Part shown: in pieces, positions 1 to 64,000 of the stretch
How the letters are laid out: each line of letters starts with the position of its first letter
How positions within the stretch are numbered: position 1 is the stretch's first letter
Assembly (NCBI GenBank): GCA_007128315.1
Contig: SKXQ01000023.1
Span: 12,842-76,841 of the forward strand
Direction: 5' to 3'
Source of the DNA: Spirochaetaceae bacterium
Lineage (GTDB): Bacteria; Spirochaetota; Spirochaetia; DSM-27196; SKKC01
DNA length: 64,000 bases
The notes under the pieces: generated by a model
Seen by the model: only the letters and a program-made list of their open reading frames with translations
Databases searched by the model: none
What the model was told of the DNA's origin: nothing
Made by a program: the position numbers and the translations under genes

Positions 1-69
1 CCAGCTGAACGGAAGGACGGCGTATACCGCAAACAGAATAAAAACGAATCCTACGATGAGTGCTACCAT
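1..69 (-). CDS. Hypothetical small membrane protein, N-terminal fragment (runs off the left edge)
   Basis: ATG at 69-67 with GGAGG about 10 nt upstream (80-84). Translation MVALIVGFVFILFAVYAVLPFSW is a hydrophobic helix. Absent from the ORF track because it has no stop in the window. Confidence 0.35.
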   Translation of the reverse strand, partial: MVALIVGFVFILFAVYAVLPFSW

Positions 70-143
70 ATGTATTGTTCCTCCAGAAGTAATATCGCCT
101 ACATTCAGGTATTTTTTTCAGGGTGTCAACCGGACGATTTCGG

Positions 144-443
144 TCACACCCTGTTTCGTGCAACCATAATAACAAACGCGCAGATGAAAAACAGCATGGG
201 CGCGCTGCTGATCAGAACCCGCCCGAGAGGAACGCCTGCGAATACGAGGCCATCCAGAGCAACAAGGCCGAGGAGCTCCAGACCGCTGAACACCAGTGCG
301 CCGTAATGGGCGACGGTTCCGATCACGATGAACATCCAGGCAGCGTCTCGGGTTCGAGACCACAGAAGAATCGCGAGAAAGGTCGCTACCGCTCCTACGA
401 GGAGCTGTATACCCAGAACGACCGCTGATCCCCCCATTTCCAT
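144..443 (-). CDS. Hypothetical small integral membrane protein (about 3 TM helices)
   Basis: The 99-aa ORF is almost entirely hydrophobic helices. Its start overlaps the upstream gene stop (TAATG), which suggests translational coupling. Confidence 0.55.
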   Translation of the reverse strand: MEMGGSAVVLGIQLLVGAVATFLAILLWSRTRDAAWMFIVIGTVAHYGALVFSGLELLGLVALDGLVFAGVPLGRVLISSAPMLFFICAFVIMVARNRV

Positions 444-1309
444 TAGCTGCTCCTCTGTGTTTCGTGAACCAGACGTGTAATACCCGCGCGTTCACCGGGA
501 GACAGTTCCTGCGGTACGATACTCACGCCACCCGTACGAGGTGACAATACCACCTTTGCGTCAAGAAATCGAGCGAACAGGGTGTCGTATGCCGCATCGG
601 GCAGCAGAGGCTTCACGTAGGGGCCGGCCCGGTGCCATAGCGACGAGTCATCGAAGGCCTGCAGGACCCGGAAGAGCTCAGCTCCGGTCGCCGGCCAGTG
701 CGCATGTGCGTCGACGAGGTCGTACACTGCTCGTACGGCTGCCGCCAGAAGCGGCTCCGACGGTGGCTGTCCCATCCCGGGTACTCCGCTGTACACCGTC
801 TCGACGCCGGGAGACACCCCGGGCAGATGCAAGGCGTAGACCCCTGACCCGATCATAACGGGAACCGGCACGAGCAGCGCCCCGGACCGCGACGAATCAG
901 ATGTCGAAAGCAGGGGGCGAAACAGCGCGACGCGAGCAGGAATACCGGTCTCCCCGGTGCAGGTATCGGCGGGGTCGACCGGATCAGCGAGGCACCATCC
1001 GGCACGCCCGAAGCTTCGGTCGAGCGCCATGTGCACCGCCTCAGCAGACGTGAACAGCTCCCACGGGCCGGGGCACCCGGTCATGGTCGCAAGCGCACGC
1101 TCGAGGCGTCGCTTCCAGCGTCCCGGAAGCGCCCCTGCCTGTCCGCGGGCGAGCGTGTTCTCGAACGCACGTCGCACGCGTTGCGGAGCGTGTCCACCGA
1201 TCGCTCTGCCGTCCTGAAGCCACATATCGAGATAGCGCAGCCCGCCGTCGGCGTAGAGGCGATATCCGCGGGCGCGGCGTATGGGTGGAATGCGTTCGTA
1301 TCTATTCAT
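443..1309 (-). CDS. Hypothetical protein; N-terminus resembles the start of class-III aminotransferases
   Basis: 288-aa ORF in an operon with the helicase (8-nt overlap). The N-terminal ARGYRLYADGGLRYLDMWLQDGRAIGGHAP resembles the G-x-YLD...LGH-x-P pattern, but the protein is too short for a full PLP enzyme. Confidence 0.5.
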   Translation of the reverse strand: MNRYERIPPIRRARGYRLYADGGLRYLDMWLQDGRAIGGHAPQRVRRAFENTLARGQAGALPGRWKRRLERALATMTGCPGPWELFTSAEAVHMALDRSFGRAGWCLADPVDPADTCTGETGIPARVALFRPLLSTSDSSRSGALLVPVPVMIGSGVYALHLPGVSPGVETVYSGVPGMGQPPSEPLLAAAVRAVYDLVDAHAHWPATGAELFRVLQAFDDSSLWHRAGPYVKPLLPDAAYDTLFARFLDAKVVLSPRTGGVSIVPQELSPGERAGITRLVHETQRSS

Positions 1310-3509
1310 CTATGCTCACTCGCTCAAGCGGAGTATAACGCGGAATGAAGGTTGCGATCCGTCCGTTCTCGAAGCCGACCCGCACCATTACGTTAGTACC
1401 TTTTCGCCAGCGCTTCTGCACGACCCCGAGACCGTAATCGTCGTGATACACGCCTGCTCCCGGCGGAAGATCATCCGCTTCTTCCCAGTCTTCGGCGTCG
1501 GAGGCGGAACGCAGGCGGTCCGAAACCGTGCCGCCGGCCGCCGGGATGCCCTGTCGGCCGAAACCGGGATCACCTGATGCTGCCGGAATGCGGCGCGACG
1601 ATGTGCCCGACCCCAGGGTTTCGAGCAGCTCAGGGGGGATCTCGCCGAGAAACCGGGACGGAGCGTACTCGGTGATCCGGCCGTAGAGCCGTCGGTAGCG
1701 GCAACTGGTCAGATACAGTTCGTTCTCCGCCCGGGTCACCGCGACGTAAAACAGACGTCGTTCTTCTTCGATTTCACCGGGGCCTTCGTCAGCCCCCCGG
1801 GGAAAGAGGCCCTCTTCAAGCCCGGTGATAATGACGCGCGGGAACTCCAGCCCTTTCGTGTTGTGCATGGTAATGAGGGTAACCGCTTCACCGTCCTCGG
1901 CTGCAGTGTCGCGATTCGCGTCCAGCTCTATCATCTCGAGAAACTCAGCCAGCGCCTCGCGGCCTGATCCGTACAAGCCGGCGGCGTTCACGAGTTCATC
2001 AATGTTGGCTACCTTCCCGCTGCCCTGATACTCATCCTGGCTCGCGTGATATTCGCGCAACCCGGTTTCTTCAGCCGCCCGCTCCACGAGCACCGACAGT
2101 GAGCTGCCCTCCACCGCACCGGTAAGCGATGCAAAGACCCCGTCGAGCTCCGCCCGCGCCTTTTCGGCTTTCTTCGTGAGCCCGGGCACTGCGGCGGCAA
2201 GCGCATCAAGCAGATCACCGCCGCCTGCGAGAGCCACGTCGACTATGCGATCTACAGACTTGAGGCCGAGACTTCGGGCCGGTTTGTTGACAATGCGACG
2301 AAAACTGACCTCATCGCGGGGATTGGCGAGCAGTCGCAGAACGGCAAGGACGTCCTTGACCTCCTCACGCTCGTAAAACCGCAGCGTCCCTACAATGCGG
2401 TAGGGTATACCGCGCCGCAGGAACTCGCTTTCAAACAGGCGGCTCTGTGCATTCGTCCGGTAGAGAATTGCTGTGTTGCTGTATCGTGCATCCGCCTGCA
2501 GAATGCGCACGCAGAACTCGACTTCGGCCTCTGCGTCTGACAGGAAGGCAAGCTGTGGAAGCGGTCCGTCTTCGCGTTCGGTCCACAGGCGTTTGCCGAG
2601 CCGCCCTTCGTTGCGCGCGACGACCTCGGAAGCCAGATTCAGTATGCTGCCGGTAGAGCGATAGTTCTGTTCCAGACGCACCGTTGTCGTCCCTGGATAC
2701 TGTTCGTGAAATGTCAGAATGTTACGGACTTCTGCTCCGCGGAAGCGGTATATGCTCTGATCGTCGTCGCCGACGACGCAGAGATATGAGTCGGAACCGA
2801 CAAGCGCCCGCAGAAGCTCGAACTGCGCGACGTTCGAGTCCTGATACTCGTCGACCAGAACAACCCGGAAGCGCTGCTGTATGCGGGTCCGCACCGCTTC
2901 GTCACGCCGTAACAGCTCAAGAGGGCGAAGAATCAGGTCTCCGAAGTCGACGTTACCGATCTCGCGAAGCCGTTCGTGGTAGCGCCGGTAGACATCGCGC
3001 AGTTCCTCGTGCTGATGCGTGACCGCCGACAGGTCATTACCCGGATAGAGCGCGTAGTCCTTGGCACGACTGATCGCTCGTGACTGCGCGTTCAGGTGCG
3101 GTTTTGACTCATCGGGAAACAGGGATCGCAGCAGCTGCACCACGTCATCGTCGTCGTAGATCGTAAAGCCGGCAGGGAGTCCTGCGCGTTCGTGATTCCG
3201 GCGCAGGAACCATGCACCGAAGCTGTGAAACGTCCGGATCATGCACTCTGAGGCTCCCGGGGCGAGGGATGCGGCGCGTTCACGCATTTCCCCGGCTGCC
3301 TTGTTGGTGAAGGTTACCGCGAGAATGGACCGGGGTTGTATGCCACACTCCCGAATAAGGTATGCAATCTTGTAGGTAATGACGCGGGTCTTGCCGGAAC
3401 CGGCACCAGCGAGGATCAGGAGCGGCCCGCCCTGATGTCGGACGGCATCGAGCTGTACCGGGTTCAGGCCGTGAAGGTAATCAGGAATGGTCTCAGGCAA
3501 GGATCCCAC
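1302..3509 (-). CDS. ATP-dependent DNA helicase, UvrD/PcrA/Rep family
   Basis: LNPVQLDAV, Walker A AGAGSGKT, DEYQDSN (motif II), QNYRS, TMHNTKGLEFP, and a C-terminal Tudor-like tail (VYHDDYGLGVV). Confidence 0.93.
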   Translation of the reverse strand: MGSLPETIPDYLHGLNPVQLDAVRHQGGPLLILAGAGSGKTRVITYKIAYLIRECGIQPRSILAVTFTNKAAGEMRERAASLAPGASECMIRTFHSFGAWFLRRNHERAGLPAGFTIYDDDDVVQLLRSLFPDESKPHLNAQSRAISRAKDYALYPGNDLSAVTHQHEELRDVYRRYHERLREIGNVDFGDLILRPLELLRRDEAVRTRIQQRFRVVLVDEYQDSNVAQFELLRALVGSDSYLCVVGDDDQSIYRFRGAEVRNILTFHEQYPGTTTVRLEQNYRSTGSILNLASEVVARNEGRLGKRLWTEREDGPLPQLAFLSDAEAEVEFCVRILQADARYSNTAILYRTNAQSRLFESEFLRRGIPYRIVGTLRFYEREEVKDVLAVLRLLANPRDEVSFRRIVNKPARSLGLKSVDRIVDVALAGGGDLLDALAAAVPGLTKKAEKARAELDGVFASLTGAVEGSSLSVLVERAAEETGLREYHASQDEYQGSGKVANIDELVNAAGLYGSGREALAEFLEMIELDANRDTAAEDGEAVTLITMHNTKGLEFPRVIITGLEEGLFPRGADEGPGEIEEERRLFYVAVTRAENELYLTSCRYRRLYGRITEYAPSRFLGEIPPELLETLGSGTSSRRIPAASGDPGFGRQGIPAAGGTVSDRLRSASDAEDWEEADDLPPGAGVYHDDYGLGVVQKRWRKGTNVMVRVGFENGRIATFIPRYTPLERVSIDE

Positions 3510-3520
3510 GACAAGCGGTT

Positions 3521-4690
3521 TCAGTAGCTCGCGATAGCTGCAAGCCGCGGACTGCCGGTATCCCTGTCGGCAAGGCCAACGAGCACGCTCGAGACCTGTC
3601 CGGGACCACCGAGCGGCACCTCGGTTCCTTCAACGCGCAGGGATAGCGCTGTCGCGTTCGAAGCCGCAACGAAGACATGCTCTGAGGCGGTAAGGTCGAT
3701 CTGCTCGCCCTGCTGCAGAACATACTGACGGGTGTCACCGTCGTCGACACTGAGACGGACGAGGACCAGGCGGTTCGCATTCAGCGTAAGCGAAAACGAC
3801 GGCGCGGTAAACGCGGATCGTATGGTAACCGTTGCCCGCTCACGCCTTTCCACGCCCGCCATTCCCGCCGGAGGAAGCTCCGATCGTACCGATTCCTGCG
3901 GGACGCTCGCGATATCCGTGCCCATGGCTACCTGACGATCGATGCGAATGACCGCCTCGGGTGGTGAGGTATCGAGCATGACATTCCGTACAATGACCCG
4001 GATGTCGGGGTCACCGGAGCTGTTGAGATCCACGAGACCGGCAGCACCCTGAGGAATGGAAACGGTTCCGCCGGGGAAACGAACGCGGACCTGCTCGCCT
4101 ATGTCGTCGAGCGACAGCGGCACCTGTTCTCCGTTTATGTCTACGACAAAACGTTCACCGCGGAAGAAGGCACGCTCGAGGACATAATCGGCACCGAGAT
4201 CAACGATATCACCGGACCGCGCGGGGCCGTTCTGCGCACCCGTGGTTCCAGCGCCCGCGGTGCCCTCCTGCGCAGCCTGTTGACCGCTGCGTTCGGAACG
4301 GGCGGAGAACACCGATGCGACATCGGTGAAGAGAAACAACGCGGAGACGGCCGCCAGGACGAGCACGACGACAACCGTTACAATGACCGTCGACCGCAGC
4401 CTGCGATCGCGCCCGGTATCGAGCAACTGGTCCATGGGGGCGGGCTGTTCCTGTATCTTGATGTTGCGGTAGCGGTTCAGTATTTCGTCAGATGGAAGGC
4501 CAAGATAGTCTGCGTAGTTTCTGAGAAACCCTACCAGATACGGCTCCCCGGGGAACACCTGATAGTCGTCCTGTTCCATTGCTTCGATGTAGCGCTTAGC
4601 GATGTGGGTATCACGCGCTACCTGTTCGAAAGAGTACCCTTTGTCTTCGCGCGCAACTCGTAATCGGTCGCCAATGGATTCCATAGTCAC
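3521..4690 (-). CDS. rodZ: RodZ-like cytoskeleton-associated protein (N-terminal HTH, single TM, C-terminal beta domain)
   Basis: N-terminal IGDRLRVAREDKGYSFEQVARDTHIAKRYIEAMEQDDY HTH, one TM helix (VIVTVVVVLVLAAVSALFLF), then an extracytoplasmic C-terminal domain. This is the RodZ architecture. Confidence 0.65.
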   Translation of the reverse strand: MTMESIGDRLRVAREDKGYSFEQVARDTHIAKRYIEAMEQDDYQVFPGEPYLVGFLRNYADYLGLPSDEILNRYRNIKIQEQPAPMDQLLDTGRDRRLRSTVIVTVVVVLVLAAVSALFLFTDVASVFSARSERSGQQAAQEGTAGAGTTGAQNGPARSGDIVDLGADYVLERAFFRGERFVVDINGEQVPLSLDDIGEQVRVRFPGGTVSIPQGAAGLVDLNSSGDPDIRVIVRNVMLDTSPPEAVIRIDRQVAMGTDIASVPQESVRSELPPAGMAGVERRERATVTIRSAFTAPSFSLTLNANRLVLVRLSVDDGDTRQYVLQQGEQIDLTASEHVFVAASNATALSLRVEGTEVPLGGPGQVSSVLVGLADRDTGSPRLAAIASY

Positions 4691-4715
4691 CCGTGTTCAA
4701 GCCTGTATTATGGTT

Positions 4716-5483
4716 TCAGTTCGAGCTGTCAAACAGAAAATCTTCGAATGTACTGGAGGCTGGTGGTGACACATACTCGAACCGACTATCCGGCAAGCCC
4801 TGATTTACCCGGATATTCGTGAAGTCAAACTGCACCCTGTTCAGATCAACGGTCGTCCCGACGATTCTCCGTATGCGATAATTCGCGTCCACGCTGACAA
4901 TCAGCTGCCGGTAGCCCTCATCCGGTGTCGATGTGTCAAACCTGAGGTTCACTACCGGCGTGTCGGGTCCGACGGGCTCTATATAATTAGCCGTTGAATT
5001 GACCCCGACAAGCTCGGGAGACGCCTGAAATGCGACCGAAAAGTTACGCCGCAGCAGCGCAAGCCCCTCCGCCGTTGCAATGCCACCCGGAGCATCGGCA
5101 GTCGTACGAAGACGCTGACTGAGAGTTGTATTCAGGGACGGAACATGAACCCTCAGAAACTGACCGTCGGTGATAATGAACTGGTCCTGGGGATCGGTGA
5201 ACTCGATGTTCATGAGATTCGGTCGGCGATGATACATCGTACCAACCATGCGTTCGCGTTCGGTGGTGAATACGATATCCGCCATGTAGTCTTCAAAACC
5301 TGCGTATTCCTCGCTGACCCGCTGCAGAAACTGACTTGCGGTGCGAATCTGCTGTGATGATACGGGCGCGATTGTAAAGCCAAACAGGATGAGGACGATG
5401 AAAAATCGGTAACTCTCGCGATTATGAAGCAACATCATTCTTCGCAAGAGTTTAGTATGCGTGCAGGCTATCGTGTCAATCAC
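4716..5483 (-). CDS. LolA-like outer-membrane lipoprotein carrier / sorting protein
   Basis: Signal anchor followed by a LolA-like pattern (MVGTMYHRRPNLMNIEFTDPQDQFIITDGQFLRVHVPSLN). 4-nt overlap with the upstream gene. Confidence 0.6.
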   Translation of the reverse strand: MIDTIACTHTKLLRRMMLLHNRESYRFFIVLILFGFTIAPVSSQQIRTASQFLQRVSEEYAGFEDYMADIVFTTERERMVGTMYHRRPNLMNIEFTDPQDQFIITDGQFLRVHVPSLNTTLSQRLRTTADAPGGIATAEGLALLRRNFSVAFQASPELVGVNSTANYIEPVGPDTPVVNLRFDTSTPDEGYRQLIVSVDANYRIRRIVGTTVDLNRVQFDFTNIRVNQGLPDSRFEYVSPPASSTFEDFLFDSSN

Positions 5484-6232
5484 CGTGATCTGAGGTCCCT
5501 GATGCGATCACGCAGCTCGGCTGCACGCTCATAGTCTTCTTTCACGACGGCCTTCTCAAGCTCCACCTCGAGTGTTTCACCGGGGACCTCGTCGCTCACA
5601 ACCGTAAGCTGCCCGATGGCAGATTTCAGATAATGCACACTCCGTATACGCTCGAAATGAAAGGCTGGCGAGTCCAGATCCTCCATGGATTCGATGAAGT
5701 CTATGGCGTTCTGAATCAGGCGCGCAGCCTCATCCATACGGTGGGCCTTCATGGCAATCATGGCCAGAGCCATGGCGTGAAGACGCACAATATACGGCTT
5801 GTACTGCACGACAGGCTCACGCAGTTCGACAAGCGGACAGAACTGTTCGAGTATTTTGCAGATTCGCAGATTGTGCTCGGTATCGGCCGTCACCCGCTCG
5901 AAATCATTCCGCTGGAAGAGGAGCAGATAGCGATAATAGTAGAGAACAGCCTCTTCCTGCAGCATTTCGCACTCTGAACGCGAAAGTTCATACCCCACGT
6001 CGGAACCATGCAGCTGCCGGTACTCGGCGATCTGTGACTCGAGATGCGCAAGGACGCTGCTGAACCCGAAAGGCAGCGCCCCGTCCGGCCGGTTCGTCAG
6101 CTCATACTGCTCTACCCCGAGTGGCAGTCTGACCTGCAGAACAGGGCGTCCGTCTTCCGCCGACACAATCCGCGTGGTATTCTCAGCATCATACGGCCAT
6201 TCCTCAAAAACAGATGTCAGGTCATGGTTCAT
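5480..6232 (-). CDS. UVR-domain-containing protein (UvrB/UvrC motif at C-terminus)
   Basis: The C-terminal LEKAVVKEDYERAAELRDRIRDLRS is a classic UVR motif. The rest is helical with unknown function. Confidence 0.6.
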   Translation of the reverse strand: MNHDLTSVFEEWPYDAENTTRIVSAEDGRPVLQVRLPLGVEQYELTNRPDGALPFGFSSVLAHLESQIAEYRQLHGSDVGYELSRSECEMLQEEAVLYYYRYLLLFQRNDFERVTADTEHNLRICKILEQFCPLVELREPVVQYKPYIVRLHAMALAMIAMKAHRMDEAARLIQNAIDFIESMEDLDSPAFHFERIRSVHYLKSAIGQLTVVSDEVPGETLEVELEKAVVKEDYERAAELRDRIRDLRSR

Positions 6233-6375
6233 CGGCTATCTCACATTGGCTCGGGCCAGAATGGATATATCGTAGATTATAGCGCAGCCCGCGCAAAAGC
6301 ACTAAAAAGACCGCACAAAACAGACCTTTCCCTGCTTGCAGGCAACGTGATCAGAGGCTAGGATGTGAAACAGAT

Positions 6376-7065
6376 ATGAAAACACATGTTTTGTCGCTCG
6401 GTGGAAGCATCGTAGCCCCCGACCAGGTCGATGTAGCCTTTCTGCGGCTGTTCAAGGAACGCATCGGTGGTTTCCTTGACCGCCATCCCGAGGACCGTCT
6501 CATCCTCGTGATTGGCGGTGGCGGTCCTGCCCGCCACTACCAGAACGCGCTGCGGGCGCTTGCCGGCGACGCCCCGCCGGAGCAGCAGGACCATGTCGGC
6601 ATAGCGGCAACACGACTGAATGCCGAGCTCATCCGCGGTATTTTCCTGGCCTACGGTGACAATCAGCTGGTTACCGATCCTACTGCCGAGCTCAGTTTCG
6701 AGGGGCGGGTACTGGTAGGAGCGGGATGGAAACCCGGGTTTTCGACGGATTTTGACGCCGTATGCCTCGCCGAGCGCTATGGAGCTGATACCGTCGTGAA
6801 TCTTTCGAACATCAAACAGGTGTATACCGCAGATCCTTCGAAAGACGCATCTGCGAAACCGCTTGTGCATATTTCCTGGGCCGATTTCCGGAAAATGGTC
6901 GGAGACACCTGGAATCCGGGGGCGAATGTACCCTTTGATCCCATCGCCGCACGACGGGCCATGGAGCTCGGATTCAAGGTGATTGTCGCATCCGGACGAA
7001 ACCTCGACACCGTCGAGGCCATCCTCGAGGGAAAGCCAGACTTCCTTGGTACGACGATAGGCTGA
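6376..7065 (+). CDS. pyrH: Amino-acid-kinase-fold protein, archaeal-type UMP kinase-like
   Basis: LSLGGSIV, VIGGGGPARHYQ, GWKPGFSTDFDA, VYTADPSKDASAK. Length (229 aa) and motif order match archaeal-type uridylate kinases. Confidence 0.7.
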   Translation: MKTHVLSLGGSIVAPDQVDVAFLRLFKERIGGFLDRHPEDRLILVIGGGGPARHYQNALRALAGDAPPEQQDHVGIAATRLNAELIRGIFLAYGDNQLVTDPTAELSFEGRVLVGAGWKPGFSTDFDAVCLAERYGADTVVNLSNIKQVYTADPSKDASAKPLVHISWADFRKMVGDTWNPGANVPFDPIAARRAMELGFKVIVASGRNLDTVEAILEGKPDFLGTTIG

Positions 7066-7071
7066 TAACGC

Positions 7072-8613
7072 TCACAAACCCGGAAAAAAGCGGACCGCCC
7101 GGTTCCGAAGCATCTCTGTCTCGGCTCCGGTGAGCCCTCCTGCGCGGAGACTGTACCGCCCGAGATCCACGAGGGCCTGGCCGAAGGCGACAGGCGAAAT
7201 GATCTGGTCAAGAAGTGCAATAGCCTGCTCATACAACCCGAGCCGTGAAAGGAGCTCAACGAGCTCGCCGGTTACCTCATCGATCTGATAATCGGCCTGC
7301 AGCCCGGCGACCCGCGCCTGTTCGGCGATCGCAAAAGCCTCGGTTGTCTCTTCAAGGTCCAGCGACTCCAGCGCGATCGCTACAAGGAGTCGGGCTCTCT
7401 GCGTCGCATCCGGCAGGGCGTCTGCCGCCTCTCGGGCAAGGTCAACCCGCCCCGCACGCACAAACAGCCGCCCGAGCCTCCGCAGCACATCCGAACGGGT
7501 GAACTCATCATCGACATCCCTGACGACAAGCAATGCCACCTCGGCGTTCTGCTCCGCAGTCGCATCCTGACCGGCAGCGAGAAGACGTTCGGCCACATCG
7601 GTAATGACGTCGGCGAGCTGTGCATCTGTGCCCTCAAATGCAATCAGATTGATGGCCAGATCAAAGACGCGTTCAGCCTCATCGGGCTCGTTGCGCTCAA
7701 GAAAGCGGCTGCCGAGCTCGGCAAATCCACGGGCGTAGATACCGGGAAACTCGATAGTTTCAATGACCTGCTCGGCCGCCGCCAGACGCGACATACCGGA
7801 AAGGTCCTCAGCAACCCGCAGGAGAACCGCCGCGTCTGCCGGTGATCGGGTCAGCACGCGCACGTTGTCGATCTCTCTCAGCGCGCGGGCGACGTAGGTC
7901 GCGGCGTCCGACTCGTTTCCGGCGACGTGAAAGCGACGCGCCACCGCCGTGTAGCCTTCGGCACGCAGCCACGGATTGCGTATCCCGCCCACCGCAGTAA
8001 TTGCCTGCTGAACGAGCGTGTTCACCTGCTGACCCAGCCCGCTCGCCTGGTACTGCCGGGCGATGTCCGTGAGCAGCGAAGCGCGCGACGGAAGATCCTG
8101 CAGAATATACACCTGATCGACCGCGCGCACGAGAACGTCGAACAGCTCTTCGCCTGCGATGAACGAGGCGTTGATAACCTCCTGCAATACGACGGTGCGT
8201 ATCGATTCGGACGCACTCTCGCTTTCCCGCAGGGCACGATCGAGCAAAGTTCTCGCCCGTTCGATACGCCCGAGATCGATGAAGGGAAAGGCAAGCTGCA
8301 CGAACACCTCAGCCCGGGCGACGCCAACCTCCTCAGCCTCGGCGAGTCTGACCGCGCGCTCGAGCACACTCGTCGCAGGGAGAATCAGCCCGACGTCGAT
8401 GTACGCCTCGGCGATGCGGGTATAAAGGAGCGCCTGGGTAAACACGTCAGGAACGATCGAGGCGATCTGCAGACTGACCGCAAGAGCGCTGTCGGAGTCT
8501 CCCTCGACCGTTACCGGGGCGGGTTGTGTCTGCCGCACGGTCGCACACGAGGTGAAAAGCACGACAAGAGAAGCCAGAACTGGGATGATACGCGGTCGTG
8601 CCGATCTGTGCAT
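7072..8613 (-). CDS. Hypothetical lipoprotein with TPR-like / helical repeats
   Basis: Signal peptide ending LFTSC (lipobox-like), followed by a long Ala/Leu/Arg-rich repetitive helical protein. Confidence 0.5.
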   Translation of the reverse strand: MHRSARPRIIPVLASLVVLFTSCATVRQTQPAPVTVEGDSDSALAVSLQIASIVPDVFTQALLYTRIAEAYIDVGLILPATSVLERAVRLAEAEEVGVARAEVFVQLAFPFIDLGRIERARTLLDRALRESESASESIRTVVLQEVINASFIAGEELFDVLVRAVDQVYILQDLPSRASLLTDIARQYQASGLGQQVNTLVQQAITAVGGIRNPWLRAEGYTAVARRFHVAGNESDAATYVARALREIDNVRVLTRSPADAAVLLRVAEDLSGMSRLAAAEQVIETIEFPGIYARGFAELGSRFLERNEPDEAERVFDLAINLIAFEGTDAQLADVITDVAERLLAAGQDATAEQNAEVALLVVRDVDDEFTRSDVLRRLGRLFVRAGRVDLAREAADALPDATQRARLLVAIALESLDLEETTEAFAIAEQARVAGLQADYQIDEVTGELVELLSRLGLYEQAIALLDQIISPVAFGQALVDLGRYSLRAGGLTGAETEMLRNRAVRFFPGL

Positions 8614-8757
8614 GAGTTCAGGTCCGGTATCAGCGTAGACAATAGGCGGTGCGTGGTCAACGTTGTAGCGTTCAGGGAAGTCGCACGGACATTCCCGTGC
8701 TGCCGCTTGTCTCGCGTTCCGCTCCCTGATAAGCTCCTGCGGTAACCGTTCAGGAAG

Positions 8758-8841
8758 GCCGGCGTGGCGGAATTGGTAGACGCAGCAGACTCAAAATCTG
8801 CCGCCCGCAAGGGTGTATCGGTTCGAGTCCGATCGCCGGTA
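8758..8841 (+). tRNA. tRNA-Leu (anticodon CAA)
   Basis: Cloverleaf read by hand. Acceptor gccggcg/cgccggt; anticodon stem gcaga/tctgc with loop ctCAAaa; long variable arm; T-arm atcgg-ttcgagt-ccgat; discriminator A. CCA is not encoded. Confidence 0.9.
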
Positions 8842-8960
8842 AGCTTACGACTCGGTTCGTTGCATTTCGATCACGACTGGATTCGATGCCACAGGCGTCG
8901 TTTCCACGGTATCGCATTCGTTCTGGCGCGCCAGTGCCGCAAGTCCCGAACGAAATGCCT

Positions 8961-9318
8961 TTAACAGTCGTTCGTCAACGGTAACGGTCGGTTCCAGAAA
9001 CAGTACTCGAGCGCTTCCTTTGCAGGTTTCCAGTCCCACCAGCCGGAACCTGATGCGCCGCCAGGCACCCCGGCGAGAATCCGCATCGCGGCATTCCGGT
9101 CGCTCGCTCGCGAAACGCGTACGTGGAGCGCGCCGCCTCCGACCTGTGCCTTGAGCTCCCCACTCGTTCCATCAGCGATGATTCTCCCGTGATCCACGAC
9201 GGCGATGCGATCGGTCAACTGATCCGCTTCGTCGAGATGCTGTGTTGTCAGGAGCAGGGTCGCCAGCATGCGGACTACGGTGGTCTTCCCGGCGCCATTT
9301 GGTCCAGGAAGCCCGGAG
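8961..9318 (-). pseudogene. Relic of an ABC-transporter ATP-binding protein (DrrA/CcmA-like), internally deleted
   Basis: The frame reads ...[57 protein letters not shown]. Walker A is joined directly to the post-Walker-B/H-loop region. Q-loop, LSGGQ signature and Walker B are missing, and the C-terminus is non-homologous. Confidence 0.7.
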
Positions 9319-9321
9319 ACG

Positions 9322-9702
9322 CTACTCGTCCGCTGTACGGACGTCGCCGTCGGTTGCCGGGGACTCCCGCCGTCCGAGCATTTCGCGCAGAGTCGCGTCG
9401 AGCGTGCCGGTCATGCGCTCACGGACCGACATGGCGTACTCGGTCAACAGCGAAAACGCATCGAGATCCGCGCTGTAGTCGGCGGGAAGGAGGAGCATGA
9501 AAGGCTCAAGGCCAAGTGCGTCGGCGATACGCGCGAGTGAATCGGCGGACACCCACTTTCTGCCCTTTTCGAGATCCGTAATGTGACCCGGAGAAAGCTC
9601 AGCCCGCTCGGCGAGATACTGCTGGCTGTAGCCGAGTTTTTCCCGTGCAGCGCGGATGTTGCGGCCGAGGATGATCTGCAGGCTGAGTGTCTGATTCTCC
9701 AT
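9322..9702 (-). CDS. XRE-family helix-turn-helix transcriptional regulator
   Basis: [53 protein letters not shown] is a canonical Cro/C1-type HTH. The ORF-track start is a TTG at 9708; the ATG at 9702 is preferred. Confidence 0.8.
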
Positions 9703-9725
9703 GAGCAATGATCATGATCATGCTC
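9703..9725. promoter_or_regulatory. Near-perfect palindrome (perfect 14-bp core atgatcatgatcat, 9708-9721) abutting the XRE start codon; candidate autoregulatory operator
   Basis: Read directly: gagc-a-atgatcatgatcat-gctc. The core is self-complementary and the outer gagc/gctc arms pair. Confidence 0.35.
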
Positions 9726-9823
9726 TAAGCGGTGATACTCAATGTACCGACAGCGTATTGCAGTAACGCCCTGAGCAAAGAATAATTCGCACCGTCGGCG
9801 GGCGTTTTGCCCTGTTAAAGATA

Positions 9824-12136
9824 ATGGATATAGATTATTATTTGGTCTTAGTGAGTGCAACAGACGGACTCAGCATCCTTATACTCGACTCAAACCCAAC
9901 GGCGCGCGCTGCAACTGCCCGGCGACTGTCAGCACGAGGACTCACGGTTTACGGTGCCGACACTGTTGCCGACTCGATTCAGCAGATTGAGGAACACCTC
10001 GGGATTGTTGCCGTGCTCCTGAACGCGCAGGAGCATGATATAGATCAGTTCAGAGCGTCGCTGTACAGGGTCCTGGGTGTCGACCGCATAGCAGCCTGTC
10101 TACCCGTTACCGTTGACTCCACGCACCCGGAGGACGGACACGTCCTGTTGACGGGCTCCCGAGACGATCCTGATCCCTTATATGAGGCTGTTCGAACCGA
10201 GGTCAGCCGGCACTTTGAGCAGATCGATCTGCGCGAACACGTTCTCAGAAACCAGGCGCTCACGCGGGCAGTACCGGATGCGATGTTCGTGTTCGATGCG
10301 CAGGGAATCTACCAGGAAATTCACGCGCCGGATCAGAGCGCACTCGTGCGATCGCCTCGGGAACTCATTGGAAAATCCATCGCTGACGTTATGGGAACGG
10401 AAGTCCACGAGCGACATCTCAGTCAGGTCGCTGAGGCACGCGCAGACCGCGATGGTCACCGGCCACGACCGTTTCGGTACGAAGTGCGGATCGGCGACAA
10501 GAACCGGTACTTCGAGTCCATTCTGACTCTGATTGATGATGAACGCAGTCTGGTTGTTGTCCGCGATGTCACGTCGGAACAGCGCTATCATTCGCAGAAA
10601 CACGAACAGGCACAATACCAGGCTACGATTCACGCGATTTCGCGACGGTTTATGCAGGCAGTTCCGGATACTGCCGACACCGATCTGCTCTTCGCAATGC
10701 GAAAACTCGGTCAGCATCTCGGTGTCGACTGGGTCACGATCGGGTTGACTACCGGAGCAAGCGATGTTCTGGAAGTCACACACCACTGGCGAAAAACCGG
10801 TCCGTCCTTTCCTCCGGTGCTCGAGGATTCCGGCCCGCTGGAGATTCCCATGAACGTCCCCGCGATGGTGCAGGCGATGGAGCACCGGGGTTATCTCGAC
10901 ATACACGACACAGCCGCCGCACCGGAAGGCATAACGGCCTTCGCCCGGGACATGGAACGTTACGGAGTGCGGTCACTGCTCGCCTTTTCGCTGGTCGAGC
11001 GACAGGAAATCGTCGGCGCACTGGTCGTCTCGTGCGTAAAGGCGCGACCGCGCATGCGCTTGCGGGACATTACCCTCGTTCAGGTTGTTGCGAGACTCAT
11101 CAACGACGCCATTATCGCTCAGCGCAGCTATGTGCGAATCGAGCAGACATCAGAAGGATTCGAGGCGCTGTTCGGTCTGAGTCTCGAAGGGCTGCTCATT
11201 CACCGCGGCGGACAGATTATTCACGTAAACGGGGCATTCGCGTGCATGTTCGGGTACGAGCAAAGCGAGTTAACCGGATGCGATATGCACCCGCTCATCA
11301 GACCCGAGTATCACCGCCTCCTTCTCCCTGGAAGCGAAACTAAAAGGCAGAATCGACAGACCGTCGTCGGAATACACCGAAATGGCGAGGACATCTGGCT
11401 CGAGATCGAGTGCAGGCCGGTGCCGCTTGAAGACGGTCAGGCAGAGTTGGTCGCCTTTCATGATGTTTCTCACCATATAAAACGGGAGGCACAGATTGAA
11501 CGGCTTCTGCACGAGAAAGAACGTCTCATCAAGGACATTCACCATCGCCTGAAGAACCAGATGCTCTCCATCGAAAGCCTTCTCTCCCTGAAATCCCAGG
11601 AAGTCGGGACCGCTTCATCCGCCTCGGCCCTGAACGAAACGCGTAATCACGTCCACGGATTGGCGCTCCTCTACGACCGCCTGTACCGCTCAACGGAGAG
11701 CAGCGATCTTCTCGCCGCTTCCGGGTACCTTCCGACGCTCATACAGGACATAATCCAGCTCTCTGCTCATCAGGCAGGACTGGAAGCGAACATCGATATC
11801 CCGGATACCCGGCTTACGGTCCGCAGGTTGTCGCGCCTCGGCATGATACTGAACGAGCTGATCAGCAACACCGTGAAGCACGCGTACCCCGATCCCGGCG
11901 ACGGTCAGGCTCGATCAGGCGTCATAACCATTGCGCTTGCCGAGACGGCACCTGGTGAACTCACGCTGAGCTACGCCGACGACGGTAAGGGCATCCCGGA
12001 TGCGGTCGCGAATGGCCACTCGGCAGGACTCGGCATGGACCTCGTCCGCGCCTTCTCCGAAGAAATCGGGGGGACGTTGACGATATCCGGATCCTCCGCG
12101 GGGACCGCTGTCAGGCTTGTGTTTCCGTCCGGCTAG
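9824..12136 (+). CDS. Multi-domain sensor histidine kinase (REC-like N-domain, PAS, GAF, PAS, HisKA_2-type DHp, HATPase)
   Basis: LSILILDSNP receiver-like start. H-box IHHRLKNQMLSIESLL (HisKA_2/HWE style). N-box LNELISNTVKHAY. G-box DDGKGIP...GLGMDLV. Confidence 0.85.
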   Translation: MDIDYYLVLVSATDGLSILILDSNPTARAATARRLSARGLTVYGADTVADSIQQIEEHLGIVAVLLNAQEHDIDQFRASLYRVLGVDRIAACLPVTVDSTHPEDGHVLLTGSRDDPDPLYEAVRTEVSRHFEQIDLREHVLRNQALTRAVPDAMFVFDAQGIYQEIHAPDQSALVRSPRELIGKSIADVMGTEVHERHLSQVAEARADRDGHRPRPFRYEVRIGDKNRYFESILTLIDDERSLVVVRDVTSEQRYHSQKHEQAQYQATIHAISRRFMQAVPDTADTDLLFAMRKLGQHLGVDWVTIGLTTGASDVLEVTHHWRKTGPSFPPVLEDSGPLEIPMNVPAMVQAMEHRGYLDIHDTAAAPEGITAFARDMERYGVRSLLAFSLVERQEIVGALVVSCVKARPRMRLRDITLVQVVARLINDAIIAQRSYVRIEQTSEGFEALFGLSLEGLLIHRGGQIIHVNGAFACMFGYEQSELTGCDMHPLIRPEYHRLLLPGSETKRQNRQTVVGIHRNGEDIWLEIECRPVPLEDGQAELVAFHDVSHHIKREAQIERLLHEKERLIKDIHHRLKNQMLSIESLLSLKSQEVGTASSASALNETRNHVHGLALLYDRLYRSTESSDLLAASGYLPTLIQDIIQLSAHQAGLEANIDIPDTRLTVRRLSRLGMILNELISNTVKHAYPDPGDGQARSGVITIALAETAPGELTLSYADDGKGIPDAVANGHSAGLGMDLVRAFSEEIGGTLTISGSSAGTAVRLVFPSG

Positions 12137-12585
12137 TTGCGGAGTGGTCTGACTTCGACCTCGGTTTTGACACGCGCACCCGACTCAAAATGGAGCTCCA
12201 GCTCAAAACTCTCCCCGGCCTCCAGGGCGTGGTTCAGGCCTATAAGCATCACGTGTATCCCCATGGGCTCGAGGACCACGGTTTCACCGGCCGGAACCGC
12301 GAGTCCGTCGTGCAACGGCCTCATGACCATGACATCTCCGTTGCGTTCATGCACATGTATTTCTATGACCTCAGCCGCGGCCGAGTACCCCCCGATCAGA
12401 ACATCGTCGGTATCAGAATTGCTGGTGAGTCTCAGGTACGCTGCTGCGTTGCGGGGTATACCCGCTGTCTCTCGAGCCCATGCATTCTGCACCCGGAAGG
12501 GTTGCTGTTCACCACGACCACCGGCGGAGGCAGTCACGGCAAGGAGCATAACGACACTGCATGCGGTCAGAAACCGGCGTCTCAT
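12133..12585 (-). CDS. Periplasmic copper chaperone PCu(A)C (DUF461 family)
   Basis: Signal peptide, then IHVHERNGDVMVM...MGIHVM, an H-x10-M...H-x-M copper(I) motif. The ATGA overlap with the upstream fusion gene suggests coupling. Confidence 0.85.
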   Translation of the reverse strand: MRRRFLTACSVVMLLAVTASAGGRGEQQPFRVQNAWARETAGIPRNAAAYLRLTSNSDTDDVLIGGYSAAAEVIEIHVHERNGDVMVMRPLHDGLAVPAGETVVLEPMGIHVMLIGLNHALEAGESFELELHFESGARVKTEVEVRPLRN

Positions 12586-14381
12586 AGTCCGACCTGATTC
12601 GCCGCAACTGATCGGACGGTACCGTGGCGCATGTGATTTCGTATCGCCCGGGCAACGTTCTCCGGACCGAAGTCATGTATGAACCAGTTGATAAAGTTAC
12701 CGTCGGTATCCATAAGATACATGGCCTTCGAGTGGTCCATGCTGTATCCTGCGGCACTCCCGGTGTCCACCTGTCTGGCGAAGGCGCCGAAGGATCGAAC
12801 TGCATTCGTGACCTGCTCGCGTGTGCCGCCCAGACCGACCATGCGTGAGTCGAAGGCTTGTACGTAGGAGGCGATCGCTTCGGGGCTGTCACGATCCGGG
12901 TCAACTGAGATAAAGATCGGCTGCACCAGGTCGGCATCGTCTCCAAGGGCGTCGAGAACGTCGAGCATGGTGTTGATGGTGATCGGACAGTAGTCGGTAC
13001 AGTTCGTGTACCCGAAGCCGACAAGGCGATACATGCCGTCAAAATCCGACTCCGTCACCAGCCGCCCGGGGCCTTCCTGCAGCTCGAAGGCACCATCAAT
13101 CACATCCTCGTAGATTACCGCTGTGGCCATACCACCAGCGGAGTGGTTCAGCTCGTGACAGTGAAACAGCCACACACCTGGATTATCCGCTATGAACTCG
13201 ATGTCGTAGGTGTCGCCCGGCATGACCGTCTGTACGTTTTTAACCAGTTCAAGCCCGGCCGGCACAGGGTTTCCGTCGGTCGCGACGATGCGAAACTGAT
13301 GTCCGTGCAGATGCATGGGATGGAAGGTCGCGCTTCCCGCATTGATCATGCGTATACGCACCCGGTCGCCGTAGGTCACTCGTATGGGCTCGGTATCGGG
13401 ATAGACCCGGCCGCTGATCGGAAACAGTCCGCGATTGATGCGCTCGGTCAGCACGATCGTGTGCTCCACATCGGGCCGGTCGTAATCGCGCGGCTCAATG
13501 ACAATGGGGCCTGCAAGGCCCATATCCATCTGCCTGGCCTCGCTGAGATGATCGAGCCCGTGGGTATGATAAAAGCGGGTCCCCGCGGGATACGCATCAA
13601 ACTCATAAACAAAGGTCTCGCCGGGGCGCGTCGCCTCCTGCGTATATCCCGGAACCCCGTCAGACCAGTTCATGAGGTCTATCCCATGCCAGTGAACGGT
13701 TGTCGCCTCGGGCAGATAGTTCGTGAACTCTACCCTTACGCGGTCACCTTCTGTTACGCGTATTTCGGGTCCCGGAAGCTGTCCGTTGTAGCCCCAGCTT
13801 TCCACCGGTTCTCCGTTGCCGTAGTCCCACATGACCACCTCGGCGGTCAGGCGGAAGACTTTTACGCCGTCTTCATCGACCTCGTAGGGCAGCACGCTGA
13901 TCGCGTCCTCCGCAGAACGGACGGGTATGTCCGATTCCGGCGCTTCGGCGGCACCGGTATCAGCAACAGACTCCCCTTCGCCGGTCACAAAGAGGGTTCC
14001 CCGCTGACTGAAATGCCCCGATCCGCAGTAGACCGAGCAGTAAAACTCGAAATCGCCGCTCCGGGAGGCGACGAACTCGACTGTCGTCGTCTGGCTCGCG
14101 GGAAGTCGCTGATCCACGTTGAACTCGCGAATCGCGAAGCCGTGGTCGTATGTATCTTCGTTCGTGATATGGAGTCGAACCAGTGTACCGGCTTCAACAG
14201 TGATTTCACCGGGATCCCAGGTCCATGTGTTCTGTATCACGCGCATATCGATGTCAATTTCCTGACTCGCCGCCACAGGCATGGATGCGCTGACGACCGA
14301 TACCGTCCCGAATCCTATAAATACGAGCCCAAGAACAACGTATGCGCCCAGAAGGGCGCGAAGTACCACGTGCTTTTTCAA
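12582..14381 (-). CDS. Tri-domain copper protein: CuA-type cupredoxin + two-domain multicopper oxidase + Sco1/SenC thiol-disulfide copper chaperone
   Basis: Cupredoxin: DHGF...YCSVYCGSGHFSQ. MCO: HWHG, YHTHG, HPMHLHGH, HCHELNHSAGGM. Sco: NCTDYCP plus MDHS. The ORF track starts at TTG 14456; I prefer TTG 14381, 6 nt after GGAGG, which gives an MKKHVVLRALLG signal anchor. Confidence 0.85.
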   Translation of the reverse strand: MKKHVVLRALLGAYVVLGLVFIGFGTVSVVSASMPVAASQEIDIDMRVIQNTWTWDPGEITVEAGTLVRLHITNEDTYDHGFAIREFNVDQRLPASQTTTVEFVASRSGDFEFYCSVYCGSGHFSQRGTLFVTGEGESVADTGAAEAPESDIPVRSAEDAISVLPYEVDEDGVKVFRLTAEVVMWDYGNGEPVESWGYNGQLPGPEIRVTEGDRVRVEFTNYLPEATTVHWHGIDLMNWSDGVPGYTQEATRPGETFVYEFDAYPAGTRFYHTHGLDHLSEARQMDMGLAGPIVIEPRDYDRPDVEHTIVLTERINRGLFPISGRVYPDTEPIRVTYGDRVRIRMINAGSATFHPMHLHGHQFRIVATDGNPVPAGLELVKNVQTVMPGDTYDIEFIADNPGVWLFHCHELNHSAGGMATAVIYEDVIDGAFELQEGPGRLVTESDFDGMYRLVGFGYTNCTDYCPITINTMLDVLDALGDDADLVQPIFISVDPDRDSPEAIASYVQAFDSRMVGLGGTREQVTNAVRSFGAFARQVDTGSAAGYSMDHSKAMYLMDTDGNFINWFIHDFGPENVARAIRNHMRHGTVRSVAANQVGL

Positions 14382-14462
14382 GCCTGACCTCCAGAACCGA
14401 TAGTAATATTTTTTATCGATATGATAAAAAATACCAGCGCCGGGGTTTTTATACAAGCTTTT

Positions 14463-15239
14463 TTAGCGGTAAAACGATACCGTCGGGTTCCGGTGGAGCG
14501 CCACGAAGAAACGCGCCACGGCAAGGGTGCTGTGGCCAACGATCACAGGAAGCAGCGAGCCGGAACTCACGACCAGCAGTCCGGCGACTGTCGACAGCAC
14601 GAGCCCACCGAAGGCCGGCACGCATCCATCCGGAAGTCGCGACAGTCCATACAGAACCGCCGAAACGGCGATTGCAAGATCTGCACCTGCAGGCAGAAGC
14701 AGCGCAAAGAGGACACCACGAAGAATCCACTCCACTGCCGCTGTGTGCACGACCAGGCCGAGCAGGTTCGCGATGAGTGCCCACCATGTCCACTCGAGGA
14801 CGGGGGGGTCGGTTTCAATATCCGGATCGGGTGTCGCCCTCATGCGGCGAGCGATATAGTACGCGAGCACGAATGCAACCACGACGGCGGTCCAGATCCA
14901 CGCCTGCGTATCAAGGATATCCAGAGAAGCAAGGTCCGGAGCGACGCTCATATGGAACCGCTGCGGCAGTCGCTGTGGCAGCATCCATCGGACAAGCGCG
15001 TACACGGCGCCCGGTCCTGCAAGATACATGAGGACGGCGAAGAGTCTGCGGACGCTCACACCGAGTATCTCGGCAACAGGACTTACGAGGCCGGGATCGC
15101 GCGGCGCCGTCAGCGTGAGGGCTTGCGACTCGAAGAACTGCTGATATCCGATCGACGTGCGCAGGAGTGCGTAACACATCGCACCGACGGTGAAACTCCC
15201 AAGCGTACTGACGACAGCAACAGTGTTCAGCATGTACAT
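14463..15239 (-). CDS. Polytopic membrane protein, divergent CPBP (CAAX protease / bacteriocin-processing)-like
   Basis: About 7 TM helices. AAVEWILRGVLF resembles the EExxxR motif, and VGHSTLA resembles the HxxxN motif, but the FxxxH position reads YGLSR. This may be a non-catalytic member. Confidence 0.45.
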   Translation of the reverse strand: MYMLNTVAVVSTLGSFTVGAMCYALLRTSIGYQQFFESQALTLTAPRDPGLVSPVAEILGVSVRRLFAVLMYLAGPGAVYALVRWMLPQRLPQRFHMSVAPDLASLDILDTQAWIWTAVVVAFVLAYYIARRMRATPDPDIETDPPVLEWTWWALIANLLGLVVHTAAVEWILRGVLFALLLPAGADLAIAVSAVLYGLSRLPDGCVPAFGGLVLSTVAGLLVVSSGSLLPVIVGHSTLAVARFFVALHRNPTVSFYR

Positions 15240-15284
15240 CAGTCTGCCGCATGACCGGGTTCAGAGCAAGTCATCGGATGCCTA

Positions 15285-15310
15285 TTGACCGTATTATTAC
15301 CAAGTAATAC
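15285..15310. promoter_or_regulatory. TTGACC -35-like box followed by inverted repeat gtatta-N8-taatac in the divergent region between the copper module and the COG0523 gene; candidate Zur/Fur-family operator
   Basis: Read directly at 15285-15290 (ttgacc) and 15291-15310 (gtattattaccaagtaatac). Lies 12-31 nt upstream of the COG0523 ATG. Confidence 0.35.
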
Positions 15311-15321
15311 CATCCGGCTCC

Positions 15322-16551
15322 ATGGCTGTACAAAACGATACCCGTCTTCCCGTCACCGTCCTGTCCGGTTATCTGGGGTCGGGCAAGACAACGCTGCTGA
15401 ATCATGTGCTGAGTAACCGTGAGGGCCTGAAGGTAGCCGTCATTGTAAACGACATGTCCGAAGTCAATATTGACGCCGCTCTTGTACTGAAGGGAGACGC
15501 CGCGCTCAGCAGAACCGAGGAAGAACTCGTGGAGATGTCCAACGGATGTATCTGCTGCACCCTCCGGGATGATCTTCTGAAGGAAGTGACCAAGCTCGCT
15601 CGCGCCGGACGCTTCGATTACCTGCTCATCGAAAGCTCGGGGGTCTCCGAACCGCTGCCGGTGGCACAGACCTTTACCTTCGACGACGAGGAAGGCAAGA
15701 GCCTCAAGGATCTGACCCGCCTTGACACCATGGTCAGTGTCGTTGATGTATCGCGCTTCTTCGACGAGTTCGGCAGCGAAGATTTTCTTGTCGACCGCGG
15801 TCAGGGCATGGCTGAAGACGATGAGCGCACCATCGCCCACCTTCTGACCGATCAGATCGAGTTCGCCGACGTAATCCTGCTCAACAAGATTGACGCGGTC
15901 GATGAGCAGGAGCTTCGCAGGGTCGAGTCGGTCGTTCGAAGACTGAATTCTACCGCGGAGCTCGTACACACCGAATTCGCACGGGTCGATCTCGCGCGCA
16001 TTCTCAACACGGGAAAATTCGACATGGACGCTGCCGAAAGCTCCCAGGCCTGGCAGGACGAACTTGAGGCGGTGCACGTACCGGAGACAGAAGAGTACGG
16101 TATATCTTCGTTTGTGTTTCGAACGGAGCGCCCGTTTCATCCACAGCGACTCGCCGAATACTGGAATGGTGAGCAGGAGGGAGTCATCCGGGCAAAAGGA
16201 TTTTTCTGGATTGCCAGTCGCCCGGACGTCGCCTGGTACCTCTCGCAGGCCGGAAGTGCGAAACGGGCGGAGCCGGGGGGATTCTGGTGGGCGGCGATGC
16301 CGAAGAAGTACTGGCCGGACACGGATGCCGAGCGTCTGGAAGTCCATAAACTGGTCAGGGGCAGCGAGTTCGGGGACAGAAAGCAGGAACTCGTGTTCAT
16401 TGGACGCAGCATGGATGAGGCGGGTATTCGATCGGGACTGTCGGCGTGTCTGCTGACACAGTCCGAACTCGAAGAGGGACCGGAAGCATGGGCAGCCTTC
16501 GCGGACCCGCTCGGATCTCAGCTTCCCGAAGACATGACGGTGCCGGAATAA
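15322..16551 (+). CDS. COG0523-family G3E GTPase (CobW/ZigA/YeiR-like metal chaperone)
   Basis: P-loop GYLGSGKTTLLN, CxCC metal motif GCICCTLRDDL, ESSGVSEP, NKID, and a C-terminal CobW_C-like domain. Confidence 0.88.
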   Translation: MAVQNDTRLPVTVLSGYLGSGKTTLLNHVLSNREGLKVAVIVNDMSEVNIDAALVLKGDAALSRTEEELVEMSNGCICCTLRDDLLKEVTKLARAGRFDYLLIESSGVSEPLPVAQTFTFDDEEGKSLKDLTRLDTMVSVVDVSRFFDEFGSEDFLVDRGQGMAEDDERTIAHLLTDQIEFADVILLNKIDAVDEQELRRVESVVRRLNSTAELVHTEFARVDLARILNTGKFDMDAAESSQAWQDELEAVHVPETEEYGISSFVFRTERPFHPQRLAEYWNGEQEGVIRAKGFFWIASRPDVAWYLSQAGSAKRAEPGGFWWAAMPKKYWPDTDAERLEVHKLVRGSEFGDRKQELVFIGRSMDEAGIRSGLSACLLTQSELEEGPEAWAAFADPLGSQLPEDMTVPE

Positions 16552-16587
16552 TAGTCGGTATGGCCTGACCGGTAGTATCTTTCGCAA

Positions 16588-17304
16588 ATGATGGACAGTA
16601 AGGTGCGGCGGGCGATAATCATACCGGTGATCCTGTTTTCCGTGTTTGCGGCAATACGGGTGCTCGCCGGCGGTGCCGGGGAGACCCGGGAGCCGGACGC
16701 CGGGAACGATACCCGCGTTGAGGGGCTGAGACCGAGTGAACGCGGCGGGTCACTCGAACGCGGGAGGGTCGAGGTACCGGAAGGCTACGAACGGGCCGTG
16801 TTTGCCGGTGGCTGCTTCTGGTGCATGGAGCCGCCCTACGATTCTGTGGACGGTGTCTACGCGGTAACCAGCGGGTTTTCGGGTGGAACGGTTGCGAATC
16901 CGAGCTATCAGGCCGTTATCGCGGGCAATACCGGACATCGCGAAGTTGTGGAAATCGTGTTCGATCCCTCGAGGGTCTCGTACCGGCAACTGCTTGAGAT
17001 ATTCTGGGTAAACATCGATCCCCTCGACGGTGGCGGGCAGTTCTGCGACCGTGGGGGACCGTATCTGAGTGCCATTTTCTACATGAACCCGGAGCAGGAA
17101 GCAGAAGCCCGGGCATCGCGCGCGTGGGCCGAGAGCAGGATTCTTACCGGCGGTGAGTTCATGACCGAGGTTCGTGCCTACGAAGCATTCTATCCTGCCG
17201 AGGAGTACCACCAGGCCTACGCCTTCCGCAATCCGGTGCGGTACAGCTTCTACCGGGCAAGCTGCGGGAGGGATGTACGACTCAGGACTTTGTGGGGCTC
17301 CTGA
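16588..17304 (+). CDS. msrA: Peptide-methionine (S)-S-oxide reductase MsrA with N-terminal signal/anchor
   Basis: GGCFWCMEPPYD active-site motif, GHREVVEI, YHQ. N-terminal hydrophobic segment AIIIPVILFSVFAAIRVLAGG. Confidence 0.9.
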   Translation: MMDSKVRRAIIIPVILFSVFAAIRVLAGGAGETREPDAGNDTRVEGLRPSERGGSLERGRVEVPEGYERAVFAGGCFWCMEPPYDSVDGVYAVTSGFSGGTVANPSYQAVIAGNTGHREVVEIVFDPSRVSYRQLLEIFWVNIDPLDGGGQFCDRGGPYLSAIFYMNPEQEAEARASRAWAESRILTGGEFMTEVRAYEAFYPAEEYHQAYAFRNPVRYSFYRASCGRDVRLRTLWGS

Positions 17305-17352
17305 GCACTCGCGGTATTCCCTGCACGGAAAAGCTGTGGCACACTCCTGTGT

Positions 17353-18903
17353 ATGAGTGACACCAGAACACAGGAAACAGACAGCGCAGCGAAGGAACCG
17401 TATAAGGTTCCCGAGGGAGCAGGCTCGACGCATTCGCTCTCGCTACAGGACGGAACGAGGTTCGACTACGCGTCGTCCGCTCAGTGGTTGCCCGTCTACG
17501 ACAAGCGACAGAAACCGGTTGCCGAGATTTTTCACGTCTCATACATCGGCACCGCCGATGACGAAGCCTCCCGCCGCCCGCTGACGTTTGTGTTCAACGG
17601 GGGTCCCGGAGCAGCGAGCGCCTACCTCCACATGGGCGCTGTCGGTCCGCGGCGGGTCGTATTCAACGAGGACGGAAGCCCTTCACCGCCACCGGTTCAG
17701 ATCGTCGATAATGCGGAGAGCTGGCTCGCCTTTACCGATATCGTGTTCGTCGATCCGGTCGGAACCGGTTTCAGTCGCGGAATAGAGCAGAACGCGGAGT
17801 CCGGCGGCACGAAGGAAGACGCGGAGAAGAACAACCCGGACAGCCCCTTCTTCGGATTGAACAGAGATCTGGAGAGTCTCTCGGAGTTCATGCAGGCCTA
17901 TCTGTCACAGCACCGACGCTGGGAGTCACCGGTCTTCATTGCCGGAGAAAGCTACGGCGGTTTTCGTGTTGCAAAGCTCGTTCGCATGCTGCAGGAACGC
18001 TACAGCATCGGGCTCTGCGGTGCGGTGCTGATCTCGCCGGCACTCGAGTTCTCGCTCCTCGATGCATCAGACTACGACGTTCTGCCCTGGGTGGACACCT
18101 TCCCGACCATGGCTCTCGTTGCTGCCGCTCACGCACGCCACCAGGCTTCAAGCGCCTCGGGAACGGGAGCCGAGGCAATTGAAACCGTTCGTAAAGTCTC
18201 CGAACGCTTCGCCGTAACGAGCCTGCCCGCCCTGCTGACGGCAGGACACTTCACACCGGCGCCGGAACGCGAAGAGCACTACGGAATCATGAGTACCTAT
18301 ATCGGGCTGAGTGAAGACCTCATAAAAAGGAACGAGGGACGCATACGCACCCGTACCTTCTCCCGGGAACTTCTTCGGGAGGAACGAAGGGTGCTCGGTC
18401 TGTACGATGGAACGATTTCGATTACCGATGCCTACCCGGACCGGGAGCAGTACGAGGGCCCGGACGCGACTTTGAGCACGATAGACCGGATATTCGGAGC
18501 AGGGGTGAACACGCAACTCCGCGCGACAATAGGGGTAAAGACCGATCGGGAGTACCGTCTCCTGAGTTACGAGGTAAACCGCTCCTGGAAAATCGATTAC
18601 GATCGCCACGTCCTGCAGACGCAGATTGGCGCTACCGACGACCTGCGCTACGGCATGGAGCTCAATCCCTACATGAAGGTGCGCATCTCACACGGCATCT
18701 ATGATCTGGTGACTCCGTATTTCAGTGCAGAGCGCATTGTCGCAAACATGAAGCTCAACCCGGAAAGCCGCTCGCGCCTGAGCCTTAAACACTACCCGGG
18801 CGGTCATATGTTCTACAGCAGAAACGCCTCGCGTACGGACTTCACTACTGATATGCAGCGCTTCTACGCCGATGCCATCGCCGCGCGGACCGCGACCCGG
18901 TAA
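17353..18903 (+). CDS. Serine carboxypeptidase, peptidase family S10
   Basis: FNGGPGAASAYLHMG (oxyanion region), GESYGG catalytic serine motif, and a C-terminal GGHMF histidine region. Confidence 0.8.
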   Translation: MSDTRTQETDSAAKEPYKVPEGAGSTHSLSLQDGTRFDYASSAQWLPVYDKRQKPVAEIFHVSYIGTADDEASRRPLTFVFNGGPGAASAYLHMGAVGPRRVVFNEDGSPSPPPVQIVDNAESWLAFTDIVFVDPVGTGFSRGIEQNAESGGTKEDAEKNNPDSPFFGLNRDLESLSEFMQAYLSQHRRWESPVFIAGESYGGFRVAKLVRMLQERYSIGLCGAVLISPALEFSLLDASDYDVLPWVDTFPTMALVAAAHARHQASSASGTGAEAIETVRKVSERFAVTSLPALLTAGHFTPAPEREEHYGIMSTYIGLSEDLIKRNEGRIRTRTFSRELLREERRVLGLYDGTISITDAYPDREQYEGPDATLSTIDRIFGAGVNTQLRATIGVKTDREYRLLSYEVNRSWKIDYDRHVLQTQIGATDDLRYGMELNPYMKVRISHGIYDLVTPYFSAERIVANMKLNPESRSRLSLKHYPGGHMFYSRNASRTDFTTDMQRFYADAIAARTATR

Positions 18904-20180
18904 CCCGACCAGGCAAGGTATGCGGCCTCGGACATCAGCGCTATGATCAGGCTGCCCGCAGCGAGAACCGCACCGGGTACCTCAAAGAGAACAGGTCCGA
19001 GCCATACGCAGATAAACAGAACCACACTGTGTATCGCGACGGCCTTCGCCAGCGCACCTGTGCGATGATCGCATATCAGCCGCCCCCGGAACCAGGACTT
19101 CACGGTCGTCAGAACCGGCGCAAGAAAGAGCACCATAACCGGCAGAGCCGTGAATGGAAGAAGCTGTTCGGACAGTCCGCTGACACCGCGAAACCACAGA
19201 CCCGAAAGAGGTGTGAAAGCGGTCAGCAGGAGCAGGGAACCGAGAACACCGCCGAGGATTGTCGCAAAGCGCCGCAACGGGTAGTAGTTCGCCGGGTTCC
19301 GCGCGAGTATGGCGACAACGGCCTCCTGAAAGCTCAGCCCCATGGAGTTGAACAGGAACATGTAGCCGTTGATCACCGGCCACACGGCGAGCGCTTCCCG
19401 CGGAAAGAGCGCTCTGGCCATACCGAAGGTCAACAGAGGCTGCGCCGAGAGAAAAATCACACTCGTCAGAGACAGCGGTACATAGAACGCGAGCATATGT
19501 CGGGTCGAGAGCGGCTCCTCACCGTTGTCGGGCAGCTCATCCCGGACGACCGGCCGGCAGTATAACCAGCTCGCAAGACAGCCTGCCGCGACTCCTGCGA
19601 TCAGCGAAAGCCCTGCGAGCGTTGCTCCGGCGATCGATCCGACGAGATAGCCGGGGATCAGTACGAGCGCGACCGCGGCGAGCCGTATAACCATAGTGAC
19701 GGGTATCACCCGGGTATGACCGTAGCGGATCAGGACTCCCTGCCAGAGCCGACGGTAGCCGACGAGGGCGGTAAACGGTGTCATCGTCAGGAATGCAATA
19801 CGACTCGGCTCAACGAGCTCTTCGGGTACACCGAGGACCGTTTGCACGATGAACGCGAACAGGGGCGTAACAGCGATCAGAAGGTGGATGAGCGTGAGCG
19901 CAGCCCCGAGGATATGCATGAAGTTCAGCAGTTTCCGGTAGCGGCCACGATCGGAGGCCAGCGCCGTCCCCGCGGAAAGTAACTGTATGATGGGACTTTC
20001 GATCACCAGCGCTATGGAAAACGCAATACCGAACGCGGCAAGGTTCAGCGTTTCGTCGGGCAGCCGCGCAATGACCGCTGCGAGACCCGGCTGCTCGATC
20101 GCCATGGCGATCCACATGAGCGCAAGCGGAAGCCAGAACAGAAAGATCTGCCGTTGTGAGAAAACCGTATTCTGTTGCAT
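18864..20180 (-). CDS. MATE-like (MOP superfamily) polytopic transporter, last gene of the riboflavin operon
   Basis: About 12 TM helices with two-fold internal pattern. The N-terminus (FLFWLPLALMW...AAVIARLPDETLNLAAFGIAFSI...LLSAGTALAS) resembles MatE repeats. Starts 13 nt after the ribH stop on the same strand. Confidence 0.55.
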   Translation of the reverse strand: MQQNTVFSQRQIFLFWLPLALMWIAMAIEQPGLAAVIARLPDETLNLAAFGIAFSIALVIESPIIQLLSAGTALASDRGRYRKLLNFMHILGAALTLIHLLIAVTPLFAFIVQTVLGVPEELVEPSRIAFLTMTPFTALVGYRRLWQGVLIRYGHTRVIPVTMVIRLAAVALVLIPGYLVGSIAGATLAGLSLIAGVAAGCLASWLYCRPVVRDELPDNGEEPLSTRHMLAFYVPLSLTSVIFLSAQPLLTFGMARALFPREALAVWPVINGYMFLFNSMGLSFQEAVVAILARNPANYYPLRRFATILGGVLGSLLLLTAFTPLSGLWFRGVSGLSEQLLPFTALPVMVLFLAPVLTTVKSWFRGRLICDHRTGALAKAVAIHSVVLFICVWLGPVLFEVPGAVLAAGSLIIALMSEAAYLAWSGYRVAVRAAMASA

Positions 20181-20193
20181 GAACGGTATCAGG

Positions 20194-20682
20194 TCAGAGC
20201 TTCGTCATGAGATCGGCCATTTCGATGGCCGTCAGGGCACAGTCCCAGCCTTTGTTGCCACTCTTGATGCCGGCGCGGTTGAGTGCCTGCTCGACCGTCT
20301 CGGTAGTAAGCACGCCGAAGACAACCGGCTTGCGATACTCGAGTGCGATCTGGCCGATACTTTTGGCCGCTTCCCCGGCGACGAAGTCATAGTGGGTCGT
20401 CTCGCCGCGAATCACCGCACCGAGACAGATGACAGCATCAATGTCGGCGCGCTCGGCGAGCTTCGCCGCAGCAGGGCCGATTTCGTAGCTGCCCGGAACC
20501 CTGACCACCGTGATATCGGTGGGCTTTGTGCCGTGCCTCAAAAGGCAGTCTTCCGCAGCAGCGTAGAGCTGCTCGGTCACGAGACCGTTGAATCGGCTGA
20601 CTATGATTGCAAAGCGTTTGCCGTCCGCCTTCAGCTCGCCTTCTATGTGTTTTACGTCCGTGTGCATGGTCTTACTCTCCAA
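20194..20682 (-). CDS. ribH: 6,7-dimethyl-8-ribityllumazine synthase
   Basis: FAIIVSRFN, VVRVPGSYEIGPAA, CLGAVIRGETTHYDFV, VVFGVLTTE. Confidence 0.95.
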   Translation of the reverse strand: MESKTMHTDVKHIEGELKADGKRFAIIVSRFNGLVTEQLYAAAEDCLLRHGTKPTDITVVRVPGSYEIGPAAAKLAERADIDAVICLGAVIRGETTHYDFVAGEAAKSIGQIALEYRKPVVFGVLTTETVEQALNRAGIKSGNKGWDCALTAIEMADLMTKL

Positions 20683-21301
20683 TCAGTCGTGCGGCTTCCG
20701 CGATTTCATCGACATGAACCGTGTGCATCCCGAAGGTCCGGGCAACGGTCTCAAGTTCCGGGCCCCGAGCCATGGTTCCGTCCTCGGCAATAATCTCACA
20801 GATTATACCGACAGGATAGAGGCCCGCTGCCCGACAGAGCCAGACAGACGCTTCGGTATGGCCGCGGCGTGCGGCAAGGCCTTCCGGATGCGCTACGATC
20901 GGAAACAGGTGTCCAGGTCGCCCGAGTTCATCCGGCTTTGCGTTGGCATCGCAGAGGACGGAGATCGTTTTTGCCCGGTCCGCCGCAGAAATACCGGTGG
21001 TCGTCCCTTCCACCGCGTCTACACTTACCGTAAAGTTCGTTCCATGCAGTGCCGAGACCGTACCGGTCTGCGGTGGCAGGTCGAGCTCTTTCGCACGCTC
21101 CCCGGTAATCGTCGCACAGATAAGACCGCGCCCGTGCACAGCCATGAGATTGACGACGTCGGGACCGGCAAACTGCCCTGCGCAGAGAAAGTCTCCCTCG
21201 TTTTCGCGATCAGCATCGTCAAGGACAATGATAATCCTCCCCGCTTTCAGTTCCTCGAGGGCCCGTCGGACGCGGCCCTCGGGCAGTTTTTCGATGTTCA
21301 T
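20672..21301 (-). CDS. ribB: 3,4-dihydroxy-2-butanone-4-phosphate synthase (monofunctional, no GTP cyclohydrolase II domain)
   Basis: DDADRENEGDF, HGRGLIC, TVSVDA, and RRGHTEAS motifs. At 209 aa it covers only the DHBP synthase domain. Confidence 0.92.
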   Translation of the reverse strand: MNIEKLPEGRVRRALEELKAGRIIIVLDDADRENEGDFLCAGQFAGPDVVNLMAVHGRGLICATITGERAKELDLPPQTGTVSALHGTNFTVSVDAVEGTTTGISAADRAKTISVLCDANAKPDELGRPGHLFPIVAHPEGLAARRGHTEASVWLCRAAGLYPVGIICEIIAEDGTMARGPELETVARTFGMHTVHVDEIAEAARLIGE

Positions 21302-21912
21302 TTCGATCCTCCGAGTGCACCGGCGTAAACGCGAAACATGCGTTCGACGTAGCGACCGAGAATATCGGTTTCCACGTTCACTCTGTCACCGGGCTGATGG
21401 TGTGTGAGATGCGTATGAGTGGCGGTGTGCGGCACTATGTTAATGCCGATGATGTCCTGTTCTATCGAAGCTACGGTGAGACTCACGCCGTCGAGTGCCA
21501 CTGACCCCTCGGGTACAACGAGCGGCAGCAGCGTTTCGGGAAGGCGTAATCGAAGCAGAATGCTCGTTCCGCGGTCGGTCACATCCACGACCTCACCGAG
21601 GCCGGATACGTGCCCCTGAACCATATGCCCCCCCATGCGTGTGTCGGCACGCATTGAGCGCTCGAGATGCACTGGCGAGCCTTGCTCAAGACGACCCATG
21701 GTGGTCTTCGTGAGGGTTTCACCGACGGCCTGTACGGTGAAGGCGTGGTCCATAAGCCGAACCACTGTCTGGCACACGCCGTTCACGCTGATCGAGTCTC
21801 CGATTCTCGCGTCCTGAATCACGGTCTGTGCGTTGATCTCGATCTCGACTCCGTCTCCAACCGATCTCACCGCGGCGACAGAACCGGTCTCTTCTATTAA
21901 ACCTGTAAACAT
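21298..21912 (-). CDS. ribE: Riboflavin synthase alpha chain
   Basis: MFTGLIEETG start and duplicated lumazine-binding repeats (SISVNGVCQTV / SVALDGVSLTV). Confidence 0.93.
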   Translation of the reverse strand: MFTGLIEETGSVAAVRSVGDGVEIEINAQTVIQDARIGDSISVNGVCQTVVRLMDHAFTVQAVGETLTKTTMGRLEQGSPVHLERSMRADTRMGGHMVQGHVSGLGEVVDVTDRGTSILLRLRLPETLLPLVVPEGSVALDGVSLTVASIEQDIIGINIVPHTATHTHLTHHQPGDRVNVETDILGRYVERMFRVYAGALGGSK

Positions 21913-21916
21913 AGCC

Positions 21917-23083
21917 TTACACTACTCCTGTTTCGTTCCAGGGAAGCACATCCTCCCCGACTCCTGGTGCATCCATCTTTCCATAGGTCCGCTTCACGTC
22001 GAGCAGACCGCTTATGACCATATCGTCCCCGCTTCGCGCGTGAATCACCCCGTACAATCGAGGTCTGTCACCTGCCCGCTCGACGCCGATCTCCGACAAC
22101 CACGAAACGCCGGATCCCATGAGGCTCGGGTTCGTGAAAACCGTCAGGCGGTCGACAAGGCCCTCCGCGATGAGCGAGGTCGCGAGCGCCCCGCCGCCCT
22201 CGGCAAGAACGCTGCTGATTCCCCGTGTCGACAGGTACCCGAAAAGACAGGTCAGGTCGACCCGCCCCTTTGCGTCGGTTCTGCAGCCGATGACCGTGAC
22301 TGATGGCCCGAGCGCAGGCGCCGAACGGGCTGCATCTTCCGAGCACGCAACGATGGTTTCTGCCGCTCCGTCACTGATAATGCGTGCGCCCTCGAGATGT
22401 CGCAGGTGGGTGTCCACGACGATACGGACAGGATTACGGCCTGCGACGTGGCGCACGGTCAACGAGGGGTTATCTGCCTGAAGGGTTGCTGCACCGACGA
22501 GAACCGCGTCATACCGTGCCCGCATCCGGTGAACGGCTGCTCGCGACGGCTCGCTGCTGATCCAGTCTGCGCTCCCGTCGCGGGCCGAGATACGGCCGTC
22601 AAGGGTCTGGGCAATCTTAAGATGCACATAGGGGATGCCACGTTGTATCCACGCGATGAAAGGCTCGTTCAGCAGAAGCGCCCTGTCGGCGCACACACCG
22701 GCTGTGGTCGTGATGCCAGCCTGCTCAAGTGTCTTCTGTCCCAGGCCTGCCACGTGCGGGTTGGGATCATGAACAGCGAATACAACGCGCGCAATGCCGG
22801 CCTCAATGATTCTGTCGGTGCAGGGAGGGGTCTGTTTCTCAGGGGTACGGTGGCAGCAGGGCTCAAGATTGCAGTACAGCGTTGCACCCGCAGCTGCCTT
22901 GCCGGCGGCTTGCAGGGCAGCTGCCTCGGCATGAGGTCTCCCATAGGCTTCGTGCCAACCCTCCGAGATCACCGTATTGTCCCGTACAATCACAGCACCT
23001 ACCAGGGGGTTCGGTGACGTGGTACCTGTGCCCAATGTCGCCAGCTCAAGAGCCCGCGCCATGTAGGCATCATCCCCAGTCAT
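21917..23083 (-). CDS. ribD: Bifunctional diaminohydroxyphosphoribosylaminopyrimidine deaminase / 5-amino-6-(5-phosphoribosylamino)uracil reductase
   Basis: Deaminase HAE...PCxxC (GRPHAEAAAL...LEPCCH) followed by the reductase domain (KIAQTLDGRIS, EGGGALATSL). Confidence 0.93.
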   Translation of the reverse strand: MTGDDAYMARALELATLGTGTTSPNPLVGAVIVRDNTVISEGWHEAYGRPHAEAAALQAAGKAAAGATLYCNLEPCCHRTPEKQTPPCTDRIIEAGIARVVFAVHDPNPHVAGLGQKTLEQAGITTTAGVCADRALLLNEPFIAWIQRGIPYVHLKIAQTLDGRISARDGSADWISSEPSRAAVHRMRARYDAVLVGAATLQADNPSLTVRHVAGRNPVRIVVDTHLRHLEGARIISDGAAETIVACSEDAARSAPALGPSVTVIGCRTDAKGRVDLTCLFGYLSTRGISSVLAEGGGALATSLIAEGLVDRLTVFTNPSLMGSGVSWLSEIGVERAGDRPRLYGVIHARSGDDMVISGLLDVKRTYGKMDAPGVGEDVLPWNETGVV

Positions 23084-23184
23084 GAGATGACTCCTTTCTC
23101 GTGTATCGGGGCATGTGGTGTGGGAAGAAAACGCGACCGCGTACTCCGGGCCGAGAAAGGCTTCGGACAGTCGACTCAGTACAC

Positions 23185-23320
23185 CCGCAATCTTCTCCCT
23201 TCCGGACTATACCGTCGGTTCCGGAATCACACCGGATCAGCACGCAGAATTACGCGCTCGCGGACTATACCGCCGGTCTGGAATCGTGCTTTCGCACTCA
23301 CCATGCCCCGAAGATTACGG
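23185..23320 (-). promoter_or_regulatory. FMN riboswitch (RFN element) in the ribD leader
   Basis: The minus strand reads aatcTTCGGGGCAtGGTGa..GATTCCaGACCGGCGGTAtAGTCCGCGAGC...GATCCGGTGtGATTCCGGAaCCGACGGTAtAGTCCGGAaGGGAGAAGatt. P1 pairs gaagatt (23310-23316) with aatcttc (23189-23195). Confidence 0.92.
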
Positions 23321-23382
23321 TATCAAAGTGATACTTTCAGAAAAACATGTCAAGACGCAGCCACCAGCTGTACGGCTGATGA

Positions 23383-23835
23383 TCACCCGGCGTGAGCTAC
23401 AGGATGATGCGCGTGATCGTCATGATCGGGACAGCCGTCCGGGCAGGCGCCACCGACGGTAATCCGTATACTCTGGAAGTCAGCACCCGTCTGTTCCCGA
23501 ACCGTACGCGCGATCGCTTCCATGTCCGCCGGCAGATCGTGAACGGTGCCGCAGTTCATGCACACGTAGTGAATGTGTTCCTCGTGTGCGAGCTCGTAGA
23601 CTGAACGCTGACCCGGAAGCGGAATCTCCCGGAGTATGCCGTTATCGGAAAGGGTGTGCAGATTCTTGTATATGGTCGCGAGTGAAATTGACGGAAAATG
23701 AGTCTGTGCGCGGGAAAACAGATCGTCAACACCGAGGTGTCCGTATGCCATGATCTCGCGAAGCAGCACGAGACGCTGAGGGGTCACTTTAAGGCCACCC
23801 TGCCTGATTACATCCTGCAGATGCTGTTCGTTCAT
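23383..23835 (-). CDS. Fur-family metalloregulator (Fur/Zur/PerR type) with His-rich C-terminal tail
   Basis: Winged-helix VTPQRLVLLREI...SLATIYKNLHTL, HHIHYVCMNCGTVHDL (CxxC), a second Cys pair GGACPDGC, and tail PDHDDHAHHPVAH. Confidence 0.85.
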   Translation of the reverse strand: MNEQHLQDVIRQGGLKVTPQRLVLLREIMAYGHLGVDDLFSRAQTHFPSISLATIYKNLHTLSDNGILREIPLPGQRSVYELAHEEHIHYVCMNCGTVHDLPADMEAIARTVREQTGADFQSIRITVGGACPDGCPDHDDHAHHPVAHAG

Positions 23836-23849
23836 AGGTTCAATCCTCT

Positions 23850-23865
23850 AATAATATATCTTATT
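23850..23865. promoter_or_regulatory. AT-rich inverted repeat aataa-N6-ttatt just upstream of the Fur-family gene RBS; candidate autoregulatory box
   Basis: Read directly. Lies 15-30 nt upstream of the ATG at 23835 and contains TATTATTA (gene orientation), also present upstream of the COG0523 gene. Confidence 0.25.
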
Positions 23866-23952
23866 CACGATACCATCGTTTATACAAGCTTGTAAGAGCG
23901 CGCGATGCCGTGCATCGACAATTTCCGTGTATTTTTTATCGAATATTCGGTG

Positions 23953-24975
23953 CTATACGAGGTGTGCCGCGGGAAACCGCAGGGTATGCCCCGGCGGATT
24001 CAGGCGAACAGCGTACTCGCCGCGTATCGTCGTCGTCAGCACCGTGAGAAGCCGCTCGAATGAGGGGTCACTGCGACGGCGTTGAACTGGACTCCCGGGG
24101 GAGCCACCGGCGCGCAGGTTCACGGACAGCTCGGCATCAGATCGGTCAAGACGGGTCAGGGAGACACGGATAACGGGGGCATACGAGCTCCCGTCGAAGA
24201 ACTGAAGCAGATCCGCAATGAACTCGACGAGAAACAGTCCGCACGCAGATGCCTGGTCCACGCGCAGCTCCATGGGCTGTATGTCCATGGAGATGTGCGG
24301 CGGTGAACTGAAGCTCATGTTTTCCGCGACCACATGCAGGACACCGCGCAGATACTTCGACATTGAAACCGATATGGGCGTGTCGGCGCGCTCAAAAGCG
24401 TTACTGACGAGCGCCAGCGCCCGTATGTGCACGTACATCCGCCTCTGCTCGGCCAGGGTCGGATTCTCTTCGCGCAGGCGAACAACCGCCGAAAGAAGCT
24501 GAAGACTCTCCCCCACCCGTTTATGCACCCGTCGGAGCACACGATTGTTCTGTTCAACAAGCTCCCGGTATCGCTGCTCCGCGAGGACCCGCTCGGATAC
24601 ATCCCGCCCTATAGTGTCGACGAAGACCAGCCTGCCGGATCGGTCCCAGATTCCGCGAAAGCGCTGCTCGATCCAGACAATACGGCCATCCACAGCGATC
24701 CAGCGTACGACAAGAGATCCATCGGGTACGGTACCGCGTTTGATCTCGTCGAGCGGCGAGAAGTCGTCAGGGTGTACGGTCCTGCCTATCATCCGCTCTT
24801 TTGTATACCAGTCCGTGAGCGGGTAGCCGAGCACACGCTCCAGAGCCTCATTCGCATACTCGACGCGTTCGCGCGGATACAGCCGAAAACGAAAAAAAAC
24901 ATCCTCGCCTGTACGGGCCATGAACTCGGCAATACCGCGCCTTCGGCTTCGTCGGAACAGGGAGGTAATGTGCAT
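23953..24975 (-). CDS. PAS-domain protein with degenerate HisKA_2-like kinase core
   Basis: PAS (VEYANEALERVLGYPLTDWYTKERMIGRTVHPDDF). H-box-like RRVHKRVGESLQLLSAVVRL. The ATPase region lacks a clear N-box Asn and G-boxes. The start was moved to ATG 24975 to avoid overlap with the divergent gene (ORF track: 25074). Confidence 0.6.
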   Translation of the reverse strand: MHITSLFRRSRRRGIAEFMARTGEDVFFRFRLYPRERVEYANEALERVLGYPLTDWYTKERMIGRTVHPDDFSPLDEIKRGTVPDGSLVVRWIAVDGRIVWIEQRFRGIWDRSGRLVFVDTIGRDVSERVLAEQRYRELVEQNNRVLRRVHKRVGESLQLLSAVVRLREENPTLAEQRRMYVHIRALALVSNAFERADTPISVSMSKYLRGVLHVVAENMSFSSPPHISMDIQPMELRVDQASACGLFLVEFIADLLQFFDGSSYAPVIRVSLTRLDRSDAELSVNLRAGGSPGSPVQRRRSDPSFERLLTVLTTTIRGEYAVRLNPPGHTLRFPAAHLV

Positions 24976-25051
24976 GCGGATTCTCGGCGTAATTGGTATC
25001 TCCACCGGGAGCAAGTCTAATCCGGGTCGACGACCTGCACAAGCACGGAGT

Positions 25052-26644
25052 ATGCTCTGGAAGAACGTGAACAATACACAGGATACACTGCTTTACAATG
25101 CACGGATCGGCTCGGACAACGACGCGCTTCTGATGCAGGGTGGCCGAATCACCTGGGTCGGCAGGGCCGGAGAGCAGGGAAGCCGCTGCAGCAGCAACGG
25201 ACAGCCCGATGACGCCCGCATCCTGCCAAGGAACATGCGTGGACGCCGGCTGCTCCCGGGCTTCCACGACAACCACGTGCACGCGCTGACTCTCGGCGAT
25301 CTTGCCGGACGCCCCGATCTGACCGGTCTTGATGAAGCCGCAATCCGACGCGTGGTTTACGAAGCAATCGTCTCGGAAGGAAACAGCCGCGAGCCCTTCC
25401 TTGCCTTCGGATGGGACTATCCGGGATGGCCCGATCCCCACAGGCGGGTCCTGGACGAAGTTGCAGGCGACCGACCGGTTGCGCTCTTTCAGTTTTCGGG
25501 GCACGGCGCCTGTGTCAACACGGCAATGCTCAAAGTCCTCAAAATCGATGATAGAACCCCGGATCCCGCCGGCGGGGTCATTGTTCGCGACAGCGCCGGT
25601 TCTCCGACAGGTGTGCTTCGGGACGCCGCGGCTAACCCTATACATCAGAAGCGGTTCTTCAGGCTGAACATGAACCGCGCCGGCATCCGCACGCGCTTTC
25701 TCAAGGCTTTTGAGATCTTTAACCGGCACGGAATCACGAGCATCGGCGACAACACATGGCTCGTACCGAGTGTCTGGGTCCTGAATCGCATGCGACGACG
25801 AGGTGAACTGACCTGCCGCGTACACAGCTGGCCCTACGGCGCGAGCCGAATGGCTGCCCGCACCATGGCGCTCGCCCGCTACGACGGTGCATTGCTGCGC
25901 CGCGGTCCGTGGAAGTACTTCCTGGACGGTGCATTTTCGACACATACGGCGTGGCTGTGCGAAGCCTATGAGAACGATGCGGGGAACGTCGGCACGCCGG
26001 TCCTTCATGGCGATCAGCTGAGGTCGGTTCTCGGATATCTGACCCGAAGCGGCCGATCCGGCGCGTTTCACGCCATCGGCGATCGGGCAGTGAAGGAGTT
26101 TCTGGACAGTTCCGAAGCAACGGCCGCATCCGATCCCGACCGGTTTCGCTCACTAAGGCACAGACTCGAACACGTGCAGATCGTACAGCAGACAGATATC
26201 CCGCGTTTCGCGGGAACCGGGGTGCTGGTTGCCGCCCAGCCACACGCGATCGGTGACATGGAAAAAGATATCCGGCTGATTGGCGAAATCCGTGCCCGAC
26301 AGGCGTATCCCTATCGTTCGTTGCTCGATGCGGGAGCGGCCCTTTCCTTCGGTTCAGACGCCCCTGCCGAGCCCACCCTTGCGCCGCTGGAGGGCATACA
26401 CAAGGCGGTGAACCGGGATTCAGATCAACGGGTGTCGGTCGAGGAAGCGATACGCTGCTACACCGAGGGCAGTGCGTATGCGGAGGGCAGTGAACAATGG
26501 AAAGGCAGACTCGAGCCGGGGTATGCTGCCGATATTGTTGCGCTGAGTGAGGACATTTACGCGGTGCCGGCAGAAGCGATCCGGACTATCAAGGTTGACG
26601 AGACGATCCTGAACGGCAGGGTGGTCTTTAGCAGGGTATCCTGA
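25052..26644 (+). CDS. Metal-dependent amidohydrolase (Amidohydro_3 / YtcJ-like)
   Basis: LLPGFHDNHVHA metal-binding HxH, a later HAIGD, LEHVQ and GSDAP motifs. Start moved to ATG 25052. Confidence 0.8.
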   Translation: MLWKNVNNTQDTLLYNARIGSDNDALLMQGGRITWVGRAGEQGSRCSSNGQPDDARILPRNMRGRRLLPGFHDNHVHALTLGDLAGRPDLTGLDEAAIRRVVYEAIVSEGNSREPFLAFGWDYPGWPDPHRRVLDEVAGDRPVALFQFSGHGACVNTAMLKVLKIDDRTPDPAGGVIVRDSAGSPTGVLRDAAANPIHQKRFFRLNMNRAGIRTRFLKAFEIFNRHGITSIGDNTWLVPSVWVLNRMRRRGELTCRVHSWPYGASRMAARTMALARYDGALLRRGPWKYFLDGAFSTHTAWLCEAYENDAGNVGTPVLHGDQLRSVLGYLTRSGRSGAFHAIGDRAVKEFLDSSEATAASDPDRFRSLRHRLEHVQIVQQTDIPRFAGTGVLVAAQPHAIGDMEKDIRLIGEIRARQAYPYRSLLDAGAALSFGSDAPAEPTLAPLEGIHKAVNRDSDQRVSVEEAIRCYTEGSAYAEGSEQWKGRLEPGYAADIVALSEDIYAVPAEAIRTIKVDETILNGRVVFSRVS

Positions 26645-27486
26645 TGAACGCGCTTGCAGCGGAGATACGACGAAGAAAGCTTCTTGCTCTCACACGAACG
26701 GTGGTTCTTGGGGTTCTCATTGCACTGCCATTCATACTGATCGGCCGAACGGTCCTCGGCGCTGCCGGATTCGTCGCCCTCGGGGTCGGCATATGGTTTC
26801 TTTCGCTGAACGCCGGCCGCATGAGCGTCTCAACAATGATCGCCGGAGCGACACCGCTCCGATATTACGAGGCTCCGCAGCTTCACGAAATCATCGGCGC
26901 TCTGAGTACGCGCGCGGGCCTCACCAGTGTGCCCATGCTCTACTACATACGAAGCCGAACGCCGAACGCGGCTACGATCGGCCGAAAGGATGAACCGGTG
27001 ATTGTCGTCACCGAGGGCCTGCTCGATACGCTGTCGGTGCGTGAAGTGACCGGAGTACTGGCCCACGAGATCGCACACATACGCAACAATGACCTGCAGG
27101 TCTTCGTGTTCGCCGAAATCATGAAACAGCTCACCATAGCCCTGTCTCGATTCGTGTGGTTCCTCCTCATTATACAGCTGCCATTCGTGTTCTTCTCCAG
27201 GTTCATGGTTTCGATCGATCTTCTTCTCTGGCTTGCGGCGGCCCCGATTCTGGTTTTCGTGATTCAGCTTGCCCTGCTGCGGACGAGAGAATTCGCGGCA
27301 GACCTGGGCGCTGCCGAACTCACCGGTGATCCCGAAGGTCTCGCATCGGCGCTGTACCGGGTCTCCAACCCGACGCGAAACGTACTCGGTATGCTGTTTC
27401 CGGTCCCTCAGCGTCCGGAGAGTTCGGTCTTTCGCACCCATCCCGCGGTGGAAACCCGGATGCGACGGCTTCTGGAGCTGGGCTGA
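26644..27486 (+). CDS. htpX: M48-family zinc metalloprotease, HtpX-like
   Basis: HEIAHIRNND (HExxH), 4 TM helices, downstream EFAAD glutamate motif. TGATG overlap with the amidohydrolase stop. Confidence 0.8.
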   Translation: MNALAAEIRRRKLLALTRTVVLGVLIALPFILIGRTVLGAAGFVALGVGIWFLSLNAGRMSVSTMIAGATPLRYYEAPQLHEIIGALSTRAGLTSVPMLYYIRSRTPNAATIGRKDEPVIVVTEGLLDTLSVREVTGVLAHEIAHIRNNDLQVFVFAEIMKQLTIALSRFVWFLLIIQLPFVFFSRFMVSIDLLLWLAAAPILVFVIQLALLRTREFAADLGAAELTGDPEGLASALYRVSNPTRNVLGMLFPVPQRPESSVFRTHPAVETRMRRLLELG

Positions 27487-27524
27487 CAGACAGGTACATG
27501 ACACACGGGGCATGAAGGACTACA

Positions 27525-29954
27525 ATGCGCAGCTGGAAGTCAAGTGTGGGTTCAAGAGTCAAACAAGCGGTCGGTTCGATACGTGAAACCCGTGATCTGA
27601 GACGTTTTCTCGATGTAGTGGCCTCAGCGTCCATGCCCAGGGTCATAGCTGTCGCGGGAGTAGGGCTTCTCGTATACGCAGCCATTGTTCCGTCAATCCT
27701 TTATGTCAGTGCGACCCACGTTTTCTTCTGGCTCCCGCTGCTCGGCAGCGCGTCGTGTTTTGCCTTGTGGCTGGGACGACGCATGGGTCTTCTGCAACGG
27801 CTGCATGTGCACCGGCTCGCCTTTGCCGTCCTCGTAATCGTAAGCGTGAACATCGCGACTCCGCTGTATATACTGGGCGAGCCGGGGTACTTTATCGCGG
27901 TTGCGCTCCTGGTAGTCGTCGTTGCCATCGTGTTTCTCAGAAGCAAGTGGTACTGGATAGCGATGGTGTTCACAGTCACCGTATCCACCGGAGCCATCGC
28001 TACGCACCGGGCGGATCTGTCGAGCGCCGCCGAGCTGTGGCTGTTCATGGCCATAGTCGTCAGTGTGTCGCTCCACCGGGTGCTCTCGCGCAACTTCAGC
28101 TGGCTCGGAACGCAACGACATCTTCTCAAGGCAGCTGCCGGAGATGCCGAACGGGGACGCGAGCGATTGCGGATCTCCGAAGGGTTTGCAAACGCGGTCA
28201 GCACTATTTCGGCCCGCCTCATCAATCTGGAGATCGAACGCATAGACGAGCAAATCGATCAGGCACTCGGTATTATCGCCCGGTATTGTGACGTTGACCG
28301 ATGCAGCGTCTACATGGTCGACGATCGCGCCGGGGTCATGCGGAACGCTCACGAATGGCACACCCCCGGGGTCAAGACGCTCAAGCAGCTGTTCGACGGC
28401 GTTGTACCGCTTGACGCTTTTCCGTGGATCAGACGAAGACTGCAGCTGCTTGAAACGGTCGAACTGTCATCCATAGAAGACCTGCCGGATGAGGCTGTCG
28501 CAGAGCGGGAACTCGTGCGTCAGCTCGGCATCAAGAGCCTCCTACTGGTCCCTATTTCGAACGAAGGTCACATCAAGGGCTTTTTCGAGCTCTCGAACAC
28601 CCGCGATGAAGTGCACTGGAACCAGTCCTTTCGCAATATTCTGCAGATCGCCGCGCAGAGCTTCTCGAACGCGCTCGTACGAAAAGATATGGAACAGCGC
28701 CTCCGGGATCATATCGCCCAGCGCCGGGAAGCAGAACGCCGTGCCGAGAAACTGCGTCGCATGGAAGCCGAAATGGGTTCGCGAATACAGCGAACGCTGC
28801 TCTTCGGCGACATCCCGAAAGACACCTGGCCGCTTCAGGTCCACGCATCGACAAAGCCAAGCAGGAGTGTAGACGGCGACTTTTTTGAGTTTATTACCGC
28901 CGAACCGGGTCTGGATGTCCTCATTGGTGACGTCATGGGCAAGGGCACCCCGGCAGCGCTGGTCGCTGCCGCGGCGAAGTCGCGATTCTGGCAGGCGATC
29001 GTCGGGCTGCAGGCCGACGCTGCGTCGAAGAACAGGCCATCCCCGTCACAGATCGTAGAAGCCGTATCCCGCGCAATGAGTGGAGAGCTGCTGGAACTGA
29101 ACACCTTCTTCACCCTTTCCTATACGCGTTTCGACGTCGATTCGGCTATCTGCCGCGTCGTGGACTGCGGACACCCGCCCCTGCTCCGTTATCGACGCAG
29201 TGCCGGACGATTCGAGTGGCTCAGAGGGGTAAACCTGCCGGTTGGCATGCACGAGTCTGAGGTGTACAAGGAGCTTGTACTCCCATTGGAGGCAGGTGAC
29301 ATTTTTATCGCGTACTCCGACGGCGTCACCGAAGCCGAGTCGGTCACCGGCGAACAGTACGGCTACTTGCGACTTGTCAGCACAGTGGAACTTGCCCTTG
29401 CGGACGGCTGTGCGCAGAGTATTGTGAACGCCATCGAGCGGTCTGTGGAGGACTTCAGCGGTGACATCGGTCCGGGGGATGACGTCACCTGCGCCGTGAC
29501 CTGCATCGCAGACGATTTCGTCCCGTCCCCGTTTCTCGCCGATGTCACCATGACGATTGATACCGCTGATACTGAAAGCGGGACCGTCGAGGCGGATGTG
29601 CGGAAGATTCTCCACAGGCTTACGGCCGAACACGCCCTGCACATAGCGGTTGAACGCATAGAAAAAGGCTTGAGCGCCGCGCTGTCGAACATCTCGCAGC
29701 ACGCCTACGAGGGCAGTGATTCAGGCGATATTGATATCTCATTGCGCGCCTGCGAAAACTACGTCATGCTGAGAATTACGCATCACGGTCGGCCGTTTGA
29801 TCCTGCGTCGCACATACGCGGTGGCCGACTCGTACACGGAGACGGATCAGGACTGCAGGTGATGGATCAGAGCTTTGACTCGGTCACATACACGTACTCG
29901 GAGAACGGCAATCAGCATCTTTATCTGACAAGCTATTGCACGGGGGCTTTTTAG
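27525..29954 (+). CDS. Membrane sensor with GAF domain, PP2C/SpoIIE phosphatase domain and C-terminal RsbW-like HATPase domain
   Basis: About 5 N-terminal TM helices and a GAF-like region. PP2C motifs VDGDFFEF, GDVMGKGTPAA and YSDGVTEA. C-terminal SNISQHAYEG...ITHHGRPFDP (anti-sigma-kinase-type ATPase). Confidence 0.8.
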   Translation: MRSWKSSVGSRVKQAVGSIRETRDLRRFLDVVASASMPRVIAVAGVGLLVYAAIVPSILYVSATHVFFWLPLLGSASCFALWLGRRMGLLQRLHVHRLAFAVLVIVSVNIATPLYILGEPGYFIAVALLVVVVAIVFLRSKWYWIAMVFTVTVSTGAIATHRADLSSAAELWLFMAIVVSVSLHRVLSRNFSWLGTQRHLLKAAAGDAERGRERLRISEGFANAVSTISARLINLEIERIDEQIDQALGIIARYCDVDRCSVYMVDDRAGVMRNAHEWHTPGVKTLKQLFDGVVPLDAFPWIRRRLQLLETVELSSIEDLPDEAVAERELVRQLGIKSLLLVPISNEGHIKGFFELSNTRDEVHWNQSFRNILQIAAQSFSNALVRKDMEQRLRDHIAQRREAERRAEKLRRMEAEMGSRIQRTLLFGDIPKDTWPLQVHASTKPSRSVDGDFFEFITAEPGLDVLIGDVMGKGTPAALVAAAAKSRFWQAIVGLQADAASKNRPSPSQIVEAVSRAMSGELLELNTFFTLSYTRFDVDSAICRVVDCGHPPLLRYRRSAGRFEWLRGVNLPVGMHESEVYKELVLPLEAGDIFIAYSDGVTEAESVTGEQYGYLRLVSTVELALADGCAQSIVNAIERSVEDFSGDIGPGDDVTCAVTCIADDFVPSPFLADVTMTIDTADTESGTVEADVRKILHRLTAEHALHIAVERIEKGLSAALSNISQHAYEGSDSGDIDISLRACENYVMLRITHHGRPFDPASHIRGGRLVHGDGSGLQVMDQSFDSVTYTYSENGNQHLYLTSYCTGAF

Positions 29955-29955
29955 A

Positions 29956-31797
29956 GTGGCACTGACCGCACATCTGTCGGGGCAGGACGGAACGGATCCG
30001 GAGCGGATCGCCGTCGCCGAATCAGCAGCGCAGAGGCTGAATATCCCGCTGGAAGACGCACTGATCGTCTACGGAGGGTTCGATCCTGACGTGGTGATGC
30101 GAGCGCACGCGCGGGAACTTGGGCTTCGTTACGCTTCCGATCCTCTTTCATCGCTTATTCCCGGTATAGACTATGCAGTTGCCAGGCACACGGGATGGCG
30201 TTCTGCGCTTCGTGTTAACGCGCTCCCCCTGTACCGCGAAGGAAACCGGCTCACCGTTCTGACCTCACGCGCGAACAACAGGTCAGCAGCGAATCATTTT
30301 GCCGAGGTATTCGGTATAGATGAGATTACTGAGGTACTCACACCTCGATCGGCGTTCATACAGGCGGTGCAGGGCGTGTTTTCGCAGGAGCTCGGTCAGG
30401 AAGCGGTATCCACACATATGCGTAAACGACCGAGCGAAAGCGCCAGAACTGTGCTCAGTCGCGGCCAGATCGTGACCATTCTGGTCCTGACGGGTATAGC
30501 GGCAGCGGGTCTGCCAGCTATAGGACCAGTCCTGCCAAGAGCCGTCCTCTTGCTCTGCTCGGCAATATACGTCGGCGTGATCGGCTTCCGCTTTTTTCTG
30601 AGCGCTTCCGGCAATCTCGAAAACACTGTGGTAGACGTCTCCCCGGATGAGGCGAACGAACGCCCGGACGCGGATCTTCCGGTGTATTCTATTCTGCTTC
30701 CGCTGTACCGGGAGCCGGTGGCGGCAGGGCAGCTCGTGGAGGCCATACGACGCCTCGATTACCCCGAGCATAAGCTTGATGTACTCGTACTGCTCGAAGA
30801 CGACGACGAACCGACACTATCAGCAATTCAGTCATTACCGGTACCGGAGTACTGGACTGTCCTCCGCATCCCGGCCGCGTATCCGCGCACCAAGGCGCGT
30901 GCGTGTAACTATGGACTTCATTTCGCACGAGGTACGTTCTGTGTCGTGTACGATGCGGAAGACGTACCGGATCGCGATCAGTTGCGAAAAACGGTAGCCG
31001 CATTCGCACGTTCGAGCTCGGCGACCATGTGTTTTCAGTCGCTGCTCCGATACACGGGGACCAACCGTAATATTCTCACGCGCCTTTTTTCCATGGAGTA
31101 CCACTATCTATTCGACTTCATGACTCCCGGCCTGTATTCCATGTCATTGCCGGTGCCGATCGTCGGCAGCAGCAATCACTTTAATGCCGACAAACTCCGC
31201 GCGCTCGGGGGATGGGATCCGTACAATACAACAGAGCACATAGACCTTGGCATGCGTATCGCTGTCGAAAGCCAGAGCGTAGGAGTACTCAGAAGCACAA
31301 CCTACGAGGAAGCAAACGGGGAAGTATGGAACTGGGTTCGACAGAGAACGCGTCGGCTCAAAGGGCAGCTTCACACCTTTCTCATCTACAACCGCAATCC
31401 GCTCAGGACTCTCCGGAATCTTGGCCTTCGGGGATGGCTGGGTTTCATGCTGTTTGTCGGTGGCACGCCTCTGGTGTACTTGACGGCTCCTGTTCTCTGG
31501 CTCGTCGTGATCCTTGGCCTGCTTCCGCAGGCAGGAATCGTACGTACAGTCATTACCCCGCTGGTCATGTACCTTTCGCTCAGTTCACTGATGATCGGTC
31601 ACGTCATCTCTGTCTATATGCTGATGCTCGGGTCATTTCATCGAAGACAATACCGGCTTATTCCCTACTCGCTCCTGACGCCTCCGTATCAGATGCTCCA
31701 CTCAATTGCGGCCTGGCGGGCGCTCTGGCAGCTGTTCCGGCGGCCTCACTTCTGGGACAAGACCGACCATGATGCGGCAAGCGGGCCCCTACCATGA
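29956..31797 (+). CDS. Membrane glycosyltransferase family 2 (synthase-like) with N-terminal T2SSE_N (GspE N-terminal) domain
   Basis: GTG start 1 nt after the upstream stop. T2SSE_N-like ARELGLRYASD...ALPLYREGNRLTVLTSRANN...EVLTPRSAFIQAV. GT2 motifs YSILLPLYRE, LLEDDDE, YDAEDV, TEHIDLG and QRTRRLKG. TM helices flank the catalytic domain. Confidence 0.8.
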   Translation: MALTAHLSGQDGTDPERIAVAESAAQRLNIPLEDALIVYGGFDPDVVMRAHARELGLRYASDPLSSLIPGIDYAVARHTGWRSALRVNALPLYREGNRLTVLTSRANNRSAANHFAEVFGIDEITEVLTPRSAFIQAVQGVFSQELGQEAVSTHMRKRPSESARTVLSRGQIVTILVLTGIAAAGLPAIGPVLPRAVLLLCSAIYVGVIGFRFFLSASGNLENTVVDVSPDEANERPDADLPVYSILLPLYREPVAAGQLVEAIRRLDYPEHKLDVLVLLEDDDEPTLSAIQSLPVPEYWTVLRIPAAYPRTKARACNYGLHFARGTFCVVYDAEDVPDRDQLRKTVAAFARSSSATMCFQSLLRYTGTNRNILTRLFSMEYHYLFDFMTPGLYSMSLPVPIVGSSNHFNADKLRALGGWDPYNTTEHIDLGMRIAVESQSVGVLRSTTYEEANGEVWNWVRQRTRRLKGQLHTFLIYNRNPLRTLRNLGLRGWLGFMLFVGGTPLVYLTAPVLWLVVILGLLPQAGIVRTVITPLVMYLSLSSLMIGHVISVYMLMLGSFHRRQYRLIPYSLLTPPYQMLHSIAAWRALWQLFRRPHFWDKTDHDAASGPLP

Positions 31798-33155
31798 ATC
31801 GTGCACGTACCGCAATCTTTCCCGTCATACCGAATCGACGACGGTTCTTCAGTCTCGTTCTCGTGCTCATTCCACTGATTACGATCGCCGGTTATACGGC
31901 CATGCACTTCGGCTACTATCCCGTGAGACTTCTGCAGCTCGCCGGGCTCGCCCGCATCGGTACATCGAGCTCGGTCATACAGCAGAATGAAGTACTCCCG
32001 GTTTCACCTCCCCTTTCGTTTCTTCTATTTCTTCTGTTTCGTAATCCCATGCTGATTTCGGGACTGATCGGCGCTGTGCTGATCGGATATCTGGTTTACT
32101 ACGTCACATCCTACCCGCACGCTCCACTTCTCAAGACCGTTCTTGTCGCGTACATCCTGTTCTCACCGTCGATGCTTCTACTGGTGCTGTTCGAGACGGA
32201 GTGGGCAGCCTTTCTTACGCTGGGGTTTTTTGCCAATTACTTCGTTCTTGAGTTTTATCGTCAGGAGCACAGTTTTTTTCTGTTTATGTGTGGCCTCTGC
32301 ATCGGAGCCATGTACCTGATCGTACCGGAAATCCTGCTCTTCATACCATTCCTTGTGCTCGGACTCGGCTTCATTTTTCGAAAACTCGGCCGCACACTGA
32401 TTTACTCCGCAGTTCTTCTGTTTCCGGTCCTCTCCGCAGCGCTACTGTGGCCAATCGTCGAGTGGTTCATCAGTGGCCTTTTCATTAACCCGTTCCCCCG
32501 CTTCTTTCTGCCAGCAGACGTCGACTACATCGTTGCGAGTGTCCGCGAGAGCGGAGCAGTGCTTGCCGGCTACGTGATTCTTGCAGTGCTGAGTCTGCGA
32601 ACCGGAAGCACCATGTTTCGACCGGCCTATGCCATTCTCGGGGTCCCTCTGCTTCTGCTGATCAACGGACTTCTCTGGCTTCGACCCGTGCCCATCATTG
32701 TGCAGGTGCCGCTAATCATGGTGAATGTCGTAATTCTCTACCCCTATCTGGACATGATGCTGCCGCGCCGTATTCTCAGAACCGTGGTAATCGCTCTGAC
32801 TGTGGTCGCGTTCGTATCGGGTACCCGTACGCTGATTCGACCGCCCGACTCGTTCCCTGCGGAGGTAAGCGCCGTGGTTCGCGGCGAAGATGGAAACGTG
32901 GCCGAGTTCAAACTGATCGCCGAACAGATTGAAGATGGTGATGTGCTTTTCGTTCCCGGCAGTGTGCACCTCGCCTGGTTCATGAGTCATATACCGACAG
33001 AATCGCTTCACTATCAGCGCTTCGCCGGTCAGGCTGTCCCGGAAGAGGTGCGATGGATTATCCTGGAGTTACCGACACACGAGCCATCCGGCATTTCAAG
33101 CTTTATCGAACGATTCCGGACCGATCACTATCGGGTGCTCGAACGCCGGTTATAA
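31794..33155 (+). CDS. Hypothetical polytopic membrane protein (about 9-10 TM) with C-terminal soluble domain, coupled to the GT2 gene
   Basis: ATGA overlap with the GT2 stop. Highly hydrophobic for about 330 aa, then a roughly 110-aa soluble tail. No motif I recognise. Confidence 0.6.
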   Translation: MNRARTAIFPVIPNRRRFFSLVLVLIPLITIAGYTAMHFGYYPVRLLQLAGLARIGTSSSVIQQNEVLPVSPPLSFLLFLLFRNPMLISGLIGAVLIGYLVYYVTSYPHAPLLKTVLVAYILFSPSMLLLVLFETEWAAFLTLGFFANYFVLEFYRQEHSFFLFMCGLCIGAMYLIVPEILLFIPFLVLGLGFIFRKLGRTLIYSAVLLFPVLSAALLWPIVEWFISGLFINPFPRFFLPADVDYIVASVRESGAVLAGYVILAVLSLRTGSTMFRPAYAILGVPLLLLINGLLWLRPVPIIVQVPLIMVNVVILYPYLDMMLPRRILRTVVIALTVVAFVSGTRTLIRPPDSFPAEVSAVVRGEDGNVAEFKLIAEQIEDGDVLFVPGSVHLAWFMSHIPTESLHYQRFAGQAVPEEVRWIILELPTHEPSGISSFIERFRTDHYRVLERRL

Positions 33156-33179
33156 TCCACATCTGATCAAGGAGATACC

Positions 33180-34148
33180 GTGGGACTGATTGCAGTACTC
33201 GAAGAGCGATACAAGAGTCACGAGGTGGAACGCGCAGTCATTGAAAATGCGGGCCACCACATGATCGAACTCCAGGTGAATGATGCAGACTGGCTCGCAC
33301 GAGCGAAGAAAGCCGATGCGCTGCTCGTCAATCTGACCACGATCGGCGAACACGAGCTTTCGAAGCTGCACGCCTGCCGCGCTATTTCCCGCTACGGTGT
33401 CGGATACGATAACGTAGACAGTATTGCAGCGGCAAAGCACGGAATTGCCGTTATCACGCAACCTGCCGTTACCGTCGAAGAGGTCAGCGATCATGCCCTC
33501 GGGCTCTGGCTCGCGTGCATGCGCCAGATCAGCAGCCGGGATACCCTTGTCCGTGACGGCGGGTGGAACGTCGAAACCCCGGCGTCAACGCGGAGAGTTG
33601 CCGGCTCCACATTCGGCATTGTCGGCTTCGGTCGCACAGGGAGATCGCTCGCCCGTAAACTGTCCGGCTTCCAGCTTGACCGCATCGTCGTTTACGATCA
33701 TCACGTCCCCGATGTTGAAGTCCGGGCCGCGCAATGTGAGCCGGTATCCTTCGACGAACTGCTCTCTGTTTCCGATACCGTGAGTATTCACGTTACTCTG
33801 AACAACAAGTCCCGGTACATGTTCTCCCGGGACGTTCTGTTTCGTATGAAGCGGGGCGCCTGCCTCGTGAATACCTCGCGTGGTGGAATTCTCGATGAGG
33901 CAGCACTCGCGGATGCGCTCGCAGCAGGACACCTGCATTCTGCGGGACTTGACGTGTTCCTGAGAGAGAACCCGGCTCAGTCCCCTCTCCTGTCGCAGCC
34001 GACGGCGGTCCTATCCGACCACTCTGCCTGGTATTCGGTACAGGGGCAGGTAGAGCTGCAACGCACAACGGCCGAGAGCGCTGTGCGGTATCTGCATGGG
34101 GACCGGAGCCTCTCAATTGTAAACCAGGACCTTCTCCAGATCGGATGA
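33180..34148 (+). CDS. D-isomer-specific 2-hydroxyacid dehydrogenase family protein
   Basis: GTG start after AAGGAG. NAD fold GIVGFGRTGRSLARKL, NTSRGGILDE, and the catalytic region HSAW. Confidence 0.8.
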   Translation: MGLIAVLEERYKSHEVERAVIENAGHHMIELQVNDADWLARAKKADALLVNLTTIGEHELSKLHACRAISRYGVGYDNVDSIAAAKHGIAVITQPAVTVEEVSDHALGLWLACMRQISSRDTLVRDGGWNVETPASTRRVAGSTFGIVGFGRTGRSLARKLSGFQLDRIVVYDHHVPDVEVRAAQCEPVSFDELLSVSDTVSIHVTLNNKSRYMFSRDVLFRMKRGACLVNTSRGGILDEAALADALAAGHLHSAGLDVFLRENPAQSPLLSQPTAVLSDHSAWYSVQGQVELQRTTAESAVRYLHGDRSLSIVNQDLLQIG

Positions 34149-34187
34149 GCTTGCCAGAACTCTGAAAGAAACCGTATTTTTCCATGT

Positions 34188-35312
34188 ATGCGCACACTGA
34201 AAGTCTTTTTTCTGGTAACGATGCCCGTCTTATGTGCATTCGCGGCTGGAGCGCAGAGTTCCAACGACGTATACGAGTCTGAAGAACACTCGTTTCGACT
34301 GGTCCGGGAGGTCGGTGGCCTGGAGAACCCCTGGTCACTTGCATACCTGCCTGACGGGAGACTGCTTGTCAGCGAACGTGCGGGTCGCCTGAACATCATC
34401 GACGGTTCCGAAAGAACCGAGGTAAACGGCCTGCCCGAAATCGCGGCAACCGGTCAGGGGGGACTGCTCGACATTGCGCTCCATCCGGATTTTGAAAAGA
34501 ACGGACTGGTATTCTACACCTACGCCGCACGTGGAAGCGGCGGGGCAGGCACCGCGCTCGGCAGGGGACGTCTTGAGGGGACGTCACTGCAGAATGTCGA
34601 GCAGCTGTTTCTCATGAACGAGTTGAGCAGTGCAGGTCAGCACTTCGGTTCCCGCCTCGTATTTCTCGACGACGGCACCCTGCTGTTCACGATCGGGGAC
34701 CGCGGGCAACGCACGCGGTCACAGAACTTCCGGGACCACGCCGGAGGTACGATCAGACTGAACGACGACGGAACCGTTCCCGATGACAACCCCTGGGTAG
34801 GGAACGATGACTACGCTTCTGAGTTCTTCACCGTCGGCAACCGCAACGCTCAGGGTATGGCTATACATCCCCGGACCGGGCAGATCTGGCAGAGCGAACA
34901 CGGTCCACGAGGTGGCGACGAGCTGAACCTCATCGAAGCGGGGAGGAACTACGGATGGCCGGTAGTATCACAGGGTACCGAATACTCAACCGGGGCCGAG
35001 ATCGGCGCAGCCGGACGGGAAGGAATGACGAACCCGGTCCATTACTGGACACCTGCCATAGCACCATCGGGAATGACCTTCTATACGGGAGACGCCTTCC
35101 CGGCGTGGCAGGATAACCTGTTCCTCGCCTCACTCGTGCAGCAGCAGCTGCACCGACTGGTGATCGAGGGAGAGGAGCTGGTCCACGAGGAAGTGCTTCT
35201 GTCTCGACAGATTGGACGTATACGTTATATTGTTCAGGGGCCCGACGGGCTGCTCCGTGTACTTAGCGACGAGCGCGACGGAGGGCTCTATAGAATCGAA
35301 CCCGCACATTAG
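34188..35312 (+). CDS. PQQ-dependent soluble sugar (aldose/sorbosone) dehydrogenase, YliI-like beta-propeller
   Basis: Signal peptide. GGLLDIALHPDFEKNG, TIGDRG, GNRNAQGMAIHP, SEHGPRGGDELN, NYGWP. Confidence 0.82.
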   Translation: MRTLKVFFLVTMPVLCAFAAGAQSSNDVYESEEHSFRLVREVGGLENPWSLAYLPDGRLLVSERAGRLNIIDGSERTEVNGLPEIAATGQGGLLDIALHPDFEKNGLVFYTYAARGSGGAGTALGRGRLEGTSLQNVEQLFLMNELSSAGQHFGSRLVFLDDGTLLFTIGDRGQRTRSQNFRDHAGGTIRLNDDGTVPDDNPWVGNDDYASEFFTVGNRNAQGMAIHPRTGQIWQSEHGPRGGDELNLIEAGRNYGWPVVSQGTEYSTGAEIGAAGREGMTNPVHYWTPAIAPSGMTFYTGDAFPAWQDNLFLASLVQQQLHRLVIEGEELVHEEVLLSRQIGRIRYIVQGPDGLLRVLSDERDGGLYRIEPAH

Positions 35313-35334
35313 ACTGTTGAAGGAACATCTGACT

Positions 35335-36402
35335 ATGCCGTGTAAGATCTGCGAAGTGCTGCCCACAACCCTGTCGGGTCAGATAGACGTGTATATATCG
35401 GCACCCCTGGTTATTATCGAAGAGACGATCCGAGAAGCTTTTGAGACCAATGCCGTTCAGGCGGAGCATCTGTTTGACGGCATCAGTCGGTTCCGCGTTT
35501 CGGCTGAAACGCTCGAAAAAGTGTGCGATTCCGGACTCTCCGCTTTGAGTTCACGCGCACAGCGCGACACCAGAGCGCTGATCGTCGAGTCCGGAGTGCA
35601 GACTACGATCCGCAATCTCGTACACATGCAGTCGCTCGAGGAGATGATCGCCGACGTGCAGGGAGGGAGCATCGTTGAGATGCTCAGGTCGAAACGACTG
35701 GAAACCTGGTTTCAGCCCATTGTACGGGTTGCAGACCAGAGCCTCTTCGCCTACGAGTGCCTCAGCCGGGGACGTGGTGCGGACGGGGGGCTGATACGCC
35801 CGGACATTCTTTTCGGCATTGCCCGGAAGTCAAACCTCCTGTACTATCTCGATCGGGACGCCCGGATTACGGCGATACGAAACGCGGCCCGCCTCGGGAT
35901 CACATCGAAGGTTTTCATTAACTTCAATCCCACCTCAATCTACTCACCGGAAACCTGCCTTCAGACAACTATTCATGCGCTCGAGGAATCGAGTCTGCAA
36001 ACAGACCAGATCGTCTTTGAAATCGTCGAAAGCGACCGTGTAGCAGACATGAGCCAGCTGACGGCCATTCTGGATCACTATCGATCCCGGAACTTCAAGG
36101 TCGCCCTCGACGATCTCGGTGCCGGCTTCAACTCACTCACCTCGCTCGATAAACTTCGACCGGACTACGTGAAGCTCGATCTTGAACTGACCCGAAACGT
36201 TGACTCCGACCCGTACAAGGCCCGCATCTGCGAGAATCTGCTGTCTATGGCGAACAAGCTCGGAGTTGATACGATCGTCGAAGGCATTGAGACACCTGCA
36301 GAGTACCGCTGGATCAGCGATCACGGAGCAACGCATGTGCAGGGCTACCTCATCGCCCGTCCGGCGGCAGACCCTCCGGCACCGGATTTCTCCTGGATGT
36401 GA
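35335..36402 (+). CDS. EAL-domain cyclic-di-GMP phosphodiesterase with uncharacterised N-terminal domain
   Basis: FQPIV...YECLSRG (EAL variant ECL), FINFNP, EIVES, DDLGAG, KLD, EGIE and QGY all present. Start moved to ATG 35335 (AAGGA upstream) to remove overlap with the dehydrogenase. Confidence 0.82.
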   Translation: MPCKICEVLPTTLSGQIDVYISAPLVIIEETIREAFETNAVQAEHLFDGISRFRVSAETLEKVCDSGLSALSSRAQRDTRALIVESGVQTTIRNLVHMQSLEEMIADVQGGSIVEMLRSKRLETWFQPIVRVADQSLFAYECLSRGRGADGGLIRPDILFGIARKSNLLYYLDRDARITAIRNAARLGITSKVFINFNPTSIYSPETCLQTTIHALEESSLQTDQIVFEIVESDRVADMSQLTAILDHYRSRNFKVALDDLGAGFNSLTSLDKLRPDYVKLDLELTRNVDSDPYKARICENLLSMANKLGVDTIVEGIETPAEYRWISDHGATHVQGYLIARPAADPPAPDFSWM

Positions 36403-36423
36403 GGCTGAGATCCGCCGCGGACG

Positions 36424-37458
36424 CTACGAAGCCGGAGCCGACGCTGAGGATCTGATACTGATGTGCGTCGGAAGCACCAGTCGGCGTGACTTCCGGGCCT
36501 TCCCGTTTTCGCTTAATCGCTCGACAAGCAGGGATACCGCTGCCGATCCCATTCCGGCTGCCGGAAGAGCTACCGAGGTCAGGGGCGGATTCATGTAACG
36601 ACTGAGATAATCGTCGTCGAAGCCGACGACAGATATTTCGTCCGGCACCGCAACGTTCTTTTCACGGGCCGCAAGCAGGGCTCCATAGGCAACAACATCG
36701 TTCCCCGAGAAGACCGCTGTGGGTCTGTCCCTCAGCGAGAGTAGTTCTATCATGGCGTCGTGCCCGGACCGTTCAGAGAAGTCTGCGCAACGAACGAGGG
36801 CCTCGTCGTACTGGATTCCCGCGTTGTGCAGAGCGTCCTTGTATCCCTCGAAACGCGCCGAAGATGCGGTAAACGAAAGCGCCGCGTGGGTGATCATGGC
36901 GATACGTGTATGTCCGAGGCCGAGCAGGTACTCGACGATCTGTCGCGCAGCTCCCCGGTTGTCGACAAACACCTGATCCACATCGAGATCGCCGAGATCA
37001 TCAAGGCTTACGACCGGTATTCGCGAACCAATCAGCTCTGACAGCCCGTCATCACCTGCTCTGGTGTTGATCAGAATGATGCCGTCGAGATTGTCGTGTC
37101 GGACGAGATCGACGTAACTGCCGGAGTAGCTCTGCGATATGGGCTGAATGATCAGCTGCACCCTGTGCCGGTTGACGGCCTGCGACATCCCCTCAACTGT
37201 GCGAACAATGAATGCGTCGGTGTACACATACTGCGTGTGCCGAACGTACAGGCCGACGGTCTGCCGGCGGGCCATGGCAACGCGTCGTGCACTTTCGTCG
37301 GGGGTATAACCGAGCTCTCGCATAGCCGCGAGCACGCGCTGTCGGGTGTCTTCGGAAATGCTTTTCCCCGGAGTGTTGTTGACCACAAAGGAAACAGTAG
37401 TCCTTGAGACACCGGCTTTCTGTGCCACATCTGCTGCTGAGACGCGCTTCTGTTCCAT
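36424..37458 (-). CDS. LacI-family transcriptional regulator
   Basis: N-terminal VSAADVAQKAGVSRTTVSFVVNN HTH and a periplasmic-binding-protein-like effector domain. Confidence 0.9.
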   Translation of the reverse strand: MEQKRVSAADVAQKAGVSRTTVSFVVNNTPGKSISEDTRQRVLAAMRELGYTPDESARRVAMARRQTVGLYVRHTQYVYTDAFIVRTVEGMSQAVNRHRVQLIIQPISQSYSGSYVDLVRHDNLDGIILINTRAGDDGLSELIGSRIPVVSLDDLGDLDVDQVFVDNRGAARQIVEYLLGLGHTRIAMITHAALSFTASSARFEGYKDALHNAGIQYDEALVRCADFSERSGHDAMIELLSLRDRPTAVFSGNDVVAYGALLAAREKNVAVPDEISVVGFDDDYLSRYMNPPLTSVALPAAGMGSAAVSLLVERLSENGKARKSRRLVLPTHISIRSSASAPAS

Positions 37459-37525
37459 AGTGCCTTAACTTCCCCTGAGATCATACGGGCCGGCTCACAC
37501 CGACCCCCACAATCGATCGAATGCT

Positions 37526-38482
37526 CTATCCCTTAACCGAACCGGCCATCATTCCCCGTACGAAGTAGCGCTGCATGGAGAAAAAGATGATGAGAGGCAC
37601 AATCATAGTGACAAAGGCTCCGGATGTCAGCACATGCCAGGACTGACCGCGACTGCCGACAAGCTCGGCGAGTCGGGTGGTGACAATAGGGCGCCGGGTA
37701 CCGAAGAACACCAGAGCAACAAGGAGGTCGTTCCATACCCACAGAAACTGGAAGATCGCAAAGGACGCAATCGCCGGAACAGAGAGCGGCAGGATCAGAC
37801 GCGTAAAGAGCATCCACGGCGTAGCACCGTCGGCGTACGCCGACTCGAGTATGGACTTGGGTATCCCTGAAATATAACCGTACATTATGTAGGTCGCCAG
37901 CGGCAGTCCGAAGCCGGTATGCGCCAGCCACATGCCGACAAAGGTTCCGCTTATGTTGTTTGCCGTATACACGCGGAGAACCGGTATCAGCGCCATCTGC
38001 AGGGGCACGATCAGAAGCCCGACGATCATCACAAAGAGGAACTGCCGCCCCGGAAACTTCATCCACGATACCGCGTATGCGGCGAAGGCGGCCATGGTAA
38101 TGGGAATGACGGTCGCCGGAAGCGTAATCAGAATAGAGTTGAAAAACGCTCCTGCCATGCCGTCGGCAGTCAGGACCCGATCATAATTTGCGAGTGTCCA
38201 CTGCTCAAAGTTCGTGAAGTTGAACAGGCCGACCCACCAGCCGGACTGCTGTATCGCCGTCTGCGTCCGAAAACTGGATACCAGGAGCCCCATTGTCGGC
38301 AGTGTCCAGATTGCCAGAATGACGATAACAAATATCCGCACCGGTATGCCGCCGATGATCCGCTTCGCCTTCATGGAGCCGAGTATGGAACCTCGAGCAC
38401 CGGCTGCGTGACGAAGTTCGCTCTCGCGTGCGGCGAGCCCTTCTGCGTGTTCCTGCTGTTGTGTTGCTGTATTCTGTGCCAT
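37526..38482 (-). CDS. Carbohydrate ABC transporter permease (MalG/CUT1 type)
   Basis: 6-TM BPD_transp_1 pattern with EAA loop (ILESAYADGATPWMLFTRLILP). Start set to ATG 38482, preceded by AGGAGG. Confidence 0.85.
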   Translation of the reverse strand: MAQNTATQQQEHAEGLAARESELRHAAGARGSILGSMKAKRIIGGIPVRIFVIVILAIWTLPTMGLLVSSFRTQTAIQQSGWWVGLFNFTNFEQWTLANYDRVLTADGMAGAFFNSILITLPATVIPITMAAFAAYAVSWMKFPGRQFLFVMIVGLLIVPLQMALIPVLRVYTANNISGTFVGMWLAHTGFGLPLATYIMYGYISGIPKSILESAYADGATPWMLFTRLILPLSVPAIASFAIFQFLWVWNDLLVALVFFGTRRPIVTTRLAELVGSRGQSWHVLTSGAFVTMIVPLIIFFSMQRYFVRGMMAGSVKG

Positions 38483-38492
38483 GTCGGTCCTC

Positions 38493-39596
38493 CTAGAAAC
38501 TCTTCTCGCGCATCGAGCGAACATTCTGTATCAGCAGTGGTATGACCACGACAAACAGAAATACGGCGAGCGCACTACCACGCCCGAAGTTACGGAACTG
38601 GAAGGCTTCCTGATACATGCGCAGCGCGACGATGTTCGTGCCGTGCTGACCGCTGGTCATGACGTACACGACGTCAAAAATCTTCAACACCAGGAAGAGA
38701 ATGGTCGTTCCCACCGTCAGTATGGTTCCGGCGATATACGGGATCGTGACGCTGAAGAAGCTGCGTACTTCGTTCGCACCGTCGATGCGGGCTGCTTCCA
38801 GCAGATCCTTGGGAACACCTTTGACCGCCGCACTCAGAATGACCATGGCAAAGCCGGTCTGCAGCCAGACCATGATGAACATGAGCAGGAGGTTGTTCCA
38901 GGGACGGATTATTATCCATGCGACCGGATCGGCACCAAAAAAGGTCACGATCGCGTTCAGCAGACCGATCTGGGGTAAGCCGGGAGGCTGATATGCGTAC
39001 ACAAAGCGCCAGATAACGCTCGCACCGACAAATGAAATCGCCATCGGAAGAAATATCAGCGACTTCACGACCTTTTCGCTCGTCGTGCTGAACCGATCGG
39101 TCATGACCGCTATCAGAAGGCCAAGCGACGTTGCAACCGTCGGTACCAGTACGACCCAGAGTACCGTATTGACAAGAACCGTCCGCATTGCGGAGCTCTG
39201 GAAGATGAAAATGTAGTTCGCGAGCCCGACGTACTCGCCCCGCTCGAAGAAGCTGAGCCACAGCGTGTTCAGACTCGGCCAGACCAGGAAAAAGCCCAGC
39301 GATACCAGTGCAGGCCCCAGGAACACCCAGGGTAAGACCTTGTCGCGCGCGGTCTCCGGCAGGACTTCGGCCAGACCGTTAAGCGAAAAATACAGCGCCC
39401 AGATTCCACCGACACCGATCGTGAGCGCGGTCAGGGCGACGATAACGCGAGGCGCCGTGGCTGCGTTGTCGCGAAGGTAGACAAAACCGCCGCCAAGCAC
39501 GACTACCGTGACAACCATGGATACGATTGACAGGGTAATCCTGGCCGGGACGGAATCGAGCCGTTCACGGAGTGTTGGTTTCGTTATATCACTCAT
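38493..39596 (-). CDS. Carbohydrate ABC transporter permease (MalF/CUT1 type)
   Basis: EAA loop LLEAARIDGANEVRSFFSVTIP. Start set to ATG 39596, preceded by AAAGGTGGG. Confidence 0.85.
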   Translation of the reverse strand: MSDITKPTLRERLDSVPARITLSIVSMVVTVVVLGGGFVYLRDNAATAPRVIVALTALTIGVGGIWALYFSLNGLAEVLPETARDKVLPWVFLGPALVSLGFFLVWPSLNTLWLSFFERGEYVGLANYIFIFQSSAMRTVLVNTVLWVVLVPTVATSLGLLIAVMTDRFSTTSEKVVKSLIFLPMAISFVGASVIWRFVYAYQPPGLPQIGLLNAIVTFFGADPVAWIIIRPWNNLLLMFIMVWLQTGFAMVILSAAVKGVPKDLLEAARIDGANEVRSFFSVTIPYIAGTILTVGTTILFLVLKIFDVVYVMTSGQHGTNIVALRMYQEAFQFRNFGRGSALAVFLFVVVIPLLIQNVRSMREKSF

Positions 39597-39688
39597 TCGT
39601 TCCCACCTTTCCATTGTGTGCCTTCACACAGATATTCCAGCGATTACCCCGCGGCACATAAACCCGCCCGCGGGAACTGGAAACACTG

Positions 39689-39721
39689 CAAAAAAAGGCG
39701 CGACAGAAAAGCTGTCGCGCC
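39689..39721 (-). terminator. Rho-independent terminator/attenuator between the binding-protein gene and the permease genes
   Basis: The minus strand reads ggcgcgacag-cuuuu-cugucgcgcc (10-bp GC-rich stem) followed by UUUUUUU. It begins 28 nt after the binding-protein stop. Confidence 0.75.
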
Positions 39722-39749
39722 GGTTTCAAAGCGCTCGTCTACCCGCGCC

Positions 39750-41081
39750 TCAGCGTGGGAACGATTCGTCGATTTCAGCAAGCACCGAATCGATGTCCTC
39801 ACCCGAAACGATGTCGACCATACCGGTCCAGAAACTGCCTGCGCCGACGACACCAGGCATGAGGTCGGAGGCGTCGAATCGGACAACATCCGCATTCAGG
39901 AGGATCTCTGCATACCCTCGATCAAGACCGGGGTACCAGTCGAGACTCGCGTCTTCGTGTGGAGCGACAAAGCCGCCCTGTTCAAGCCATCCACGCGTGC
40001 TTTCGCCGTGCGCGAGATAGCGCAGGACCGCACGAATTTCGGGTCGGTCGCGCATGGGGCTCATGATGTCCCCTGCGGTCAGCACGGGGCTGCCCATGGC
40101 GGGATCGATAGGTGGCAGATAGAAGAAGTTCACGTCGCCGTCGGGACCAATGTCGGTTCCGTCGGGCATGAACCCGGTAATGAAGCTCGCCTGGCGGTGC
40201 ATGAGTGCCTGCGGAGGATCAGTTACCAGCGGTGCAGGACCGTCACCGAAGGGTACCGTCAGTATGCTGCTCGTGCCACCGAGAACGTAATCGTCGTTGA
40301 ACCAGATCTCGAGCATGATGTCGAGGGCTTCGCGGAACTCGGGACTGTCAAAGCCCAGATCGCCAGCTACCCAGTCGTCGTACACCTCGGGAGGATGTAT
40401 GCGAAGCATGATATCTTCGAGCCAGTCGGTCGCGACCCAACCGGTTGCACCGGCACTTTCGATGGCAATCGACCACGGTGTGAAACCGTCGGCGACCATC
40501 TGATCGGAAAGCGCAAGGAGTTCGTCCCAGGTTTCAGGAATTTCGTAGCCCTGCGCGGCGAACACCCTCGGTGGGTACCATACAAGGCTCTTCACGCTCG
40601 CCCGGTACCAGACGCCAGCCACTTCGTCGTCGACCATGCTGTCGGCGATCCAGCCGGGGTTGTACTGCTGCTCGAGGAACGACATGTCAAACCAGTCGAG
40701 AACGTTCAGGATGTATCCCTGGCTGTGCAGATCCCTCATAAGTCCCGGCTGCGGAAAGGCAGCAATGTCGGGTGGGTCGCCACCTTCGGTCCGGACGGTA
40801 ATGAGCGACTCGAAGTCTCCCGAACCCTCATATACCACGTTGATTCCGGTTTCTTCGATGAACGGCGCCATCGCGGTACGGAACCGTGATGCATCCTCAT
40901 CTACAAATGCACCGAATATGTTGACTTCCGTCCCGGAAAGATCCTGACCGTCAGTCCAGGGATTTCCCGTCGGATTTGTTGCTTCGACGGTCGGCTCGGC
41001 GGCACCACCACCAAACACTACCGGCGCGGTAAAGGCCAGAAGAACCATTACAGCGAGAAACAGCTTTGCTACATTTTTCAT
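39750..41081 (-). CDS. Extracellular solute-binding protein, carbohydrate ABC transporter (family 1)
   Basis: Signal peptide (MKNVAKLFLAVMVLLAFTAPVVFGGG) and the typical SBP_bac_1 layout. GAGGAGG RBS. Confidence 0.85.
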   Translation of the reverse strand: MKNVAKLFLAVMVLLAFTAPVVFGGGAAEPTVEATNPTGNPWTDGQDLSGTEVNIFGAFVDEDASRFRTAMAPFIEETGINVVYEGSGDFESLITVRTEGGDPPDIAAFPQPGLMRDLHSQGYILNVLDWFDMSFLEQQYNPGWIADSMVDDEVAGVWYRASVKSLVWYPPRVFAAQGYEIPETWDELLALSDQMVADGFTPWSIAIESAGATGWVATDWLEDIMLRIHPPEVYDDWVAGDLGFDSPEFREALDIMLEIWFNDDYVLGGTSSILTVPFGDGPAPLVTDPPQALMHRQASFITGFMPDGTDIGPDGDVNFFYLPPIDPAMGSPVLTAGDIMSPMRDRPEIRAVLRYLAHGESTRGWLEQGGFVAPHEDASLDWYPGLDRGYAEILLNADVVRFDASDLMPGVVGAGSFWTGMVDIVSGEDIDSVLAEIDESFPR

Positions 41082-41137
41082 GCAGATAGCCTCCTCAAAA
41101 GAGTGTGTGATTACCCGATCTGAATGATCGGAAGAAC

Positions 41138-41167
41138 ACGTCCGCGTTACTAACGTCCGCGTTACTA
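41138..41167. repeat. Perfect tandem duplication of a 15-mer (acgtccgcgttacta x2) in the binding-protein gene leader
   Basis: Read directly: 41138-41152 and 41153-41167 are identical. The junction creates the 11-bp palindrome cgttactaacg. Confidence 0.9.
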
Positions 41168-41172
41168 ATCAC

Positions 41173-41202
41173 ATCATAAGGGGGGAATTTACATTCTTGC
41201 AA
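41173..41202 (-). promoter_or_regulatory. Putative sigma-70-type promoter of the sugar ABC operon
   Basis: Minus strand: TTGCAA (41202-41197), 18-nt spacer, TATGAT (41178-41173). The tandem 15-mers start just downstream of the predicted start site. Confidence 0.45.
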
Positions 41203-41250
41203 GGAAAAACTGCTGCGGTTTCGCGGAAAAAGACGATACATGGCGCTGCA

Positions 41251-41283
41251 CCGGTGCCCGAATCGAGGCATGTCGGGCACCGG
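41251..41283 (-). terminator. Stable hairpin 20 nt downstream of htrA (possible terminator or RNA-stability element; no adjacent U-tract)
   Basis: ccggtgcccga / tcgggcaccgg: 11-bp perfect stem, 11-nt loop. Confidence 0.3.
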
Positions 41284-41302
41284 GCCTCACATGAATCGGT
41301 AA

Positions 41303-42832
41303 TCAGCGCCCGAGACCTTCGATCCCCAGCGTTATCGGCGTGCCTCCGCGATTGATGCGAAACATGACTTCGGGGCCACTGCGGGCAAGGCGATCATAGA
41401 ACTGACTCACCGTCGCCACAGACGCGCCATCGACCTGAGTAATCACGTCATCAACACGCAGTCCGGCATGGCCGGCCGGTGAGCGCTGATCGACAGCAAC
41501 AACCCGGACGCCACCAGTTTCTTCCTCGTCGGCGGGAAACACGGTCAGACCCGGCCACAGACCTTCCAGACCCTGTGCGACCTCCGCGCTGCGACGCTCC
41601 GTCGTGACCGTTAGTGTGCGCTCCTGACCCTGGCGGAAAATGGCGAAGGACGTCTCGGTACCGGGAGCGAGATTCCCGACTGCTCGACTCGCCTCCCTGG
41701 CATCGGCGACCGCCCGTCCGCCGACCCTCTGGATAAGATCGCCCGGGCGTATTCCCGCCTGTGCGGCCGGGGAACCCCGCCACACATTGGTGACAAGTGC
41801 GCCGCGACGGGAATCGATGTCGAGAGCCTCGAACAGGGGGCGCATGGACTCGTTCCCGGTATCGGTAAGACTTACGCCGAGCCAGCCGAAGACCACTTCG
41901 CCTTCCTGGAGAAAGTCTTCGATCGCGCGCATTGCCTGATTGATCGGAATCGCGAATCCAAGCCCGACGCTTCCACCACCCTGGGACGCAATCCAGGTGT
42001 TTATTCCGATGACCTCTCCTGTGGTACTCACCAGGGCGCCACCGGAGTTCCCGGGATTGATTGCCGCGTCTGTCTGTATGTAATCGGTAAAGTCGGCAAC
42101 ACCAGAGCCCGGACTGGCCTGTCGGCCCATGGCGCTGACTATACCGGCGGTGACCGTGCTTTCAAAGCCGAAGGGGTTTCCCATTGCCAGCACCCAGTCG
42201 CCGACATGAAGATCCCCGGAATCGCCCAGACGGGCAACGGGAACCTGCTCTTCCGTTTCGATCCTGATCAGCGCGAGATCCAGCCTCGGTTCACCGCCGA
42301 CAAGCTCGGCCTCGAATTCGCGCCCATCGTACAGACCGACCATGATCTCGGTCGCGTTGGTGACGACATGATCGTTGGTCAGCACGTACACGACGCCTGG
42401 ATCCTGCCGGACAATTACCCCGGATCCGAGGCCGGGACGCCGGAACTCCTGCTCCCGGGGCGGACTCATGTCCCAGGGATTAAAGAAGAAGTCGAACGGA
42501 GATCTGCCCTGTGGAACCTGTCGGCGGACAACAGACACGGTGGAGATCTCCACGACGGCGGGTAGCACCTCCGCGACAACGTTACGGAAACTTCCCGGCC
42601 CGTTTCCGTAGGAAGCGGGACTGCCAACCGGGATATCGACGGTCCGAAGAGCCCGAGCCCGGCCTTCGACGTCCGAAACGTGTCGGAACGCCTCTGAGGA
42701 GAGCAGCTGAGCTTCGACCTGCCCGGACAGGTCGCTCACGGCCAGAAACCGTCCGCTGGCCACGCCGCCTGCATAGCCAAGCAGGAGAATCAGTAAGCAT
42801 ACGCTCGTGTATTTCCAGAAATTCGATTTCAT
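41303..42832 (-). CDS. htrA: Periplasmic serine endoprotease, HtrA/DegP/DegQ family (trypsin domain + 2 PDZ)
   Basis: GSGVIV, TNDHV (His), D in LALIRI, TDAAINPGNSGGAL (Ser), and two PDZ-like segments. Confidence 0.92.
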   Translation of the reverse strand: MKSNFWKYTSVCLLILLLGYAGGVASGRFLAVSDLSGQVEAQLLSSEAFRHVSDVEGRARALRTVDIPVGSPASYGNGPGSFRNVVAEVLPAVVEISTVSVVRRQVPQGRSPFDFFFNPWDMSPPREQEFRRPGLGSGVIVRQDPGVVYVLTNDHVVTNATEIMVGLYDGREFEAELVGGEPRLDLALIRIETEEQVPVARLGDSGDLHVGDWVLAMGNPFGFESTVTAGIVSAMGRQASPGSGVADFTDYIQTDAAINPGNSGGALVSTTGEVIGINTWIASQGGGSVGLGFAIPINQAMRAIEDFLQEGEVVFGWLGVSLTDTGNESMRPLFEALDIDSRRGALVTNVWRGSPAAQAGIRPGDLIQRVGGRAVADAREASRAVGNLAPGTETSFAIFRQGQERTLTVTTERRSAEVAQGLEGLWPGLTVFPADEEETGGVRVVAVDQRSPAGHAGLRVDDVITQVDGASVATVSQFYDRLARSGPEVMFRINRGGTPITLGIEGLGR

Positions 42833-42976
42833 ATCGACCTCCGAAATCGAGTTGTGTTTGTTTATGTAAAAATAATAACACTCATACGTATCGGGGCGGA
42901 AATTACAGAACTGTCATGTCAGAAGGTGTGCTTGCCGGTACCGCACACGGTCTGTATGATCAGATCACAGGTACAT

Positions 42977-43969
42977 ATGGCGCTCATAGACAAGCTTCCC
43001 GAGATCAGGACGGTACAAAGACTGCTGGATGTTTCGCGTCGGATCTCCGTTCCCGGATTCGACGGACTCTCGGTATACGAGGTAGGCAGATTCTTTATAA
43101 TCGGCTTGAGAAATGGAGCAATAACAACGAGGGGTTCGGGAATCGCATTCCGGATATTCTTGAGTATCTTCCCGGCGGTGCTGTTTCTTATCACGCTGAT
43201 TCCCTACATACCGATAGAGAATTTTCAGGAGACCCTTCTCGCACTTCTGACCGGTGCGTTGCCCGTGGAAGTCGCTGATCTCGTTGAAGACACGTTTCGT
43301 GATCTGCTCGTCAGTCAGCGCGCCGGACTGCTCTCGGCTACATTTGTGCTGTCCCTCTACGCCGCGACACGCAGCATGCTCGGCATTATCCGCTCTTTCG
43401 ACGCGAGTTATCACGACTTTGCAACCCACCCCCGTCCGGTGCAGTGGCTCGTCAGTATCGGTCTTGTAGGTCTGCTCTTCGGGCTTATAATTCTCGCGAG
43501 CGTTCTGCAGATCGCCGGCAGTACGATTATTTCTTTTGTCGGCACCCTCGGGATAATCGGCGACGGACCACTTGTCGTGGCCATCAATATCGGGCGCATC
43601 GCCCTCGCCGCAGCGTTAGTCCTGACTGGCGTGTCGGCTATCTATTACTGGGCGCCAGCCGCGGGAGCACGGAGCAAATTCGCGTCACCTGGATCGCTCC
43701 TGGCTACGGTCGCGATAGCCGTCGTAAATGGCGGGTTCAACTTTTACGTTGAGAACCTGAGCAACTGGAACGCGATTTACGGAACGATAGGTACCATCGT
43801 CATGCTTCTTCTGTGGCTGTACGCCGTCTCCATGGTACTGCTCATCGGATTCGAGCTGAACGTGAGCATCTCGGAGGCCGGATCAAACGGCTCGCCCTCG
43901 GACACGTTCAAGGCCCGGGAACAGGAAATCGACGACGGAACCGCGTCGCATCATCGGCACGAGCATTGA
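42977..43969 (+). CDS. YihY/BrkB (virulence factor BrkB / former RNase BN) family membrane protein
   Basis: Typical N-terminus (GAITTRGSGIAFRIFLSIFPAVLFLI), 6 TM helices, YGTIGTIVMLLLWLY. Start moved to ATG 42977. Confidence 0.75.
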   Translation: MALIDKLPEIRTVQRLLDVSRRISVPGFDGLSVYEVGRFFIIGLRNGAITTRGSGIAFRIFLSIFPAVLFLITLIPYIPIENFQETLLALLTGALPVEVADLVEDTFRDLLVSQRAGLLSATFVLSLYAATRSMLGIIRSFDASYHDFATHPRPVQWLVSIGLVGLLFGLIILASVLQIAGSTIISFVGTLGIIGDGPLVVAINIGRIALAAALVLTGVSAIYYWAPAAGARSKFASPGSLLATVAIAVVNGGFNFYVENLSNWNAIYGTIGTIVMLLLWLYAVSMVLLIGFELNVSISEAGSNGSPSDTFKAREQEIDDGTASHHRHEH

Positions 43970-44270
43970 TTTCTGCTGCGTACTCACCCACGCTGCGACG
44001 GCGGTTGTGCTCAAACTGCAGGACGATGCAGTCCGCGTCCTGCTCAGGGCTGTCTGTCGCGTAACGGATCATCAGCCGGGGCCTTCTCCAGAGACGGTCT
44101 GCCCGTGCCGATATCAGAGCGGTGTTCGGGAGCCGGAATTTCATCCGGTCGACCTCACGTTCGATAACGACGGCCGAGGGCTCAAGATAAATGGTGCACG
44201 GTGCGGGATGCGTCCCGAGTACTGATGACGCATGGCTGTCGGTGTGTACACAGGATAGCGACTCGATCAT
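43908..44270 (-). CDS. Hypothetical protein (120 aa); coding status uncertain
   Basis: ORF only; no motif recognised. Overlaps the yihY-like 3' end by 62 nt and has no clear RBS. Confidence 0.3.
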   Translation of the reverse strand: MIESLSCVHTDSHASSVLGTHPAPCTIYLEPSAVVIEREVDRMKFRLPNTALISARADRLWRRPRLMIRYATDSPEQDADCIVLQFEHNRRRSVGEYAAEINARADDATRFRRRFPVPGP

Positions 44271-44274
44271 GAAC

Positions 44275-44295
44275 GGAAGCGTATCATACGCTTCC
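44275..44295. promoter_or_regulatory. 21-bp perfect palindrome ggaagcgtat-c-atacgcttcc in a divergent intergenic region; candidate operator or hairpin
   Basis: Read directly. 10-bp arms around a single central base, 5 nt upstream of the 43908-44270 ORF start and 75 nt upstream of the 44370 gene. Confidence 0.4.
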
Positions 44296-44369
44296 CGGGA
44301 TCGTCTCGTGGAATACTCTGCCGCTTTTCTCTATACTAGTAGGATATCGAGTTATGCCATGGAGGGTGT

Positions 44370-44780
44370 ATGAAACGCGCAATCATCGTACTGGGTCTCA
44401 TGCTTGGAGCTGTCCTGGTCATTTCAGCCCAGGAGGCCGACCTCGTAGGGCCATGGACGGCCTTCCGGGCAATAGAACTGAGCAACTATACACTGAGTGA
44501 CTATCGCAATCCGCCTGATGCGGGCGATCTGCCGATCGGACAGATCACGATCAACGCGGACGGTACCGTCACGTCGGATTTCCTCGATTTCGACGAGTGG
44601 AGTTTCGAAGATCAGTTCCTGATTCTCACCGACGGATCGAGTAATGCCTTCTTTGTTCCCCGGGTCATGGGTCCGGACACGCTGTATCTGCTTCGCGTAA
44701 GCGTAACGGAACGGAACCGCGAAGTGACACACATCCGGGTTGACCGGCCAGGCAGCCTTATCGTCGTACGAAACCCGTAG
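44370..44780 (+). CDS. Hypothetical secreted protein (lipocalin-like size and pattern)
   Basis: Signal peptide MKRAIIVLGLMLGAVLVISAQEA, then GPW... and a beta-rich sequence. Confidence 0.55.
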   Translation: MKRAIIVLGLMLGAVLVISAQEADLVGPWTAFRAIELSNYTLSDYRNPPDAGDLPIGQITINADGTVTSDFLDFDEWSFEDQFLILTDGSSNAFFVPRVMGPDTLYLLRVSVTERNREVTHIRVDRPGSLIVVRNP

Positions 44781-44798
44781 GACTGCTGTTTACTGCCC

Positions 44799-45710
44799 TC
44801 AGGGCACCCAGCGAACGGCGTTTGCGGGTATCCATCCTGACTCACCGCGGCCGAGATACACTTCGTAGAAGAGTTCAGCCTCGTGCCACGCGATCGATCT
44901 TACTCTCGAGCGGGGCACCGCCCCGTCGAGCGGATCCGGGGAACGCGAGAGCGCATCGCGTATGCGCGCTGAATGGCCGGGCTCCGATCGGACCAGAACG
45001 CTCGACACCACCGGCTCGACATCGGTCAGGCGGGTTTCGGCGGTATTCCAGGTCACGCTCCGACCGTCGAAGCGTCGCGTTGTTCGATCCACCCCTGCAG
45101 GCACGCCGTCGACGTGCTGCACGGCATACTGCTGCGAAGCGTACAGACGCCCTTCACCGTTCCGCTCGAAGAGATGCGTGTACTCTATGGTTACCCTGCC
45201 GAGTTCCGTCGACTCGACAAACCAGGTGAAGGGGCTCAGCCGCCGGTCATCCACCGTCAGCCAGTAGGTCTCGATCGTTCTCGCACCGCTCCACACGGCA
45301 CCGAAGTAGCTGTCGGCGACAGCCCTGACACTCACGACCGGTCTTCCATCACCCAGTGGACTCTTGATCTCCACTTCAGTAACGGTAACGAGAATTGACC
45401 GGCTGCCCGCAGCAAAGACCCGCGACAGGCGCATGGTCGCCGTGTTCAGAGGTGCATCAGGGTCTCCGGCCGTCCAGATAACCATAATTGCGTCTTCGGT
45501 TCCGGTGGGAAGCCCCGGACGTGCCTCGAGCCTGCACAGTCCGACCCGCAACCCGTAATCGTCCGATTCGGCGACGGGATCACACGAAGCATGGGTCGGT
45601 GTCGGGGAGATTATGAACACGAACAGCAGACAGCCGATAAGGCCGAAACGAACGGAACAGGTGAAGCATCTCACCCGTGAACAGTACCGGACATATCCAT
45701 ATCTTCTCAA
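44799..45710 (-). CDS. Hypothetical exported protein / lipoprotein with C-terminal SH3b-like domain
   Basis: Hydrophobic leader ending THASC. The C-terminal VLVRSEPGHSARIRDAL...FYEVYLGRGESGWIPANAVRWV resembles bacterial SH3. Confidence 0.5.
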   Translation of the reverse strand: MRRYGYVRYCSRVRCFTCSVRFGLIGCLLFVFIISPTPTHASCDPVAESDDYGLRVGLCRLEARPGLPTGTEDAIMVIWTAGDPDAPLNTATMRLSRVFAAGSRSILVTVTEVEIKSPLGDGRPVVSVRAVADSYFGAVWSGARTIETYWLTVDDRRLSPFTWFVESTELGRVTIEYTHLFERNGEGRLYASQQYAVQHVDGVPAGVDRTTRRFDGRSVTWNTAETRLTDVEPVVSSVLVRSEPGHSARIRDALSRSPDPLDGAVPRSRVRSIAWHEAELFYEVYLGRGESGWIPANAVRWVP

Positions 45711-45725
45711 GCGATCCGTGTTACG

Positions 45726-46196
45726 ATGCCGGCCATGTTCATTGAGGTCCTGGTCGGACTGATCGGCATTCTCATAGTCATTGCGCTGTGGCCCATGCTG
45801 AAGGGTCCGTCTTCGGGTGCATCAGCTGTGCGACGAAAGAAACACTCGAACCGATCCCGGACGGAAATAAACGCTCCGACAGCCCGTCGGTGCCCCGTCT
45901 GTCACGCTACGCTCGGCCCGGGCGAACGGATCAAAAGTGTGGTCTTCTCCGGAGGCACGGCACACCGGGAGATCCACGAGCATACAACCCATATTTTCGG
46001 TTGTCCGCATTGCTATCCGAACAATCATGTACACCCGCGCGTGTGCCCGGTCTGCGACTCGACGCTCACCCGCGACGGGTACCTGCTCGCCCGTATGTTC
46101 AAACGACCGGGTAAGAAAGATCATGTGCACGTGCTCGGCTGCACGGATTGCCGGGGTCCGAGAACGCGTCGATCGGCGCCGCGCAATGTTGAGTAA
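45726..46196 (+). CDS. Membrane-anchored protein with four CxxC pairs (two predicted zinc ribbons)
   Basis: N-terminal TM (FIEVLVGLIGILIVIALWPML), then CPVC...CPHC...CPVC...CTDC. Confidence 0.5.
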   Translation: MPAMFIEVLVGLIGILIVIALWPMLKGPSSGASAVRRKKHSNRSRTEINAPTARRCPVCHATLGPGERIKSVVFSGGTAHREIHEHTTHIFGCPHCYPNNHVHPRVCPVCDSTLTRDGYLLARMFKRPGKKDHVHVLGCTDCRGPRTRRSAPRNVE

Positions 46197-46223
46197 GTAC
46201 CGCAACGCAGGTAAGGTATACTG

Positions 46224-46571
46224 ATGGCACACGACACGATTTTCGACAGGATTCTTGCCGGAGACATACCGGCCGATACGGTTTACGAGGACGAAGACGT
46301 CCTTGCCTTCCGTGATATCAATCCGCAGGCACCGATACACGTGCTGGTTGTTCCGAAGCACCGGGTAGAACGCTTCGCCGACCTGGCCGACCGGAGCGAC
46401 GCATGGATCGGCAGGTTCTTTTCGACCGTGTCCCGGATCGCCGGTCTGCTCGGCCTCAACGAGAACGGCTACCGGGTTGTCATAAACAACGGAAAGGACG
46501 GGCAACAGTCCGTCGAGTATCTTCACGCCCACATCCTCGGGGGACGTGGGCTCAGCTGGCCTCCGGGCTGA
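46224..46571 (+). CDS. HIT-family (histidine triad) nucleotide-binding protein, HinT-like
   Basis: FDRILAGDIPA, DINPQAPIHVLVVPK, and the histidine triad region LHAHILGG. Confidence 0.88.
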   Translation: MAHDTIFDRILAGDIPADTVYEDEDVLAFRDINPQAPIHVLVVPKHRVERFADLADRSDAWIGRFFSTVSRIAGLLGLNENGYRVVINNGKDGQQSVEYLHAHILGGRGLSWPPG

Positions 46572-46599
46572 CATACATCACACACAGGTACAGGATTTT

Positions 46600-48360
46600 A
46601 TGGACAAGAACAGACGAACTCTGACATGTGGGGAACCCACGGCGGCTCATTGTGATCGCGAGGTAATCCTGAACGGATGGGTGCACCGGGTCAGAGATCA
46701 CGGCGGGATACGGTTTTTCAACCTTCGCGACCGCTACGGACAGGTGCAGGTCGTAATCGACACCGATGCACCGGAACAGGTGAAGACGACAGGTGACGAG
46801 TTAAGACTCGAATACTGCGTTGCGGTCGTGGGAACCGTTCGCCGACGACCCGGGAGCATGGTAAATCCCGATATGGCGAGTGGCGAGATCGAAGTGCAGG
46901 CGACCGAGATAAACATCCTGTCCACCTCGGAACCGCTTCCGTTCATGATCGAGGACCGCAGCGATGCCCGCGAGGAGACACGACTCAAGTATCGCTACCT
47001 CGATCTCCGGTCGGCGTCCATGCAGCACAAGATACGCCTGCGTCACGAGGTGAGTTTCCGGGTCAGGGAGTATCTCAGCGGACTCGGCTTCTACGAAATT
47101 GAGACACCGACCATGATCAAGTCGACTCCCGAAGGAGCGCGGGACTTTCTCATTCCTTCCCGGCTTCATCCGGGCAAGTTCTACGCAATGCCTCAGAGTC
47201 CCCAGCTGTACAAACAGATTCTGATGGTGTCCGGTTTCGACCGCTACTTCCAGATAGCGCACTGCTTCCGCGACGAAGACGCACGAGGTGACCGACAGCT
47301 CGAACACACACAAGTAGACATAGAAATGAGCTTCGTATCGGCCGAGGACATTTTCGCGCTCGTCGAAGGTATGATGAACCACGTCTTTACCCACGCGATC
47401 GACCATCCCCTGCCGACCCCCTTCGTACGGCTTTCGTACCACGATGCAATGAACCGCTACGGATCGGACAAGCCGGATCTCAGATTCGCGCTGGAGCTGC
47501 AGGATGCCGCATCCCTGGCTCAGGGATCAGGCTTCCGGGTTTTCGAGGATGCGGTCGCTTCCGGTGGCGCCGTGAAGGCTCTGGTGGTTCCCGATGGTGC
47601 CGCGATGTCACGAAAAGACATCGAAGGCCTTGAAACCACGGCAAAAACCTACGGAGCGAAGGGACTCGCGTGGATGAAGATCAGCGACACAGGCCCGGAG
47701 GGCGGCGTATCGAAGTTCTTTACCGACAAGGCCGACCGAATACAACCCTTCGGAGCGAAGGTTGGTGATCTGCTTCTGTTCGTTGCCGACACCTGGAAGG
47801 TCGCGTGTACTGCCCTCGGTGCCGTTCGGAGTTCACTCGGAAAATCGCTCAACCTCATAGATCGCACGACCTTCGCATTCGCCTGGATTGTCGACTTCCC
47901 GCTGTTTGAATGGGACGATGAAAACGGTCGCTGGGAGGCTGCCCATCACATGTTTACCATGCCTCAGGAGCAGTATCTCGATCACCTGGAATCCGACCCC
48001 GGCGCAGTAAAGGGTGACCTGTATGACCTTGTCTGCAACGGATTCGAGCTGGCGTCCGGAAGCATCAGAATTCACAACGCCGAGCTCCAGAGCAGAATTT
48101 TTGACATAGTCGGTTTCTCCCGGGACGAGGCGCAGAAACGATTCGGGTTCCTGCTCGATGCCTTCCGCTACGGGCCGCCCCCGCACGGCGGAATCGCACC
48201 AGGTCTCGACAGACTTGTCATGATCATGGCCGGCGAACAGAGCATACGTGAAGTGATCGCTTTTCCAAAGACGACGAACGGCATTTCGCCCATGGACGAC
48301 AGCCCGTCGGAAGTTGATTCGGATCAGCTGAAAGACCTCTGTATACAGATTACCGAATAA
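46600..48360 (+). CDS. aspS: Aspartate--tRNA ligase
   Basis: OB-fold N-domain (GWVHRVRDHGGIRFFNLRDRYG), class II motifs FRDEDARGDRQLEHTQVD, GSIRIH and GGIAPGLDR. Start moved to ATG 46600. Confidence 0.95.
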   Translation: MDKNRRTLTCGEPTAAHCDREVILNGWVHRVRDHGGIRFFNLRDRYGQVQVVIDTDAPEQVKTTGDELRLEYCVAVVGTVRRRPGSMVNPDMASGEIEVQATEINILSTSEPLPFMIEDRSDAREETRLKYRYLDLRSASMQHKIRLRHEVSFRVREYLSGLGFYEIETPTMIKSTPEGARDFLIPSRLHPGKFYAMPQSPQLYKQILMVSGFDRYFQIAHCFRDEDARGDRQLEHTQVDIEMSFVSAEDIFALVEGMMNHVFTHAIDHPLPTPFVRLSYHDAMNRYGSDKPDLRFALELQDAASLAQGSGFRVFEDAVASGGAVKALVVPDGAAMSRKDIEGLETTAKTYGAKGLAWMKISDTGPEGGVSKFFTDKADRIQPFGAKVGDLLLFVADTWKVACTALGAVRSSLGKSLNLIDRTTFAFAWIVDFPLFEWDDENGRWEAAHHMFTMPQEQYLDHLESDPGAVKGDLYDLVCNGFELASGSIRIHNAELQSRIFDIVGFSRDEAQKRFGFLLDAFRYGPPPHGGIAPGLDRLVMIMAGEQSIREVIAFPKTTNGISPMDDSPSEVDSDQLKDLCIQITE

Positions 48361-48370
48361 GGAGAACACG

Positions 48371-49552
48371 ATGTACACAGTACAGACACGAAACGCAATA
48401 TCCAGCCACGGCCTCGCAGTACTCGAACGGCGGGGCATATCAGTGGATTCCGATGTCGACAATCCTGACGCTCTGCTCGTGCGAAGTGCGAAGCTGAATG
48501 ACGAGAACTTCGGGACGTCCGTAAAGGCTATCGCCCGGGCCGGAGCGGGTTACAACAACGTCCCGGTTTCTCGATGCACCGAGCAGGGGATCGTCGTCTT
48601 CAACACTCCCGGAGCCAACGCGAACAGTGTCAAGGAACTGGTGATAACCGCGCTCATGCTGTCGAGTCGCAGGATCAGCGAAGGAATAACCTGGGTTCGC
48701 TCAGCGGCGGCAGACGATCCCGGGGGTCTGGCGGCCCTGGTTGAAAAGGAGAAAAAGCGCTTCGTAGGCCCCGAGATCATGGGAAAAACGCTCGGCGTCA
48801 TTGGCCTCGGTGCCATCGGTGTAATGGTTTCGAATGCCGCGTCCAGCCTCGGTATGAAGGTCATCGGATACGACCCTTACATAAGTGTCAATTCGGCTTG
48901 GGACCTCGATGGTGCAGTCGGACGTGCCGGATCCCTCGCGGAAATCTACAGCCGCGCCGACTACATAAGCATACACGCACCGCTGACCGATACTACACGA
49001 AGCATGATTGACGAAGCAGCCATTGCTCAGCTCAAGCGCGGAGTGCGAATCATCAACATGGCACGAGGCGAGCTGGTTGATAACGCTGCGATGAAGGTCG
49101 GACTCGACCGTGGTATCGTCAGCTGCTACGTCACGGATTTTCCTTCCGACAGTCTTGCCACACACGAGGGAGTCATCCCTGTTCCACATCTCGGCGCGTC
49201 GACTCCGGAGGCTGAAGACAACTGTGCAGTCATGGCAGCCGAGCAGCTGTCCGATTTTCTTCAGTTCGGAAATATTCGGAACTCGGTCAACTTTCCAGCC
49301 TGCGAGATGCCGATCGGGGACGGCGCACGCCTGCTCGTCGCAAACAGGAACATACCGAATATGGTTGGTCAGATCACCGGCATTCTCGCGTCACGCAACG
49401 CGAACATCTCCGATATGTTGAACAAGCATCGCGAGAAGATCGCCTACAACATCATTGACCTTGAGGGCGAGGTATCCGCGGAGACTCTTGCTCTGCTGGA
49501 GGCTATCGAAGGCGTGATATCAGTCCGCACAGTCACCTCACGGCAGGGATAA
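48371..49552 (+). CDS. serA: D-3-phosphoglycerate dehydrogenase with C-terminal ACT domain
   Basis: GVIGLGAIGVMV NAD motif, INMARGELVD, HLGASTPEA, and an ACT-like tail (NIPNMVGQITGILASRNANISDM). Confidence 0.85.
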   Translation: MYTVQTRNAISSHGLAVLERRGISVDSDVDNPDALLVRSAKLNDENFGTSVKAIARAGAGYNNVPVSRCTEQGIVVFNTPGANANSVKELVITALMLSSRRISEGITWVRSAAADDPGGLAALVEKEKKRFVGPEIMGKTLGVIGLGAIGVMVSNAASSLGMKVIGYDPYISVNSAWDLDGAVGRAGSLAEIYSRADYISIHAPLTDTTRSMIDEAAIAQLKRGVRIINMARGELVDNAAMKVGLDRGIVSCYVTDFPSDSLATHEGVIPVPHLGASTPEAEDNCAVMAAEQLSDFLQFGNIRNSVNFPACEMPIGDGARLLVANRNIPNMVGQITGILASRNANISDMLNKHREKIAYNIIDLEGEVSAETLALLEAIEGVISVRTVTSRQG

Positions 49553-49555
49553 GGC

Positions 49556-51010
49556 GTGGCCGCCCGAAAGCGATCACGCTTCGTATGTAACGCGTGCGGG
49601 CACGAGGAGACGAAGTGGCTCGGCAGGTGCCCCGCCTGCGGTAACTGGAATACCTTCGAGGAAAGCAATGCCACCGGAGCGGTTGATGCGAGTGCTCACC
49701 GCCCGGCCTCCGCAACGACCGCCGATGCGCTGCTGCTCGACCGAATCCGAACCCAGGATTCCCTCCGGATCAGGACCGGGTTGACCGAGTTTGACCGTGT
49801 GCTCGGCGGCGGCGCGAGCCTCGGATCGAGCACCCTGATCGGCGGAGAACCGGGCATAGGGAAGTCGACACTGCTTCTACAGGCCGCCGGCAGCACGTCG
49901 GACACGTTTACAACCCTGTACGTGACCGGAGAGGAATCTGCTGGACAGCTCAAGCAGCGCGCGGCGCGACTGGGTGTCAGAGGTGAGAAGCTTCACATTC
50001 TGGCGAATGCAAACCTCGCAGCGGTGCTCAGAAATATCGAAAAGATCAAACCCGACATAGTTGTGATCGATTCGGTGCAGACGCTGTATTCCGACGAAGC
50101 GGCGAGCATGCCCGGAAGCCCTACGCAGCTGCGCTACTGTACCTTCGAGATCGCTGACTGGGCGAGGACTAACTCGGCTGTGTGTTTCTTTGTAGCCCAC
50201 GTAACCAAGGACGGCGCCATTGCCGGGCCCAAGGTCATGGAACATATGGTCGACACGGTTCTGCTCTTCGAGGAAGCAGAGGGCTCGACACGCATCCTGC
50301 GCGCCACAAAGAACCGCTTTGGCGCGACCGACGAGATCGGACTGTTTACCATGGTTCAGTCAGGCCTGCGGGAGGTATCAGACCCTTCGGCACTATTTCT
50401 CGTCCGTCGTGACGGCCCCCAGCCACCCGGCGTCGTAATCGCTCCCGTGTATGAAGGCAGTCGCATCCTGCTTGTAGAGATACAGGCCTTGACGGTTCCG
50501 GCGAAAGGTGGTGTCTCCCGGGTCTTTTCCGATCGCATAGAGTCTGCACGTGTCAGCCGCGTCGCAGCAGTACTCGAAAAACACGCGGGACTTGGACTCA
50601 ATGATCAGGATCTGTACGTGAATGTTGCCGGGGGTATGCGCATATCGGAAGTCGGAGTTGACCTGCCCCTCGCGATTGCGCTGTACTCGGCGGCAACCGG
50701 GACCCCTGCGCACGCCGACACCGCCGTCACCGGCGAACTCAGCCTCGCGGGCGAGATCCGACCTGTCACGGGCCTCGAGCGCCGCCTTCGCAGCGTCCTC
50801 GACTACGGTTTGACCGGGTTGATCGGTCCGCACGACTTTTCGCCCGGGGAATCGGGCAAGGTTACCGACCTGTCGGCGCTGAACGCGACAGGCAGCATTC
50901 TCGCGGCGCTGAAGGCAGTCTTCTCTCCTGCCCGGACCGGTGCGAACCTAGAGCAGCGAGGTCAGATAGGGAATTCCGATAAAGGTACCGATACTGCTGC
51001 CTACCGTTGA
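49556..51010 (+). CDS. radA: DNA repair protein RadA/Sms
   Basis: GTG start. Zinc finger CNACGHEETKWLGRCPACGNW, Walker A GGEPGIGKST, KNRFG motif and a Lon-like C-domain. Confidence 0.93.
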   Translation: MAARKRSRFVCNACGHEETKWLGRCPACGNWNTFEESNATGAVDASAHRPASATTADALLLDRIRTQDSLRIRTGLTEFDRVLGGGASLGSSTLIGGEPGIGKSTLLLQAAGSTSDTFTTLYVTGEESAGQLKQRAARLGVRGEKLHILANANLAAVLRNIEKIKPDIVVIDSVQTLYSDEAASMPGSPTQLRYCTFEIADWARTNSAVCFFVAHVTKDGAIAGPKVMEHMVDTVLLFEEAEGSTRILRATKNRFGATDEIGLFTMVQSGLREVSDPSALFLVRRDGPQPPGVVIAPVYEGSRILLVEIQALTVPAKGGVSRVFSDRIESARVSRVAAVLEKHAGLGLNDQDLYVNVAGGMRISEVGVDLPLAIALYSAATGTPAHADTAVTGELSLAGEIRPVTGLERRLRSVLDYGLTGLIGPHDFSPGESGKVTDLSALNATGSILAALKAVFSPARTGANLEQRGQIGNSDKGTDTAAYR

Positions 51011-52141
51011 AAACGCGAACACGAGCAGAACGCGAGTGATGCGGTTCCGGAAGAAGCCTCGAAAGGATGCAATGTCCGTCTGCAGATTCTCGAAGTCGTG
51101 CACGCGCGGCTTACGGAAGACTGCTTCAAGCAGCCCCGAAACGAAGCCGACCCCTATGGTTGGGTTCATGGAGGTGATCGGAGCGGCAAGAAAGGACGCG
51201 ACGATCGTGAGGGGATGCGCGAGTGCAATGGCCGCGCCGATCGCGCTGAGCCCTCCGTTGACAAGCACCCAGAGCAGAAACATGTCGCGGGTCAGATCCC
51301 ACCCCGACCGTACAAACCCTGCGGCGAACAGCGTGCCGACGGCAAGGGGAACCAGCCACGGCAGAAGCCGGGATATCAGGCCTTTTGGCGGTATGAGGTT
51401 AAGTTCTTCCAGCGGAGGATCGATCGGTCCGGCCTGCAGAGCCTCAAGGGTTCGTACAATCCCCGGGACGTGTCCGGCTCCAACCACTGCAAGAATGTTT
51501 GAGCCCGCCGCTTCGTGTATTTTTTCTGCAAGATAGCGGTCACGCTCATCGATGAGCACACGTTTGGCACCGGGCAGGTAGTCGCTGAGTTCTTCCATCA
51601 TCGCCGAAAGAGCATCGGTTTCCTTCAGCGACTCGATATCGGCCTCTGATACCGATTCACCACCGAACAGCGAGCCGAGCAGCGCAGCCATCATCTTGCT
51701 CTTGCTCCAGAGACCTCCGCTCGCCCAGGCGCGCTTGAGCGTAATCTGTATTTCCCTATCGCAGAGTACAACGGGAATCGTTTTCTCCCGGGCAACGCCG
51801 ACCGCCTCCACCATCTCGGCGCCCGGCTTGACCCCGAGCTCTTTTCCTATGCGTCGCTGAAAACTCGCAAGAGCGAGGTTCCCAAGCAGGAGGAATCCCT
51901 TTCCCTGTCTGATCACGCTGTAGATGTCGAGCTTCTTCCACGCCTCGGAATCGGTGAGACTGCGATACCTGGATTCGTCTATTTCTATGCACATGCAGTC
52001 CGGCCGTTCGGCGTCAGCGAGCATTCGCACCTGCCTCACGCTGGACTGAGAGACGTGAGCGGTCCCGAGCAGGACGATGCGTCGTCCTTCCGACTCGATT
52101 ATGGTCGTCCCCTCGTAGAGAGACGCTGTTTGTTCTGTCAT
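50948..52141 (-). CDS. TraB/GumN-family protein with C-terminal membrane domain
   Basis: LLGTAHVSQSSV motif, AVVGAGHVPG and C-terminal TM helices. Overlaps the radA 3' end by 63 nt (convergent). Confidence 0.8.
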   Translation of the reverse strand: MTEQTASLYEGTTIIESEGRRIVLLGTAHVSQSSVRQVRMLADAERPDCMCIEIDESRYRSLTDSEAWKKLDIYSVIRQGKGFLLLGNLALASFQRRIGKELGVKPGAEMVEAVGVAREKTIPVVLCDREIQITLKRAWASGGLWSKSKMMAALLGSLFGGESVSEADIESLKETDALSAMMEELSDYLPGAKRVLIDERDRYLAEKIHEAAGSNILAVVGAGHVPGIVRTLEALQAGPIDPPLEELNLIPPKGLISRLLPWLVPLAVGTLFAAGFVRSGWDLTRDMFLLWVLVNGGLSAIGAAIALAHPLTIVASFLAAPITSMNPTIGVGFVSGLLEAVFRKPRVHDFENLQTDIASFRGFFRNRITRVLLVFAFSTVGSSIGTFIGIPYLTSLL

Positions 52142-53094
52142 TCTTTACCCATTGCCTGAAGAAATCGTTTACGGAGACCCTGTTCACCCGGAAAAAGGTC
52201 GCGAGGAATGCTTCCACCTCCCATGTGCACGTGACCGCCACCAGAGCCCAGGCCTTTCAGGGCACGGCGAAGCACGACATCCGAAGGGCGCGCGCTATCC
52301 TCACTGCGCACTGAGATACGATACTCGTCACGGTCGGGTTCGACAACACACACGAAGTGCAGTTCACGAAGTCCAAGAAAGAAATCCGCGACGAGTGCCA
52401 TAGCCTCGGATGTGCACTCCTGTTCAAGCATTATGAAGGCAAAGTCGTCGGCGACCTCACAGGAATTGATTGCCTCGCGGAACAACCCGAGATCGCTGAG
52501 GCTCAGGCTGTTTTTCAGAAGGCGGCTTCCGGTCTCCCAGTCCCCCTGAAAGTACAGCGTAGAGAAGGCCTCGAGGTCAATCGGTGCAACCCCGCGGGTC
52601 ATGAACGCGGTATCCATCATGAGGCCCATCAGAAGCATGGTAGCCACGCTTTTCTTCATGGGAACATCCGCACCGCGGAAGTACTCGTAGAAAATCGTAG
52701 AACACGAACCGTAGTCCGGCCGGATGTCATGGTACGCACAGTCGGGCTCTTCAGGAGGCTTGTGATGATCGATGACTGCGACCACAGTACCCGGCAGCCC
52801 GGTCATGTTGCGATTTCCGATGAACCCGTCGACAAGGATCAACTGTGCATCATCGTCGAAGGCCAGCAGTCGCGTGCTGTATATCGGTACTTCGAGGAGC
52901 TTGATGGCCTCACTCAGACTTTCGCTCTGTATCGTGCCACCATAGCACAGAGACGAACCCACCCCCCGGGACTCGAGCAGATGCATAAGACCGAATGCGC
53001 TCGCCACTGCATCGTGGTCGGGGAAGTCGTGCGCCTGAATGTAGACCGGTTTTGATGCATCAAGATGCGAAACCAGCTCATCAACACCCTTCAT
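52138..53094 (-). CDS. DHH/DHHA1 phosphoesterase (NrnA-like oligoribonuclease / pAp phosphatase)
   Basis: HDFPDHDAVASA (DxD), VIDHHKP (DHH), GLMMDT, and GGGHVHMGGG (DHHA1). Confidence 0.82.
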   Translation of the reverse strand: MKGVDELVSHLDASKPVYIQAHDFPDHDAVASAFGLMHLLESRGVGSSLCYGGTIQSESLSEAIKLLEVPIYSTRLLAFDDDAQLILVDGFIGNRNMTGLPGTVVAVIDHHKPPEEPDCAYHDIRPDYGSCSTIFYEYFRGADVPMKKSVATMLLMGLMMDTAFMTRGVAPIDLEAFSTLYFQGDWETGSRLLKNSLSLSDLGLFREAINSCEVADDFAFIMLEQECTSEAMALVADFFLGLRELHFVCVVEPDRDEYRISVRSEDSARPSDVVLRRALKGLGSGGGHVHMGGGSIPRDLFPGEQGLRKRFLQAMGKE

Positions 53095-53111
53095 GGGTCC
53101 CTCCGCGTGTC

Positions 53112-54617
53112 CTACCGTGCATGGCCGCGTCCGAGACTGTCAAGGAACCAGCCCGCGAGCTCATACTCTATCGAGCCCTGTATGTCGGCCTCACGCACGC
53201 TTTCGAGCAAGGCTCCGGACAGGGCATCCCGCCCGAGCATGGCATACAGAGCTCCAAGATAGAAGCTCATACGGGCTCTGACGGATGCATCCCGCTCGCT
53301 TTGTATACGCCGCATGGTCAGATCATCGTTGCGTGGCTGAAGAAACTCACCCGCGATCCGTGCGTAGAGGCTCTCAGCGCTGCCTGCGAGCCGTCGGACC
53401 TGCTCGAACCAGCGATTCGATGCGTCCCGTCGACCATCCTGCCTAAGCGCGATACCGGTGAGCATCGCAAACGACGGCACCCGGTGGAGTTCGTCGAAGG
53501 TCCGTTCGAAGTACCTCGCCGCACGCGCGAAGTCTCCGGTCAGAAACGCCGTCGCCGCGTAGGGCGCAAAGGCATCGCGATACCCGGGCTCCACGGAGAG
53601 CACGTGCGCGTAATCAGCATCAGCCTCGGCATGGAGTCCGAGCGCATACAGACTGTTCGCACGGTAAAAAAAGAAGAGAAAGACCTGGTCATTCAGGTCT
53701 ATCGCTTCGCTCAGGTGCTCGAGCGCTTCCTCGTGGCGACCGGCCTGCTGCAGTACCCGACCGAGATCGTAGCGATGCCAGGGAGAACCGGGTTCCAGTG
53801 CGAGCGCTGTCTGATACGCCTCGACAGACTCGTCCACGCGGCGCAGAATGGACAGCACGCGCCCGCGTTCGGCGTGCACGAAACCCGCCTCGGGGTCGAG
53901 CTCCAGCGCGCGGTCGAGGTACTCAAGCGCGACACGCCGCGGCGGCCTGTCGGCGTATATGCGTGACATGCCGACCAGCGACTCAAAATGCTCGGGGTTG
54001 GTCTGCAGCGCCGTCTCGAAAAATGCTTCCGCCTCGCCGATCCGCCGCGCGGCCAGAGCCATGGTTCCCAGCGCAGCAGCAGCTCCGGCGTGATCGGGTT
54101 CGACCTCGAGCACGGCGTTAAGATAGGCTTCGGCATCGTCCGGATCGTCGCTCGTGAGGGCGAGAACAAACAGCGCGTCTGTCTCGAACGGCCCCGAGTA
54201 CTCCGCGACCGCGGCGTACACGTTCCGTGCCCCGACCACATCACCGAGGGAAAGAAGCAGATGCCCGTAACCGAGCCAGAGCTCGGCGAACTCAGGCGGC
54301 TGTCCGAGGGTCTCGAGCAATGCCCGCGCTTCGTGCGGATCGCCGTCACGGAGGGCCGCAATAACTGCGTCATACGCGTCTTCTTCGCGAAGCTCCTCAG
54401 TCGGAGCCGGTACGACATCCTCTACCGGAGTCGGCTCGTCTTCCGGCCGTACCGCGGCCACACGATCTGGTGGCGTTGCACAGGACAGAACGAGCAGGAG
54501 TGCTGACAACAGTGACGCGAGCCACCGTGTGTGATGAAATAACGTTCGCAGCATGCTGATTCCCAAACCTCGCTGTTTGAGCGGGAAGGGTATCGTGTTC
54601 CCGTCGCTTAGGTCCAT
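53112..54617 (-). CDS. Tetratricopeptide-repeat (TPR) protein, exported
   Basis: Signal/lipobox-like LLVLSC, followed by multiple A-x-x-Y/F...A...P TPR-like units. Confidence 0.65.
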   Translation of the reverse strand: MDLSDGNTIPFPLKQRGLGISMLRTLFHHTRWLASLLSALLLVLSCATPPDRVAAVRPEDEPTPVEDVVPAPTEELREEDAYDAVIAALRDGDPHEARALLETLGQPPEFAELWLGYGHLLLSLGDVVGARNVYAAVAEYSGPFETDALFVLALTSDDPDDAEAYLNAVLEVEPDHAGAAAALGTMALAARRIGEAEAFFETALQTNPEHFESLVGMSRIYADRPPRRVALEYLDRALELDPEAGFVHAERGRVLSILRRVDESVEAYQTALALEPGSPWHRYDLGRVLQQAGRHEEALEHLSEAIDLNDQVFLFFFYRANSLYALGLHAEADADYAHVLSVEPGYRDAFAPYAATAFLTGDFARAARYFERTFDELHRVPSFAMLTGIALRQDGRRDASNRWFEQVRRLAGSAESLYARIAGEFLQPRNDDLTMRRIQSERDASVRARMSFYLGALYAMLGRDALSGALLESVREADIQGSIEYELAGWFLDSLGRGHAR

Positions 54618-54675
54618 ACCCGGAGCTTTCGCTATTGCTCAGGTACGGACCTGATTGCTACTATAGTCAAAACGT

Positions 54676-56520
54676 ATGTCTGTCTGGATGCGCCGCCTCT
54701 CGTATGTAATGCCTATTCTGTTCGCAGGTCTCATTGCACTGCTCTTCTACCAGGAGTTTCGCGGGAGCGAACGGGTCTATCTCGAACAATCAGGGATCAC
54801 GCTTTCCGCCTACACACTCGCGCCGAACCTTCATCGGGACGGACAGGTGCGTTCGTTGAGCGTTTCGACCGACGGATTTGTCGTCGATTTCTCCCGCGGT
54901 CGGGGAATACTCCGCCGGACCGAAAGCGGTCGGGCCGAAATCCTCAATCCCGTTGACTTCAGGGAGCGCGACGGCGGATTCATTATCGAGCTGGAAAACG
55001 GCTATGCTGTAGAGGTCCTGCGAGAGCCAGGAGACCATCCGGCGATACAGCTTGCCATCGCGAAGCCCGCGGATCGCTCTTCCTACCGTTCGTACGAGTT
55101 TTCCCTGCGCGCAACAGAAGGCGCAGTTTTCCGGAGAACGGAAAACAGCCCGGTTCTGGAAGTGCAGGTTGGAGACCGGACATACAACTTCATCCTCCCC
55201 GAGAGCGCGCTGTTTGATGCGGTCAATCGACGCGTCATATTTGCGTCTGAGCCTGACACACAAACTATACGCTACGTGTTCGAGCCGACACCTGATCCGG
55301 GAACGGTCGCGACGTGGGCACGAGCCGGTGAGCTGACCCTGACCGCAGAGGAGCATGCCCGGCTTCTCGACACGTATACCGAACTGGTTCACGAAAGCTG
55401 GACGGACAGCCGCTTCTCGGCTGCGGATGGAACGTGGCAGCGCCCTGAAGGATCACCACGGTTTGACGAGCGCATCGTAGCCGCGCTCATGTCCCGTGCC
55501 TGGGACAGCACGGCATACGATCTGAGAGCCTCGGAGCTCAGGAACGCGGCTGCAATGCACGCGTCGGCTCGAAGCTTCCGCACTGCCCCGTATTTTGGTG
55601 ATCTGAGCAGGCTCGCCCCCGGGATGATGGAGGAACTCGCGGCACAGGAGGCGGAGCTGCGAAGCCTCCTGGAGCAGGAGCCGGTCGCGATCCTGCACCT
55701 CGAGGATCCGATACTTCGCATGAACGTTTCGGATATTCTCGAACGCATTGCAGATGCAGACTTGACGGCCACGGTTCACGCGGCAATCGAAGACGCCGCC
55801 TCTGCGGAACTGCAGCCTCGCGACGCCATTCGCGTTCTCGAGCTGCTTCATCGATCGTTCTCCGTTTCCGATGAACTTCGGGGAGTGCTCACCGCGCTGG
55901 AAGACGAAGCGCTCGATGTACTCACGCGCCTGGTCCGACGTACGCCTGACGGCTTCTTCCTCGAATCAAATCCCGGCAGAGTCGGGATTGAACACTCGCT
56001 TCGGGCCGGGCTTGCCCTTGCTTCATACTCCGCCGATCAGCGGATACAACAGCTCGGTCGCCACATGGTGCGCGATGTTCTGTCCCTGGCCGACGGGCAG
56101 CAGTCGCTGCCTGAAACAGGGAGCCTGACCAATGGTGCCGTCGACGTCCTTTCGGGTCATCTGCTTCCCGAGGACTGGTACCATGTTCTCCGGCCGGCTC
56201 CACAGACGGTGAGAATGACCCCTCTACCAGAGCCATTCGGCGACGGGGCATTCCTGCTTTCTGCAGTCCGGATGAACTCGGTTCAGTCCGAACCCGGGCG
56301 GGTTATCGTGGAGCTGAGCAATATTCCGAACCGGACACATTATGTGATCATGCAGGAAGTTCCGCCTTTTTCGGGAATGGAGCTGTTCCGACTCGACTGG
56401 CGTAATGACCCGAACTTCGAGAACTTCAGCCGCGGACGAGCCTACAACGCCTCCGCCGGCACCCTGAAGATCAAGTACACCGACACACAGCGGACAGGCC
56501 GCATTGTCCTGTCGTTTTAA
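54676..56520 (+). CDS. Hypothetical protein with N-terminal membrane anchor (614 aa)
   Basis: Long ORF with coding-like composition and one N-terminal TM (VMPILFAGLIALLFY). No motif recognised. Confidence 0.55.
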   Translation: MSVWMRRLSYVMPILFAGLIALLFYQEFRGSERVYLEQSGITLSAYTLAPNLHRDGQVRSLSVSTDGFVVDFSRGRGILRRTESGRAEILNPVDFRERDGGFIIELENGYAVEVLREPGDHPAIQLAIAKPADRSSYRSYEFSLRATEGAVFRRTENSPVLEVQVGDRTYNFILPESALFDAVNRRVIFASEPDTQTIRYVFEPTPDPGTVATWARAGELTLTAEEHARLLDTYTELVHESWTDSRFSAADGTWQRPEGSPRFDERIVAALMSRAWDSTAYDLRASELRNAAAMHASARSFRTAPYFGDLSRLAPGMMEELAAQEAELRSLLEQEPVAILHLEDPILRMNVSDILERIADADLTATVHAAIEDAASAELQPRDAIRVLELLHRSFSVSDELRGVLTALEDEALDVLTRLVRRTPDGFFLESNPGRVGIEHSLRAGLALASYSADQRIQQLGRHMVRDVLSLADGQQSLPETGSLTNGAVDVLSGHLLPEDWYHVLRPAPQTVRMTPLPEPFGDGAFLLSAVRMNSVQSEPGRVIVELSNIPNRTHYVIMQEVPPFSGMELFRLDWRNDPNFENFSRGRAYNASAGTLKIKYTDTQRTGRIVLSF

Positions 56521-56528
56521 GGATACCA

Positions 56529-57212
56529 ATGAGCCTTCCTGACTTCTTCTCCGCCGCACCCGACACCCATCGTATATTCTTCATGCGACACGGAGAAAGC
56601 GAAGGCAATGCAGGCGGCATCCTGCAGGGACGCAGCAACTATCCGCTGACACCGCTGGGAAAGCGGCAAGCCGAGGCAGCCGCAGGCTGGTTTATTGACC
56701 AGAGTATCGATCTGGTACTCAGCTCCCCGCAGACGCGCGCGCGTGCAACGGCCGACATCGTAAGCCGTACGATCCGCGAACGCGGTCAGTTGACGGCATT
56801 CGCCGCGCTGGACGGGCTCTCGGAAGTCGATCTCGGCTGTTTCACCGGACTGACGATGGATGAAGCGCAACAGCGCCACCCGGAAATACACCGCCGGGTG
56901 CAGTATGAAACCTGGGACGCGGTTCCCGACGCCGAGCATTCGGAAACGCTGCGCGAGCGGGCGATACAGATCTGGAAGACCATAATCGACCGTCTTTCCG
57001 AACACCGTAACGTTCTTGTCGTGAGCCACGGAGGCTTTCTGCAGTGGCTCATCAAGGCCGGTATGGGAGCAGATCACAGTCGATGGAATTTGCGAATCCA
57101 CTCGAGCAACTGCGGCATTCACGAATGCAATGTCATGAGACGATCAGACGACCACGTGGTCGTAGAATGGAGACGAATCAATATGGTGGTCGCACCACCC
57201 GAGGGAGCATAA
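56529..57212 (+). CDS. Histidine phosphatase (phosphoglycerate mutase-like) family protein
   Basis: FFMRHGESEGN (RHG catalytic motif) and the later VVSHGGF histidine. Confidence 0.85.
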   Translation: MSLPDFFSAAPDTHRIFFMRHGESEGNAGGILQGRSNYPLTPLGKRQAEAAAGWFIDQSIDLVLSSPQTRARATADIVSRTIRERGQLTAFAALDGLSEVDLGCFTGLTMDEAQQRHPEIHRRVQYETWDAVPDAEHSETLRERAIQIWKTIIDRLSEHRNVLVVSHGGFLQWLIKAGMGADHSRWNLRIHSSNCGIHECNVMRRSDDHVVVEWRRINMVVAPPEGA

Positions 57213-58307
<1,095 letters not shown>

Positions 58308-58315
58308 GAAACGAC

Positions 58316-58345
58316 CGTCGGCGTCTATCCCTCGAGACGCCGACG
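58316..58345. terminator. 11-bp-stem hairpin between convergent leuB and the hisE-domain gene (possible bidirectional terminator; no U-tracts)
   Basis: cgtcggcgtct-atccctcg-agacgccgacg. Starts 9 nt after the leuB stop and spans the stop codon of the minus-strand gene. Confidence 0.3.
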
Positions 58346-58966
58346 TCGGAGCTCGTCGGCGACGTCTGTGAAGGTCCTTCCCTCGTATTCGAGCAGCACG
58401 GCAAGGTGGAACATCAGATCTGCCGACTCGGATACCAGTTCATCGGGGCTTTCGGACAGACAGACCTCTATACCCTCCTCCCCTACTTTCTTCCTGATCT
58501 TCGCAGCCCCCTGTTCGAACAGATAGCTCGTATACGATCCTTCTGCAGGATGCTCCCTGCGGTCCCTGACGGTCTTCTGGAGCTGAGCAAGCTCATCCGA
58601 CAGCGATTCCGGCGTCGATGTCGGAGCCGGTCGTGACTCGATGTCAGACGCATCCGCTCTGACACTGTGTGAGCTTGCGGCTTCCGCGGGGTCTTCTGCG
58701 GTCGGATCGGTGCGAAAACGCCGCGCGTCCGCCTCAGAGAGCACCACCCTGACATCACCGCCATCCTCGCTCATGCTGAGGATTGCAAGTCCTCCGGCAG
58801 GCGGCAGTACCCGGCCCGTCTGCTCGTGATAGGTCCACAACTCGCCCTGTTCCAGGCTCTTGCGAAATGCCTTTCCGTTCATGACAGTTTTGCCGATTGA
58901 TTCGCCGTGCTCATTGAGTATGTACACGGTCCGAAACGCTGTCTGGTCCGCGCTGTCTTCTGTCAT
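58325..58966 (-). CDS. hisE: Phosphoribosyl-ATP pyrophosphohydrolase (HisE) domain protein with N-terminal degenerate HisI-like domain and low-complexity linker
   Basis: C-terminal GSYTSYLFEQGAAKIRKKVGEEGIEV...ESADLMFHLAVLL is HisE. N-terminal MNGKAFRKSLEQGELWTYHEQTGRV...ILSMSEDGGDVRVVLS resembles HisI but lacks its Cys/Asp ligands. Confidence 0.75.
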   Translation of the reverse strand: MTEDSADQTAFRTVYILNEHGESIGKTVMNGKAFRKSLEQGELWTYHEQTGRVLPPAGGLAILSMSEDGGDVRVVLSEADARRFRTDPTAEDPAEAASSHSVRADASDIESRPAPTSTPESLSDELAQLQKTVRDRREHPAEGSYTSYLFEQGAAKIRKKVGEEGIEVCLSESPDELVSESADLMFHLAVLLEYEGRTFTDVADELRRRRLEG

Positions 58967-59001
58967 AGCTCCTCCTCACTGTGGCAGTTTGCCGTGTCAG
59001 T

Positions 59002-59754
59002 CTACCAGTGCATTCCGGATACAGCCGCCGGCGGATGCGATCTGAACAGACTCCCAAGCTCAATTGCCCCGTCGTACAGGGCCTTGCCCGCAATGACACC
59101 GACGATTCCATCCTCGTAGCGCTGGCAGGCATAATCGATGTGTTGTGCCGTTCCGACTCCGCCACTCGCGATCACCGGTAGTCCGGACCAGGCGGCAACC
59201 GTCACACAGCGGGACAGATCGGGGCCGGTACCGGTTCCGTCTCTGCGTATGTTCGTGTAGATAATGCTGATACATCCGAGATCCGACGCGCGCCGTGCGG
59301 CTGCTTCATCAGACAGACCATCGTGCTCGAGCCACCCGGAGACCTGAACGATACCGTCTCTCGCATCAACACCGGCCACGATGCGGGCGCCGGCTCGGGC
59401 GATCATGCGACCGACGAGATACGGATCACGCGCGAGGACAGTTCCGACTACCAGACGATCCGCGCCTCGCGCGAGAAGATCATCCACATCGTCTAAGGAT
59501 CTGATACCACCGCCGACTTCCAGCAGACCCGGAAAGGCCCTGCGTATTGCGGTGATGGAGTCCCGGTTCCCCGCGGTACCGCGGGCAGCGTCGAGATCGA
59601 CCACGTGCAGGCGTGTCGCACCGGATGACGCGAACTCGGCGGCCACCGCCGCCGGGTCATCGCGGTACGACGTGGCAGCGTCATAATCGCCCTGATGAAG
59701 CCGTACACAGCGCCCCCCGAGCAGATCGATGGCTGGAATAATGGTACACGACAC
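59002..59754 (-). CDS. hisA: 1-(5-phosphoribosyl)-5-[(5-phosphoribosylamino)methylideneamino]imidazole-4-carboxamide isomerase
   Basis: IIPAIDLLGGRCVRLHQGDY, EVGGGIRS, IIYTNIRRDGT, ASGGVG. Confidence 0.92.
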   Translation of the reverse strand: MSCTIIPAIDLLGGRCVRLHQGDYDAATSYRDDPAAVAAEFASSGATRLHVVDLDAARGTAGNRDSITAIRRAFPGLLEVGGGIRSLDDVDDLLARGADRLVVGTVLARDPYLVGRMIARAGARIVAGVDARDGIVQVSGWLEHDGLSDEAAARRASDLGCISIIYTNIRRDGTGTGPDLSRCVTVAAWSGLPVIASGGVGTAQHIDYACQRYEDGIVGVIAGKALYDGAIELGSLFRSHPPAAVSGMHW

Positions 59755-59757
59755 GAA

Positions 59758-60816
59758 TCAGCCTCCCTGTACCGGCTCTGGACGGGATCCCGTCCAGACC
59801 ACCGTACTGCCGGCCCGAAAGGGAACAACAACACCGTAGCGCTCCGGAACGGTCCATGGCTTGCGGCTGTACGAGACCTCATAGTCGCTCTCCGGAAGCC
59901 GGTAGAAGCGGCGCCCGCGTTCGCAGCAGAACTCCCTGAGCCCTGCAATGCTGCCGTGGCGTTCGAAGAAATCGATCAGTAATGGCATGGCGACCGGAGC
60001 CGTATAGACACCCGCACATCCGCATGCGTTCTCTTTTGCCCCGACCGGGTGTGGTGCACTGTCCGACCCGAAGAAGAATTTCGGTGAAGCGGAAAGCGCC
60101 GCTTCGGCAAGCGCAGCCCTATCCTCCGGGCGCTTCATGATAGGTTTACAGAAAACGTGCGGATTCAAAAAACCTCCCACAACGTCGTCCAGGGTCAGAA
60201 GCAGATGGTGCACCGTGATGGTCGCCGCCACCGTGTCGGGAAGGCTGCGGATAAGTTCGACCGCGCGTGAGGTGGTGATGTGTTCGAGAACGATGCGCAA
60301 ACGCGGGAAGTCACGTACCATCTCTTCGAGTACGGGGAGAAAAGCGTCCTCCCGGTCGAGCACGAAGGATGTCGGGTCTTCACCGTGTATGCAGAGGACC
60401 AGGTCGCTGTCCTGCATTGCTTCGAAGACGGGCCATGCGGCTCGTATATCCGGGACACCGTCTTCGGAGTTCGTGGTCGCACCCTGTGGATACAGCTTCC
60501 CCGCATATGCTCCGGCAGCGGCGAGTTGCCTGACCTGCCCGGCCGAATGTGATTCGGCGATCTTGAAGGTCATAAGGGGGGTAAACCAGGGGTATCCTGC
60601 TGCGGCATCGATGATCTCGTCACGATATCTGCGCAGGTCTGCTGCATTGCGAATCGGCGGCGTCGTGTTCGGCATGACAATCGCGCGGCCGAAAGAAGAA
60701 GCGAGATCGTGAACATAAACTCGCAGCGGTTCATCCTGCCTCAGATGAACGTGAAAATCATCTGGAAGGGGAATGCGAAAGGTGTCGGGGAAGTGTTCGG
60801 GCATAACGCCTGCCAC
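59758..60816 (-). CDS. pyrC: Dihydroorotase (homodimeric class II type)
   Basis: DDFHVHLRQ (HxH), MPNTTPP, KLYPQGATTNS, HGE, FGSDSAPH. Confidence 0.9.
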   Translation of the reverse strand: MAGVMPEHFPDTFRIPLPDDFHVHLRQDEPLRVYVHDLASSFGRAIVMPNTTPPIRNAADLRRYRDEIIDAAAGYPWFTPLMTFKIAESHSAGQVRQLAAAGAYAGKLYPQGATTNSEDGVPDIRAAWPVFEAMQDSDLVLCIHGEDPTSFVLDREDAFLPVLEEMVRDFPRLRIVLEHITTSRAVELIRSLPDTVAATITVHHLLLTLDDVVGGFLNPHVFCKPIMKRPEDRAALAEAALSASPKFFFGSDSAPHPVGAKENACGCAGVYTAPVAMPLLIDFFERHGSIAGLREFCCERGRRFYRLPESDYEVSYSRKPWTVPERYGVVVPFRAGSTVVWTGSRPEPVQGG

Positions 60817-61750
60817 TATACCGGGCCGAACCTGTTAACGGAATAGCCGAGGATAAATTCGACGATGCGTTCAGTGCCGTTCTCTATTCCCATGTTAGCG
60901 ATGCGATTCTGCATTTCGCTGTGTCGGTCGTTGTCGAGCAGAATCGCCTCGACCACCGTTTGTATGGCTCCAGGTCTTCGAACGAAAAAGCCGAGACGGT
61001 TACGAACCACAAACTCAACGTTTCCTTTCTCCTGGCCGTACATGTAGCTTGTCAGGATCAGGGGCTTATGAAGGATCAGGACCTCCATGACCGTTGCAGG
61101 CCCGGCCTTACCGATCACGAGATCCGCCATGTTCATGAGCTCGTACATCTGATCGGTAAAACCATAGACGGCCATTCGACGCTCGGGGTGATTTCGCGCG
61201 ATTCTGCCGGCATCTGCCTTGAACGAGGCCGAGTTGCCACAGACCACGGCGATTTCATAGTCGAGATTTGATCGCACGAGGTTTTCGAGAACCCGTGCGC
61301 CGTCGGTGAGCCCTTCACCACCGGTATATGCGGTGTTCCGAGCAGCTTGAGTGCACGCCGCACCGGACGCCTGCACATGAAGTGCAGTACAACAATTTTC
61401 GTGATATCGTGCTTTTGCACAGCCCGGGCAATTTCGGCCGACACTGAACGGCTGAAGCGCATTTCTGACAGAGTGAGCGCCGGGCCCCAGCGGCTGCCTT
61501 CGTAGAACGCGGGCCAGAGAAACCGCCCCTTGCCTGCCAGGAAATTATAGGATTTCTCGACACACAGCCGTACCAGGCGCTGCGAATCCCGTATGGGGTT
61601 AAAAGGAATGGCAGTCGTGTCCGGATGCTCCTCAAAGGCGGCGGTGAGGGCACGGGCGGCGGAACTGTGTCCACCGCCGGTTTTGAGATACAGGATCAGA
61701 ATGCGTTCACCCACGATCGTGAGAATATCGCATTTATCACGGCTTACCAA
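60816..61750 (-). pseudogene. GT28 diacylglycerol glycosyltransferase (MGDG synthase / UgtP-like), disrupted by an internal out-of-frame deletion
   Basis: The N-terminal ORF (LILYLKTGGGHSSAARAL...VLHFM...GTPHIP) and the C-terminal ORF (TGGEGL...VVCGNS...KAGPATVMEV...GQEKGNVEF) lie in different frames and overlap at 61133-61376. About 75 residues between the two conserved blocks are absent. Confidence 0.65.
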
Positions 61751-61777
61751 CGACCCCGTGCGCTGTTACAATACCTC

Positions 61778-63478
61778 ATGAGCCGGAAACAGGACGGAAC
61801 GATTCCCTTTGTTCTCGAGACGCCGGAGCGTGCTTTGAAGCCCGGTACAGCGACCCTCGATGGCGATCTGATTTCAGAGTTGCAGTCGCGGGGAAACACC
61901 GCGGAGGACTGGACGCAGGTGCAGGCAGCCCATGGAGCCATTCTTGACGCAGTTATTAACTGTCATTTTTCCGGCTCCTGTATACTCGGAACCGGTCTCT
62001 CTCTTCGTAACTCGATTTTTCATGACGTTGTGCTCGAAGACATGGTTCAGGTTCACAACTGTTCGATGATACGCGGCTACCATATTTCCTGCCGGAGCAG
62101 GATCGCGGGGTCGGTTCTCGACCACGACGGCGAGTCCGTATTTGGAAACGACCTGACGATCCCCCCCGCCGTCGAAATAAGTCCCTACCAGGTGCCGCTG
62201 TGTGCGGGTCTCGACTGGGCATCGACAGTCGCTGCGCTCGACGGCACAACGGATCAGGCAGACCACACGCGGGAGGTAACCGAGTTCACCGCACAGATAC
62301 ACAGAAGTCACGGGTACATCGGACCCGATGCCGACGTCAGTGGAGGTGCCGTGCTGCGACGAGCGTATGTCGGCGCCGGACGGACGATAGAAGGTGCTTT
62401 TACGATCGAGGACAGCACCCTGCTCGGCTCGGGCGATGGCGATGCGGCCGCGTGTCACGGTGGCGGTGTCATACGCGGGAGCATACTCGCAGCGAGTGCA
62501 TGGGTCGGCGACTACGGTCGATGCCGGCGGTCAATGCTGTTCGAAGAATCGTCGGTCAGTAACGGCGGCCAGGTTTCGCTTAGTGTACTAGGATTCCGTA
62601 CCGGTGTATCACAGGGCGAGGTAACTGCAAGTATTCTTGGCCCGCTGGTCGGGGTCCATCACAAGAGCCTTGTAATCGCCTGTATGTGGCCCGAGGGTCT
62701 CGGCAACGTTGGCTCCGGAGCACAGGTCGGGTCTAATCACACCTCCCGACTCCCTGATCAGTCCATGATCGCCGGAGAAGGCATGTTTTTCGGCCTCGCG
62801 ACCGCGATAAAATACCCGGCCAATTACCGGGAAAGTCCGTACAGCGTGATCGCGACCGGTCTGATCACCGGCCCCCAGCGTGTACGCTTCCCGTTTTCCT
62901 TGTTCACGATGCTTGATGATCCTCCCGCAGACGCACCTGCAGGCTATAACAGAATTATTCCCGGCTGGATGATCAGTCACAATCTGTTTGCACTGCTTCG
63001 CAACGAACTCAAGTTCGCAAAACGTTTCGGTCCGAAAAGGCCGACGGTACAGGTCATCCGCGCGAAAACCGCTAAACTGGTACGGGATGCTGTGAACCGT
63101 CTTGAGTCGGTGGATGAGCCTGCTCAGTGGTATGACGAAGGAAGTATCTCCGGAGTCGGCAAGAACGCCCTTCTGGAGTCGGACCGCCGTCGGGGTATAG
63201 CCGCGTACAGGGATTTTCTGTCGCATTTCCGGCTTCGCGAGGCGATAGAACAGGGCACGTCGCTCTCGCGGGAGCAGGTCGCCGAAGGCCTTGAGCTTCT
63301 GGATCGGCTGAGTATACGGGCAAAGGACTCGCGGGCCCGCGACTTCCATCGGGGAGTTCGCGTTTTCTCCGAGTACCGGCAGACACACCCCGAGCCGTCG
63401 GAAGATCCCGAGCTGCGGGCGGTACTCGCCCTGCTCGAGCGGGAAGCCGATGCGCTGAATCGCCTCGGTCCCGCATAG
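61778..63478 (+). CDS. DUF4954-like protein (predicted beta-helix repeat protein)
   Basis: The N-terminal LISELQSRGNTAEDWTQVQ...CHFSGSCILG resembles the DUF4954 start as I remember it, and hexapeptide-like repeats follow. Start moved to ATG 61778. Confidence 0.5.
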   Translation: MSRKQDGTIPFVLETPERALKPGTATLDGDLISELQSRGNTAEDWTQVQAAHGAILDAVINCHFSGSCILGTGLSLRNSIFHDVVLEDMVQVHNCSMIRGYHISCRSRIAGSVLDHDGESVFGNDLTIPPAVEISPYQVPLCAGLDWASTVAALDGTTDQADHTREVTEFTAQIHRSHGYIGPDADVSGGAVLRRAYVGAGRTIEGAFTIEDSTLLGSGDGDAAACHGGGVIRGSILAASAWVGDYGRCRRSMLFEESSVSNGGQVSLSVLGFRTGVSQGEVTASILGPLVGVHHKSLVIACMWPEGLGNVGSGAQVGSNHTSRLPDQSMIAGEGMFFGLATAIKYPANYRESPYSVIATGLITGPQRVRFPFSLFTMLDDPPADAPAGYNRIIPGWMISHNLFALLRNELKFAKRFGPKRPTVQVIRAKTAKLVRDAVNRLESVDEPAQWYDEGSISGVGKNALLESDRRRGIAAYRDFLSHFRLREAIEQGTSLSREQVAEGLELLDRLSIRAKDSRARDFHRGVRVFSEYRQTHPEPSEDPELRAVLALLEREADALNRLGPA

Positions 63479-63518
63479 ACGAAACCGACCGGCAGCGATA
63501 CCTTTAGCGGACCATCAT

Positions 63519-64000
63519 ATGAACCTGACTGAACGACTCGCTGATCGCGGCATACGCCATTTTTTTGCCGGATCATCTGCACTTGACCACTATTTCAAGC
63601 TGAAGCACGGCCGGACGGTGTACCTGGATATCGTCGGTTCCCTGATCGATATCGCAAAAATCGGCGAAGAGCTCCAATACCCCGGTGTCGAGCACATCGA
63701 CGCGGTCATTACCGAAGCAGGAAGCACGATATGCATCCGGTGTCTCGACAGGGATCCCGATCGCAAGGACACCTTTCTTCCTCACCTTTCGTTCCGCCTG
63801 GATCCACAAACCCGGCACTATCTTGATCTCGGGAACGCCTACGGCATGATACGTCGGAAAGCGGTGGATCTGACCGATGTTGCATCGTTCCTCACGGACA
63901 CACCGGGGAGACAGCCGACCCGGGACAGACACGCACAACGAAGCAGGATTGTGATGGAAGCCGCCCTCCTCGCAGGCAGATACGGATTCGAGATATCACA
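63519..64000 (+). CDS. Poly(A) polymerase / CCA-adding nucleotidyltransferase family-like protein, N-terminal part (runs off the right edge)
   Basis: Hand translation from ATG 63519 is open for 160 codons to the window end. SFRLDPQTRHYLDLGNAYGMIRRKAVDL and RIVMEAALLAGRYGFEIS resemble the head/neck region of this family. Not in the ORF track because it has no stop. Confidence 0.4.
   Translation, partial: MNLTERLADRGIRHFFAGSSALDHYFKLKHGRTVYLDIVGSLIDIAKIGEELQYPGVEHIDAVITEAGSTICIRCLDRDPDRKDTFLPHLSFRLDPQTRHYLDLGNAYGMIRRKAVDLTDVASFLTDTPGRQPTRDRHAQRSRIVMEAALLAGRYGFEIS

Follow-up and report, generated by a model that had tools for sequence, protein, structure and literature searches.

In a single minus-strand ORF (12582..14456), a signal anchor at the N-terminus is followed by a CuA-type cupredoxin, then by a complete two-domain multicopper oxidase (2dMCO), and at the C-terminus by a ScoI-type domain. 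The same fusion is conserved among spirochaete metagenome-assembled genomes (MAGs). All positions refer to the window, the whole stretch of 64,000 nucleotides of the Spirochaetaceae bacterium that was analysed. Judging from its sequence, the protein could work in the periplasm as a trimeric O2 reductase in which electrons enter through a tethered CuA-like domain and the CuA assembly factors are encoded in cis, a reading in which we place about even confidence. Full-text literature searches found no paper on a CuA-MCO-Sco fusion, in agreement with the original prediction, which did not recognise this architecture as characterised, and an exact-sequence look-up of the fusion protein matched no record.

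Domain organisation and predicted copper ligands of the fusion protein

The prediction of one polypeptide with three copper modules in series is borne out, with Pfam, NCBIfam and profile searches supporting each of the modules, all of the motifs quoted for them being present, and the domain coordinates given earlier agreeing to within a few codons. The start of the ORF at 14456 has to be revised. Considering that a TTG at 14381 is preceded by GGAGG, and that the homologues are 579-625 aa in length (most 589-600), translation likely starts at this TTG, and the reported ORF probably opens with 25 codons that are not translated. Using 624-aa numbering, Pfam places Cupredoxin_1 at residues 65-142 (53 bits), Cu-oxidase_3 at residues 214-323 (E 3e-40), Cu-oxidase_2 at residues 348-450 (E 3e-33) and SCO1-SenC at residues 455-588 (E 1e-42), while the ligand residues named below follow the 599-aa numbering. 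The AF2 monomer model of the fusion has a pLDDT of 91.8 and a pTM of 0.76. The following features could be distinguished:

14382..14462, minus strand: AT-rich intergenic region 5' of the fusion gene, a possible promoter (weak evidence, from reading the sequence)
12582..14381, minus strand: fusion gene, running from the probable TTG start codon to the stop codon and encoding 599 aa (ORF, GGAGG RBS, homologue lengths, AF2 model)
14283..14375, minus strand: predicted N-terminal transmembrane helix, residues 3-33 (AF2 helix 3-33, without an RR motif)
13983..14264, minus strand: CuA-type cupredoxin, residues 40-133 (Cupredoxin_1 at 53 bits, NosZ CuA region, ba3 CuA profile match, invariant ligands)
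14133-14147, minus strand: DHGFA motif of the CuA-like domain
14004-14039, minus strand: CSVYCGSGHFSQ motif (fusion protein motif list)
13923..13982, minus strand: acidic flexible linker, residues 134-153, from the CuA-like domain to the MCO core (low pLDDT, variable alignment)
13482..13922, minus strand: MCO domain 1, about residues 154-300, with HWHG and HTHG (Cu-oxidase_3 E 3e-40, alignment to 3g5w)
13683-13694, minus strand: HWHG motif of MCO domain 1
13557-13568, minus strand: HTHG motif of MCO domain 1
13101..13481, minus strand: MCO domain 2, about residues 301-427, with HPMHLHGH and HCHELNHSAGGM (Cu-oxidase_2 E 3e-33, motifs, Foldseek)
13299-13322, minus strand: HPMHLHGH motif of MCO domain 2
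13128-13163, minus strand: HCHELNHSAGGM motif of MCO domain 2
12612..13094, minus strand: ScoI/SCO1-type thioredoxin-fold domain, about residues 430-590 (SCO1-SenC at 145 bits, matches to 4wbr and human SCO1)
12987-13001, minus strand: CTDYC motif of the Sco domain
12729-12737, minus strand: DHS motif of the Sco domain
12133..12585, minus strand: PCuAC (PcuC-type) periplasmic copper chaperone gene (PF04314 at 112 bits, H/M residues, synteny)

The helix formed by residues 3-33 in the model is predicted to be a signal anchor or Sec signal. No twin-arginine (Tat) motif occurs in the fusion protein or in 22 homologues, and copper loading must thus be periplasmic. This sets the protein apart from SLAC, which is Tat-exported. 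A scan of positions 11900-15400 for consensus promoters and terminators performed no better than on shuffled sequences, with nothing found upstream of the fusion gene.

The N-terminal cupredoxin presents CuA-type ligand positions at H80, C115, C119 and H123, which are invariant in 23 three-module proteins and align with the CuA ligands of Thermus. Profile searches against the PDB matched the Thermus ba3 CuA over its full length (E 9e-21; E 1e-18 to 9e-21 for subunit II, 2cua), as well as NosZ (E 6e-15) and nitrosocyanin (E 1e-12). The C-terminal domain of NosZ is homologous at an E-value of about 1e-15, with the His, Cys-x3-Cys and x3-His aligned, and TIGR04246 (NosZ CuA region) matches at 65 bits. 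The CuA-style loop of the original prediction stands as far as the Cys-x3-Cys-x3-His and the upstream His are concerned, but the canonical axial Met, two residues past the last His, is absent. At this position each of the 23 three-module proteins has a Gln (Q126), which in the Thermus alignment is paired with the axial Met of the CuA domain. Within the genome set the axial position is occupied by Q in 20/20 MCO-fused domains and by M in 63/66 stand-alone relatives, and the Gln is a mark specific to the MCO-fused forms. Full-text literature searches found no paper on natural Gln-CuA sites. The fused domain differs from those of ba3 subunit II and NosZ not only in this invariant Gln but also in occurring outside any haem-copper oxidase or N2O reductase; to our knowledge, hardly any CuA centres are known other than those through which electrons enter these enzymes. 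Considering the missing axial Met and the sub-threshold score of the Pfam COX2 model (19.5 vs 22 bits), and given that nitrosocyanin is also matched, the site may be mononuclear or otherwise atypical. The linker that follows is variable in sequence among homologues, with AF2 pLDDT values below 50 at residues 141-148.

The core contains exactly two MCO-type cupredoxin domains, Cu-oxidase_3 and Cu-oxidase_2 being the only ones recognised by Pfam, and its four ligand blocks (HxH, HxH, HxxHxH and HCHxxxHxxxxM) do not vary among 23 proteins and occur in each of the 120 relatives checked. By domain count and ligand blocks it is assigned to the two-domain multicopper oxidases, and the best Foldseek matches of the AF2 model are likewise 2dMCOs (3g5w, 2zwn, 3gdc and SLAC; TM 0.72-0.82, 25-32 % identity). 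Enzymes of this group are homotrimers with a trinuclear cluster at the subunit interfaces, where O2 is reduced to water. The HTH of domain 1 aligns with the HCH of the type C enzyme 3g5w, and with Thr at the position of the T1 Cys this domain is expected to lack a T1 site, keeping a vestigial HTH...H where type C 2dMCOs have HCH. The T1 Cys, His and Met ligands (HCH...H....M) occur in domain 2 only, as they do in the type B enzyme SLAC. They point to a type B (SLAC-like) layout with the T1 Cu in domain 2, although the core is closest in sequence to the type C enzymes BCO of N. europaea (3g5w) and mgLAC (2zwn). Compared with other 2dMCOs, the fusion is further distinguished by its predicted membrane anchor and Sec export and by the extra CuA-like and Sco domains. 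Membership of the NirK family was rejected, with TIGR02376 scoring 68.7 bits against a cut-off of 296 and the full eight-His trinuclear ligand set being present, as was membership of the CueO/CopA-type enzymes, with two domains only, no Met-rich stretch and scores of 148 (cut-off 479) for TIGR01480 and 122 (cut-off 525) for CueO.

Sco proteins adopt a thioredoxin/peroxiredoxin-like fold. The C-terminal domain of the fusion matches PF02630 at 145.5 bits (cut-off 22.8), its best PDB match is Bradyrhizobium ScoI (4wbr; E 1e-33), with human SCO1 matched at E 1e-30, and C461xxxC465 and H550 are invariant in 23 proteins. It begins 3-5 residues past the end of the MCO core, with high AF2 pLDDT across the junction, and has no N-terminal membrane or lipid anchor of its own, the fusion taking its place. 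Directly downstream of the fusion lies the PCuAC gene, which the original prediction did not mention. Its product matches PF04314 (112 bits; cut-off 29.4), the H(M)x10M...HxM ligand positions are conserved in 13 orthologues, and its start overlaps the stop of the fusion gene by 4 nt, which suggests that the two probably form one operon. Together, ScoI and PcuC assemble the CuA of CoxB, in vitro as well as in vivo (PMC6669012). The CxxxC and His of Sco and the H/M residues of PCuAC are the same here as in the ScoI and PcuC systems of Bradyrhizobium, Thermus and mitochondria. In contrast to those systems, Sco is not separately anchored but fused to the C-terminus of its presumed client, so that the candidate CuA client shares its polypeptide, no cytochrome oxidase is encoded near the locus, and PCuAC is without the His/Met-rich C-terminal Cu(II) tail of the described PcuC.

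Conservation of the fusion and of its chaperone partners

The three-module architecture recurs in about 22 protein clusters sharing 54-98 % identity, and the fusion is present in 14 loci, comprising 12 species-representative genomes and two metagenome contigs (L001 and L002 counted). The named carriers are all spirochaete MAGs, several of them with soda-lake isolate names, and the ORF is continuous in independent assemblies with the isolate-name prefixes DLM/GEM/PLM, CSSed/CSBr/T3Sed and others. An assembly, frameshift or gene-calling artefact joining separate genes, a possibility raised together with the original prediction, finds a counterpart only in the 25 spurious codons by which the mechanical ORF is extended at its N-terminus. 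Since relatives carry the same single ORF throughout these clusters and loci, an artefact is refuted, and the probability left to it is negligible.

In the three-module loci with a contig that continues past the fusion, the gene directly downstream encodes PCuAC (12/12), whereas PCuAC is present in 0/4 complete two-module loci. The two-module forms nest inside the three-module clade. At loci L088 and L089 the CuA-MCO gene and the gene for an FRD-type membrane protein (see below) are intact, with Sco reduced to a remnant of 21 aa (86 %) and PCuAC to one of 36 aa (81 %), which suggests that Sco and PCuAC are a joint, dispensable accessory. The earlier idea of a self-maturing protein gains indirect support from the constant presence of PCuAC behind the fusion and from the joint decay of Sco and PCuAC in one close relative. 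As the two-module relatives, those of Kaiserbacteria included, have neither Sco nor PCuAC nearby, the CuA-like site may also be assembled without them, or the chaperones may serve another client.

The Sco domain might alternatively be a permanent redox module, acting as a thiol-disulfide oxidoreductase or Cu-thiolate donor, in which case the whole protein would be a thiol:O2 oxidoreductase. Both its fold and the almost rigid junction with the MCO would suit such a function, and in the CPR relatives P0082 and P0088 the same MCO is joined to a membrane thiol-electron transporter of the DsbD type. However, ScoI, which the domain matches at E 1e-33, is a proven CuA chaperone, the Cu-binding Cys2His is intact, and gains and losses of Sco coincide with those of PCuAC and leave the oxidase and the FRD protein in place, a pattern which fits an accessory assembly pair and not an obligatory catalytic domain. 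A thiol:O2 oxidoreductase is thus considered very unlikely.

Genomic neighbourhood and putative electron supply

A Pfam sweep of 20 further large ORFs of the window recovered no cox, nos or cyd gene, as the original prediction had held for haem-copper oxidases and N2O reductase. A different type of redox partner is suggested by the relatives. Of the three-module loci, 10/13 encode the FRD-type membrane protein divergently, upstream of the fusion, and L016, L020 and L088 have it as well. It comprises six transmembrane segments with four invariant His, spaced i/i+14 and i/i+13, and the best Foldseek matches of its AF2 model are the transmembrane domains of SpNOX and NOX5, Dcytb and cytochrome b561. 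For two of these neighbour proteins Pfam returned nothing beyond a weak DUF4079 match, and a profile search against PDB sequences gave no matches; PF01794 is precomputed on many members of the family. With the assignment resting on PF01794 in relatives, the His spacing and Foldseek, it is plausible that the gene product is a ferric-reductase/NOX/MsrQ-type putative di-haem cytochrome b serving as electron donor. Locus L047 encodes a NOX-like FRD+FAD+NAD protein directly upstream of a stand-alone CuA cupredoxin. In MsrQ/YedZ-MsrP and SpNOX an FRD four-His cytochrome b likewise feeds a periplasmic or external acceptor, although the acceptor here would be the CuA-MCO, and not a molybdoenzyme or O2 directly. 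No FRD-like gene was found among all ORFs of the 64-kb window by HMM search, even at E below 10, and the partner gene is also not adjacent to the fusion in the two closest clades (L002 and L007). The putative NOX/MsrQ-type cytochrome b in the gene context of relatives favours protein-mediated electron input and O2 reduction over the oxidation of Cu(I), Fe(II) or thiols.

Multicopper oxidases are normally fed directly by their substrates. The T1 site could directly oxidise an inorganic or organic compound, for instance Fe(II), Mn(II), hydroxylamine, phenolics or species derived from sulfide, with the CuA-like domain as an auxiliary relay or regulatory site. Characterised 2dMCOs do oxidise substrates, for example NH2OH in the case of Nmar_1354 (PMC11761707), some relatives of the fusion are named 'manganese oxidase' by JGI, and the complete core could work alone, as it does in bare relatives of ~350 aa. 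However, a direct oxidase would have no need of two dedicated modules for protein electron transfer, namely the CuA-type domain and the FRD cytochrome b linked to it, while the Gln specialisation of the fused domain argues for a tuned functional role, and a small-molecule oxidase is therefore regarded as unlikely.

A function in copper homeostasis is rather unlikely too. In that case the MCO would act as a cuprous oxidase like CueO, with the Cys/His-rich cupredoxin, Sco and PCuAC capturing periplasmic Cu(I) and passing it on to the oxidase for detoxification, or buffering scarce copper. Sco and PCuAC bind copper, TIGR01480 (CopA-type MCO) and CueO are the top NCBIfam names, though far under their cut-offs, and a ZigA-like metallochaperone GTPase is the divergent neighbour both in the window and in L002. 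Furthermore, in a more distant subgroup (L004) the gene shares its operon with DUF411, a YHS regulator and a P-type ATPase. This subgroup is, however, without the CxxxC CuA-type domain, and the ZigA synteny is confined to the closest relatives. No copA, cusF or csoR (cop/cus) gene is present in the window, the fusion has neither a Met-rich insert (no stretch of 30 aa has more than 3 Met) nor a Tat signal, and the family-wide neighbours are PCuAC and the transmembrane electron-transfer cytochrome b, not efflux genes. As candidate parts of the system, the ZigA-like GTPase, a histidine kinase and a CPBP/Rce1-like gene (14463-15239) were set aside, being syntenic only in the same species or nearest relative.

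Proposed electron route and its implications

As a periplasmic O2 reductase, the fusion protein would be Sec-inserted and membrane-anchored, facing the periplasm, with the T1 Cu in domain 2 and a trinuclear cluster between the subunits of a homotrimer, as in other 2dMCOs, and its core would reduce O2 to water. The ba3/NosZ-type CuA-like cupredoxin, a Met-to-Gln variant carried on a ~20-residue linker, would relay electrons to the T1 Cu, much as the dangling cupredoxins do in three-domain NirK and in the archaeal MCO4. The Foldseek matches include the structures of Nmar_1354 (9cck) and Hyphomicrobium denitrificans NirK (2dv6, 6tfd). Both the Nitrosopumilus Nmar_1354 (MCO4) and the three-domain NirK of H. 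denitrificans combine a trimeric two-domain copper enzyme with an extra, linker-borne cupredoxin as relay. In Nmar_1354 the tethered cupredoxin lies 13.5 A from the T1 of the 2dMCO (T1-T1 distance), on a linker of 15 aa (PMC11761707). Their extra domain is a mononuclear T1 blue copper protein, whereas that of the fusion has a CuA-type Cys2His2 loop homologous to COX2 and NosZ and is N-terminal, following the membrane anchor; neither of the two carries a chaperone domain. According to a 2026 paper (PMC13151041), the T1 site of type B 2dMCOs sits in a tunnel at the trimer centre, a position that a protein domain may be unable to reach.

Metallation of the CuA-like centre would fall to the ScoI-like domain at the C-terminus and to the probably co-transcribed PCuAC, which would load it once the unfolded protein has been exported, and would possibly also keep its cysteines reduced. 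In most relatives, electrons probably cross the membrane via the divergently encoded FRD/NOX/MsrQ-type cytochrome b, a partner not encoded at the present locus. The role of the protein would likely be O2 scavenging, or that of a non-proton-pumping terminal oxidase, in spirochaetes of soda-lake mats and sediments, as the MAG names suggest. More tentatively, and with some doubt, the family as a whole could form a haem-copper-oxidase-independent O2-reducing chain, in which cytoplasmic or quinol electrons would pass through a NOX/MsrQ-type putative di-haem cytochrome b and a naturally Gln-ligated binuclear CuA to the trimeric 2dMCO, and from there to O2.

If this is true, the CuA-MCO would add a new natural setting for CuA to those in cytochrome oxidase, NOR and N2O reductase, and the fusion would include the first known Sco chaperone covalently joined to its client. 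A natural CuA-type site wired to a multicopper oxidase would join two classical copper systems, a natural Met-to-Gln CuA variant would serve studies of spectroscopy and redox tuning, and the tethered Sco with the adjoining PCuAC would give a compact one-operon model of CuA assembly. As the architecture is conserved, it should be experimentally tractable via heterologous expression. For nominally anaerobic spirochaetes and, in the two-module form, CPR bacteria, the protein would represent a minimal terminal oxidase. The fusion may account for the ability of fermentative spirochaetes to deal with O2 in the absence of conventional oxidases, and the shorter form may possibly do the same for CPR bacteria.

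The fusion gene and its distribution

The original prediction of a single reading frame joining a CuA-type cupredoxin, a multicopper oxidase (MCO) core and a Sco domain holds for 12582..14456(-), where all modules were recovered by Pfam as four domains in series and every copper-ligand motif quoted lies at its expected position in the window sequence. The start at 14456 proved too early, as codon 26 is a TTG with GGAGG 6 nt ahead and the homologue lengths agree (579-625 aa, most 589-600). The gene is thus most likely 12582..14381(-), as judged from sequence.

Features of the fusion protein (624-aa numbering, from 14456; Pfam) and its neighbours
Residues 65-142: Cupredoxin_1, 53 bits
Residues 214-323: Cu-oxidase_3, E 3e-40
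Residues 348-450: Cu-oxidase_2, E 3e-33
Residues 455-588: SCO1-SenC, E 1e-42
12582..14381 (-): fusion gene with the probable start, 599 aa
12133..12585 (-): PCuAC copper chaperone, 112 bits (Pfam), next downstream, 4-nt overlap with the fusion gene
9824-12136 (+): response-regulator/PAS/HWE-type histidine kinase, 770 aa, converging on the PCuAC gene with a 4-nt end overlap
14463-15239 (-): CPBP/Rce1-like intramembrane protease homologue (PF02517, 30 bits), directly upstream of the fusion
15322-16551 (+): CobW-family GTPase, 579.7 bits against the ZigA zinc-metallochaperone model (cut-off 600)

A search of 5.8 billion proteins yielded approximately 22 clusters sharing the three-module architecture (54-98 % identity; 579-625 aa), several of which are labelled as Spirochaetaceae MAG proteins. 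The same domain order was sought in one genome per species, using a CuA-loop pattern followed by a purpose-built HMM for each module, and was found in twelve species-representative genomes, all spirochaete MAGs, with two metagenome contigs (L001 and L002) as further carriers. Conservation of the fused architecture across these relatives excludes an assembly or frameshift artefact. The window and the MAG Spirochaetaceae DLM2.Bin42 (L006) represent the same species (99 % in the CuA domain). The MAGs bear isolate names (including DLM2, PLM2, CSSed, CSBr and T3Sed) similar to those in the soda-lake metagenome literature, such as a study of Canadian soda-lake mats (PMC6748926), and on this resemblance we infer a soda-lake habitat. 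In an alignment of 23 sequences, H105, C140, C144, H148 and Q151 of the CuA-like loop, all His, Cys and Met residues in the four MCO blocks, and C486, C490 and H575 of the Sco domain are invariant (624-aa numbering).

Each module belongs to a known family. No match could be found in the searchable literature for a CuA-type domain feeding an MCO, a Met-to-Gln CuA variant, or a Sco chaperone joined to the protein it presumably serves, next to a PCuAC gene, and the databases name these proteins 'hypothetical protein' or give partial labels, in agreement with the earlier view that the architecture is not a characterised one. The functions ascribed to it here are predicted from sequence, structural models and analogy.

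A Pfam sweep of twenty other large ORFs revealed housekeeping, signalling and transport genes and no cox, cyd or nos genes in the 64 kb, bearing out the expected absence of heme-copper oxidase and N2O reductase genes from the window. The CPBP/Rce1-like gene probably lies outside the system, since it is present only in the window's species (L006). The ZigA-like GTPase gene diverges from the oxidase region, and its synteny is confined to L006 and L002. The histidine kinase gene does not occur at the corresponding position in L002.

The CuA-like domain and the oxidase core

In NCBIfam, the N-terminal cupredoxin maps to the CuA region at the C-terminus of NosZ (TIGR04246 positions 483-576, 65 bits) and also to CoxB. 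A profile of 27 CuA-like domains matches the entire length of the CuA domain of Thermus ba3 (E 9e-21 to 3e-18), with the upstream His, two Cys and distal His aligned, followed by NosZ CuA domains (~1e-15) and nitrosocyanin (1e-12). The Thermus domain has an axial Met, whereas Gln occupies the aligned position in the fusion, as it does in 50/50 of the closest fused proteins. In the genome set, Gln is found in 20/20 MCO-fused domains, in contrast to Met in 63/66 stand-alone relatives (DPANN, CPR, Blastocatellia and other groups). The domain can thus be assigned by sequence to the CuA family with a fusion-specific axial substitution, although a few fused database proteins (P0051 and P0053-56) retain Met. 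In cupredoxins generally, Gln in the axial position is expected to make the reduction potential lower, and this would favour downhill electron transfer to the type 1 (T1) Cu of the MCO.

Membrane-anchored stand-alone CuA-type cupredoxins with the canonical Met (130-210 aa; L022-L085) are widespread among DPANN archaea, CPR bacteria, Blastocatellia and Omnitrophota (282 tblastn hits). Judged by sequence, the neighbours that recur appear to be a DsbA-like thioredoxin (at 13 loci), a P-type ATPase (at 8) and an Fe/Mn superoxide dismutase (at 8).

The Foldseek neighbours of the AF2 model (pLDDT 91.8, pTM 0.76) are the two-domain MCOs (2dMCOs) 3g5w, 2zwn, 3gdc, 7rab and SLAC, while alignments to the three-domain NirK of Hyphomicrobium and a Nitrosopumilus MCO with a C-terminal cupredoxin extend across the extra cupredoxin. 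Where the fusion MCO has HTH in domain 1 and HCH at the second position, 3g5w has HCH and HDH, respectively, and the T1 site is therefore placed in domain 2, a type B layout. In domain 1 a vestigial T1-like motif survives, HTHG...H (window 13545-13568), with Thr replacing the T1 Cys of the type C enzyme 3g5w and an invariant downstream His, which suggests that each domain had a T1 site in an ancestor. The same core is fused to a DsbD/CcdA-type transmembrane domain (PF02683) in the ~745-aa proteins P0082 and P0088 of Azambacteria and related CPR, another means by which the oxidase is linked, through thiol electron transfer, to an electron route in the membrane.

Weak CopA/CueO family names suggest a role in copper detoxification, as does a more distant subgroup, represented by L004 (1541-7323; P0066 contig), in which a related 2dMCO lies in a copper-resistance-like operon beside DUF411, a YHS-containing ArsR regulator and a P-type ATPase. 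However, the N-terminal domain in this subgroup lacks the CuA-type CxxxC loop, and the fusion protein carries neither a Met-rich insert nor a Tat signal, nor do efflux genes adjoin its gene. Roles probably vary between subgroups of this MCO family.

Sco and PCuAC as an accessory unit

The Sco domain starts 3-5 residues past the end of the MCO core and best matches Bradyrhizobium ScoI (E 1e-33) and human SCO1 (1e-30). PCuAC, a neighbour overlooked in the original prediction and with His and Met ligands conserved among orthologues, is the sole universal one, lying directly downstream in 12/12 three-module loci with a continuing contig. By contrast, Sco and PCuAC occur within the flanks covered in 0/4 complete two-module (CuA-like plus MCO) relatives (L003/L008, one contig counted once, L016, L019 and L021; L020 is incomplete). 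The spirochaete two-module proteins nest within the three-module clade in a crude NJ tree. In L088/L089, which carry a close P0012 relative, the CuA-MCO gene stops at 452 aa and is directly followed by chaperone remnants:

L088 6317-6467 and L089 1761-1911: Sco remnant (21 aa, 86 % identical) and PCuAC remnant (36 aa, 81 %)

On sequence grounds these remnants show that the two chaperone modules were recently deleted together. Taken with the linkage counts and the nesting, they indicate that Sco and PCuAC behave as a single accessory unit, losable while the oxidase persists, as would be expected of modules that serve in assembly and not in catalysis. Their joint loss likewise argues against a permanent redox role for Sco. 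ScoI and PcuC are the very pair for which assembly of CuA on CoxB has been shown (PMC6669012).

Electron supply and predicted role

Immediately upstream, on the opposite strand, 10/13 three-module loci (L001, L009-L015, L017 and L018), as well as L016, L020 and L088, encode a divergent six-helix membrane protein of 210-240 aa. Its four invariant His are spaced i/i+14 and i/i+13, which we take to be the bis-haem signature of ferric-reductase-domain (FRD) proteins such as NOX2. For many of the family, PF01794 is precomputed or a JGI name such as 'YedYZ heme-binding membrane subunit' is given, and the best fold matches to the AF2 model (pLDDT 89) are the transmembrane domains of SpNOX and NOX5, Dcytb, cytochrome b561 and STEAP1. 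The protein is likely a di-haem cytochrome b of the ferric-reductase/NOX/MsrQ type, and a candidate for the role of donating electrons to the CuA-MCO. The partner gene was not found in the window, and in MAG DLM2.Bin48 it lies on a different contig from the fusion. In the Nitrospiraceae MAG locus L047, a 448-aa NOX-like protein with an FRD membrane domain and FAD- and NAD-binding motifs (538-1884) directly precedes a stand-alone CuA cupredoxin (1850-2413), possibly a minimal transmembrane NAD(P)H-to-cupredoxin electron export pair. Together, this pairing and the FRD linkage point to transmembrane electron supply for the CuA-type domain. Direct oxidation of a small molecule by the fusion protein is possible, but would leave the CuA and FRD modules unexplained. 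In L086 (MAG PLM2.Bin13; 3341-4647), 5 kb away from the CuA-MCO-Sco gene, a DOMON-domain protein precedes a second FRD-like paralogue, and the two may form a second extracytoplasmic haem electron-transfer pair.

The N-terminus is modelled as a single helix (residues 3-33, 599-aa numbering) and contains no twin-arginine motif, so that export is predicted to occur in the unfolded state, with Cu inserted outside the cytoplasm. In the proposed mechanism, the fused Sco domain and PCuAC would supply Cu to the CuA-like centre once Sec has exported the protein, and would maintain the centre in a competent state. The protein would be a homotrimeric periplasmic O2 reductase, in which electrons enter at a mobile CuA-like domain and reach the trinuclear cluster by way of the T1 Cu in domain 2. 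The linker (residues 134-153, 599-aa numbering) has low pLDDT; in Nmar_1354 a 15-residue tether lets the cupredoxin sit 13.5 A from the 2dMCO T1 site (PMC11761707). Since electron transfer from the cell interior to a periplasmic O2 reductase would conserve no energy by itself, the favoured role would be to scavenge O2, or to act as a simple oxidase that does not pump, in spirochaetes of mats and sediments.

Follow-up and report, generated by a model that had tools for sequence, protein, structure and literature searches.

An ANKH-related candidate transporter encoded in the FMN-riboswitch-headed riboflavin operon of one spirochaete lineage

In a spirochaete riboflavin operon headed by a canonical FMN riboswitch, a gene for a 438-aa membrane protein follows ribD-ribE-ribB-ribH as a genuine fifth cistron, predicted from the gene arrangement to be co-transcribed with them. 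The operon lies in a 64,000-nucleotide stretch of DNA from a Spirochaetaceae bacterium, referred to here as the window. Profile matches and a structural model indicate a secondary transporter of the MOP (MATE/MurJ/Wzx/ANKH) fold, from a prokaryotic and so far uncharacterised part of the ANKH family. A flavin-transport role for this candidate is a plausible hypothesis, and its best reading, which we hold tentatively and by analogy with known exporters, is that of an exporter functionally tied to the flavin pathway.

Arrangement of the operon and its flanks

The original prediction had described an FMN riboswitch, four rib genes and a 438-aa ORF in this order, and profile searches and ORF calls recovered every element in place. 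The features, with positions counted in the window, are as follows.

23383..23835 (-), Fur-family regulator gene, context only; FUR 85 bits, subtype ambiguous; ends 63 nt ahead of the aptamer
23186..23319 (-), FMN riboswitch aptamer, canonical type; RF00050, Rfam 102.5 bits against a gathering score of 66.2, E = 1.1e-22, model positions 1-138 of 138
23084..23185 (-), expression platform; MFE structures suggest an OFF switch that probably acts on translation
21917..23083 (-), ribD, bifunctional deaminase/reductase; RibD_C and dCMP_cyt_deam_1, TIGR00326 314 bits (cut-off 156)
21298..21912 (-), ribE, riboflavin synthase; two Lum_binding domains, NF006767 222.6 bits (cut-off 155)
20672..21301 (-), ribB, monofunctional 3,4-dihydroxy-2-butanone-4-phosphate synthase; DHBP_synthase 241.8 bits, TIGR00506 210 bits (cut-off 177)
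20194..20682 (-), ribH, 6,7-dimethyl-8-ribityllumazine synthase; DMRL_synthase 178 bits, TIGR00114 173 bits (cut-off 84.6)
18864..20180 (-), fifth cistron, 438-aa 12-TM transporter of the ANKH family (PF07260), MOP superfamily; ANKH 42.4 bits against 22
17353..18903 (+), convergent S10-type serine carboxypeptidase-like gene, context (ORF call and profile search)

No GTP cyclohydrolase II domain was found in ribB by profile search, and bifunctional RibBA models matched over N-terminal halves only. A 4-nt gap separates ribD from ribE, and the overlaps are 4 nt for ribE-ribB and, according to the longest ORF calls, 11 nt for ribB-ribH; an ATG located five codons 3' of the TTG may be the real initiation codon of ribH. 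The transporter ATG lies 13 nt past the ribH stop. This gap had been described as free of any hairpin or terminator, and an independent promoter or terminator mapped there had been named as a refutation. A pattern scan of the junction detected no promoter-like or terminator-like site and folding no stable hairpin, in agreement with that description; the terminator-like matches of the region numbered 4, against 3.4 expected by shuffling, and all four fell within coding sequence. At the other end, the transporter gene overlaps the 3' end of the S10-type gene by 40 nt, so that a terminator cannot sit after it. The convergent S10-type neighbour likewise occurs in four related loci (L084, L089, L090 and L091), and fur lies upstream in L083, L084 and L090 as well.

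The FMN riboswitch and the ribD leader

The aptamer matched RF00050 at full length and above the gathering score, with every strongly conserved consensus position shown in the cmscan alignment matched, and it occupies the leader of ribD, a flavin biosynthesis gene on the same strand, with 102 nt from aptamer end to ATG. These properties assign it to the canonical class and bear out the riboswitch originally proposed ahead of ribD; variant FMN riboswitch subtypes never adjoin rib genes (PMC6298564). Orthologous aptamers were found in L001, L002, L008, L083, L084 and L090.

No intrinsic terminator was detected in the leader (23084-23185) by the terminator-like site scan. In the MFE structures, an anti-SD sequence, CCUUUCUCG (23160-23152), is base-paired to CGAGAAAGG (23101-23093), a stretch overlapping the ribD Shine-Dalgarno sequence AAGGAG (23096-23091), and a leader segment at about 23137-23108 shows complementarity to each of the two P1 strands of the aptamer. 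The whole leader folded with z = -2.76 (MFE), and the anti-SD is only loosely conserved among the related loci. The modelled alternative pairings are consistent with sequestration of the Shine-Dalgarno sequence in FMN-dependent repression, suggesting that the leader most likely works as an OFF switch on the first gene, ribD, whose ribosome-binding site would be hidden when FMN is abundant. FMN control would then reach the fifth gene by translational coupling or polarity, and the position of the transporter as fifth cistron would tie its expression to riboflavin synthesis. If the switch acts on ribD translation only, control of gene 5 is indirect, which counts against an exporter.

A canonical aptamer in an OFF-type leader, with the gene made at low FMN, would also suit an importer bringing in riboflavin or FMN whenever the cell runs short of FMN, like RibM of Streptomyces and RfnT of Rhizobiales. 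All transporters hitherto found under canonical FMN riboswitches or in rib operons are known or proposed importers (PMC4418817, PMC6298564), which likewise speaks against an exporter here, and multidrug-type exporters can run weakly in reverse (PMC6298564). Nevertheless, we consider uptake unlikely, for reasons that lie in the protein and its relatives.

Family and fold of the transporter

The transporter exceeded the gathering threshold of Pfam ANKH (PF07260) with E = 6.9e-11, residues 13-256 aligning to profile positions 14-264 of 344, or about the first two-thirds, and most homologues share a precomputed PF07260 match. A MatE-family identity was rejected, as the Pfam search gave no match to MatE (PF01554) at E <= 0.1 and the ANKH threshold was passed; no NCBIfam model matched either, MATE models included. 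A few distant homologues (P0056, P0081 and P0101) bear precomputed PF01554 matches, indicating that ANKH and MatE are neighbouring families. Identity as a MurJ/Wzx flippase was also rejected, on the basis of no MurJ or Polysacc_synt match and of the neighbours in 95 loci, which include no polysaccharide clusters.

The AlphaFold2 model (pLDDT 92.6, pTM 0.89) is all-helical with 12 TM segments in two six-helix halves, and the N-terminal and C-terminal halves cross-match by tblastn. At E <= 0.001, a structure search returned 57 PDB matches, the best 50 of which were without exception MATE, MurJ or WzxE. The TM score to solved MATE/MurJ structures was about 0.7, with a maximum of 0.72, and with MATE structures ranked above MurJ and WzxE and no ANKH structure among the matches for comparison with the model. 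The helix arrangement and the similarity to solved MOP transporters place the protein in the MOP superfamily. The earlier description of a MATE/MOP-like 12-TM protein was therefore right as to the fold and wrong as to the MatE family, and the HMM classification proposed with it yielded neither a MurJ nor a Wzx-type flippase, the family being ANKH.

Five arginines (R39, R143, R144, R166 and R365) and four glutamates (E29, E61, E286 and E418) are invariant in the family and could, by analogy with MurJ and ANKH, serve an anionic substrate. Animal ANKH (SLC62A1, the progressive ankylosis protein), with which the spirochaete protein shares PF07260 membership, exports organic anions and nucleotides, namely ATP/NTPs and citrate (PMC7371198, PMC13356900), an efflux function known for the mammalian protein only (PMC7371198). 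These substrates are chemically close to FMN and FAD, although the homology is distant, the profile match covers about two-thirds, and the physiological setting is wholly different. That ANKH is itself an exporter (PMC7371198) argues against import. In the literature searched, we found no description of prokaryotic ANKH homologues and no link between ANKH-like proteins and flavins. To our knowledge, no physiological importer exists in the MOP superfamily, all characterised members of which move their substrate outward.

Linkage to rib genes within one clade and elsewhere

The linked clade comprises 11 sampled spirochaete members (the window and 10 related loci) at an identity of at least 65%. 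The transporter gene lies directly 3' of ribH on the same strand in all 11, and an FMN riboswitch is present in 7/7 of the clade loci that reach upstream of ribD; with co-transcription predicted, the gene would share one transcription unit with the rib genes behind an FMN riboswitch. In the 10 related loci, the ribH-transporter spacing is -4 nt in four (ATGA or GTGA overlap), 11-13 nt in three and 30-100 nt in the remaining three. The five-gene block has kept together despite altered flanks: in L083 and L084, a glycosyltransferase gene separates fur from the riboswitch, and the downstream S10 peptidase gene is present in some loci and absent in others. At the deepest divergence, the transporter retains 65-69% identity, versus 53-63% for RibD, RibE, RibB and RibH; it is thus better conserved than the Rib enzymes, which indicates purifying selection.

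The rest of the family amounts to 988 clusters at 50% identity, of which 84 loci were sampled. Rib genes were found near the unlinked members in 0/84 loci, and an FMN riboswitch in 0 of the 81 searched with a purpose-built model made from close relatives only; an all-Rfam scan of 49 unlinked loci detected no FMN riboswitch and no riboswitch of any class. The neighbours of unlinked members are heterogeneous, mutually unrelated and not flavin-related. As for the rib linkage of orthologues, which the original prediction had singled out for checking, it was complete in one clade (11/11) and did not recur in any independent lineage among the other loci sampled, and linkage in one clade is much weaker evidence than recurrent independent linkage. 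These surveys also weigh against an importer, as true importer families gain the riboswitch repeatedly whereas the remainder of this family had none in the loci scanned, and as the nearest unlinked relative sits in a MarR-MatE-ANKH-like cluster typical of efflux, a setting that also speaks for export.

The same data raise the possibility, almost as likely as efflux tied to the flavin pathway, that the transporter has no functional tie to flavins, being a housekeeping ANKH-like exporter of an unrelated anionic metabolite that was inserted once, in the ancestor of the spirochaete clade, at a permissive 3' end of the rib operon and inherited since. The linked proteins form a single clade in an NJ tree, which together with the conserved flanking synteny (Fur upstream; S10 peptidase, MsrA and CobW downstream) points to one evolutionary event and makes the gene order explicable by descent. 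Clade-specific changes at family-conserved positions numbered 1, versus 3 and 1 in two control clades, and this lack of excess suggests that the linked clade, its conserved residues not retooled, probably functions like the unlinked relatives. The single linkage event, the unlinked relatives without rib genes and the lack of clade-specific retooling all count against a flavin role, and in composition the gene is the same as its neighbours. Conserved rib operons do carry unrelated genes, such as nusB, which follows ribH in many bacteria. The likeness to passengers of the ribH-nusB or ribT type, non-biosynthetic genes stably inherited at the 3' end of rib operons, is nevertheless incomplete, since those encode soluble proteins with widely recurring linkage, while the spirochaete gene encodes a transporter, a class usually substrate-related in vitamin operons. 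Indeed, transporters within riboswitch-controlled vitamin operons usually carry the vitamin or a precursor, as RibM and RfnT do. Also difficult to reconcile with a passenger gene are the stop/start overlap in four loci and the 11-13 nt gaps in four more (window counted), which indicate long-standing co-expression, and the intact state of the block while both flanks were rearranged.

Export as the preferred reading, and comparison with known systems

In the preferred, tentative reading, the transporter would move FMN, FAD or riboflavin as an anionic flavin, or else some other flavin-pathway product, outward across the inner membrane, to the benefit of the periplasm or the surroundings of these diderm spirochaetes. 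The proposed substrate and direction are modelled on two MATE flavin exporters, Bfe and YeeO, and on animal ANKH. Bfe of Shewanella oneidensis is a MATE-family flavin exporter (PMC3551548). Bfe and E. coli YeeO resemble the spirochaete protein in their MOP/MATE 12-TM fold, in a proposed export of flavins (FAD, FMN or riboflavin) and in a diderm host needing flavins outside the cytoplasm. They differ in that both are MatE (PF01554) proteins, whereas the spirochaete protein matches PF07260 instead and its flavin transport is putative. As far as we know, the bfe and yeeO genes are neither located in rib operons nor controlled by riboswitches.

An OFF switch sits oddly with export of the end product, as the exporter would be made when FMN is low. 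This paradox of exporting scarce FMN is avoided if the exported compound is instead a by-product, a breakdown product or a reactive intermediate whose level increases with pathway flux, for example 5-amino-6-ribitylaminouracil adducts, dimethylribityllumazine or lumichrome; co-expression with the biosynthetic enzymes suits such a flux-tracking substrate. Breakdown-product-sensing variant FMN riboswitches switch on NorM/EmrB-type pumps in Clostridium (PMC6298564), which indicates that the removal of toxic flavin derivatives by efflux is a recognised need. Even so, this proposal overlaps with flavin efflux, the substrate alone differing, and the conserved Arg-rich residue set is common to the whole unlinked family. 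We know of no such exporter in any characterised rib operon, and we regard this version as improbable, with a slimmer chance still than uptake.

The Clostridium systems share with the spirochaete locus the pairing of an FMN-type aptamer with a MOP-superfamily pump and a proposed flavin-related efflux. There, however, the variant aptamers no longer bind FMN, function as ON switches (subtype 2 upstream of norM; Atilho et al. 2019, PMC6298564), stand directly before the pump and are never rib-linked, whereas here a canonical aptamer with an OFF-like leader precedes a pump that comes fifth behind biosynthetic genes; 0 of 11,603 canonical FMN riboswitches are associated with norM or emrB (PMC6298564). 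The transporters that share the regulation of riboflavin genes by canonical FMN riboswitches, namely RibM/PnuX and RfnT, whose genes lie within rib operons, and RibU, ImpX, RibN, RibXY, RibZ, RibV and RfuABCD (PMC4418817), are alike in that regulation, but these importers belong to unrelated superfamilies (PnuC, MFS, ECF-S, DMT and ABC) with linkage recurring in several lineages, in contrast to the exporter-type fold and single-clade linkage found here. No ANKH-like protein is among the published FMN-riboswitch-linked transporter families (PMC4418817, Table 1), so the novelty first claimed for the spirochaete transporter stands with respect to those families, although not for MATE-type pumps under FMN-type control as such, the Clostridium norM pumps being precedents.

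Taken together, these data describe an ANKH-related transporter built into the riboflavin operon of one lineage of environmental spirochaetes, and bring forward a candidate flavin transporter from a protein family with no earlier link to flavins in the literature searched.

The rib operon and its fifth gene

The original prediction described an FMN riboswitch, four rib genes and an ORF of 438 amino acids, and all of these elements are present on one strand of the window at the following positions.

23186-23319, minus strand: FMN riboswitch RF00050 (Rfam, full-length model, 102.5 bits against a gathering score of 66.2)
21917-23083, minus strand: ribD
21298-21912, minus strand: ribE
20672-21301, minus strand: ribB, monofunctional
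20194-20682, minus strand: ribH
18864-20180, minus strand: transporter ORF, 438 amino acids, with its ATG 13 nt past the ribH stop codon

The spacings between successive genes are also as predicted: ribD and ribE lie 4 nt apart, ribE overlaps ribB by 4 nt, ribB overlaps ribH by 11 nt, and 13 nt separate ribH from the transporter gene. The predicted absence of a hairpin or terminator between ribH and the transporter gene was borne out, since a consensus scan of the 13-nt spacer detected no promoter-like or terminator-like site and folding of the junction gave no stable hairpin. Four terminator-like matches were found in the region, all within coding sequence and in the number expected from shuffled sequence. 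At the other end, the transporter ORF and a convergent S10-type carboxypeptidase-like gene share 40 nt at their 3' ends (18864-18903), and the same arrangement occurs in the related loci L090 (40 nt, 11278-11317) and L089 (25 nt, 2159-2183); the overlap leaves no space for a terminator after the transporter gene and implies overlapping antisense transcripts. SD-like motifs precede ribD, ribE and ribB and are absent before ribH and the transporter gene, a pattern of little weight because only 10 of the 32 ORFs in the window carry such a motif.

An intrinsic terminator is missing from the riboswitch leader. The expression platform, in its minimum-free-energy fold, pairs CCUUUCUCG (23160-23152) with CGAGAAAGG (23101-23093), and the latter overlaps the Shine-Dalgarno sequence of ribD. 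When the leader is folded as a whole (z = -2.76), a platform segment at about 23137-23108 pairs with both strands of the aptamer P1 helix. The predicted pairings are mutually exclusive, as would be expected of an OFF switch that sequesters the Shine-Dalgarno sequence; the anti-SD segment is only loosely conserved among relatives. If this model is right, FMN control of the fifth gene would be only indirect, and might reach it by translational coupling, Rho-dependent polarity or mRNA decay. A TTGACA sequence at 23353-23348 may be the -35 element of the rib promoter.

The transporter is an ANKH-like member of the MOP superfamily

The protein had been described as a MATE/MOP-like protein with 12 transmembrane segments, a description that stands at the level of the fold, while by Pfam the family is ANKH-like and not MatE. 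The Pfam ANKH profile (PF07260) matched at 42.4 bits against a gathering score of 22, with residues 13-256 aligned to profile positions 14-264 of 344. No Pfam match to MatE, MurJ or Wzx was obtained at E <= 0.1, and no NCBIfam model matched. We therefore rejected the assignment to MatE, as PF01554 gave no match and the PF07260 threshold was exceeded instead. A polysaccharide or lipid II flippase, the other class that the original prediction had wished to separate by HMM, was likewise rejected on the lack of a profile match, the lack of glycan-synthesis neighbours and a lower structural rank.

An AlphaFold2 model built with 24 homologues was of high confidence (pLDDT 92.6, pTM 0.89) and all helical, and the 50 matches listed by Foldseek against the PDB were exclusively MOP-superfamily transporters, with MATE proteins first (TM up to 0.72), followed by MurJ and then WzxE. 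Sequence searches of the PDB with the transporter and with the family profile as queries gave zero matches. The family is genuine, though of modest size: more than 1,300 sequences were found at E <= 1e-3 in a 90%-identity collection, the named matches being mainly from Spirochaetes with some from Chloroflexota and one from Desulfoplanes, and searching 1.84 billion representatives in full with a profile returned 988 clusters at 50% identity (E <= 1e-30).

Rib linkage is confined to one spirochaete clade

To the extent sampled, in 94 related loci besides the window, ribH lies directly upstream of the transporter gene on the same strand in 11/11 homologues at >=65% identity (the window, L001, L002, L008, L083, L084 and L087-L091), and an FMN riboswitch is present in all seven of the linked loci that reach past ribD. 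Rib genes were found in 0/84 loci at <=63% identity within the flanks at hand, as judged by tblastn with RibD, RibE, RibB and RibH of the window in 79 loci and by the Pfam labels of called genes in the remaining five (L085, L086 and L092-L094). The association of orthologues with rib genes, which the original prediction had wished to check, was found in every sampled homologue at >=65% identity and in none of the other 84 family loci. Our own covariance model detected an FMN riboswitch in none of the 81 unlinked loci searched, and the full Rfam library, applied to 49 unlinked loci, gave no riboswitch of any class hinting at a substrate; linkage to rib genes or to FMN control across the whole family is not borne out. 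Weak, GC-rich partial matches to our FMN model (8-10 bits, E > 3) occur at L033 836-940 and L036 942-1040, immediately 5' of two homologues of 53% identity; Rfam finds none there, and the matches are probably due to chance.

The linked proteins group as a single clade by neighbour-joining, and the sisters of this clade, the homologues P0012 and P0010 with P0011, are unlinked. Flanking synteny is kept within the clade, with a Fur-family gene upstream and an S10 peptidase gene or an MsrA-CobW pair downstream. The linkage therefore goes back to a single acquisition, made in one lineage of spirochaetes. Among public records the nearest is "Spirochaetaceae bacterium isolate DLM2.Bin42" (97% identity).

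Conservation of the operon and contexts of unlinked members

The junction between ribH and the transporter gene is -4 nt (an ATGA or GTGA overlap) in four linked loci and 11-13 nt in four others including the window, with a maximum of about 100 nt. In two relatives of 68-69% identity, a glycosyltransferase gene with a QTMAN_N domain, missing from the window, separates fur from the FMN riboswitch (L083 2571-3716 and L084 2327-3649); despite this insertion, and despite the presence or absence of the S10 peptidase gene downstream, the five-gene block is intact. At the deepest divergence the transporter retains 65-69% identity, as compared with 53-63% for the four Rib enzymes. These sequence comparisons, namely the tight junctions, the intact block and the stronger conservation of the transporter, favour a functional tie, and the first two count against the reading in which the transporter is an unrelated passenger, passed down at the operon's 3' end.

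That the gene is such a passenger is nearly as likely as the efflux role proposed below, as the linked clade shows no excess of changes at family-conserved positions and its unlinked relatives lie in unrelated neighbourhoods. The linked clade has one fixed substitution at such positions (A43E), against three and one in two control clades, and we found no retooling of the substrate pocket. All polar residues conserved across the family (E29, R39, E61, H99, R143, R144, Q147, R166, Q285, E286, R365 and E418) are retained in the linked clade. The lack of excess clade-specific substitutions and the retention of these residues suggest that the linked proteins probably share the activity of their unlinked relatives.

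No shared neighbour pointing to a substrate of the family was found, each neighbour family being confined to 7 or fewer of 79 loci. Neighbours that recur beside unlinked members (DsrE-like, D-Ser-dehydratase-like, SDR, DUF401, LEA_2, PLP decarboxylase, FtsJ, HIBADH and LOG) have no common theme, and individual examples, such as TlyA-like, M14 peptidase, pseudouridine catabolism and a MarR-MatE pair, are mutually unrelated. A DUF401 membrane protein, the commonest membrane-protein neighbour of unlinked members, lies within about 1.5 kb in six loci (L018, L020, L021, L027, L061 and L092). P0011, at 61% identity the closest unlinked relative, comes third in a MarR-MatE-ANKH-like gene cluster (L085 4991-8314), a layout typical of regulated efflux.

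Genomic surroundings

The window is ordinary spirochaete chromosome of 58.7% G+C. Within its 64 kb we found neither ribA nor ribF, no flavin transporter of a known type and no paralogue of the ANKH-like protein; as RibB is monofunctional and GTP cyclohydrolase II (ribA) is absent from the 64 kb, the first pathway step must have its gene elsewhere, outside the riboswitch operon. The surroundings have a metal-homeostasis flavour, to which a metal-handling cluster (12133-16551), MsrA and the Fur-family regulator contribute.

23383-23835, minus strand: Fur-family regulator gene, directly 5' of the riboswitch and co-oriented with it across the clade
12133-12585: PCuAC copper chaperone
12582-14456: multicopper oxidase-SCO1/SenC fusion, which recurs in L084 and L088
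15322-16551: ZigA-like COG0523 zinc-chaperone GTPase (579.7 bits against a cut-off of 600)

The Fur-family gene is found in relatives at L083 2144-2566, L084 1900-2322 and L090 6376-6822, and the subtype of the window's regulator is ambiguous, as the PerR, Irr and Fur models all scored below their cut-offs. An interplay of iron and riboflavin is known, and the metal-homeostasis neighbours could connect to it. An ORF of 438 amino acids (15271-16587, minus strand) runs antisense across the entire CobW/ZigA-like gene and is most likely a non-coding shadow ORF, as is common in G+C-rich DNA.

Discussion

Most known bacterial vitamin transporters came from riboswitch-guided discovery, and published riboswitch surveys have chiefly examined the riboswitch-adjacent gene. 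All known transporters under a canonical FMN riboswitch are importers (PMC4418817; PMC6298564), and the lists of FMN-riboswitch-associated genes hold no MOP or ANKH protein (Table 1, PMC4418817), in agreement with the proposal that this transporter family is new to riboswitch linkage. Atilho et al. described variant FMN aptamers, acting as ON switches, that precede norM (MATE) and emrB, and state that neither gene goes with any of 11,603 canonical FMN riboswitches; since their scoring considered the immediately downstream gene, a fifth cistron would escape detection (PMC6298564). The literature searched contains no report of a MOP/ANKH-type protein at the distal end of a rib operon and no paper that joins ANKH to riboflavin and riboswitches or to the bacterial MOP superfamily; no prokaryotic ANKH homologue is described in the searchable literature, and a 2026 review of ANKH does not mention them. 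As in known FMN-controlled rib operons with a transporter, the transporter gene is embedded in the operon, whereas the protein family is new and the fold is of the exporter type. If the functional link holds, the present case extends the known pattern of embedded transporters.

As the best explanation we tentatively propose an efflux transporter tied to the flavin pathway, which would be co-produced with the Rib enzymes and would export an anionic flavin or some compound derived from the pathway. This proposal draws on the exporter fold, on the export of ATP/NTPs and citrate by mammalian ANKH (PMC7371198; PMC13356900), which sets a precedent for nucleotides and organic anions, on the MATE-family proteins Bfe and YeeO, which export flavins (PMC3551548), and on the efflux-type neighbourhood around the closest unlinked relative. 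Its main difficulty is regulation, as a canonical FMN OFF switch would have the exporter made when FMN is scarce. That regulatory logic would suit a flavin importer, a role disfavoured by the fold and rather unlikely on balance. Export of intermediates or breakdown products as a form of damage control seems more doubtful still. The observation behind the original prediction is confirmed, and its interpretation as a flavin transporter is partly supported, resting on one lineage-specific operon fusion; the lead is moderately interesting and directly testable.

It is conceivable, though unlikely, that prokaryotic ANKH-like proteins as a whole (some 1,000 clusters at 50% identity, from Spirochaetota, Chloroflexota, Desulfobacterota and others) export flavin nucleotides or nucleotide cofactors related to them, as functional analogues of Bfe that serve the periplasm or the environment. 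If so, the spirochaete rib operon would be the sole genomic context revealing the substrate, and would give the first functional assignment of bacterial ANKH homologues and the first exporter under a canonical FMN-sensing OFF riboswitch. Should the gene be a mere passenger, it would serve as a warning that operon membership in a single lineage is weak evidence of function. Human ANKH is a disease gene, and if the protein moves flavins, it would add a new protein family to the flavin transporters and provide a first functional handle on the bacterial relatives of human ANKH. It would also raise the question of why export should be coupled to a signal of FMN starvation, to which periplasmic flavinylation, extracellular electron shuttling or iron acquisition are possible answers.
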